NCBI GenBank assembly: GCA_002104945.1 | Contig: MCFH01000009.1 | Coordinates: forward strand, 434,001-498,000 | Direction of reading: 5' to 3' | Length of the DNA: 64,000 nt | Origin: Piromyces finnis finn | Lineage: Eukaryota > Fungi > Neocallimastigomycota | Shown: positions 1-64,000 of the stretch, in pieces | Layout: each line of letters opens with the position of its first letter | Position numbering within the stretch: the stretch's first letter is position 1 | Program-made: the position numbers and the translations under genes | Notes under the pieces: model-generated | Told to the model about the DNA's origin: nothing | Seen by the model: only the letters and a program-made list of their open reading frames with translations | The model's database searches: none

Positions 1-3000
1 ATCTTGCCATCTTTTATATATTTGAATAAATATATTATATATATTTATTTTTTAAAAAAATATTTTATCTAATAAAAATGATAATAAAAGTTAGTGTCTG
101 CATTTAATATTTTTAATATTTAATATTGGCTGAAAAGAAAATAAAAATTATATTTGTTAAAAGTGTTTTTTTTAAGGAATTTAAAGTGTTAAATACAAAA
201 TTTAAATTTTTATGTCACAATAATTTTTATTATGCTATAATATATTTATAAATTCAAATATTATATATTGGGTGAACCATTTCTTTTTTTTTTTTTTTGA
301 ATTTCTTATTCCTTAAATATTAATTTTTTTTTTTCTTTTCATATTTATTTTTTTAAAAAATTATATTACATACTTTATAAAATTCAATAAGATGTTTATT
401 AATATTTTTTCTAATTTATTTTCTTTTTTCAACTATTTTATTTTTTAAAATTGTTAATTAAAAAAAAGTACAAATTAAAAAAAAAAAAAAAAAAAGGAAA
501 AAAGTCGCTATTTATTTAAAAAAAATTTTTTTATTACTTTTTTTTTTTCTTTAATAATATATTAATTATTAGTAATTATAATTATAATTAAAATAAAAAT
601 GAAATTTAAAAAAAAAAATGATAATATTTTATTTTTTTATTCCATAATTTTTCTTTATTTTTTAAAATTGATAAAATTTACCATCAATTTAAAATAATAT
701 ATGGTTTTAATATAAATTAATATATATCTAAATGAATTGTCCTTTTATTATTTTAATTATTCAATTTATTTTAATATATGATATTGTATATATCTTTTAA
801 AAAGCATTAAATTTCATAATATTAAGATTATTTTAATTTAATATATTTACATTTTAATTATATGGTTTAAAGAAATAATTAATTGATTCTTATATATTAT
901 TAATATATTAATTTCTTATGATGTAAGTATTACAAAACATGAATTATATAATTAATATATGATAAAATATAAACATAAACTATAAATCCAATATATTTTA
1001 ATTGAATTGTGCTATATATTAAACTCTACTTGAAATTTCTTAATAAAATAACTAATAAATAATAATAAATAATATTTTATATTTAATAATTAATAATAAA
1101 AAGATGATTAATAAAAGAGGCCTTTTTATTATGAATTTGAATATCAAGGCATAGAAATTATAAAAAAATAAAAAAAATGTTTATCTTCATTACTATCACT
1201 ATTATTATTAATAATATCAAGCATCATAATTAATACTATACTATTTACTTTGTCATTGCCAATGTTTATCAATAGCAAAAGATGCATTTTTTATAATATT
1301 TTAATAATTAATAAAGTTCTTTAATTCCCAATAGGATTAATATTATTTGTTAATAGTTACATTTCAATAGAAAAAAAAATAATCATAGAATTTAATTATT
1401 AATAGTATTATTAATGCTATTAATACTATTAATAATAATGATACTATTAATGCTATTAGTATTTATACGATTAGTTTTATTATCAAGTATCTGCTAATAA
1501 TTTATTATTATTTAGTATTCTCACATTCTCACTTTTTATTTAATAGACTTTAAAGTTTATTATAAAATTATAAAATTTTATTATAAAAATTTTAGCCATT
1601 TTTTATAATATATTATTTAATATTACTAATATATTATAATATATTGTTTTATATAATAAATAAAAACAAATAAAAATCTTTGCTTTAGAGAAGAAAGAAA
1701 AGAAAATAGGCATAACGACAACATGATAATACTAAATAGTCATTAAAGAATGATTGAATACTTTTTTCACAATAGGATGATAATAACAATAATACTAAAT
1801 ACTAAATGGAATACTAATAATACCAACAAATATTATTAAAAGTATCTATTGATTATGATCATTATATTTTAAAGTAAGACCTAAGCCTATACCTATCATC
1901 TAGAGTGAAAAAAGTTAAAATTTTTTTTTATTATTATTAGTATTCGTATTATTTAAATTGTATCAAAAGTTAAAAGTAATTTTTATTCAATTTCGAAGGA
2001 AGGAATGAAACACAGTAGTAATTATTTTTAGAGCTGTCAAACATTCTCTTTGTAATACTTTATAAATGGGTTAATAATAAAAAAAAAATTTTTTTTGAGA
2101 GTTTATTTATAATAAAAAATAAATTTCTTTTATCTACATTCACTTTATATTCATTCATTATTACTTTATTATTCCTTTAGAGAAAAGTGCTATTTTTAAT
2201 GGTGATGTTTTTGCTGTTTAAAATTTAACAGAAATTTAAAAGGTTAATTATTGCCGCTAATCCAAAAAAAAATTTAATTTTTTTTGTTTATTTTTCATTA
2301 ATTATTAAAAAAAAGTTTAACCTGCCGTTTTTTGAATAGTTAAAAATTCTTTTTTTTTTTTTTTTTTAAAAAAAGCTTAATCATAATAAAAAGAAGAAAG
2401 AAAAATGTTGAATTAAAAATGAAAGGTTTTATTTTTATCGCTATTTTAAATTGTGTTAGATAATAATATTAAGAGGAATCTAAAAAGTGTGATTTATATT
2501 ATTAACTTTTTTTTTTTTAATTCATAGCACAAGGATAAAGATTAGATTAGTAAGCCAAGTTTCTTACTAATTTTATACTATCATTATGATTTGGTCAATT
2601 TTTTTTAATACAGGATATAATATTTCTATGACTTTAAATGATAGTGATAGTATATACTTATTATTCATAATAGCTAAAGATGTAAGAATTTCCTTTTTTT
2701 AAATATTAAATCATTTCTAATAATTATTTTTTTATATTCTGGTTTTCTGCTTTTTTTTTGGCCAATGTACTAGCTGTTGCTGCCTATTCACTGCCTGCTT
2801 GTTCTGTTTGCTGTCTTTTAACACTTTTTTTTTCCAATAATACCAAATTTAACCTATCAAAAATGCCAATAAAAAATTATTCTATTCAATTTAATTATTT
2901 AATTTATTCCATCATATATTTAATATATTATTAATATTATTGATGTTGATAATAAAGTTTTTTTTCAATTTATTTTTTAATTTATGAATAATATATTGCA

Positions 3001-3485
3001 TTATAAATTAATATATATAATTAAAATAATTTATTATATTATTCAATAAATTAATTAATAAAAAAATTTCTAAAATTGGAATTTTTTTTAATTATTTTTT
3101 TCTTTTGACGTTCAGATGGAAAATCAACTTTTCTTAAAAGGAAAAATGGAATTAAACCCACTTACCATTCTAGGTCCTCTGAAATAACCATAATTAGGGT
3201 AAAAAAAAAAAAAAGAAAGAATAAATAATATCAAAATAAACTAAGGATTAAAAAAGATATTTATATATACATATTTTTATATTATTTTTGGAAATAATAG
3301 AATGTTTATAAAAAATTGGCATGATGGTCAAATAAAATTATTCAATAAATTTACTTTATATTACAAATATATTATAATATATAATAATAAAAGTTAAATA
3401 AATTAAAATGCCACATGAAGAACAGTAAAACAGAGAAAATAGATACTAACATGAACTGATAGTAATGATCATAGAATTATATAGT

Positions 3486-3587
<102 letters not shown>

Positions 3588-4139
3588 GGAAATGAAATAT
3601 TATTACTATTTACAAAGATTATAAACTTATTAATATTGGCATTTTATTTTGGTTTATTTTAATTATTAAAAAAAAAAAAACAAGTTTTCATTATCATATT
3701 TATCAAATTTCATTTCTTAATTAACAACTTTTTTTTTTTTAAGAAAAAATTAAACCTTAACATTTTTAAACTTTTTATTGTTTTTTCTTTTTAATGGTAA
3801 TTTTTTGGTAATTTCTAGATATATATTTATTTGTAGTTTTTGTAAGTTGTAATCTCAAAAAAATTATCATATCTATTTTATTTTATTGGAAAATTAGTAA
3901 AATGTGAAAGTAAAATATAACAAAATATTTTATTTCATATATTATTTTCAAAAACAAAAGTAATAAAATTAATAAAATTATAATAAAATATAATAAGTAG
4001 CATTTATTAATATTGTGTTATTATTAAAAAAAAAAAAAAGGTAATTAACGAGTATTAATAAAAAATAAAAAAATTTAATCTTTTTATATCATTCATTTTT
4101 TTTTTTTTATTAGAGGATATATCTATCATTATTATAAGA

Positions 4140-5458
4140 AAGATAGAAAATTATAAACAATTATTAGATTGTGAATATTTTGTAGATAAAACTGATTTTA
4201 TGTTTAACCTTTAGGAATAAATATATACTAAAGATAATTTTAATATGTATTTCAAGACCTAAAAAATTTAGAAAAACATTCATTATTGATATGCTTACAG
4301 CATATTACAGTTATTCAGAACAAAAAACAACTATTTTTTAATGATAAAAATATTAGTAAACGTTATATTAATCAAGCTAAAACTAGAGCTGAAAATAAAC
4401 CAGAAGAAAATAATTTGAAATATTTAAATGAATATAATGTTATAAAGCTAGATATGAATAAATATTTTTCTAGAAATAATAATTTTAATGTTGAAGTAGG
4501 CATAAAAAAAATTAAACGAGCTATTGTTAATTCTGTTAAAATGAAAATAAAAAATTTTAGTTTTAACGATGAATTTGATATTATTGAAATCATAAATGAT
4601 ATATTTATAGATAATTCCCAAAAAATTATTTTTCTAATTGATGAATGGGATTTTTTATTACGAAATAAAGTAGATGAAAATTCTATTAAAATTTATTTAG
4701 AATTTCTAAATGATCTTTTTATAGAAAAATCATCCATAGCATTAGTTTGTATGACAGGTATTTTACCAATAAAAGAATTTAAAGATAAAAGATTCGATAT
4801 GTTTACGGATTATTCTATGATTTATCCTTCATGGACTGCAAAATATTTTGAATTTACCAAAAGGGAAGTCGAAATATTATGTAATAAGCTACTAAAAAAT
4901 GAAAAAGAAAAGAATTATAGTTTGCAAAATTCTATGAAAAAAGAACAAAAATTAAATGACAATTTAGAAAGTGAAATATTAAAAGAAGATGAAAATTTCG
5001 AAATTGAAGAAGAAGTCGAATTATTTCATAAAAAGAAATCAATTTTGAAATCTATTGAGCATTGGTATAAAGGATATCAATTATTAGATTTACATACCCA
5101 AACATTATATGAATTATATACACCATATTCCATTATAAACACCATAAAAACAAATAGTATTAAATAATTAAATATAGGAGATTGCTTAGATCTTATTGAT
5201 CATATTTCAAATAATTTTGAAAAATTAAAATATAGTATGATTTCATTAACAGATTCTAAAATAATAAAATTAAACATAAAAATTGATTATGACATGAAAA
5301 TTGCTAATAGATGTAAAGCTCTATAAACTCTTGTTCATTTAGGTTATTTGAACTATAATCATAATACAGATGAAGTATTTACTCCAAATAGAGATATAAA
5401 ACAGATGTTTGAAACTTTAATCAATTCCGATCAATGGAAAGAATTAAATAAAAAAAAA
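4140..5458 (+). pseudogene. Degenerate AAA-ATPase-like module 1 (bacterial-type, PF09820-like)
   Basis: YFVDKT at 4176-4193, then stops at 4212 and 4218 and a frameshift to ICISRPKKFRKT (decayed RPRRFGKT Walker A, 4252-4278). A second shift enters ORF 4286..5167 (FLIDEWD Walker B, MTGILPIK, WYKGY, YTPYSII). The same frame continues through stops at 5165 and 5324 to TLVHLGYL..EVFTPNRDIKQMF. Confidence 0.85.
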
Positions 5459-5459
5459 T

Positions 5460-7103
5460 ATATTTTTTAATCCTGGATGTTATAAAATAAATGATTCTAT
5501 AAATCCTGATACATATGTTGATTAAACAGAATTAATACTTCATTTTAATGAATTGATTGAAAAAGTAAAAGATGAAAAATCATTTATATGGGATTCAAGA
5601 CCAAGACGTTTTGGAAAAACAATAACTGCTAATATGCTTGTTGCTTATTATAGTTATACAGAATCTGAAATACCATTTTTTAAAGACAAAAAAATTTCAA
5701 AAACTGAAAATTGGGATAAATATCTTGGTGAATTTAATGTAATTCATTTAAATATGATAAATTATTTTTTAGAACATGACTTTGAAGATGGCAAAAAAAT
5801 AATTTCTATGGAATTATGTAAAGAAATTAAAAGACGTATTCCAAATTTCAAATTTCAAGATAAAAATGATTTAAAAATGATTTTAAAAGATTTAAATGAA
5901 TTAACAGATAGAGAAAATATTGTAATTATAGATAAATATGATTTAATTGTACGAAAAAAGGAAGATGAAGATACTATTAAAAAGTATTTAAATTTTTTAA
6001 TTGGTCTATTTAAAGATAAACATGAGACAAGTGTAGTTTTAGTTTATATGACTGGGATTCTACCTCTTAAACAAGTTGGAATAAATTCTGGTCTTAATAA
6101 TTTTAGTGAATATACAATGATAAATCCTTCCTGGATGGCAAAATTTATTGAATTCACTGAAAAAGAAGTTGATGATTTGTATGATAGATATGAAAAAAAA
6201 GGTTTATCAAGAAATTTTAAAAATAGAATGAAAAAGTGGTATGATGGTTATAAACTAATAGATGAAAATAATTTAAAATATGAAATATATACACCATATT
6301 CGATTATAAATGCATTATATTATCGTGAAATAAGAAATTATTGGAATAAAACTGAAACCATAAAATTTCTCTCTAATTATATAAATATGAATTACGAAAG
6401 ATTAAAGGAAGATATAGGTTTTTTAATAAAAAATAAGAAAATAAAAATCGATGTTAAAAGTTTTCAAAATGATTTTACATCAATTAACTCTAAAGATGAT
6501 ATTTTTACTCTGCTTGTTCATACTGGATATTTAGGTTATGATAAAGAAAATAAAGAAGTATTTATTCCAAATAAAGAAATAAAAGAGCAATTTGAATTGA
6601 TTATGATGTCAAACGCTAATTGGAAATTTACTATGAATAAATTAGTACAATCTGAAAACCTTTTAAAGGCAACATTAAAAGGTGATGCTGAAATAGTAGC
6701 TAAATATTTAGAAGATGTTCATGATGATGGAAGTAACAATACATATAACAATGAAGCTACTTTAAGTTATGCAATACAATTAGCATATTATAAAGCTGAA
6801 GATTATTATATTAAATCCTTAGAAGTTGATTCAGGAAAAGGATTTGCTGATATTGTTTATTTTCCAACAGAGGAAGGTATTAAACGTGATTATCCTCCAT
6901 TTATTGTAGAATTGAAATATAACAAAACAGCAGAAAGTGGAATCCAACAAATAAAGAATAGAGGATATCCAAAAAGACTTGAAAAATATTATGGTAAAAT
7001 TTTATTAGTTTGTATCAATTACAATAAAGAAATTAAATCTAATTGTCCAGGATATAAACATCATAGTTGTATGATAGAAGAAATAGAAAAGAAAAAAACC
7101 TAA
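5460..7103 (+). pseudogene. AAA-ATPase-like + PD-(D/E)XK nuclease (PF09820 + PF08011-type), intronless, with in-frame stop near the N-terminus
   Basis: Frame upstream of ORF 5553 reads IFFNPGCYKINDSINPDTYVD*TELI (TAA at 5523-5525 where the family has YVDKT). It then reads SRPRRFGKT, IIIDKYD (Walker B E->K), TGILP, WYDGY, YTPYSII, LLVHTGYL, and C-terminal E..SGKGFADI..IVELKYNK..QQI..RGY nuclease motifs. Confidence 0.85.
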
Positions 7104-7509
7104 TATTGAAATTAAAAATTATAACCAAACATTCCTTTATTATCTTACTTTTTATCTTTATTTTTTTTATAACTAAAATATTATTTCTAATAATTCTTAA
7201 TTCTTATTAATTATATTTTAATAATTAATAAATTATAATTAATAAAAATGTAAATTAAAATATTTCAATTTATTATTATTCTTGAAATTTTTGTATTTGT
7301 ATTTGTATTTGTATTTATTTTTTATTTAGGCTATGAAGAAATAATAACAAAAAATATTAATATAAATAAAAATAAAAATTATTTAATTTCTTTAATAAAT
7401 TAACCAGTTAAATAAAATATAGATATAGATAGAATCAAGATTTACTTCAATTTTCATCTTATTAATGATGGTGATGTAGTCAAAACAATTACATTAAAGA
7501 ATTAATAAT

Positions 7510-7640
7510 GCAAAGCATTAGTATAAAGGTTATCATATATATTAAGTTTAAATACATATACACCATATTCCATCATTACTACCGTAAGAAGTGAAAATAT
7601 TGAAAAATTAATAAGGAAAACAGCTCTGAATTTATTTATC
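7510..7640 (+). pseudogene. Third, highly decayed AAA-ATPase-like fragment
   Basis: H*YKGYH at 7516-7536 (TGG->TAG of HWYKGY) and, after a frameshift, YTPYSIITTV at 7557-7586; matches module 1 (HWYKGY...YTPYSIINTI) at nucleotide and protein level. Confidence 0.65.
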
Positions 7641-8502
7641 AATAAAACTAAATTAAAATTCCTCTTTAAAACGTTTATAAATAAAATTTTATAACTGAAC
7701 TCCACTAATAAATATAATTTAATTAATATTTTAAAAAAAAAAAAAAAAAAATTAAAAATAATTAAAAAAATTTTTTTTTTTTTTTTTCATTTTCTTTTTT
7801 TCCTTTTTTTTTTTAATATTATTATTTTTTATTTTTATTTTTTATTTATTTTTTTTTTAAAATTAATTTGGACTTTATATAAACAATAAAATAAAATTAA
7901 ATAAATGAAAAAAAAAAACAAAAAAAGATTATTGTTTAATTTAAACATGGTGAAATAGATGGAATTTTATTTTTCCTTTTTTAAGATTTTTTTTTTTCTT
8001 TTTCTGATAAAAAGAAAGAAATGATGATAACACTGCTATAAAAAAAAAAAAAGCACTAGTATTTCCAATCTATGGATTTTAAAAAATTTAAAAATTAAAA
8101 AAAAATAAATTTACTCTTTTATTAAAGGGTGCAACTATTTTTTATGTTAATACAAATTTGATATATAGAGGAAATAATAAAAAAAAATATTCATGATATA
8201 GAGTGTAATTTATCAAGCTAAACCAATAGAATAATTCATCTATATTTACAAGAGTTAAATTCTATTTTTTATAATTTTTATTTTAGTTTTATTGTTAATT
8301 TTTTATTTTTATTATTATTATTATTTACTTATATTAAAATAGTTTGTAAAAAAAAATAAAACTCCCTTTTCATTGACACAATATGTATAAATTAATAATA
8401 AAAAAATTACAAAATTATTATAATACTACGATAAATAAATTTAAAAATCTTGATGAATTTGGCTTGGCTGTATTTTTTTTTTTTTTTTTCGTGATAATTA
8501 AT

Positions 8503-11500
8503 CTAAAGAATAAAATAATCTTCATCTTCCATCAGCTTTTTTCGTTCTACTTCTTTATTTAATATGTCATCGGTGGGAAGAACAACAGAGGTCTTAGGAT
8601 GATGAGGATGACGACTATGATTGGTTGGGGTAAACTTTGTGGTATAGGGTAAATAATCATGACTTTTTTTGGTATGATTACGTTTGGCTACAGCATTGGC
8701 TACAGCAATGGCATAGGCTCTTGCTTTCACTTGTTTTTGTAACCATTGTTCGGGTTCTGGAATACCTTGACGTTCTTTTTCAAGAATTTGTGAGGCAAAG
8801 GCTGCAGATGAAATATAGTTGATATTACTACCATTACCTTGGCCACCACCGCCACCACTATTGTTTGTATAGGTACTAAGGGATGATTTTTCTGGTGATT
8901 TTTCAAAGGTGGTATGACTATTATTTTGTTGTGCTATGGCAATAGGATGATTATTCTTACTATTCGTTGCAGGTTTACTGCGCATTTCTTCCTTTTTATT
9001 CTCATTTGATGTGGCGCTGGTGTTGCTTTCTGATTCCTTAGTCGTATCTAAATTTAAAAGTTTGGCAACAATGGGTATGCTCGTAAAAAAATTAAATCCA
9101 TTAAACTTGGGGAATTTTTTTACGCTAAAAAAGTTACCAAATAAATTATTTTCTATGATGGCTGGGGCCGTTTTAATAGTATCTTTACTTTCCTTCTTTG
9201 AAAGGTTTGTGTTAATTTGTAGGGTGGGTTTTTCCAGATTCGTTGATTTTTGATTATCACTGCCTAGAGGCAGTTTGGAATTATCTTTGTTGGCGGTGAT
9301 GGTTGGCTTTAAATAATTATTTTGTTTGACATTAGCGTCTTTATTCATTATTCTACTATGATTAGTAGTGTTATACATTGGGGCTGGAGAACTGTTGGTA
9401 CGGTATCGATGAACACTAATATTTTGATGAAGTTTAGAGGGTATTTTTGGTGATGTTTTTGATATCGTTGAAGAATTATGGGTATGATTTATGTTATTGG
9501 AAATGGTCATCATTGTAGTGACGGTTGTTGGTACATTTTTTCTTGGGTTTAAATAATTTTCAGAATGACTACTAGTGTCTTTTGATAATGGGGATGATAT
9601 TTTGGTTCTTGAAGATGAGGAGGTTATGTTTTTGGAAAGGGCCGAGGAAGTGGAGGGTAACATATCATTATTGTTCATTAATTTCTTGGAATATAGTGTT
9701 GATTTTTGATTAGAGTGATGATGACCAAAGGATTCCTTATTCTTTAGTTTTGAATCTCTTAATTTTAATTTTTGTAAACTAGCATTTTCTTTTATTTTGC
9801 GTTTAATTTGTTTTGGAGCTGCTGAGGCTGATTTCGAAAGTGTATGGGATATGGATTTCACTGAAAGTTTATTGCTAGATTTTTTATGAAGCTTTGATTT
9901 TTCAACTTTATCTGTTTCATATTTTGTTGTTGAAGTGGATGGCAATTCTTTTGTATTTGAATCTTTTTCTTCCGTATTTTCAGTCATTGCATTGGTGGTA
10001 TTAGTCGACATGTTTTTTTCAGATGGACTATTGGCCATCATTGGTATCGATTTGTCCATGGCTGTTTGTCTATTTTTATCTAAAATAGAATCCCATAATG
10101 ACATTGGCCGTTGGTTATGCTTTGATTGAATGAAAGAACTTCCTTTTGAGGAACGGATAGAACTTGCTTTATTATCATAATAGTTCAATGGATAACCGTC
10201 CATTGAAAGGTATTTTCTATTATTACTACGTGATGATGACAATGAAGAAGAGCGTAATAATACAGAATCTTCTTGAAGAAGTTTCTTTTCTATTTCATCT
10301 GAATTATCTAAATTTATATTATCTTTTTTACATATTTCATCAAACCATTGATTGTAAGATATTTGGGTTTCTTGTTGTTGGAACATTGTTCTAATAGCAA
10401 ATGGTGATGCTGATACAGTAGTTAAGGTTGAATTTATAGATGAGGCATAGGAATAGCGACGAATATTAAATTCGCTTTTATTAATTCTTTCAAAATCATC
10501 GGTGTATCGTTTATTATATGGAAATGAATTTGGTAGTGAATTATCATTGACGATGACATTCATAGAATCTTTATTATTAATTTTTATTTCAGAGTCATAG
10601 CCAAACTCTGTTAAATAATAAATTATGATCAATAAAATAAAAAGGATATAAATATTATACAAAATATTATAAAATTCAAATAGCGTATTAATATAGGGTA
10701 TTATTATTAATAAAGTTGATAATATAAAAAATTATATTACTATAATTATATTTCTTATAAATTTATGAATTAAAAAAAAAATTTTTTTTTCCCAACATTA
10801 CCTCCTCTATTATGATAACATTGATTATGTCTACTTGATATAGATGATGATAATGTTTTATTATCGGATTCGTAATATTCAATATTTTCTATATTTGATT
10901 TTGTTTCTTCATTTTGTTTATTTTCACTAGGTTTTGTTTCTGGAGTTAATTTAACATAAATGATTTCATTTTTATTATCAAATTGTTCTTCAACAGTATC
11001 TATATTATCATTATTAGTTTTATAATCATCTTTTCCTTTCTTTGTTTCATCTTTAGTGGATTCGGATTCATTATAGTTGTGACTTTGGGTTTCATTTTCA
11101 ATGCCATCTTCTAAATCCTTTTTTTCATCATTGATTTCATGATTTTCTAGAGTGAATTGTTCATTACTGACTTCTTTTTGACATTGTCCTTTATTTCCAT
11201 TTGAAATGTCAGTTTTTGTTGTACCATTTTCGTTACTCCTTTCTTCTTCTTCTTCTTCTTCTTCTTCAAGAAAAGAAGAATCAATTAATTCACTTGTATT
11301 TTCTGTTATTTTATAATTCAACTCGTCTCCATCTAATGAAATAGTGGAGGATGTATTTGATGCTATTTGATTTTCTAATAAATCTTCTTCATCATCCCCA
11401 TCCCCATCATATTTTATCATGTCTTGTATGCTATTATATTCCTCATCACTACTATCTTCGCTACTTAAAATTGTACTTTCATCACCTCCGCCAATACGAT

Positions 11501-12365
11501 AATTACGAACAACATTATTTACAAATGATGTTTGTGTTAAAAGCGATAAAAAAGAATTTAAATTTTTTGCTATGACACCAATTCGTTGCTTTTCTAATCC
11601 TATCTTGACAACGGGAAGTTGACCAATACTTACAGGACTACTTAATATATTTGATCCTATACCTAATGATGTATTCATTAATGAATTATGTTTTGTACTT
11701 GATCTACTGGATCGGCTAGTTTGAAAACCCCAGTAGGGTGAGCCTTTTGATGAATTGTAACTTTCATTATCTTCATCATCTTTTAACCAAAGTGCAAATA
11801 TATTTTCATGACTAAAATCAATAAATATTGGGTAAAAATACTGATTTAATAAATCATCGTTATAAACATCTAAAAAAAGTTCACGAAGGGTAATTTGAAT
11901 TTCATTAAATTCTTGAATTTTTGAAATTAAACATAAATTACCAGGTAAAGATCTTTTATTACTATTATAATAATAGGACGAAGTTTCAGAATAGGATGAA
12001 GGTATTGAATTTATTGAATTATTATATGTACTCTGAATCGACTTCGTACGACTTAATGGAATTGATGAAATATTTTTAGAAGCTGTTCCTTTACATGCAA
12101 ATGTATTTAAACTAGAATTACTGCTATCACGTTTAACATTACTGGTTAAATGACTATTTCTATTTAATGAAATTTTTATACTTGAAGTATCTTTCACAAT
12201 TTCATTTGTATTATTTGTTGAACCATTATTATCCTCTGTTTGTTCATTAAAATAATATTTCAAAAATTCAATAAAAATGGGTGGAAATTTTGGTATAACA
12301 TTAGAAGGTAATGTTTTTATATAATAGGATATTATGTTTTGAGTTTTTTTAGGATATTTATACAT
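8503..12365 (-). CDS. ~1222-aa low-complexity protein with N-terminal SUKH/SMI1-KNR4-like motifs; 2 exons (12365-10802, 10607-8503)
   Basis: ORFs 10770..12365 and 8503..10662 join in frame through a phase-1 intron 10801-10608 (G|GTAATG...TTAACAG|AG); exon lengths 1564+2105 = 1223 codons. Confidence 0.75.
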
Positions 12366-13372
12366 TTTTTTTTCTTAAATTAATATTTTGTTGTAAAAAG
12401 GATATATTTATTTTTAAATTAAGGGTTTATATATATAAATTATTATGAATATACATAATTTATAAATTTGACTTTAAAAGGATTTTTATTTTAATATACA
12501 ATAATATCTTAAATATTGGGTAAAAGATACTATTTGTAATAATTAATAATAATTATCCTATATTAAAATTAAATTGTTTATTAATTTTTTTTATATTAGT
12601 TATTTTCACAAATTAATACTGGAAAAAAAAAAAGGAAAATTTTATATTTATTGATTGTACAATAAGAATTATATTTTGGTTTTTATTTTAGAAACAAGAA
12701 AAACCTTTTAAAAGAATTGGTAATATTGATGTTTTTCTTTTTTTCTTTTTTTTAAAAAAAAAATAATAATAATAATAGTACTTATTTATATAATTATAAT
12801 TATTATTAATCTATATGCTTATATCGATTTCAAGTTTTATATTTCTTAATTTCCTTTAATGTTATTGATAAAGGTTAATGAAATCTTTACACATTTGTTG
12901 AACAAAGATATTTTTATTAATAATTTTTGTTATATTTTAATTTCTAATCTTTGAATTGAATTTTAATATTTTTATCAATATGTAGTTCATAATTAACAAA
13001 CGTTTCTTCGGATTGGTATTTATTAAGGCTTTATATATTAAAGTTTGAATTTATGTATAATTTTAAACAATTTAAAAAAAAAAAAATTAGTTACTAATAT
13101 AATAAATCAATGGTGTAATTTATATCTCAACATTTAAACTCTCAAAAAATAATTTATTTTATTCTAAATAAATGTGTTCTACTTTTATAAATATCCTTTA
13201 TAAATTTTAAATAATCTTAAAATTAAACTTTCTTTAATTTACAAAAATGCCTTTTAAAATTTCTATAATAATTTCTGTTCTATAAATATTCTATAATATG
13301 CAACTTTATTTAAAAATTATAAATGAAGTATTTATAAAACATTCTTTGTATATAATATTAACAAAGATAATT

Positions 13373-13408
<36 letters not shown>

Positions 13409-16372
13409 TTTACTTTTCTTCCTTTTTCTTAATTTTAAAACATTATTTGACAAATTAATATATGTTTTTTAAACTAATTTATCATTCCAAATTATTATTA
13501 TTTTTTTAAATCATTATTATATTATCATACAAAATTAAAATATTTTTTAAAACTATTTTTTTTTTTTAAAAAAAAAATAACAAAAATAGCCATCAAATGA
13601 ATAATAAAAAAAAAAGCATCAATTACTTTTTAAACAAAATCTTTTGGTTGCTTATCTTTAGTAAACATGTGTTAAAAGTATTAGACCTTTTGCAATTACA
13701 AAAATGATTTTCTTTGAAGTGATATAATGTTACTTTTTTTTTATTTATTTTTATTTTAACTTTTTAATTTTTTTTTTAAACTTGGTTCTTCCACTGAATC
13801 TTTCAATCAATCTCTTTTTTACTATCTAATTATTTATTGTAGTAGTAGTTTAATATAGAGAGTTCCTTTGTTAATTTTTTTTTTTTAAATTCTATTGTGC
13901 TTTTTTTTTTTATATATATATAATTTATTTATTTTTTTAATATATTTTATTTTAAAATTAATATATGCTCAAAAATTTATAGAATTGAAGCATTTTATAT
14001 TCTGACATATATTAATAACATATAAAATTATATTAACATTATTTATGGTAATGACCTAATAAAAAATAATTTAGCTACTTTTAAAAAAATTATATTAGTA
14101 ATCCATTACCATTCATTTTAATATATATATAATATATTAGAAAGTATAGTGAAATGGAACATTATGCTTATTATTTCAAAATATAAACATATAAATTATT
14201 TTAATATATATTGAATATAAATAATTGTAAATAATAATATATATTAATATATTGATATATAATATTATTTTAAATCAAAAGTATAAAATCAAAAATTATA
14301 ATTTATTATAAATTAAAGTTATAAAAATAAAGTTTCCATAAATACTTAGTTAAATTAAATAGAATAATTAGGTCGTGATTTATATTGGTAACATTTATAT
14401 TCTTTAAATATTAAATGTATAAATAATTATAAATTAAATAAATATAATATAATTTAATTAATAGATAAATAAACATTTTTTAAATAAATAAGTTACTATT
14501 TTGAAAGGTCTATTCAATATACCCTTCAAAGTATTAAATAAGAACGATTGATATGTTTGATAAATATCAATTGTTCTTATTTAATTTTTTTTAATATCGT
14601 ATAAAGTATTCTTATTTCTTTTTATTTTATAATAGTATAATATTCCTATTTTATATATATATTTTAAAGAATAGTTAGTATGATACATATGTTTTATTAC
14701 TGTTAATTTTTAAACTTTCAAAAAAAAAAAAAAAGCACTAATTAAAAAAAGAAACATTAAATATTAATTATTTAAATATATTAATTTTTTTTTTAAAAAA
14801 AAGTACTATTATATTATAAAAAGTAGAGTCATATTATCATGAATGTTCTTTATTAAACTTTAAATTCTTTTTTTATGGTTTTATTATAAAATAAATTTTA
14901 GAATGACTAATCATGCTTTACATTTTATTATTTTATTATTACAATGATATTAATAAATATTTATATTATTTCTTTTATTTTTGTTAATATCAGAAAAGGA
15001 AAAATAAAAAAATAATATTTCTATTATATGAATGATATTAATATAAGATTAAAAAAAATTAATCGACTAATCGTTTTATTTTATATCTTTTTTAAAATAG
15101 AGAATAAAATAAAACTAATATATATATATTTAAGCTAAGCAGCTTTTTTTTTTTTAAAAAAAAAATAAAAATAAACTAAGCCATAATGATCTATTTTTTA
15201 TTTTATAGTATATTAAAATCTGGTGAAACTTTAGAATTAATGTTATATTTATATAAAATAAAAATATTATAGTATATCATCATACTACATATAATTAAAA
15301 TTAGATAATGGATTTTTTTTAATCTTTTCTAAATTAATAATAAGATGAACGTGAATAGTAATTTCTATTGTTTTAAATCAAGGTTGATAAAGTTTGGAAA
15401 TTTAAAAACTTTAAAAAAAAAATTCTATCTATGTAAATATGATTTTATGGCAATGTGATATTTTAATGGAATTGTAATTAATATTATACTTATAAATATT
15501 AATCTTGATAAAAAAAAAAAAAAGATGAATAAAAGATGAATATATATATAATTTTATGATTATAGTCATATGAAAGTACATTTACTGATATAAAAAAAAT
15601 AATGCCTACTCTTCATAAAAAAAAAAAAAGATATCTAAAGTTTTTTTATAAACATATAACAACAATGATTTAATATTATAGAAAGATTTTCATTTAAATC
15701 AATTTAAAAAGAAAAATAGTATATTAAATAATTGATATTAAATTTTATATAATATATAATAGGTATAAAATGTTTTAATGAGTTTATTTTATCTTTATTG
15801 TAAACTTTTATTGTTTAAAATAGTTTAAATAAGAAAAGTTGAAAAATGAAAAATGAAAAAAAAAAACTCGTATATTTTAACTAGACCATGTAATTTAATA
15901 CTATAAAAAATGAATAAATTTATATTACTATAGAATATTTTATACATTTTATACATACTTGATAGTCTTTCAAAAAAAAAAAAAGAAATAATTTAAAAAA
16001 CTATTATAAAAATGATAAATTCAAATATAAAAATGATAGTATTATAATATATAATAACAATAAATTATTAATAGCATAAAAAATATAATACTAAATTTTA
16101 TTTAAAATGACTTTAGGATACCTAACCAAAAATTAATTTTTTTTAAAACATATTTTCATATTTTAATTATTGTTAATATTTTTTTTTTCGTTTTTGGCTT
16201 TAGTACATTCAATCTTAATTTACATTAATTACAAATAGTATTTTTTTTTTTTTTTTTAGTTATAAATATAATTATTAAATGAATTTAAATAATTCAATAT
16301 AATATTAACTTGTTATAACTACTTGTAGTGTATTGGCGTTTTTTTTTTTTTTTTTTTTTTTTTTTATTTGAA

Positions 16373-18128
16373 TTAATTAACAAGTTCATATTCATTCCAA
16401 TCAATACTTAATAGTTGGGGTATACTTAATCCGGTTTTTTGACTTATTTCTTTTATTTTCTCCAATGTTTTCATATTTTTTGGTGTATTTTTCTTATCTT
16501 CATTTTCCTTTTTAGATAAAAGTGTTGAAAAGTCATAGGCATTAGTATTAGAAATAGGCAAATCATTTTGAATACCTTCTACTTCTTTAGATATTTCACT
16601 AATTTTTAGTCGTAATATTATACTCATGATCATAATAAATCCTATTACTAAACATGTTAATACTAAAGTTATTTTTAAATATTTATACTCTTTCATTGTA
16701 TTAATTTTCGGAATGTATTTTGGAAATATGATATCACTTTGAACTTTTTCATCATCTGCAAAATCATAATCCAAGTAACTATTTTCTTTTCTTAAATAAT
16801 TTTTAGGAGTATTAGAATATTTTCTGAAGGAATTTTGTTTTCTGTCTTTCATATTGATAGTACTGTTTCTTTTTAAAAATAAATTTGGAGAATTATTTGG
16901 TGACATGTTTATTGGTGTTGAATTAGCTCTTCTGTATTTTCTTGTACTAACTTTTTCCTTCTCATTATATATAGCATCTGGAAATCTTGCGTTTCCCTTT
17001 TTTGTAGCCTCTTTTTTATCTTCAAAATCAAAAATATCATTTTTTGATGAATTGGATGATTTTAAAACTTTTGTTTCAGGTCTTTTATTGCGTATTTCAT
17101 TACTATTCAAATGCTTTCTTATTAATAAACTCGCTCTATGATTTTTCTTTGAATTATAAGAAAAAAAAAAAGGAAAATAAAAAAGAGAAAGAATTATTAA
17201 TTATTAAAATGATATAAAAAATATGAAATATATATAAAAAAGAATATATATATTTTTATTATTTTTAAACACTTTTTTTTTTTTTCTTAATTATTATTAT
17301 TATTATTATTAAACTATGTAATTGTTATTGTGACAATTTTATTCTTTATACAATTAAATATTTTAATTACTTTATAATCATTCCATATTTCAATTAATTG
17401 TGCATAGACGGAATCACGATTAATAAATGAGAGCATGAAATAACTTTCACCAGTTTTTGTATCTATTTGTATTGCATTTGGTACTACTAAAGCTGCATTC
17501 TTTTTTGTAACACTTTTAACTTTTGAAAGGGGTATGACAACCTTGAAATATGTATATAGATAAATAAAAATTTTAAAATTTTATTTATTCATATTAATGT
17601 AAAAGTAAATTTTAAAATTGAAATTTAACATTTCAAAATTATTATTTGAAATTTTATAAAAAGGTTTAAAATATATTTACCTTGTGAATAAACCCAACTA
17701 CATTACTATAGTAGCAAAAATAATTTTTGGAAACATATAGAAAACCTTGTAGTAATAATATATCTCTTTGAAGAGCACATGAATATCCTTTTTTAATAAA
17801 TTAAAATTATATAATAAAATTATTAAAAAAAAAAAGGTTATTATGGGCCTTTCAATCTATAATTACTAAAATTTTTTTTTTTTTCGCTCTTTTCTTTCCA
17901 AGCTATTTTTTTTAAACCTTTTCGATTTTTCATTGTTATAATAATTTATTTTTAAAGGCAATAATTAAAATGATATTAATAATGAATTTTAAACTAACTT
18001 TCAATTAATACTTCATTATTTGGAATTCCACTTTTGCGAAAAGCTTTTGGAAAACTTTTATTTTGATTTGGTGTATCAGAATCAATTGAAGATGAGCTTA
18101 CATTATTATTGTTATGTATTTCTGACAT
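16373..18128 (-). CDS. GRAM-domain protein with C-terminal TM helix (GRAMD2/Lam-like, no VASt domain seen), ~393 aa, 4 exons
   Basis: Exons 18128-17999, 17787-17681, 17541-17371, 17146-16373 splice in frame. They give YSCALQRDILLLQGFLYVSKNYFCYYSNVVGF and IPLSKVKSVTKKNAALVVPNAIQI...SFINRDSVY (GRAM signature) plus TM ITLVLTCLVIGFIMIMSIIL. Confidence 0.85.
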
Positions 18129-18964
18129 TATTATATTGCTAAGAACTTGATAATAGTTTGTTTAGATATAAAATGAACTTTTTATTTTTAGGTTATTCTT
18201 TGTTATTTCAAAAATTATTATTATTCTTTTTTTTTTTTTTTTTTTTAATAATTAATATATTTGAAATTATGAAATTGTATTTCAAATTTTTTTTTTTTTA
18301 TTTTTATATATATTTAAGGCATTTGTTTTTACTATTAAATATTATTTTATTATTACATTTCTTTAATGCCTACAATAAATTTGAAGTTTTTTTTTTTTTT
18401 TATTTACTCATAATTTTTATTTTACGAGTTATTTTAAAATATATTAATTAAAATTAAATTAATATTTTTTTTTAATAATAAGAAAATAAAAAAAAAAATG
18501 AAACAAATTTTATTTTTTACTATTATTATAAATTTTTTTTTTTAAAATGAAAATATATTTATGTAATTAAACTTTTTTTTTTTTCCTTTATGAATTGGAT
18601 TCATTTTGTGGTCTTGGTTAATTTTAAAGTAAAATTTTTAAATTAGTTATTCTCTCTCTCTTTTTTTTTTTTTTAAAAAATTAATAAAATTATTATTATA
18701 CAAAGAGATAATATACTATTTATTCATATATTTCATATAATTGGATCATCTATATATGAATATAGAATATAGAATATATAAACCAAACAATATTACTCTT
18801 ATTATTTTCTTTTTTTTTTTTTTTTTTTTAAAGATTTCTAATGTATTAAAACAAACTTTACCAACTTTATCTTTTATTAATTAAAAATAATTAATAAATG
18901 ATTAATAAAAAAAAAAAAGTTTCTCGATGGAATAAGCTTCCCATTTTTTTTTTGTTTTAAATAA

Positions 18965-19130
<166 letters not shown>

Positions 19131-19623
19131 CAATACTCTTAATCCATCATCTAGATAATAAAAATTGTAAATATAGGCATTTCAATCTTTTTCATTCTTT
19201 ATTATTATGATTTTTTATTTTATATATATATATTTTTTTTAATTCAAAATAAAATATTAAAGATTAATGAATTTTTAACCATTACTTCTTTAAAAAGTTA
19301 TTATTGATTAAAAAGAAATAAATTAATAAAAAACAGGAATAAAAAATTATTGATTATTTAATTATATAAGCTATATAAATAAATATAATAATTTAGTTTA
19401 TTATTTAAAAATTATCTAAAATATATTATAAGAACATTGTAACTAAATATTAAAAAAAAAAAAAAAAAAGATAGTTGTATAAAATAAATTTTAAAAAATT
19501 AAAGATTTTTTTTTTTTTAGTTTTAGTTTGTTCGTTCGTTCGTTTGGTTGTTATTTCTATTTTGTTTAATTTTTTTTTTTTTTAATTATTAAATATTTTT
19601 TTTTTTTTTTGAATTTTTTGATT

Positions 19624-21243
19624 TTATTCTGATTTTTTGGCCTTGGCCTTGAGTTGTTGTTGAGCTTTTGATGAGAAAAGAGAGTATAATAAAATACCAA
19701 CAACAACAACAACACAAGAAGCAACCTTTGGTCTAGTGAAACATTGACTAGCATCATCACGACAGTAGAGAGCAGAACTAAGGAAGAATACAGAAACAGC
19801 ACGAATGGAGTTAATAACACCTATTTATCACATAATATAAAATATTTAAAATAAAAATATTAATATTTTAAAATAAATTTGATTTCTTGTTCATCCATTT
19901 ATTTTTCATAGGATTTTAAAATTTACCAGTAGTGACTGCACCACTCTTTCCTAATAAAACAAAGTAGGTGTAGGAGTGAAGGAAGTGAGATAAAACTAAA
20001 GAGGTCTATTGATTTTATTAATAAATAATTAAAAAGTTAAATATATATATTATATCTATTTTTTCTATTATATTAATACTTACGTAAGCTAAAATAATGT
20101 TGACAGCTGGTGAGTTCTTATATAATGGTGCATTGGCCATGGAAGTTTTCATATCTAATTGTGGGAAAACAAAGAATAAAATGTAAATGAAGGTAATTGC
20201 AGCTGAGCAAGTACCAACCCAGACACTGTGTTGAGTTGGAGTTGGACCTTCTTCATCCTTAAGAATTCTTTCGTTTAAGACATAAATAATGGCGTCTATT
20301 ATTATTGGAAATAAAATAATTATAAATATTTGTTTTAACCATAATGCATATTGTTTATATAAAACTTACAGCAAATGGTTCCGAAAACAGTAATGGAAAT
20401 ACCAATAGTACCCATAACACCAGTAGCATTACTACTACGACCAATAGCACTTAAGGATAAACCAGAGGTAATGATCTATTTTATTTAGTTTATTAAATAT
20501 ATTAATACAAGAAAATAATTATTTTTATATATTAATACTGATAATTTATGCTGAAAAAAAAGAATTTTTATATTTTTCTTTTTACCAATAAAGAGAGCCA
20601 TTGTTGTGGTGTAAATTGCTTCTTTAAGAAGAAACGAGAGAAGAGAGCAGTGAAAACTACAACAGCAGAGTGAATTACTTGGTAAATACCAGAACCAATT
20701 AAGAACATACCGAATGTAGAAATAACGTTAGCGAAGATATCAATTAAGGAAATCTGTATAGAATTAATAATATATTGATTAAAATAATGAGTATTAATAA
20801 GTATTCCTATTTAAAATTCTATAAAATAAGCTTTATAATTAAAAATTTATTATGTTTTATTTTTGTGATAATTTAATGTAATACAAAAAAAATTTTAATA
20901 AAAAAAATTGGTATTTATTCGGAGTATTGTGACTTACAATAACGATATTTTTTTTAATATGAGTTGGCTTAGAAAAAAATGAGACTTTAGCTTTTTTACT
21001 GTCATCCTTTACTGGAATGAAAACAGAAAGTGTCATAGCAAAGTATTGAGCTAAAACAGTTAAGTAGGTTTTCTTTTCTTTTTATTTTGTAAAATTAAAT
21101 ATTTGATAATGATGGAATTTATATTTTAGTAATGTTTATTATATATATTAAACATTTTTGTTATTTAAACAACTATATCTATATACTATATACTATATAC
21201 CTGCAGCACCAGCATAGAATAAGTATTGCTTTTTTTTTTTTTT

Positions 21244-21276
<33 letters not shown>

Positions 21277-21423
21277 TTTGAATAAATTAATATTTCTTGA
21301 TTAAAATATTAATAAATTATCCTGTAAATTAATTTAAAATTATTTTGTAAATACCGTTATCATGGTTGATAAACAACCAGTTGCTAAATAAATAAATTGA
21401 TAAACTAATGTTTTGAATTCCAT
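19624..21423 (-). CDS. DMT-superfamily / nucleotide-sugar-transporter-like (SLC35-like) membrane protein, 8 exons
   Basis: ATG 21423 (MEFKTLVYQFIYLATGCLSTM); GT-AG exons give GSGIYQVIHSAVVVFTALFSRFFLKKQFTPQQWLSL and GVINSIRAVSVFFLSSALYC..SQCFT..VVVVGILLYS; stop at 19626-19624. Confidence 0.8.
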
Positions 21424-22909
21424 GTTTGCTATTTTGTCCTTTTATTGTTGATTAATATTGAATGATATTAAAATTATTATATTTTTTTATTTAAATAATT
21501 TGATATATTTTTTAAGAAAAAGTAAAATAGAATAAATATTATTAATTTTTCATTTAATTTTTTAATGTATAATTTTTTGCAAATCTATTTTTAAAATGTA
21601 TTTAAATATTTTACCTGTCTTTATCTTGATTTTAAAATTATTTAATTTACCGTTTTTATACTTTATAATTTTATAAAGTGTAATAACGAAATTATATTAA
21701 ATAAATATTTATTATTTGATTTATTATTTTATTTGTTTTCTCTTTGCAATAAATGGAAAGAAAAAACACAATATTTTATTTAAAAGTAGATAATATATTT
21801 TAGATAATTCTATCTATATTTTCTAATTAGTTTAATTTTTTTAATGTTATTAAATTTTATTTTAATATAAAGAGAAAAAAAAAAGTTGAATATTATTCCT
21901 TCTTTTTATATTCATCCTCTCCTTATTTAAGTTTTTTTTAAAAAGAAATTTGATTTTATTAAATAATAAATTTAAAATTTATATTATATTATATTATAAT
22001 ATATCATTTTATATATTAAAGTAATAAATTCAAGTTTTAAATCGTCTGAATTAAAACTTACTATAAAAGTAAATACTTTAATTTCATTGTAGTACAATAT
22101 TTTTTTAATTAAAATTATTGACCTTTTTATTTTATATAATAGGAAAATAAAAATGATTTAATAAATGCTACTTAGAATGTGGCGCATTAGATTTACAATA
22201 ATAAACTTATAAATATGTGGCGGCCAATAATATAATTCCATGGTTCAATTAACAATATATGTTCACATGATCATTGTGGTATTCTCATGATTACTATAAA
22301 TCTATATAACTGTAGAATTGAAATATTAAACTCATATACGTAAATAAAATAATGTAATGTACAATTTTTAAGGATTTTATTATTTTATTACATTATCTTT
22401 TTTTAAAAAAAATAACTCATTTTAAAAATATAAAAATTGTTTTGAAAAAAAAAAAAGAAAATATTTTTTTAAAATATATTTTAAATATAAACCAATCAAA
22501 TATAAAATATATATAATACATATTATAAATTAAATGCCTAATTATTTTTTTTTATCAAAAGTTTATGGTTATATAAATGAATTGAATAGAAAGAAAAACA
22601 TATTAGAATTAAATTAAAAAAAATACAAAACCAAATTATCCATTCAACCTATTCTTTATTATTACATATATATATTACATATAAATATAAATATATATAA
22701 CATAATAAAGTTTTTAATACAATATTTAATTTGAAATAAATATTTATATAGAAATGTTAAAGTGTATATACACTTTATAAAAAAATTTTTATTTAAAGTG
22801 TTGTTAATGAACTGAAATTTCATTCATAATATAGTATTTTTCAAGACGGAGTAATATTAAAAATAAATCATATTTTAATAATTTTTGGTATATAGAAAAA
22901 GTAAATTTC

Positions 22910-25900
22910 ATGCCAAATTCATTATTTCCTGACAATACATTTCCGGATTCAACGGAATTTCCTTTTTCTATCGATTTTGGAAAATATGGAAATGTTATAT
23001 ATGATAATACTGTAAAAGAACATTATAATCATTTCTCATTAAATATAGACCATAAATTAGACAAAGGTAAATTTAAATTATAATTTTTAAAATTTCATTT
23101 AATTTCACTTTTTTTTTTTTTTTTTTTTTACTTAATATCTATTCATACGTATAAAATATTACTTATTATTGTCATTTTTTTTTTTTTTTTTATATTTTTC
23201 CTTTTATTTTTATTAATTCATTTATTATCATTATATGGTATATATATAAAATTTTAGAAATAAAATATAAAAGTAAAATAGAAAATATTCGACCTCCAGA
23301 AAAAATATATAAACCATGTATAAAACGTATATCAAAAAATGTTTCCGAAAATAAGACTTTACAGGTATATTTTTATTATTATAACGTTAAAAAATATATA
23401 TATACGATAAAGTAGAGTGTTTATTTATTTATCTGATAATATTTATACATATTAGAAAAATTATTTTATAAACAATTATGGAAATGAATATGTACCAGAC
23501 AAATTGATTGAAACAGATACTCAAAATAATGTGTTTGATTTATATCAAGGAAATGTATTCCAACATTTTTCATTAACAAAGAATCAGGATTACATCATTT
23601 TTCCTTCAAATGAAATTACATCAGATTTATGTAAATTTTAAATAATTAATATTTTACATTTCAATTTATTTACGTTTTTATACTAATTTTTAAATTATAT
23701 TAAACAAATATATATTTAAAATAATTCTTTTACATTCTTAATAAAACTCAAAAATATATTTCTATATATAATATTTATATTTGTATTACTATTTTAATAC
23801 AGCTATTATACCAATATCAAGAAAATATAAAAATTCATTAAATACATCCCTAAATTTAAATAAAACCACACTTGTCCCATTATTAACACCAATAAAACAA
23901 ATAACTAAACCACATATTATAAATACGGATGAATTTTTATTATCAGTGAGACAACAATCAAAAATCAAAATTTTAAAGTTTTGTCCTAACAATACTCAAA
24001 TAGATGATGACATTAATGAAGAAATATCAGAAAATAATAAAAATTCCAATAAACCGGATTTTAAATACCAAAATATTAAGGAATTAGAATTAGATAATTA
24101 CAAGTATTTTTGTCATATAACCCAAAATTCCTATATACCCGATGAGTTTTTAACTTTAGATAATAATAATTCAGTAAATTTATATAATTTAGAATTAGAT
24201 GAGTGAGTAAAATAAATATAATGAATAAATCAATTCACTTACATAAACTTATACAATAATATTAAAATATTATAAAATATATTATATATTTCTTTGAATT
24301 TTAAAAATCCTAAAGATTAAATACTATATATTCAGGAGATAAATATAGAAAATTTTTATTTAACCGATGTGACTATCTAAACCATCCAAAATTAGCATCC
24401 TACATAAATTCTTCAAAACTAAAACTTTTAGATTTAAGAGTAAAAAAAATTTTTTTCATATATTTATCGCAATCTTATTTTATTAAAACACAATCTTAAT
24501 AATCAATTTAATAAATTTATATATTAATATTATAAATAATGATTTTTTATAAAAATAATAGAAAAAGACAAAAGCAAATACAATATATTCATTAATTAAT
24601 GATCAATTTACAGCTTATTCACCACATCCAACCATTTTAAATCAAATTGTAGCTTCAACAAGTAATCATTTAATGTTATTTGATATTAGATATTCAAAAA
24701 AAGCTATGTTAAGATGGAATCATCATCAAAATCAATATTATCCAACTGAAATTAGTATAATACCATTTAGTCAAAAATATACAGATTTTTCATCAGGTAA
24801 ACTGAAAAAAAAAAAAATTCTTTATAGGTATTAAAAAGTATATTTTTTTACTTTTGAATGCTAATTTTTTTATGTATCTTATATATAATATTAATTGTTA
24901 TCTATAAAAGATATTATTATGACATGGAATCAATACAACATTATATCAGCCTATTGTTATGACCCAATAAATATAAAACAAAGTAATACTGATACTACAG
25001 TTATGCCACCATCATTATCAAACTTTGGAACACGTATTGAAAGTTATCCAATAGAACATAAACCAACTAAAATACTGGAAATTAATGAAAATATTTCTTT
25101 ATCTAGTAATTCAAATGTTTTTTATCCGCAAAAATCATATCTAAAAGGGTTGGATTATTCCATATTTATGTTTGATACCAAAGAAGATATTTTAAAAAAG
25201 GAAACCACTTATAATAATCAAGTTGGTATCAAGGTTTTCCAATATTGTGATAATGAAGAAATTTATTATACTACTGTTAAATTTTCACAATCTTCGAAAA
25301 AAAGGATATACAATAGTGGTGTTAATGATAAATTTGCTTCAAAAATTGAAGAGTTAATACATCATCCAATTACCTTGTCATTACCTGAAATAAATTCAAA
25401 CTCAAAAAAATATAATAAATTAAAGAATAAACTAAGAAAAAAATTAATTAAATTATTGGATGGAATGGAAGTCGGTCAAAATATTAAAACTAGAGCATTA
25501 CGTAGATTTGAAAAATTAAGTGACATTTCCTTCTTTGACATCAAAAAATTAAATCATAAAAAGTTAAAAAAACATGGAAAATTGGTAATTGAAACAAAAA
25601 AAATAAAGGATAAATCAAATAGAGACGTTAATCAGAAATATAGTATTATTAGTCATTCACGTTATAATATTCATCCTCTCAATAAATATTTAAATGAGAT
25701 GAAAGCTTTCAATATAATAAATTTGTCAAATGTTTATCGCTACATGGTTTATGAAACGCGTATGTCATTAAAAAGTGAAGCTATTCATGGTCATATTCAT
25801 ATGACGAAGAAAAAAATTATGAATTTTATGGAAGATTCTACCTCACTGGTAGAATGCAATCAAAAAATTAAATCTTTATATGAAATTCATAAAAGATTAT

Positions 25901-39618: not shown

Positions 39619-40891
39619 AAACAATTTAAATTCTTAAATTAAAAAGATTTTCCGTTTGGCCAATTCCTTTTTCAGAACAAACTTCTATACCATTCTATAA
39701 TTATGATATTTTTACTGCTGAAGATAATAAGGTTTATATTATAAGTTTTTATTATATGTAATATGTATTAAATAAAAATAGTGATATTAACAATCAAACA
39801 ATAATTGTCTTTAATAATTCCATTTTTAACACAATTAAAGAGGCAAGAAGATTTAATGTTTAAAAAAGCGTTAGATAATGACATATATTTTACAGATACA
39901 TTAAAAGAAGAAACTAAAGCTTTCATAGGAGAATACTGGAAAAAAATTAATCATCAAGAAGATTTTGAATATAATGAATTAAAAAAGCTCGAAAAAAAAG
40001 AAAAAGAATTATTAGGAAATGATAGCGATAATATTAGTCAGGATAATGATGAAGACACCAATAAAAATGATTTTACATTACTATCTGATGAAAAAGTAGC
40101 CATAATACAAATGGAAGCATTAAATAAATTAAATAAAGTTATAAATCATATGGTTATGGAACAATCGTTCACTAATCGTTATAGGTAAACTAATAAATAC
40201 TTTTTATTAGTAATTAAAAATTATGATAATGATGATTAATATTTTGGTTACAGAAAGTAGAAAATTTAAAATAGTAATAAAAATAATAATAGTAATGGTA
40301 TTATAAAATTTATTTTTTTTTTTTATTATATAATTTAGAAAGTCATTATCTGACTTTATTGGTATTAATAATTCTGGAAATATTATCTCTCATGCACTTA
40401 TTTCAGGATTACCATTAGAGTAAATTTAATAGTTCTTATTTAATATAAATAAATAGAGTACCAAATTATTATAATCAATAAAATTTGTTATTAATTATAA
40501 TAAATATTTAAATTTTTTTCTCAACAGAGTTGTTAGAAATACCCTTAATCGTATGATAGATATAACAGGAAGAAATGGTAGTAGTATTAGTATCTATAAA
40601 AAACTAGATGAGTATATCAAGGGATTGGAAAAAGAGGAAGAAGATGAAGATAGTGAAAGTAAGACTGATGATGAAATTTCAACAAATCAAAATAATGAAG
40701 ACAATGAAGACAATGAAGACAATGAAGATAATGAAGATAATGAACTGGATGATTTAAAGGATTTAAAGGATTTACTAGGGAAATGTACTTTAAGAAAATA
40801 CGGAAATGCTTTGAAAAAGATTAAAGTTAAAAAAAGTTTAAAGGACACAATGGAAAATAATAACGTGCTAAGTTTTTATACTTTTAAATAA
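38586..40891 (+). CDS. Nuclear protein with Lys/Glu-rich N-terminus; tentatively Rrn9-like (Pol I UAF), 5 exons
   Basis: ORFs 38586, 39805 and 40553 are linked by in-frame GT-AG introns; spliced motifs LSSHY...RFSVWPIP and IISHALISGLPLEVVRNTLNRMIDITG. The gene is solid; the name is tentative. Confidence 0.5.
39535..39616. repeat. (TAT)n microsatellite inside intron 1 of the 38.6-kb gene
   Basis: Perfect trinucleotide run of ~27 units. Confidence 0.97.
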
Positions 40892-41529
40892 ATTCAATAC
40901 ATTTAATCTTTTTTGCCATTTTATTTTTGAAAAAAATTTTTTTTTTTTTTTTGTATTATACTTTTTTATAATACAAAATAGATACCTATTTTTATTTATA
41001 TACTTATTTATTCAAATTCATTTTTAAAAAAAAACATCTATTATAAGATATAAGATAATATAAACTTTAAATAAAGGTTTTATATAATAGAGTATTGTAG
41101 TTTTTATTTTTTAACACATTATAATGTTTAATAAATAAATTTTTGAAAAAAAAAAAAAAAAAAAAAAAAAGGAAATCTGATGAAGTATTATTATTATTAT
41201 TATTATAATTTGAAGATTTTTATTTAATCTGTTTATGTTTAAAAATATTTGGTTATGGTTATGCCGAAACAACTTTTTTTTTTTTTACAATAAAACTTTA
41301 TATAATAATTTTAAAATTTAAAGTTTATTTAAACTTTTTCATGATATGTAAAAAAAATATTGCCAATCTATAAACCATAAATTCATAAACAAAAAAATAA
41401 AACTTTTTTTTTTCTAAAAAATAAAATATTATATTAAAACACAAAAGAAAGATATTAATAAAATATAATTAAAAAAGAATATTATAAATACAATAAAATA
41501 TTTTTATATTCATTCTAATATATGCAATA

Positions 41530-42925
41530 ATGGCAACAAAAGCAAAGAAAAAGCCGAGTAGTTCTAGTAGTAAGAAAAGTAGCACACCAAAATCACCAAA
41601 ATCGAAATCTGGAAAAGGAAAAGGAAAAAAAAAGGCATCTTCAAAAAAAGCTGAAACACCTAATACAGAAGTTGTAAAAGCCCCAGAAATTACATATTAT
41701 GAAGAATTGATGAATACTGGAAATCTAGAAGTTATAAAAAAAGTTAATAGAATAAAAGAAGGTATAATTCGAAAAAAAAAAAAAAAAAAGAGTATTACAA
41801 ATGAAAACAAAATATATTAAATTTCATTGAACAAGGATTATACAATAAACGAGGCTAAAATCTAATATTTCGTATATTATTCATTTTTAGCATTTAGTTT
41901 ATTTGATACCGCTCAAAATGATACATGCGATGGTAAATATATATTATATTATATTATTATTTTTAAAGATTGGAAACTAAATATATATATATATTATATA
42001 TTAATATTTATTTCAATATTTTTAACATCTTTACTTTTTATATGAAATTAAATTTATTAAATTAAAACTACAGAAAGAGAGGTTGGAACAATCATAAGAT
42101 CTTTAGGTATATATCCTAATGAAGCACAACTTCAGGATTTAATAAAAGAAGTAAGACTTTACTACAAATATGTTTTTTCCTTTTTTTTTTTTTTTTTTTT
42201 TTAATAAATAATTTTGTTAATATGAATGTTTAAAAATATTAATGTTTGAATTAATATGGAATTTTAGATGTTAGATGAAAAACAACCAGGTTTTGTTGAT
42301 TTTAATAAATTTTTAAGAGCAATCTATAAAATATATCAAACTCAATATCTTCCAGCAGATGATAATAAACTATGGAGAGTCTTTAAAGTAAATATAATAA
42401 TACTAATAATTTTAAAATCCTTACATAATATAATTACTAATGAAATGTAATTGTAAAACTTAAAGGTTCTCGATCCAGAAAATAGAGGGTATTTAACAAA
42501 AGAAGAACTCTTTGGTTTTTTAACAACTGAAGGTGAACCATTTACAGAAGAAGGTAAATTAATAATTATAAAAAATACTGGATTATTAATTTAAAATGAA
42601 TGTTTATAATATTTTAATTTAATTCTATTAAATTAAAATAAAATAATATATTAAAAAAATTTTGGTTCATATCCTTATTAAACATGTATCACTTTTATAT
42701 TTACCTAAAAAACTATTAGAATTAGAGTCAATAAAAACATCTTATTTAAATAATGATGAAGAAAGATTTATGTATTCAGGTTAGTTTTAACTCAATTTAT
42801 ATACATATATATAAATATATATAAATGATTACTATAAAATAATTAATATTTTAAATTTAATGTTATTAATAAAATAAATAGATTATATAAAAGATATATC
42901 TAAACTTAGAAAAAAATTGCATTAA
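41530..42925 (+). CDS. DRC8: Dynein regulatory complex subunit 8 / EF-hand protein EFCAB2, 7 exons
   Basis: Spliced: IKEAFSLFDTAQNDTCDEREVGTIIRSLGIYPNEAQLQDLIKEMLDEKQPGFVDFNKFL...LWRVFKVLDPENRGYLTKEELFGFLTTEGEPFTEEELE; closely parallels remembered EFCAB2 (REIGTIIRSLG..P.E..L.DLI.E; EGEPFSQEE). Confidence 0.88.
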
Positions 42926-44240
42926 AATCCCCTTCCATAATGATTTAGAATACAAAATAGAAAATTAAATTATCAATCATATATTGTCATATTAAAAACA
43001 AATCCATCATGAAATATTGAGTATATGATATTTATATACCCTTGTATAAAATTTATGTTTTTTCCATAAACTAAAAACTATTAATATTAATCAGTAATAA
43101 AAGTATCAATAAAAACTTTTTTGTTTGTTTGTTTGTTTGCTTATTTGTTTGTTTGTTTGTTTCCTTTTAATTTAATTTTATTATAATTATTCAATAAAAT
43201 ACATGTTTTTTTTTTTTTTTTTTTTTTTTAATATTAGATCTTTTAACTTTATCTTATTTATTTGTTATATTTGAAATAATATTTTAAACATTTAAATTGT
43301 TGTTTAAATTTTCACTTTATTTTATCTATATATAATAATCTCAATTGAATTTCTTCTTTTTAATTATGCCAACACTGAATGCTATATTTAATTAAACACT
43401 AAGATAAATAAAAAATGTTTATACTGAAAGATGAAATTTTTATTTTAACATCTAAATCCATAAAAATTTAAAAAATTCTACTTTAATAATACCAACAACG
43501 ATACTTTAATTTTATGTAAATTGTAAATATAAATAATAATATTATTATTAATATAATAAAAAGTTTTTTTATTAAAGGAATTAAGAATATTGTTAAAAAA
43601 TAGTTTATTTTTATTTTTACCTAGTTTTTTACCAAGCTTTAAATATTAAATATTTGATAAAAATTACATACTTAAAATACATTTTTTAATTTAAAAATAA
43701 AAATATTAAATTTATTTTTAATTTATTTTATTTGGATATATCATCCATATTTTATAATTACCTTTAAAAAAAAAAAAAAAGTAATAATAAATTTAAAGAT
43801 ATTTATATAATTAATAATTAAAAAAAAAAAAAAAAGAGCTATTAATTAAAAAATATAAAAGCAAATTTAAATTAATAAAGCAGTTATTGTTTTTTATTTG
43901 ATTTTATTGTCTTTTATATTATTTTTCTCTTGAAAAATTGAAATAGTTATTAAATCACTAAATTATTCATATTAAAAAATTAAATAATATTAATAATGTA
44001 ATTAGAATTCAATTTTTCAATTTATATAAATTGTATTTTATAATAATTAATAATGATAAGAATAATAATAATTAACAATATCCTCTTTTTTTTCTAACTA
44101 CTTTGTTTATTTATGTTATATATTTAATTTTTTAAAAAAAAAAAATAATATATAAAAATAGTTATCAATAACAAATAAGAAATTTGGAATATTATCTCAT
44201 TAATAGCAAAAAATAATTAAATTAACAGGGGTTAAAAAAA

Positions 44241-45732
44241 ATGTTTACCTGGAGTAATCTACAAATAATAATTGATGATCATATTGATATTCTATTGAAT
44301 AGATTAATTAAAGATGATGTTTTTGATGGTTTCGTTGCTCCAAGATTAAAGGAATATTACAAAAATATTTTAACTTGGTTTTTAATTTTTTCTGTTTTAT
44401 ATTTATCTTTGAACACATTCTTTAAAAATGTTTGGAAAAATAAATATTACCTCAAATTAAGCAATTATAAAAGAAAAGATTGGAATTCAAGAGTTGTTGC
44501 TTTCATTCATGCAATTATCGTTTCACCATTCTGTATATTTTTAATTTGTAAATTCGGATTTCCTTGGGATAAAAATGAAAATGACTACAGTGACAAAGAA
44601 ATTAATATATTCTATAGTACTATTAGTATTTCTATTGGGTATGTACTATTTTAATTTTTGTAATATTTTACTAATTTTTATTTAAATTTTATTTGCTTTA
44701 TTTGAATATAAAATTTATATGTTTAAATTTTAATACTTCATGTAGAATTACTCAAGTATTAAAATGAAATAAAAATATTAAATACAATATACAGAAAAAT
44801 ATTTAACTAATTAAAATATGTAAAATTTAGATACTTTATGTGGGATATTATCTATAGTGTAGGAGATTATAAAAAAGGAGGAATAGGATTTGTTATTCAT
44901 GGTTTCGGCGCCTTCTTAATTTATATCTTTACTTTTGTAAGTCAAACTATATATATTCATAATAACCACAAATATTTTAAATGAAACTTTCTTTTATTAA
45001 ACTTATTTATTATTGATTTTATTATTGATTTTTTAAATTAATCATTTTTAGAAAAGCAATGTTCTTGGTCATTACGCCATCATGTATTTAATCTATGAAT
45101 TTAGTGTAAATTAATAAGTTTCTTTTTTTCTTAAGTTTTATATAATTATAAATCTTTAATATCTCAAGTAATTAATTAAATTTTATTCAATTTTTCTTTA
45201 TAGACAATCTTCTTACATACTTACTGGGTTTTCGATAAAATAGATTTAACAGGATCAATTGGACAACTTATTAGTTCTTTACTTTTATTAGTAACATTCT
45301 TTACTGTTAGAATTGCCATTGGAAGTATTTTTATTTTTAAATTGTTACGTAAGTATATTTATATATTAATTAAATAAAGATTAATATGTATTTTTTTGCT
45401 ATTTATCAATGAGTCATTAAATGTCAATATATTATTATATATTATTATATAGATGATATTATTTTTGATCGTGAAGTTTGCTCTGTATATCTTAGTTTAT
45501 ACTTTGTATTAAACATCATTCCAATGCAAACTTTGAACTATATCTGGTTCTACAAGATGATTTATTGTAAGTCAACATTATAAATTGCATATAATATATT
45601 TCCTAAAATTAAAGAAAAAAAAAAACTAATACTTTTATATATTTAATATATTTATTTAAAGCCATTTTCAAACATTTCGAACCAAGCAAAAAACCAAACC
45701 ATGAATCGAAATCAGTTAAAAAAACTAATTAA
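44241..45732 (+). CDS. TLC (TRAM/LAG1/CLN8) domain membrane protein, TMEM56/Tda4-like, 7 exons
   Basis: WNSRVVAFIHAII, SIGYFMWDII, GFVIHG, YEFSTIFLH.YW.FDK..LTGS, VTFFTVRI, NYIWFYKMI. Confidence 0.88.
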
Positions 45733-46010
45733 GAAGAAATATCATGATATTAATTATAAAAAAGCAACTAGCAAACCTAATATTTCATAGTTAGTTTTAT
45801 TTAATGCTCCCTATTTTATTATTTTTTATTTTTATAAATTATTTATAATTTCATAAATAATTTGTTAATTTAATGGTATTAATTAATATAGTTAACAATT
45901 ATTATATAAAAAATGATAAAGTATACTATGTAACAAGTTTTTTAAAATTACGAGAAAAAATTAACAAATAAAAAATATATAAATATAAAAATATTAAATG
46001 AAATTATTCA

Positions 46011-46041
<31 letters not shown>

Positions 46042-47276
46042 TTCTTGGATAATACATATATAAATTTAGAATATATTAATTCAAATTTTATATAATAAAA
46101 TATTTCAAGTAAAAAAAAAATTTATTGTTGGTGTTGTTAGTCTATAAAATCTTTCTTATAAAAACTAGAAAAAAAAAAAAAAAACATATCCAAAGATATT
46201 TCAAATTAAAATCATAAGCTATACACAGTATTAAATAAATAATAAATAAAACATATATAATAATTTAATTTATATATAAGGTATAAATATTACAACGGAA
46301 AATTCATCATTTAAAATTTAACTATATTGAAAAATTTCATGAAATTTCAATGAATTTTATCAAATAATATTATAATCAATGTAGATTATTATAATACAAA
46401 TAAAATAATAGGATATATTAAGTAAAGATAAAAATAAAAGTATAAGTAAATAAATAAATAAAACTCAAAATTTAATTAACGCCAGCAAGCAAAAAAAAAA
46501 AAAAAAAAATACATTGAAATTTTAATTAATTATAAAAAAAAAAAAAAAAATCTCGGATTAATAACCAAACAAAACAAAATGTTGTATGGAAGTAGATCTC
46601 ATTAATAAGATTTTTAATGTATATAAACTTTGAATATAAATTTTTAATAAAAATCATCAATACTATTCGATATGAAAGATAATAAAGTTATATTTATCAA
46701 ATAAACTCCATATTGGAAAAATGACCGAAAATTTTAATATTTTCCAATATGAATGTTTTAATTAAATAAAAATAAATCAAGAAAATAGTAAAAGTATTAA
46801 CAAAACTATATATTTAAATAAATCAAAAATAAATTAATAATTAAAGAAAGTGAATGTATTATTTGAAAAAATAACTGGATTTTCATTAAAATTACAATTT
46901 CAGAAATAAAGTATTATTTATATTAATTTAATTTAAAAATTATCAGTACATTCATACAATTTTTCAAAAATAATAAATAACAAATTAAACAATAATATAA
47001 ATATAAATATAAAATTACATTAATATCCATTACTTCTACATGATTAATTAATAATATATATAATATATTATCTTTCAATGTTTCAAAATATAAAACCTAA
47101 AATAAAATTTGGTTATATTGTTTTATAATGTTCTTGAAATTTCAATAATACAATATAATAATTCATATATTATTCATAAATATAGATATTTTCAAATTTT
47201 TATATATTTATTTTTAATATAATAATTAAAATTATAAATTATATTTTACAAATTAGAAACCCAAAAAAAAAAAAAA

Positions 47277-49261
47277 ATGTCTGAAGCAATTACATTACTT
47301 AGAAAAAGTATATTAGAAAAGGTTCCATATCAACTATCTAATGCAGATCACGCTAAAGTAGAAAATATTAAAGATGCAACATATGTAACAATTTTTGAAA
47401 AAGAATTTAATTTGTCTGACCCTTCTCAATATAAATCATATAACTTGGCAACAGTATTGTTTCTTTTAAAGAATCAAAATTTAGATCATTCATTATATTT
47501 TCAAGAATGTCTTGCAATTAATATTCAAGCTATTTCTATTATTGATAAAAGGGGTATTTTAGATTACTTAAATGGTCAAACAAATAAATTAGATAGTTTA
47601 GATAGTAAAGATGATGATGGTACTACCAATGAAAAGGAAAAAAGAGGAACCTCTGAAATTGAAAGTGAAGATAAAGATTCAAAAAAGCAAAAAGTAGATG
47701 ATAATGATGTTGTAAGATTCACAATGTTTATTTATAATTATTGTAGAAGTTGTTTTATATCTTTTAAATAAATATATATAAAAACCACTTTGTATAATAA
47801 CTTTATTATTAATTGTTCTTAAATTTCATAGGATATAGAAATTGTCAAAAAAATTACAGCAAGGGAAAGAACACTTCAAAATAGAAAATCAATATTACAG
47901 TGTAGAGGAACTAAAGTATGAAATAGTTTATATTAGAAAGAAATAATTATAATGGAACATATAATATAATAATAATAGCAATAAAAATTAATGTATAATT
48001 AAAATATATATTATATAAAAAAAGTCCTTTGAATCAGCACACAAAATTGCAACTGATATCTTTTTATCAAATAACAAACAAAAGGGTAAAGATGCAAGTA
48101 AGTATCAGTTTAATGATATTATCATTTTATTTTTATAAAAAAAATAATCAATACTAATATAGACACCTTATTACTATTATTTTATTATTACCATGTATTA
48201 TCACGATTTATTTAAATAAATTAATATTTCTATTAAATAGGTCAAAAAATTGCACAATTATATAGAAGTGGCTCTAAATCACGTGGTAATTTATATTGAT
48301 AGTTTACAATTATTTTTATATTTTTATAAGTATCTAATTTTATAAAATAAAATAAAATTACATAAAACTATTTAATAATGTTTATGAAGATCTTCTTCAT
48401 ACACCAATTATTATTGTTCCTTCAGCACCAACCTCACTTATAACGATGTATAATGTTTCAAAATTCTTACAAGATAAACAGTGAGTATACTTTGAAAATT
48501 CCATTTCTCCCTTCATTATTTTATTCATTTTATATTGGTTATATTGTTGGTTTAATAAGATTAATAAAATAATAATTATTAATTATATTAAATAAATAAA
48601 TAAAAAAGATTTTTAGATCCTCAGGAATGTCGTAAACAAGGAATTAAAAAGGAACAATATCTTACAATAACAAGACAAAAATCAGATGGAAGTGAATTAA
48701 AATATTATGTTGTTGATTCAGTAGATAAATTTAGAACAGAAGATTGGTAATATATAATATTTATGAAGTTTTAATATTTCTCTTGAATATCATAAATTAA
48801 ACAATTAATTATAATATGAATTTAAATAGGGATAGAGTTGTTGCTGTTTTTACTTGTGGTGCAACATGGCAATTTAAAGGCTGGAAATGGTCTAATCCAA
48901 CTGAATTGTTCTCAAAAAGTATTTATATTTTTAAATTATATTGTTAATTTAAATTTTATTATTAACATTGTAATATATATAATTAAACCTTAATAGTAAG
49001 AGGTTTCTACCTTCAATATCAAGATGATGTACTAAAAGAGCCAGTAAAAGAATGGAATGTAAAAGTATTAAAGGTAATTATTGAAATATAATAAATCATA
49101 TAAATTATTAATGTAAAGATTAAAAGCTAAAGGTATTTCAATTTTTTCAATTACATAAATAATTTGAATTAAATTAGGTTGAAAAATATAAAAGACACCA
49201 TGATATTCAAACTGTATTAGAATTTTGGAATGAATTAGACAGATATATCGGCAATCGTTAA
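47277..49261 (+). CDS. CDC73: Paf1 complex subunit Cdc73/parafibromin, ~10 exons
   Basis: [73 protein letters not shown]. Confidence 0.95.
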
Positions 49262-50247
49262 TATACTCAGATATTTATAAAAAAAAAAAAAAAAAAAAGA
49301 ATAAAATTTTTCTGAAGCATAGAATTTAATATTTTTAATTTTCTTTTTTTTTTTTTTTTTTTTTTTTTCTGATTATATTAAAAATAATTAATATATTTAG
49401 TATTAGAAGATAATGTTCATATTTATATATTCCTATATTTAATTATTAAAAATCTTAAATTTTAATTTCTTAATAAATTTATTGTTATCTCATTTAATGT
49501 TTTAATAAAATAAAGTAAATAAATAATAATAATAAATAAATAAAAATAAGTTAACGTTATAAAACGATAAAATAATAGGATATATAATAATATAACTAGG
49601 TAGAGTACGTATAATTTATAATAAAAATTAAGTAAAAATTAATATTCTGGTTAAGCTATCCTAGAATAATAAAATTTTTAAAAAGATTTTAAATTTTAGG
49701 ACAACATCAATTTTAAATGGACATTATTAATAATTATCGTTCTACTATATTTAATTAAAGCCATATCTATAATTAAATAAATATTTTTTCATGATATTAT
49801 TAGTAAATAATTAATTTAATTATTAATATTTATAATTTAAAATATCATTTTTAAAATCATTTGGTTTCATACGCCACAAAAAGATTTTTTTTTTTTTATT
49901 TAAAAACTTTGTATTAATTTCTTTACTTGAAAAAGCTCTAAATTATTTTCTCTTACATTAACAATTTTTTTTAGACTTAATCTTTAAAATTTTATTTTAT
50001 TTTTTATTAAAAGGAAAAAAGATTATTTTTATATAGTTTTTATTCTAATTAAACAAAATAGTATTTATTCGGTATTATAACTTGAAAATAATATAGTTTA
50101 TTTTTTCTCTATCATCTTATCATTTTATATAAAAAAGGTAAAATTAATACTTTTTTCAAATAACAATTATAAAATGATTAAAACAAAAATAATAATAATT
50201 AAATATATATTAATTAAATAAAATATAATTTAGAATAATAAATAAGA

Positions 50248-53242
50248 ATGGCAGCTCAATTAACAAAGAACTTTATTGAAGCATTATACAAAAATCAATT
50301 TGAAAGCTTTGGAAATCCAATTGTTCAAGTTTTAAATATCAAAAGTACTCAATCAAATACCAATAGGTATAAATTAAACATTTTCCTTATTTTTCATAAA
50401 AATACAATATTATTATTTTATTCTAACAAAATATTTAAAATAATAAAAATAAAGAGTAATTATATCCGATGGTATATACTTTATGCAAAGTAAGATTAAA
50501 ATTATACAAGTTAACTACAATTTTTTATAATAACAAATTATTAAAATAATTAAAATATTTATTTTAAAAATATTTTTAAAGCCTTAATGTCCTCACAACT
50601 TATGGAACAATCTTCCAAAGTTAGTAAAAACTGTTTAATTAAAATTAAAAAATGCATATCTAATAGACTCTCAAAAAATGGGTAATTAATAACTTTTTTT
50701 TTCATTAATTAAAAAAAATAAAATAAAATAAACGATATTTATTTCAATAATTTTAATTTATATATTTATAATATTAAAAAAATTATAAAAGTGTCGTATC
50801 TATCTTTGGTATTTTATTGGATTTCGATGTATTACCATATGAAAACTTAGATAAAATCGGTAATCCAAGAAATATTCAAGAAGTTTTTCCACCTCAAACA
50901 ATTATGGGATATGATAATTCTAGTAATCCAAGTCAAGGCCAGTCTGAACAAAATAATAAACCAAATAATTTCAATAATATTAAAAATAATAATAATAATA
51001 ATAATAATAGCAACAATAATAATATGAAAAATCAAAATATTTTCCCAATTAAAAGTTTAAGTCCATATCAAAATCGGTGAGTTTTGTTTAATACTCTCAT
51101 ATACTTACATAAAAATGATATTTCTTCAAATAATAATAACCTAAATAACTTTTATTATAAATAAAGTTGGACTATCCGTGCTAAAGTCATAAGTAAAAAT
51201 GACATTAAAACTTGGAACAATGCACGTGGTTCTGGAAAACTTTTCTCTACTGTTTTTATGGATAATTCTGTAATTATATTATTGTTATAATTTATTATAT
51301 GTAAATAGTTAATGTTCCTAAATATTCTAAATTTATATATTATATTAATAAAATAGAGTGAAATTAGAGCAACTGCATTTAATGATGCATGTGATAAATT
51401 TTATGATTTACTTCAAGAAGATCAAGTAAATATAACAATAATTATAAAAATAGAATATTATTATTTTTAAGGATATTAAACATTTAAAATAATTTTTATT
51501 TGGAATAATTCATAGGTTTATTATATTTCAGGAGCTAACATTAAGGTTGCCAACAAGCAATTTAATAATGTTAAAAATGAATATGAAATGTACTTAGATG
51601 CTAATACAAACATAACATTAGTTAGTATTATTTTAAATAGCTATAAAAAGAATATTGATAAATCAATAATTATTATTAACAATTTTAATTAAACTATTTT
51701 CTTCAGTGTAACGATAGTAATCAAGAATTAAAAATGCATTATTCATTTATTCCAATTAATCAATTAGAAGCAATTGATAAAGATTCCATTGTTGGTAATT
51801 TGAATGAATATTTTAAATTTTCAAAAATATTTCTTAGTATAATAGATTTCAATTTTTATATTAAAGTTATTTTAAAAAATTTTGTAAATAATAAAAGATG
51901 TTATTGGTGTAGTTGACCAAATGGGAGAAATTGTTCAAATAACTTCAAAAGCAAGCAATCGTCCAGTAAGTACAATTAAATATAAACATAAAAATTAAAG
52001 TGGGTTTCAGATACTAATAAAAATAAAAATAATTAATATATATGAATAATAATTTTAAAGATCAATAAGCGTGATGTATATATTGTCGATGATTCTGGAT
52101 TTAAAGTTAGACTTACATTATGGGCTAAGCATGCTGAAGATATGAGATATGAAGATAAACCAGTTGTTGCTTTCAAAGCAGTAAAAGTTAATGATTTCCA
52201 AGGAAAGTCAATTTCTACTTTATCATCTAGTATTATTTCTTTCAATCCAGATATTCCTGAAGCTCATAGAATATCTGGTTGGTATTCTCAAAATAACGAT
52301 GGTAATTATCAAACCTTTTCTAATATGGGTTCATTCAATGGCGGTGATGTTCAAAAAACAAATGTATATAAAACTTTACAACAAATAAAAAATGAAAACT
52401 TAGGAAGTGAAAAGGTAAATATATTCTAATAATTTAGTTTATATTTATTTTAATTCTTATTATAAATCATATTCTTACTATTTATTATTATATATTATTC
52501 CAATATATTTAAATTTTTATGATAATTTCTAACAACATAATCGTTAAAAAAAAAAAAAATAGGCTGACTATTTCAATATTGTATCCACCGTCGTTTTTAT
52601 AAAAAAAGATAACTTTGCATACCCAGCTTGTCCAGGTGAAAATTGTAATAAAAAAGTAATTGAAGAAGATGATCTATGGCGTTGTGAAAAATGTAATAAG
52701 TCATACCCAGAACCAGAATACAGGTATGATAAAATAAAATATAGTTTGAAAGGTTTAAAAACTCGATAGAGAAAATAATTATAAACTAAACATTTATATT
52801 TTTTTTATAGATATATTTTATCTTTAGATGCATTAGATCACACCGGAAATCAATGGTTAACATGCTTTAATGAAAGTGCTGAAAAATTATTAGGACACAA
52901 AGCTAAGGAACTTCAAGAAATTAAAAATTATGATGAAAATGAATTTAATAAAATTTTTGATGACGTTAGCTTCCGTCAATATGACTTCCGTATTCGTGCC
53001 AAAATTGATACATATAATGTAAATAATAAATATAATTTATTTAATATAAATAGCGCTACTTTTAAAAAAAAAATTGTACCATTGTAGAAAAGATATTAAT
53101 ATTTTTTTTTTATCTTTAAATAAAACAGGAAGAATCAAGGCTTAGATGTAATATCATAGATGTTAAACCAATTAATTTTGAAATTCAAATTAAAAATAAT
53201 ATTGAAGCTATTGATAAATTAATGAATGAATTACAAATATAA
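50248..53242 (+). CDS. RFA1: Replication protein A 70 kDa subunit, 13 exons
   Basis: [74 protein letters not shown], Zn finger [34 protein letters not shown]. Confidence 0.97.
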
Positions 53243-54624
53243 ATTTAATTATTCAGAATTTTACAATTTTAATTTTAAACCTCATATACAGTATACATTA
53301 TTTTATTACAGTTTATTAATCTATTATTATTTTTTTTTTTATGAAAAGTTTCAATTAATCTTATATATATGTATATACGCATACTTTAATTTATCATTAT
53401 ACATATTATTTTATTAAGTATTCTCTTATATTTTGTAACTATTTTCTAATGATATTTAAAATAAAAAAATAATAAATACAAATATTACTAATATAATTTT
53501 ATTTAGTTTGTTATTTATAGATTATAATAAATTGATTGTTTTTGGTTATTGTTTTTTCAATTATAATTTAATAGATAAATACTAACATGGAAATAATATT
53601 TGAGAAATAAAAGTTTTTTCATTAATCTCTTTTTTTTCATTATTACTATTTCATTTATTCTATTCTTAAACAAATTAAAAATTATACAGAAACATTGGTA
53701 GAGAATTAATTTAATCGAAATTAATATGAGGATAATCTAAAAGTTTAATTTATATTTACTATTTATTACTACCAACCATTGAAAGAGAATATATTAAACA
53801 CTTGAATTTATTTTTTGTCACACCTTTTTACTAATTTTTATTTTTTCTTTTTTATCATTTTTATCCTTTTTTTTTTTATTTAAAAATAATAAAAGTAAAT
53901 TAAATGAGAAAAATCTAAATAGAGAAGAAAGAAAAAAAAAAAAGTAAAGAAGTAAAAATTAATAATAATAATAAATGGATATATATATATTTATTAATTA
54001 AATAAAAAATATATATATTCATTATTCATTAGACTAATAAATATATTAAAATTTAATTTTGAAATTAGCAAATTTCATTCAATTTTTAAACAAACTCTGA
54101 AAAGAAAAAATAAAATAATTATTATTTTGTAAATGTAAATGAATATAAATAATAAAAAAAAAAACAATTTCATAGAGCTCCTTTTAAAAAAATAATATTT
54201 ATTCTTTATATTTTCCAATAATTAAAATCTTTATTTTTCAACAAAAAAAAAAATAAATAAAAGATATATATAAAAATAATATGATATAAACATAAAATAC
54301 AATTCTCTTATTTTATCACAGTAACAAAACATAAAATAAAATAAAAAAAAAAGGAAATAAATAAATATTACTTGTATATAAATCATAATAATATATATAA
54401 CAAATTCTAATATAATTGTCTACCTTTCAATAGAATTAAGTAAGCTTTAATAATAAATAATAAATAAGTATATTAAATATATAAATGCATATAAAATTAT
54501 ATTTTTTATAATCATAAATAATAATAATCATTATGAAATTAATTATAATTCATGTTATATTCAATTCTACATAATTAAATTTTAAAATAAATAATACAGT
54601 TTTAAAAAACGTAATATAATCTAT

Positions 54625-56691
54625 ATGCCTTCATATGAATTACCAATCAATGATGATACAGAAGTTTTCTTTCATAAGGAAGATGATAATGTATCAATAA
54701 AGAAAAAAATAAAAAAACCTTTTCCAAAACTTCAAGTGTTTTTGGCGTTATTATGTGTGTTGCCCGAAGCATTTGCTGATTCCTTAACTGTTCCATATAT
54801 TTATAATATGGTTAAAGATTTTAAAGTAGCTAAAAAAGAAGAAGATATTGGTTTTTATGTTGGATTATTAGGTTCTGCTTTTTATTTTTCTCTTTGTATA
54901 ACAAATATTTTTTGGGGCCATCTTTCAGATAAATTTGGTCGTAAGCCAGTTCTTTTATGTAATATCGTTGGTACATGTATCGGAATTATCGTATTTGGTA
55001 GTAGTCAATCCTTTTTCGTAGCATTGTTAGGGCGATTTATTGCTGGTTCATGTTCTGCCAATGGAACTGTTGCGAAAGGAATGTTAGGCGATGTTATTGA
55101 TGAAAGTCAAAGGTTTGTTTCTGAATAATTAATTAAATAGTAATCCAATACGTTATATCAATCTATCCTTTAAATAAAAACTAAAAAAATTCTAATATAT
55201 TTCTATTATAACTAAAAAAAAAAAAAAAAAAAAAAAAATAGAACAATTGGATATTCATTTTATGGTGTTACATGGGGTATTGCTTCGATGGTAATAAATA
55301 TTTTTTTTAATAAAATAATTATAAATATTATGAATAAATAACATTAACAAAAAAAAAAAAAAAACAAATACTCTTAAAATTTTAATAATAAAATATGTTT
55401 TTATTCTCTATTTATATTTTAGGTTGGACCATTAATTGGAGGTTCTCTTGCTAATCCAGCTTTAAAATATGGAATATTCAACAATAGCTTTTGGTTAAAA
55501 TACAATTATTTATTACCATCAATATTTGTAATGACACTTGGTGTTATTTCATTTGTTGCATCCTATAAACTTTTAAACGAACCAAGTAAAAATAATCCTT
55601 ATAATATTATAGATGAAGAGTATATTGAGCTTTATAATAATGATAACTCAAATTACAGAGAATGGGATGAACGTGAACAAAATAGTTCATCTAGTACATT
55701 AATCATAAGAAATCGTGATGATGATACATTCTCTAATAGCGTAGATTCAGAGACTTCCACAAAAAAAGATTTAGGATTATTCCAATCTATAAAAATTATT
55801 TTTTCTAAATCATCATGGATAGCAATTGTATGCTACTGTATGTTATCCTTAGCGACTATGCTTTTCTTTACAGTAAGTATAATAATATTAATACGTAATC
55901 ATTAATATATTATAACTCATCGCTTAAATAATAATATATTAAAACTAATACTATTGGTAATGATTAGGTTTTTCCATTATGGGCAGCTACATCAATTAAA
56001 CTTGGTGGTTTAGGATTTGATGAAAAATCAATTTCATATTCAGCCCCAATTATGGGTATATCAAAAATTATTATTCAATTAGTTGTTTATCCACCAATTG
56101 CTAAGCACATGTCTTCCACCCAAGGTTATAGATTTGGTTTAGTATTATTGATGGCATTTTCTATCTTTACACCATATATATCATCATACGTTGATAAAGC
56201 TAAAATATTATGGACTCTTTTAATTGTTTTCCTATCACTCTTTTCTGCGTCTGATGCATTTGCCTATCTTTCTGTCATTATAATGATTACTGAAAGTGTT
56301 ACCAGTGAACATTTAGGCTTTATGCATGGATTTTCAGGTAAATTAAGACATTCTAATAACAATTATTATATAATTCAAATCAACTATATAAATATAGATT
56401 AAAAAAAAAAAATAGAAATAGAAATAAGAAATAATAGTAATAGTAATTATAGCAGTCAATAATAATCATTAATAACATCAAATTTAAAACATTTATATAT
56501 ATATATAAATAACAGGAATGTGTGTTTCAATTATGAGAATGATTGGACCTACTCTAGCTGGAAGTATTTGGTCTTTTTCAATTAATAATTCTTTTGGATT
56601 TCCATTAGATGAACATTTAATTTTTATATTTATTTTTATTCTTTGTACTATTGGTTTTGTAATGAGTTATATGGGATTTAAACCACGTTAA
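54625..56691 (+). CDS. Major facilitator superfamily transporter (ZIFL/YCR023C-like), 5 exons
   Basis: PYIYNMVKDF..EEDIGFYVGLLGSAF, WGHLSDKFGRKPVLL, GRFIAG...NGTVAKGMLGDV, GPLIGGSLANP, RMIGPTLAGSIWS. Confidence 0.93.
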
Positions 56692-57752
56692 ATCAAAAGC
56701 ATGACCTATATCGAAATATTAATGATAATTGATAAATAACCCGCAAAGAAATATAATATATATAAATTGTATACAATAGAAATAAATAAAAATAAAAATA
56801 AAATAAAAAAAAAAAAAAAACAGAATTAATAAAAAAAAAATAAAGAAATTAAAAAAATAAAATAACAAATAACAAATAATAGCTTTTATAGAATAGCAAT
56901 AATGATTTTTTTATTCATATAAATATTATTAGAATTCAAAATTACAATGATAAAAGGGTATATAAATTTCGATAAAAATATGATTTATGGACAATAAATA
57001 TAAGGAATTAAATATATATTAGTATTTATTTCAATTATTTTTTTTTTATTTTCGTTTATAAAAAGAAAAGAATATAAGAAGAATAGAAAGGAATAGATAC
57101 AAAAAAGATCTTAAAATAATTTATACAATAAAATGCATATATATATATATATGAATTGAATAATAATGATGAATTTACAATTAGTACCATATTATAATAA
57201 ATTTATATATAATTAAATTTTATAAATTGAAAATGAACTTTGGAAATTTTTTTTTCATATTAAAGTTATAGAGATTCTTACTTTGTGTACAATTAATTAC
57301 TGATATAATTAACAAAAAAAAAACATCTTATAGATGGTATTTTTAATTATTGAAATCTTACCTATAAAATAATCTTTAAAATTTAATTATAATAAATAAT
57401 TAAGTTTATTTATTTTATATATATTTATTCATTTAAATAACTAAATATTTACTTAGTTCATTCATTTATTTTTTGTTATTTTATATTAATTTAAAATTAT
57501 ACGATACATATATAGTTATTATATAATAATGTCTTATTAAATTATATTGTTTTATATATAAGATTAATTTTATTTTTAAATTATTTTTAAATAGTAATAT
57601 TTTTTTAGTAAAAATTATTTATATTTAAATTTAAAAATATATTACGAACTATATATTGTAATTGTATTTATTAATATTCTTTTTAAAAGTTTAATAATAT
57701 TTAAAAAAAATAATATTAAATATTACTTTAAAATTAAATACAATTATTATTA

Positions 57753-57784
<32 letters not shown>

Positions 57785-59171
57785 AAATAATCAGCATTAA
57801 CTAATAATAAAATTAGATTGAATTATATTAATATCTATAAAAAAAAAAAAAAAAAAAATATTTATATATTATATATATAATATTTTTATTAAACAATTTC
57901 TTTTTTTTCTTATTTTGAATATAATAAAAATTGATTGTTCATTTTTTAAAAAAGAAAGTCAAAATAATACTATAGAACATAAGGAAAGGGAGAATAAAGT
58001 AAAGAATCATAATAACATTAAATATTTGTTTTATATAAAAAGAAATAAAAATAAAAATTTTATTAAATGATTGATACATTATAGAATTTCATTATTAATA
58101 TTTGATGACAAAAAGCTTAATAAAAATAATAATAATAATAATAAATATAAAATAAAAGGTTTCATTTAAAAAGAAAATATACATATTATAAAAAAAGAAA
58201 AGAAAAGAAAAAAAAACGATAATTATTCTTTCAAAGCAATAAGTCATTAATATATTATAAATAAAAAAAAAAAAAAAAAAAAAAAAAACACAATCAAATA
58301 ATATAATTTATAAAAAAAAAACAATATTTTGATATATTATATTCTTTTCTTTTTTTGAAAACAATATTAGTTATTCAAATTTTAATTTTTAAAGTATATA
58401 TTTTCAATAAATACTTTGAGTAATTCAAATAACAAATATTATCAAAACAATTATATCAATTCATTTATATAATCAACAAATTAATAAATCAAATAAACCT
58501 AGAAAAAAAAAAAAAAAAAGCGTTATACTCATATCTTAAATATTTGCTATTTATATATTATTTATGCAACAATTTTATATATATATTAAATTCAGTACAG
58601 CATAAAACAAAAAATAATTATATATTGATTATAAATAAGAATATATATAAATAATATCTAACAGTGATGATGAAAAGGCATAATATAATATAAAGATTAT
58701 TTATACAATATTTTTTCATATTAAATCAATGCAAAGCATAAAATATAAAAAAAAAGTCAAAATTATAAAAAGCTTTTTAAATACATCATTTTTATAATAT
58801 ATAAAAATATATAAATATATAAAAAGTAAATTGTATAGTTTCAATAAAATAGAATAGCAAAATATAGTAGTTGCTTTTTGTTTATTTTACTATTTTCTTT
58901 TTTTTTTTTTTTTTTTTTTTTGAAATATCAAAAACAAGAATTATTATATATTTATGATTATAAGGAAATAAAAGCAATGACATAAAAAATAAAACGAAAA
59001 ACACTTATTTAAAAAAAAAAAATTAATAAATAAAAAAAAATCTAACATTTATTTTTGTTTATATATCAATATTATTATATAAATTTATGTAATTATTAAC
59101 TATTATCAACACTAATGTTAAAATAATAATGAAATGTATTGAAAGCAGAAGATATATAATAATTAAAAAAC

Positions 59172-61715
59172 ATGTCAAACGAAATTCAGGATAATGGATG
59201 GAGATTTGCTCAATGTTTCGGTGAAAAGGGCGATCTTGAAGAAATAAATGAAGGTATTATTTAATATGAATAAAAAGAACAGAAAAATATATTTATCAAT
59301 AAAATAAGACTATTTCAAGCATTCGTATAATGATAATGATAATAATAAAGAAAAGCATAAATAGTTACCATTTTCAATGTATCATCCATTTCAATTTTAT
59401 GTATAATCCATGACAGTAATAAAAAAAAATAAAAAATATTATTATTTTTTAGTAAATATATAAGAATTATAAAAAGAAATAAATTTACTTAATTGTCCAT
59501 AACATAAATATCATAAAAATAATAAAAATTAATTTATTAGCCGGATAAATATTTGAATTTTAAAATATATAAAAAAAAAAGACTTTAATAAATATATAAA
59601 TATTTTAAAGTAGATAAAATATAATTTATTAAAATAAAATAATTATTTTTTACTAAAAAATAAAAATAGCCGATATTATTTCTGCAGTTGAATTTGATGA
59701 AACCGGTGATTATTTAGCTACTGGTGATAAGGGTGGTAGAGTTGTTTTATTCGAACGTAATGACACAGTATGTATTTTATAAAAAAAAAATTATAATTAA
59801 AATATAATCATTGATTTATTTAATTAAAAGTGTTAAAAATAACAAACTTAACATTTAAAATCAATAAATAATTTAAACCAAAATTAAAAAATAAATTATA
59901 TTTTCTAAAATCTAAATAATGAATAGAAAAAGAAATGTGAATATAAATTCTATACTGAATTCCAATCTCACGAACCAGAATTTGATTACTTAAAAAGTTT
60001 AGAAATTGAAGAAAAAATTAATAAAATTCGTTGGTGTAAAAGACAAAATGCTGCTCACTTCTTATTATCTACTAATGGTAATTTATTAAAATATTTAATT
60101 CTTTTTAAAATTAGATATAATATTAAAAATTTAATAACTTATAAATTATAAACTTCTAAACAATTAATTTAAAAAAATAATATATATAATACGCTTCACA
60201 ATATTTTATTTGATTTTTAAAAATAATATTTTCCAAAAAATATAAATCAATATTATAAATATATGAATAAATAATTATTAGATAAGACAATTAAATTATG
60301 GAAGGTTTTTGAAAAATCAATTAAAGTTGTTTCCGAAAATAACTTATCTGATGGAATGCAAAAGCCAACTTCCTTTACTAAAGAAAGTTTAAAATTACCA
60401 ACTTTAATTCACCATGATACCATTATTACTGCTGTTCCAAGAAAAATATATCAAAATGCACACACTTATCATATTAACTCTATATCTGTCAATTCTGATG
60501 GTGAAAGTTATCTTTCTGCTGATGATTTAAGAATTAACTTATGGAATTTAGAAATTTCAAACCAAAGTTTCAGTATCCTTTTTTCATAATTATATTTCTA
60601 TTATTTATAAATAATATTTTTTACAATAATTTATAATAATCATTTTATAAAGAAAGTTATTATTTTTCTTAATTTCTTTTTTTTTTTTTTTAATAATTTT
60701 AAGATATTTTGGATATTAAGCCAGTAAATATGGAAGAACTTACTGAAGTTATTACAGCTGTAGAATTCCATCCAACTCATTGTAATACCTTTTTATACAG
60801 TAGTAGTAAGGGTACTATTAAAATCGGTGATATGAGAGCCGCTGCTCTTTGTGATCAACATGCTAAAGGTATTTATATATATATATATATAATTTACATA
60901 TTTAATTAAAAAAATATATATATTTAATAAGATTTATTAATATTAAATAATTATCATTATTTTAAAAATGAAAAATAAACAGTATACGGTGAGGATGATG
61001 ATAGTACCAACAAGACTTTCTTCTCTGAAATTATTTCATCTATATCTGATGTCAAATTTAGTCCAAATGGTCGTCACATTATTTCAAGAGATTATCTTAC
61101 TTTAAAGATTTGGGATGTTAACATGGAATCAAAACCAGTTCAAACTATCTTAATTCATGATTTAAGAAACAAACTTTGTGACTTATATGAAAGTGATTCA
61201 ATCTTTGATAAATTCGAATGTACTATGGATGGTACAGGACTGTATCCTTTTTCTATTTATATATATATAAATATTATTGCTATTATTATTACTTTTATCG
61301 TTCAAAATTAAAATATTATAATTATCACTTAACCAATCTTTTTACCATAAAATAATATATAAAATATTAAATATTAAAAATCATTTCAAATTCATATTTT
61401 TCATCATTTGATTTATAAATAAATAGTAACATATTAAGTGGTTCTTACAGTAATTACTTCCATGTATATAATCATGAAACTGAAAATGATATAGTATTAC
61501 AAGCTGATAAGAGTGTATTCCAAACTAAATACACTGGATCCGTAAAGAACAAGGGTCTTGAATGCCAAGTTTCACCACAAAAACGTGAAGAATTATACTA
61601 CAACATTAACTCCTTAGATTACAACAAAAAGATATTACAAGCTTCATGGCATCCAAAGGAAAATATTGTTGCTCTTGCTGCTACAAATAATTTATTCTTA
61701 TTCCAAAAAGTTTAA
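59172..61715 (+). CDS. CDC55: Protein phosphatase 2A B55 regulatory subunit, 7 exons, two U12-type introns
   Basis: [134 protein letters not shown]. Confidence 0.98.
60573..60703 (+). other. U12-type (minor) GT-AG intron in PP2A-B55
   Basis: Donor |GTATCCTTTT; TTTCTTAAT branch-like site at 60665-60673; splicing restores QSFNILDIKP. Confidence 0.85.
61242..61426 (+). other. U12-type (minor) GT-AG intron in PP2A-B55
   Basis: Donor |GTATCCTTTT; splicing at AAATAG|T restores [16 protein letters not shown]. The branch site is less clear (CACTTAAC 61326-61333 is distant; TCATTTGAT is near the 3' end). Confidence 0.75.
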
Positions 61716-62486
61716 AATCGATTTTTAAAAACTGAAATCAACCTGATTAATCAAAAGCATTACATTCATTCAAAAACATATATATATATAATATATATAA
61801 ATTGAAAGAAAGAAAAAAAGAAAGAAAGAAAAAAAAAAAAAAAAGTTAATAGTAAAAAAAAGTAATATATATAAAAAAAAAATGCTATAAAAATATATAT
61901 TAATAATAATACATTTTATTTATTATTATTAATTGGAATGAAAAAAAAAATTTTAGAATAATTTATATAAATATATTTTAATAATATAAATAAAAAAAAA
62001 GGTTAAAAAAATTAATAATAAAAATAATAATAATAACAATAATAATAAAAGCATAATTATAATGTATATTTAATAAATATGTTTTTATAATAATTATATA
62101 TAAAAAAAAATAAATAAAAAAAAATAAAAAAATAATAATAATAAATAAATAAATTTATATATATATAAAAAAAAAAATTAATTATTATAATAGAATTTTA
62201 TAAAACATGTAAAAAAAAAAAAAGGTAGAAATATAATAATATGTAACCCTATTTTTTTATATATATCTTGGAATTTCTTTTGGCGAAAATCTTTCAATTT
62301 CTAGTTTTATCAAAACTGTACAAAAAATATATATATATAGAAATCATTATACTCCTTTAAAAACCTTTTCACCAGTAACTATTATTGATATAGGAAGAAT
62401 ATATTCCTTCCTTCTACATTAAACACAAATAAAATAATTTTTTAATTATACAAAGAAGAAAAAAAAAAATTACTTTAAAATATATA

Positions 62487-62487
<1 letters not shown>

Positions 62488-62577
<90 letters not shown>
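62488..62577. repeat. (TTA)n microsatellite, ~30 units
   Basis: Perfect run between the convergent 3' ends of CDC55 and RPC1. Confidence 0.97.
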
Positions 62578-63063
62578 TTATTTATATTCAATAGTTTTTA
62601 TTTTTAATGAAATGGGGAAAAAAAATCTATAAAATTTTTTGTTATAAAAAATATATATTATATTTAATATTAATAAATAAAAATTTTTTATAAAATTATA
62701 CATAAATAGTTTAAAAAAAAAAAAAATACAAATTTTTAACAAAAGGAAAAAATGAAAATAGGTTGTTTGATTTATGTATATATATTATATATTTAAAAAT
62801 AAAATAAAAAAAAATCACTATTTAAATAGTTAAAAAATAATTGAATATATAAAAGAATAAATCATTTTAAATGTGTAAAAGTTTTGTATAAAAAAATTAT
62901 TTCTATTCTCTATAAATTATTCTTTTATATTATCATTTAAAAAAATTTTTTTATTTTGTTTTTCTAATGTAAATTAAAGATTATATATATTTTTGATATT
63001 ATCTTTTCTGTAGAAATGTAGAAATGAATAAATCTAGTTTTATATAGCTTTGTCTTTATGTTT

Positions 63064-63942
63064 TTATAATCTTAAATGATGAGTTTGACTGTCAAATAAT
63101 AAGTTATGTGGTTTTGGTAATTCTTTCTCTGTCGTATTAAAATTAAAAAAAAAAAAAAAAAAAAAGGTTAAGGAAAATAAAATATATTTATATTATGATA
63201 ATTAATAAATTTAAATAATAATATATATATTAAAAAGTTATAATAATTATTATTATTATATAAAAAGGATATTTTTGAAGTAATTTAAATATGCCTGTTC
63301 CAACATGCATTGGTATACCCATAATAACACATTCACTAACACCATCAATAGAATCTTTCTTGCCATAGAAAGAAGCATCAAAAAGATGATCAGTAGTCTT
63401 TTCAAATGAAGCCAACATTAATACACTATCCTTCATCTTAGCAATACCAAAACGAGTAATACCTAAAATTTCACCCTTGAAGGTCATCAAATCACTAAGA
63501 AGCATACAATGACGGAAATCTAATTGCATACCGTGGCTTTGCATAGTATATTGAATTTCCTTAATAATAGAATTTCTATATAAAGAGTAAAAAGGAAAAA
63601 AAAAAAAAAAAAAAAAAGAATGAGATATACATTTTTAAATAATCGATTTAACATTGCTATAATAAATATATTTACCTAGCAGCTTCAATACCCAATACTT
63701 GTTGCATTTCAATAATATGATTTGTTGAGGATTCTAAACCATTAACACCTAATAATAATATATACGAATTATATGTTTAATTATATGAAACTATTATAGA
63801 AGGCTAATTTTTTCTCTTCGCTTTTACCATTATTTACTTACCATCAATAGCCATAACTTCTCTTAAACCATAACCTTCGACGAGTAATTTCAATCCATCC
63901 TTTTCTTCATTAATAACTGCACGATTAATAGAAGGAATGCCC
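63064..63942 (-). CDS. RPC1: RNA polymerase III largest subunit, 3' exons only (gene continues beyond the window)
   Basis: [109 protein letters not shown]; last exon reached through an AT-AC intron. Confidence 0.96.
63134..63272 (-). other. U12-type AT-AC intron (last intron of RPC1)
   Basis: Minus strand: CAA AA|ATATCCTTTTT (starts 63272) ... TTTTCCTTAAC (63177-63167) ... T-tract ... TAATAC|G (ends 63134); the in-frame join gives a plausible RPC1 C-terminus. Confidence 0.92.
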
Positions 63943-64000
63943 TAATGTTTTTTATTTTTGAAATTTACATATATATTAATTTTATTATTTCATTATCATA

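Follow-up and report, generated by a model that had tools for sequence, protein, structure and literature searches.

The 64,000-nt stretch of Piromyces finnis DNA analysed here (the window) very probably contains three genuine U12-type introns, old and retained, whose local share of about 4% looks like a sampling cluster. They occupy 60573-60703 and 61242-61426 on the forward strand (U12-1 and U12-2) and 63272-63134 on the reverse strand (the AT-AC intron), in two neighbouring, convergent and conserved housekeeping genes, one for the PP2A regulatory subunit B55 and the other for RPC1, the largest subunit of RNA polymerase III. A first-pass annotation had put three U12 introns at these places, and their donors, their termini, the junctions at which the reading frame is restored and their conservation in relatives bear this out.

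Introns of the B55 and RPC1 genes

All three introns start with a donor of the form /RTATCCTTT (GTATCCTTTT in both U12-1 and U12-2, ATATCCTTTT in the AT-AC intron) that is kept in relatives, end as GT-AG or AT-AC introns, and restore the reading frame when removed. Each also has a box of the branch type TTCCTTRAY, which is complementary to U12 snRNA (the boxes of U12-1 and U12-2 are imperfect). Their phases, 1, 2 and 2, respectively, fit the avoidance of phase 0 known for minor introns (PMC10639083). In up to five gut-fungus contigs the RTATCCTTT donor and the branch box of these introns are kept while the rest has diverged, the relatives with conserved donor 9-10-mers and branch boxes in diverged introns being L085-L088, L112 and L114. 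The 10.3-kb contig L112 contains RTATCCTT only three times, and these are exactly the orthologous donors of the three window introns.

Might the three motif matches be chance look-alikes at ordinary introns, with no minor splicing at the locus? AT-rich DNA gives many near-matches to the branch consensus, and counts of RTATCCTT across the window as a whole show no enrichment (11 sites observed, against 8.2 expected by chance). Even so, we give this reading almost no credence. With its AT-AC termini the RPC1 intron cannot belong to the ordinary GT-AG kind, and taking it out brings back a conserved C-terminus; relatives share the donors and branch boxes; distant fungi have a U12-type intron at the same place in B55; and the genome encodes all four minor snRNAs. 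Only three of the RTATCCTT sites in the window stand at an exon-to-intron boundary, and they are the donors of U12-1, U12-2 and the AT-AC intron; the remaining eight had no intron context on inspection. Two leads from a relaxed donor pattern in the window, at 35492 (-) and 17783 (+), were read and dismissed as lying in exonic or antisense context.

The B55 gene (59173-61715, +, stop codon included) is supported by a match to its sixth exon and by the spliced transcript of a relative. Its exons lie at 59173-59252, 59672-59769, 59927-60079, 60282-60572, 60704-60868, 60983-61241 and 61427-61715 (the last with the stop codon), all on the forward strand. In protein searches, which were run exon by exon and not with a joined spliced protein, exon 6 matched residues 271-353 of the 447 of PP2A B55-alpha (E 1e-31). 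The relative's spliced transcript contig (L005, about 90-93% nucleotide identity) aligns block by block to the B55 exons, and the blocks stop exactly at both U12 junctions, 60572/60704 and 61241/61427.

U12-1 (60573-60703, +) is a GT-AG intron of 131 nt, inserted in phase 1 at the junction SNQSF/NILDIKP. Its donor is retained in the relatives L112 and L114, and at the same codon position the distant fungi represented by L059, L060, L015 and P0246 have GTATCCTT. The putative branch box, TTCTTAAT (60666-60673, +), places the branch A 31 nt from the 3' end and is followed by a T-rich run; its homologue is TCCTTAAT in both L112 (44 nt from the end) and L114 (86 nt). There is no AG between the box of U12-1 and its 3' splice site.

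U12-2 (61242-61426, +), also a GT-AG intron, is 185 nt long and interrupts DGTGL/NILSGSY in phase 2. Its putative branch box is distal: TTATCACTTAACC (61323-61335, +; core TCACTTAAC), with the branch A 94 nt from the 3' end. All 13 nt of this box are identical in L112, where it lies 88 nt from the end, and in L114 the corresponding box is ACCTTAACC (core ACCTTAAC), 136 nt before the end of an intron that has diverged around it.

A different assignment has to be weighed for this intron, namely that it is not spliced by the minor spliceosome but is of U2 or hybrid type, for example midway through class conversion, and branches at an ordinary YTRAY close to its 3' end. Its last 55 nt contain no TCCTTAAY-like box, ACTAAT stands about 27-31 nt before the end in two relatives, and U2-type introns (GTAAGT or GTACGT donors) occupy exactly the same position and phase in many other fungi; moreover, major-spliceosome components can take part in the splicing of some mammalian minor introns (PMC8848931). 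We nevertheless consider the assignment unlikely. The donor GTATCCTTTT is identical in three species (those of the window, L112 and L114), although its +5 and +6 nucleotides (CC) fit U1 poorly; all three retain a box with CTTAACC in it, 88-136 nt before the end and amid diverged sequence; AG is absent between box and acceptor in all three copies; the window copy lacks the proximal ACTAAT; and the spacing is stretched in U12-1 and the AT-AC intron as well. At the B55 positions most other fungi have introns of U2 type, an illustration of class conversion.

Only the 3' part of the RPC1 gene is in the window (63942-63273, -), the gene running past the window end. The exons before the AT-AC intron are at 63942-63830, 63748-63674 and 63575-63273 (-), the last of which (63574-63275) matched residues 1266-1363 of the 1390 of human RPC1 (E 1e-47) and residues 1334-1431 of the 1460 of yeast RPC1. 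The intron itself (63272-63134, -; 139 nt, phase 2) begins after FKLLQK with the donor ATATCCTTTT and ends in AATAC. In three close relatives, open reading frames continue as FKLLQK/YPF, which is the donor ATATCCTTT read through. The putative branch box TTCCTTAAC (63175-63167, -) is an exact match to the branch consensus, with its branch A 34 nt from the 3' end and poly-T after it; between it and the 3' splice site there is no AC. In L086, L087, L088 and L112 the donor, the branch box and AATAC/GACAGAG are conserved while the interior diverges, and the box in relatives is TATCCTTAAC or TATCTTTAAC, 13-15, 29, 36 and 42 nt from the end. Downstream, the terminal exon (63133-63064, -), read by translation, encodes (K) and 22 amino acids followed by a stop codon. 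It is conserved in L086, L087 and L088, and 10 of 18 residues are identical to the C-terminal tail of P0013, an RPC1 fragment from another organism (E 5e-6); used as a lone query, the 22-residue exon had no match among solved structures.

Minor snRNAs and branch-to-acceptor spacing

A working minor-splicing system in this lineage is supported by gene content, the genome encoding all four minor snRNAs (U11, U12, U4atac and U6atac). U12 (66.6 bits) and U6atac (52.1 bits) scored above the Rfam cut-off, and U11 (38.2, cut-off 39) and U4atac (49.2, cut-off 53) just under it; an Rfam scan of the window itself gave no match. In the U11 gene, stem-loop III is conserved, an Sm site is present and the 5' end is canonical (AAAAAGGGC, 121 nt upstream of the Rfam hit). 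The genome's U12 carries AAGGAUAA, and branch boxes in the relatives are often ATCCTTAAY. By analogy with the established minor spliceosome, the U11/U12 di-snRNP would read the RTATCCTTT donor and the TCCTTAAY-like branch box, and the U4atac and U6atac of the genome would complete the machinery. The single U6atac gene has GAGCCGAGAGA in place of the consensus GAAAGGAGAGA, in a segment whose human counterpart pairs with the donor; this substitution and the imperfect boxes of U12-1 and U12-2 are points against the three introns being genuinely of U12 type.

The window introns resemble U12 introns of animals and plants in their RTATCCTTT donors, TCCTTAAY-type boxes and AT-AC or GT-AG termini, and in their avoidance of phase 0, their presence in old information-processing genes and their recurrence per gene (PMC3584512, PMC7367187). 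They differ in spacing and in the T-rich tract of two of the three. The branch-to-acceptor optimum of U12 introns is 11-13 nt, and a polypyrimidine tract is absent (PMC3584512), whereas the box precedes the 3' splice site by 31, 94 and 34 nt in U12-1, U12-2 and the AT-AC intron, respectively (13-136 nt in relatives), and two of the spacers have T fractions of 0.79 and 0.84. Because of this long spacing and these T-rich spacers, we file the window introns as a U12 variant.

The spacers appear as AT- or T-rich filler of variable length, with no AG or AC between box and acceptor in 590 nt (about 6 would be expected), and the acceptor is the first AG or AC downstream of the box. This suggests that the acceptor may be chosen as the first suitable dinucleotide after the branch, and not by a fixed short distance, in which case AT-rich slippage would be free to stretch the spacer. 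We put at about even the chances that the minor spliceosome of anaerobic gut fungi has lost its strict short spacing, with a box 13 to over 130 nt ahead of an acceptor that is whichever AG or AC comes first, and that standard classifiers consequently undercount its introns. Some undercounting is plausible, as intronIC scores the branch in a zone from -55 to -5 (PMC7367187) and the only box of U12-2, 94 nt from the end, is outside it. The long, variable spacing would be the unusual part of this system, apparently a lineage-specific twist and a trait conserved across related species. If confirmed by branch mapping, it would call a textbook rule of U12 splicing into question; and, if it is real, programs limited to the last 55 nt may overlook introns of this kind in AT-rich lineages.

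Minor-intron density

Segmentation of the window by GC islands gave 123 exon-like islands and 94 intron-sized gaps, which agrees with the 75-80 introns claimed in the first-pass annotation; with a total of roughly 75-95 introns, the share with U12 signatures, in the window only, is about 3-4%. From a similar figure the annotation had proposed a high minor-intron density. If the window were representative, the genome would have an exceptional density of several per cent, like that of Physarum, and, besides the local share of three among about 75-95, it could be argued that classifiers scoring only the last 55 nt would miss introns with distal branches (PMC7367187). We regard such a density as highly improbable. 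A share of 4% predicts about 12-13 minor introns in an independent 200-kb sample, but among its approximately 318 intron-sized gaps there was no credible U12 intron (95% limit <0.94%). The whole genome (56.46 Mb in 232 contigs, about 18% GC) contains about 2,600 RTATCCTTT sites, most of them repeat copies, exonic or without exon context, and a scrambled core is equally frequent. The highest published fungal density is 0.554% (n=249), in another species, Basidiobolus meristosporus (PMC10639083). Three RTATCCTT sites in the 200-kb sample had passed the context filter and were rejected on reading, one being 4 nt inside a GTAAAT donor and the other two antisense or without an open frame.

A strict donor-plus-branch pattern found only 24 loci genome-wide. 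Filtered donor counts were 60 (GT) and 307 (AT), against 287 for the scrambled core. Apparent raw enrichment over a reversed-pattern control (516 against 267, 2095 against 1298 and 469 against 280) is misleading, since many rows are retroelement copies and the scrambled core is as frequent as the real motif. As the raw motif counts are not above the scrambled core, the estimate hangs on the classification of context. Judged by eye, exon-like upstream context was present in 21 clear and about 10 weak cases per 100 AT rows, in 11 clear and 8 weak cases per 60 GT rows, and in about 8 clear and 5 weak cases per 100 control rows (the objective control rate was 12%). With rough recall corrections of 0.3 (GT) and 0.75 (AT), this points to roughly 100-160 minor introns (60-300 on a generous reading), a share of about 0.1-0.5% among 55,000-85,000 introns. 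The number rests partly on exon context judged by eye in 80-nt rows and could be twice too high or twice too low.

The share is thus not far above the usual <=0.5%, as it would be in a minor-intron-rich genome. At 0.1-0.5%, about one window in the genome would be expected to have three minor introns, and the local figure of about 4% can accordingly be taken as a chance cluster. This is the outcome that the annotation had itself set against its proposal, a share well below 1%. Its suggestion of a rich U12 set survives in part: the four minor snRNA genes and a complement of the order of a hundred or more, fairly large for a fungus, are in its favour, but the high density is not. In a test of 21 genomes, U12 introns were clustered within genes in every one (PMC7367187).

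Minor introns and minor snRNAs have already been published for P. finnis and Neocallimastix californiae (PMC10639083), so that, with the density not upheld, the genome is ordinary on that count; the main text of that paper contains neither a count nor an analysis of branch distance for the gut fungi. What the window adds is three ancient minor introns, in B55 and RPC1, that are well supported and backed by comparison with relatives. The P. finnis complement is of the same order of magnitude as those of other early-diverging fungi, a likeness that would reflect a retained ancestral set, and its share is similar to those of human and of Rhizophagus irregularis (0.272%, n=205; PMC10639083). It differs from Physarum polycephalum, whose minor-intron expansion (cited in PMC10639083) is the only case known of very high density, in having an ordinary density, no sign of expansion and introns at ancient conserved positions. 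Searches of the literature on minor introns in Neocallimastigomycota, and on PPP2R2A or POLR3A with minor introns, returned nothing usable. Among mammalian PP2A-B55 paralogues, mouse Ppp2r2b, Ppp2r2c and Ppp2r2d carry minor introns (PMC8848931), a likeness at the level of the gene family. Finally, by our rough counts AT-AC introns outnumber GT-AG introns in the minor class of P. finnis, whereas in human about 26% are AT-AC.

Three minor introns in two convergent genes

In the window (G000:C222:434001-498000 in the searched genome of 56.46 Mb and 232 contigs; about 19% GC), the interval 59172-63942 is occupied by two convergent genes. One encodes the PP2A regulatory subunit B55 (59173-61715, + strand, seven exons, the sixth matching residues 271-353 of the 447 of B55-alpha at E 1e-31); the other (- strand) is the gene for RPC1, the largest subunit of RNA polymerase III, of which the window includes the 3' end (its exon 63574-63275 corresponds to residues 1266-1363 of the 1390 of human RPC1, E 1e-47). 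The first-pass annotation had placed three introns with U12 signatures in this adjacent pair, and donors, termini and junctions all read as it claimed. Two are GT-AG introns of the B55 gene, both with the donor GTATCCTTTT: U12-1 (60573-60703, +, phase 1, junction ..SNQSF|NILDIKP) and U12-2 (61242-61426, +, phase 2, junction ..DGTGL|NILSGSY). The third is an AT-AC intron of RPC1 (63272-63134, -, phase 2) with donor ATATCCTTTT, branch box TTCCTTAAC and 3' end AATAC. Its removal joins ..FKLLQ-K to 22 further residues and a stop, and the peptide that follows the intron aligns with an RPC1 fragment of a different organism, over its C-terminal tail (10/18 identical, E 5e-6).

A metagenome-collection contig, Ga0352978_1001619 (L005, 2304 nt), comes from a related gut fungus and is a B55 transcript without introns, with 90-93% nucleotide identity to the B55 exons of the window. 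Its alignment blocks stop precisely at 60572|60704 and 61241|61427, so that the U12-1 and U12-2 junctions are supported at the RNA level, through a relative; L005 serves as evidence of the same kind for all six B55 junctions. None of the remaining RTATCCTT sites in the window has an intron context. Since about 94 intron-sized gaps were counted in the window (among 123 exon-like GC islands), the earlier figure of three in 75-80 introns is a fair one. The 1.3-kb spacer between the two genes contains a long (ATT)n microsatellite (62486-62580), and poly-A and poly-T runs are frequent around both.

Conservation of the introns and their class

Contigs of close gut-fungus relatives were reached by comparing exon by exon. 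One of these (L112) is syntenic with the window, with B55 and convergent RPC1, and its RTATCCTT sites number exactly three in 10.3 kb, these being the three orthologous donors. Both B55 donors are retained in a second contig (L114), and the RPC1 AT-AC donor in four others (L085 to L088), all four of which retain the branch box, and three (L086, L087 and L088) the acceptor AATAC|GACAGAG, in an intron whose length spans 139 to 460 nt across the window and relatives. The branch boxes of all three introns are conserved in these relatives: for U12-1, L112 and L114 have TCCTTAAT where the window has TTCTTAAT; for U12-2, L112 shares TTATCACTTAACC with the window, and L114 has ACCTTAACC; and the box of the AT-AC intron is TTCCTTAAC, TATCCTTAAC or TATCTTTAAC.

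Outside the gut fungi, all fungal B55 open reading frames recovered end at ..QSF|S, and therefore have an intron at the U12-1 position. This is U12-type (GTATCCTT) in four distant fungi (L015, L059, L060 and P0246) and U2-type (GTAAGT, GTATGT, GTGAGT and similar) in the remainder, and many fungi have a U2-type intron at the position and phase of U12-2. Such a pattern is the expected one for old intron positions whose class changed where minor splicing was lost or reduced, the direction of change being taken from the class-conversion model (PMC7367187).

Branch-to-acceptor spacing and the minor snRNAs

Measured from the branch A to the final intron base, spacing in the window is 31 nt for U12-1 (44 and 86 nt in gut-fungus relatives, and 25 nt in the distant fungus L060), 94 nt for U12-2 (88 and 136 nt) and 34 nt for the AT-AC intron (13-15, 29, 36 and 42 nt), whereas in textbook U12 introns the optimum is 11-13 nt and a polypyrimidine tract is absent (PMC3584512). 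Ten gut-fungus introns together have 590 nt of sequence from box to acceptor, and it contains no AG (in GT-AG introns) or AC (in AT-AC introns); about six would be expected at the rate seen further upstream in these introns. The ten are not independent of one another, since they fall into three orthologous families. The acceptor may thus be simply the first AG or AC past the branch box, at any distance. Because the scoring zone of intronIC is restricted to -55..-5 (PMC7367187), it would give no branch score to an intron such as U12-2. The three introns belong to the known U12 kind, with what, from sequence comparison, would be a lineage-specific variant of the branch-to-acceptor spacing.

In searches of the whole genome, U12 (66.6 bits) and U6atac (52.1 bits) exceed their Rfam cut-offs, and U11 (38.2 bits; cut-off 39) and U4atac (49.2 bits; cut-off 53) fall slightly under them. 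The U11 match conserves stem-loop III and the Sm site; AAAAAGGGCUUAUG, the canonical 5' end of U11, is found 121 nt further upstream, beyond AT-rich hairpin insertions. In Piromyces finnis the RNA seems to have grown to about 235 nt (L002:1380-1618, about G000:C152:317393-317631, with the Rfam match beginning at L002:1501; folding z -4.8 for the 239-nt stretch). A SNORD14-like C/D-box snoRNA candidate (L002:2162-2325, -, 52 bits; cut-off 64) is located about 550 nt away from U11. The U12 snRNA (L001:1501-1676, G000:C189:428380-428555, -) has AAGGAUAA as its branch-binding box in place of the consensus AAGGAAAA; gut-fungus branch boxes are often ATCCTTAAY, which would fit this as a matching change. 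The sole U6atac locus (L003:1501-1649, G000:C112:211500-211648) carries GAGCCGAGAGA instead of the consensus GAAAGGAGAGA, the segment that in human U6atac pairs with donor positions +5 to +9; the donors are nevertheless RTATCCTTT.

Minor introns across the genome

Minor splicing in Piromyces finnis has already been published (PMC10639083). In an independent sample (C1:200001-400000; 398 islands, about 318 intron-sized gaps), three of the 30 RTATCCTT sites passed an objective context filter and were rejected on inspection, leaving no credible U12 intron in those gaps. With none seen in about 318, the upper Poisson limit (95%) is three introns (<0.94%); a density of 4% would have given about 12-13.

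Raw genome-wide counts (GTATCCTTT 516, ATATCCTTT 2095) include many retroelement copies, and several repeat families with ATATCCTTT in coding sequence (for example at G000:C1:109613, C1:116365 and C47:889-24883) inflate them; one is a reverse-transcriptase segment of a retroelement, and another is present as many tandem copies on C47. Requiring T at +10 plus eight A/T bases left 60 GT and 307 AT sites, but these show no excess as raw counts, because a scrambled core (TAATCCTTTT) yields 287 under the same filter. Exon-like upstream context, scored by eye in 80-nt rows, was clear in 11 and weak in 8 of the 60 GT rows, clear in 21 and weak in about 10 of the first 100 AT rows, and clear in about 8 and weak in 5 of 100 control rows; an objective version of this filter was passed by 12% of composition-matched controls from the sampled sequence. 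After rough corrections (0.83 for pattern end letters, recall taken as about 0.75 in the AT class and about 0.3 in the GT class, control rate subtracted), we estimate roughly 65-90 AT-AC and 25-45 GT-AG introns, or about 110-160 allowing for imperfect donors. With 10,992 gene models (PMC6004548) at about five introns each (about 55,000 introns, or up to about 85,000 from the GC-gap rate), minor-intron density is therefore roughly 0.1-0.3%, generously 0.1-0.5%. The proposal made from the window holds in part: the U12 set is real and sizeable, and mostly AT-AC by these rough counts, but the high genome-wide density is not borne out.

Such a density corresponds to about 0.15 minor introns in every 64 kb, at which about 0.5 of roughly 900-1000 windows should have at least three, and more than this because U12 introns are known to cluster within genes (PMC7367187). 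The cluster requires no special explanation.

The strict pattern (donor 9-mer, then TCCTTAAC within 400 nt) finds 24 distinct loci in 56 Mb, about 12 being expected by chance, and 22 of the 24 are AT-type. Among minor introns, the rough counts put AT-AC ahead of GT-AG by about 2-4 to 1, the reverse of the ratio in most species, to which Blastocystis is reportedly an exception. Another gene with two minor introns may lie on C46, where donor candidates at G000:C46:82806 (ATATCCTTTT) and G000:C46:83217 (GTATCCTTTT), both +, are about 400 nt apart, each followed within about 110 nt by a YYCTTAAY box, the second with clearly exon-like upstream context.

Follow-up and report, generated by a model that had tools for sequence, protein, structure and literature searches.

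The 3′ end of the RPC1 (POLR3A) gene of Piromyces finnis poses a question: how is the last coding exon joined to the rest of the message when the interval before it provides no GT donor? The locus lies on the minus strand near the end of the window, by which we mean the whole 64,000-nucleotide stretch of contig MCFH01000009.1 (positions 434,001 to 498,000) analysed here. Two kilobases of its minus strand match this contig of assembly GCA_002104945.1 exactly. A sequence-only reading, made from the letters of this DNA, had proposed that a consensus AT-AC U12-type intron at 63134-63272 hides the last exon. Our analysis supports this intron, with a probability of about 0.93: 63272-63134 (-) would be the last intron of P. 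finnis POLR3A/RPC1, of U12-type AT-AC class and ancient. Four things were observed directly: the splice signals, the fact that relatives conserve them, the junction as used by orthologous transcripts, and the match to the public P. finnis protein. The proposed intron held up against signals, reading frame, orthologues and public coding sequence (CDS) alike.

The identity of the gene was established from the penultimate coding exon (63273..63575, minus strand), which covers the RNA_pol_Rpb1_5 region and ends within a split codon, AA then G. Residues 2-99 of this exon aligned with residues 1266-1363 of human RPC1 (7a6h_A) at an E-value of 1e-47, and yeast Rpc160 was also matched. Scores were 164 bits for human RPC1 and 146 bits for yeast Rpc160, against at most 71 bits for RPB1 and at most 41 bits for RPA1; RPC1 is thus favoured over both paralogues, and the C-terminal tail is likewise of RPC1 type. 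Named members of the protein cluster agree with this identity. Upstream, an ordinary GT-AG intron (63576..63675, minus strand; GTAAAT...TATAG) serves for contrast. It is preceded by an exon at 63676..63748 (-) that matches the tail of the full-length Neocallimastix protein, and by a further exon at 63842..63941 (-). The gene runs past the window end, with its start ~6.2 kb beyond position 64000.

The penultimate exon closes with the codons GGC ATA TTT AAA TTA CTT CAA AA, the last base being 63273 (exon end ...CTTCAAAA), and ATATCCTTTTTATA follows from 63272 (-). The intron is 139 nt long (63272-63134, minus strand); it opens with ATATCCTTTTT, carries TCCTTAAC and closes with TAATAC. The 5′ splice site ATATCCTTTTT (63262..63272, minus strand) agrees with the extended consensus /RTATCCTT, as it does in all orthologues, and at least 11 nt are identical in L001, L002, L003/4, L096-98 and L106 from gut fungi and in the octocoral L015. 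The branch-site box TCCTTAAC (63167..63174, minus strand), with a presumed branch A at 63168, is kept as TCCTTAAC or TCTTTAAC in every orthologue; in its wider context, TTTTCCTTAACC at 63178-63166, it agrees with TTCCTTRAY. Past the branch box comes a run of 21 T residues (63145..63165, minus strand), and after it the 3′ splice site TAATAC (63134..63139, minus strand). The intron ends at 63134 and GACAGAG begins at 63133 (-); TAATAC then GA is invariant among orthologues.

There was no G at all in the 139-nt intron, and G+C content was 6.5%. Of the nine C residues, seven belong to one of three signals: donor, branch box or terminal AC. An intron with no G can hold neither a GT donor nor an AG acceptor. 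Over a longer span, GT was absent between 63304 and 63089 (-), the first of these positions lying inside conserved codons and the second inside the last exon, which confirms the earlier statement that no GT donor is available here. The number of motif occurrences is not informative: the window has 11 RTATCCTT matches where 8.2 are expected, and two copies of TCCTTAAC where 1.4 are expected, counts that are not significant by themselves. What is significant is placement at an exon end together with conservation in relatives. This donor was the only RTATCCTT across the whole RPC1 locus of three genera. Eight other RTATCCTT matches in the window were dismissed as chance occurrences, since they lack both a coding context and a branch box.

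Joining 63273 to 63133 gave ...FKLLQK followed by a 22-residue tail, which aligned with residues 1350-1387 of the 1390 residues of human RPC1. The proposal of an in-frame AC join resembling the human RPC1 end was therefore upheld, as was the prediction that the nearby AG (63130-63129) would open a different, short frame: its use as acceptor gives ...QKERITKTT*. The last coding exon (63064..63133, minus strand) comprises the G, 22 codons and TAA, and matches residues 1374-1395 of the public protein ORX55348.1 (1395 aa) at 100%. This protein ends with exactly the residues predicted from the AC join. By tblastn, its residues 1272-1373 (100%) and 1374-1395 flank an interval of exactly 139 nt, which the public CDS skips precisely, and the end of the gene model maps to window position 63064. 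The description of the last exon as hidden is consequently accurate for a stop-to-stop ORF track and inaccurate for the public annotation, where ORX55348.1 includes it. The 22-residue tail may be essential.

Evidence at the level of transcripts came mainly from related fungi. Contigs of ~4.4 kb from five JGI samples (L099-L103) carried an uninterrupted 1395-aa Neocallimastix RPC1 ORF. In three genome assemblies this gene extends over 10.1 kb. At the junction, ...CTTCAAAA was joined to GACAGAGAAGG (the GACAGAG frame) with no intron. The spliced junction was also present in a sixth JGI sample (L105), nearest to the Piromyces-like L002 type. Mapping of the cDNA-like contig L099 on genome L096 produced 25 blocks, and the last junction was AT-AC with zero boundary ambiguity. 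The other junctions, classified with a simple script, included 17 of GT-AG type; of the remaining six, five were blurred by one-base offsets and one by a gap in the cDNA alignment. The full-length Neocallimastix protein was reached by a carrier-plus-fragments alignment, and not through representative proteins or a search with the Blastocladiella RPC1 region.

AT-AC termini are thus seen in mRNA for the orthologues (L099-L103 and L105), and the corresponding basis in P. finnis is the public CDS together with the share of sequence words found in RNA. RNA runs X1 and X2 contained 0.62 of the sampled 31-mers of 62950-63700, an indirect measure for P. finnis. Arithmetic from the exon coordinates gives an expected share of 0.59 for RNA lacking both introns and of 0.83 for RNA that retains the AT-AC intron. 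The spliced junction had no exact match in the metagenome contig collection; as JGI contigs do carry it, this blank indicates that the collections differ, and nothing more.

Comparison across gut fungi showed which parts of the intron are maintained. The P. finnis intron (139 nt) has the box TCCTTAAC with its presumed branch A 34 nt from the 3′ splice site, counted to the last intron base. The same box occurs in two Piromyces-like contigs, L001 (intron 119 nt, spacing 13 nt) and L002 (193 nt, spacing 29 nt), and in Anaeromyces robustus (L106; intron ~130 nt, spacing ~33 nt). In Neocallimastix (L003/4 and genomes L096-98) the intron measures 459-464 nt and the box is TCTTTAAC, at 42 nt. All of these relatives keep AA then ATATCCTTTTT, T(C/T)CTTAAC, and TAATAC then GACAGAG. 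The intron interior could not be aligned among the gut-fungus orthologues, the branch box being the only conserved internal element, and every orthologue uses as acceptor the first AC that follows that box. The last exon keeps the same frame and the same stop position in relatives, with synonymous changes (AAA/AAG, GAC/GAT, TTA/CTT) and a few conservative ones (N/T, Q/K, L/F).

The reading frame upstream behaves differently once it passes the donor. ORF-type proteins that are identical over 90 exon residues all continue as QKYPF and then diverge completely, the pattern expected where non-coding sequence comes after a conserved AA + ATATCCTTT. This agrees with the sequence-only reading, which had taken the tail of the ORF track to be intron read-through: such tails diverge wholly after YPF among relatives.

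Two further observations concern individual relatives. L001 and L002 (ENA ERZ27247043 / ERZ27247052) are identical over ~570 nt of exons and upstream introns, and the interiors of their U12-type introns are wholly different (119 vs 193 nt, spacing 13 vs 29 nt). Either strain chimeras were joined at the conserved exon during assembly, or the intron turns over very fast. The L001 contig is identical to L002 upstream of the intron and stops two bases into the last exon; assembly may have fused two strains in it. Separately, the public Anaeromyces model ORX78506.1 (1317 aa, partial; MCFG01000207.1, L106:7570-7700) reads through the orthologous AT-AC intron and so lacks the last exon (TEKALPKPHTLLFDSKTHHLRF*), located immediately 3′ of TCCTTAAC ... 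and the TAATAC acceptor. The comparison thereby flags a real annotation error in Anaeromyces robustus at this same intron.

The feature that departs from expectation is the distance from branch box to acceptor. For U12-type introns the optimum from branch site to 3′ splice site is 11-13 nt, and no distinct polypyrimidine tract is present (PMC3584512). The window has 34 nt and a 21-T run (63165-63145), so the word consensus, as applied earlier to this intron, suits the sequence of its branch box and not the position of the box. Spacings of 29, ~33 and 42 nt were seen in relatives; L001, at 13 nt, and the coral, at 11 nt, have shorter ones. T-rich spacers of variable length occur in L002, Neocallimastix and Anaeromyces, and are absent in L001 and the coral. 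The T run itself carries little weight, because such runs abound in this genome, whose G+C content is 18%. The tract in the U12-type intron may reflect a genome-wide slippage bias and not a signal. Ordinary GT-AG introns (window 63598-63620, minus strand; Neocallimastix L096) were also seen to have long T/A homopolymers upstream of the acceptor. The variation in spacing suggests that the T-rich spacer expands and contracts fast, and that this is tolerated by splicing.

A related arrangement was noted in the neighbouring PP2A gene, B55. Two of its introns, 60573-60703 and 61242-61426 (+), open with GTATCCTTT exactly at exon ends, with in-frame joins ...SNQSF + NILDIKPV and ...DGTGL + NILSGSY. 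A box TTCTTAAT is located 31 nt upstream of the first AG, and a weaker box CACTTAAC 94 nt upstream of the first AG. In both introns the cut falls at that first AG past the box, in parallel with the first AC in RPC1. Positions 60197-60232 fall within an AT-rich B55 intron.

The unusual spacing could mean that the intron is U12-dependent and the TCCTTAAC box is not the branch point at 29-42 nt, either a weaker site nearer the AC being used or the spacer being looped out. In its favour are the textbook optimum of 11-13 nt (PMC3584512) and the presence of TTTTTAAT-like strings near the 3′ end. These strings, however, lie 9, 6 or 3 nt from the 3′ end depending on lineage, positions that are both too near and inconsistent, whereas no internal element other than the TCCTTAAC box is conserved, and its spacing is 13 nt in L001 and, in the coral, 11 nt. 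We therefore consider a different branch point unlikely. The spliced Neocallimastix contigs imply that the AC is used even with the branch box 42 nt away; a box at that distance in Neocallimastix is compatible with accurate splicing, and for the P. finnis intron the sister genera provide the transcript-level support. If branching truly takes place at the box, the optimum of 11-13 nt would not hold for all U12 splicing. Tentatively, and at a little less than even odds, the minor spliceosome of Neocallimastigomycota might choose its 3′ splice site by a relaxed or different rule compared with that of animals and plants. The question of spacing is the sole part of the finding with some novelty.

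A second possibility is that the intron belongs to the rare subclass of AT-AC introns that are U2-type and require U1/U2. Such introns exist, according to the citation of Wu and Krainer 1997 in the available text of PMC3584512, and the T tract before the 3′ splice site resembles that of U2-type introns in the same genome. Yet donor and branch box both conform to the U12 consensus (PMC2831892), the donor in full as ATATCCTTT and the box as TCCTTAAC, and both are kept from fungus to coral, making a U2-type assignment highly improbable. Least probable of all is that the interval is retained, or spliced by an AT-AG join at 63129, to give the read-through tail or ...QKERITKTT: an ORF does pass through the donor and the public Anaeromyces model reads through it, but the complete divergence of read-through tails after YPF, the use of AC in spliced orthologue contigs, and the conserved LLFD tail and fixed stop, kept by the AC frame only, argue strongly against it.

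The preferred reading, a U12-type AT-AC intron using the conserved box, suggests the following course of splicing. The 5′ splice site /ATATCCTTT would be recognised by U11 and later by U6atac. U12 would pair with the TCCTTAAC box, whose adenosine at the presumed position would act as the branch nucleotide. The 3′ cut would then be made after the first AC past the box, at TAATAC then G. Joining of AA + G would produce the Lys codon of ...LLQK-TEKEL... and add the conserved 22-residue C-terminal tail. On this scheme the minor spliceosome of the fungus would have to tolerate a T-rich spacer of 29-42 nt. Rfam scans of 1-60190 and 60240-64000 found no snRNA genes in the window.

The age of the intron was judged from its occurrence outside the gut fungi. 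An orthologous U12-type intron was found in a distant lineage, the octocoral Paramuricea clavata (L015; GCA_902702795.2). Here TTA AAT AA is followed by ATATCCTTTT ... TTTTTCCTTAAC, then 11 nt, ending in ...CTAC then G TCA AAT. Codon, phase and the AT-AC U12 type all agree with P. finnis, and the NCBI protein is spliced accordingly, with LLNK then SNID. The survey of intron positions drew on metagenome-contig matches representing distant eukaryotes, at 69-80% identity. Eukaryotic contig types L009/L010 and L012 had GT-AG introns at the identical position and phase; beyond these introns an RPC1-type tail continues in frame. L011 showed a GTAAGT donor in the same phase, the donor side being the part seen. 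In the fish L014 the intron was absent from the same RPC1 position. Separately, a related RPC1 protein of 1404 aa is encoded on a 4319-nt contig, too short to hold introns.

Several Closterium RPC1 models stop at this same residue. In L011:15270-15290 and in the Closterium models P0313, P0315, P0321 and P0322, the predicted protein ends right after FK.KQ[KR]. The cause is a GTAAGT donor in phase 2, which is translated as a stop codon (AA + G TAA); Closterium/L011-type models are probably also without the last exon.

For this small sample of sequences, the simplest history is that a U12-type intron was already in the fungus-animal common ancestor, at the least, and was kept in gut fungi and cnidarians. 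Under the same history, some lineages would have turned it into a major-type intron and others would have lost it. According to the searchable text of PMC10639083, conversion from minor to major is held to be the usual direction. The locus would then represent, in an essential polymerase gene, an AT-AC intron as old as the fungus-animal common ancestor or older.

Much of this is already known. Public annotation already models the RPC1 AT-AC intron, and published work covers minor splicing in P. finnis: minor introns and minor snRNAs are described for P. finnis and N. californiae in the searchable text of PMC10639083 (2023). That survey was, by the same text, based on annotated introns, and the P. 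finnis RPC1 intron is annotated. Within its searchable text, neither the RPC1 intron individually nor branch-site spacing in this group is discussed. We found no publication linking POLR3A to a minor intron. The locus accordingly has little discovery value, and serves instead as a clean, well-supported reference case.

Hall and Padgett reportedly defined in 1994 the canonical U12-type AT-AC introns found in animals and plants. The P. finnis intron resembles these canonical introns (PMC3584512, PMC2831892) in its /ATATCCTT donor, its TCCTTAAC box and its AC acceptor, and also in being the single one of its kind among ~24 GT-AG introns of a housekeeping gene for information processing. It is unlike them in its spacing of 34 nt with a 21-T spacer, as against 11-13 nt and typically no pyrimidine tract. 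The octocoral intron (L015) shares with it the same codon (the Lys after LL[Q/N]), the AA + G phase, the subtype, the donor and the branch box, and differs in its length of 473 nt, its canonical 11-nt spacing and its lack of a T tract. The GT-AG introns at this RPC1 position (L009/L010 and L012, with the GTAAGT donor of L011) agree in position and phase and differ in having the major-type donors GTGAGT and GTAAGT. Major-type donors at the same position are the pattern expected of minor-to-major conversion.
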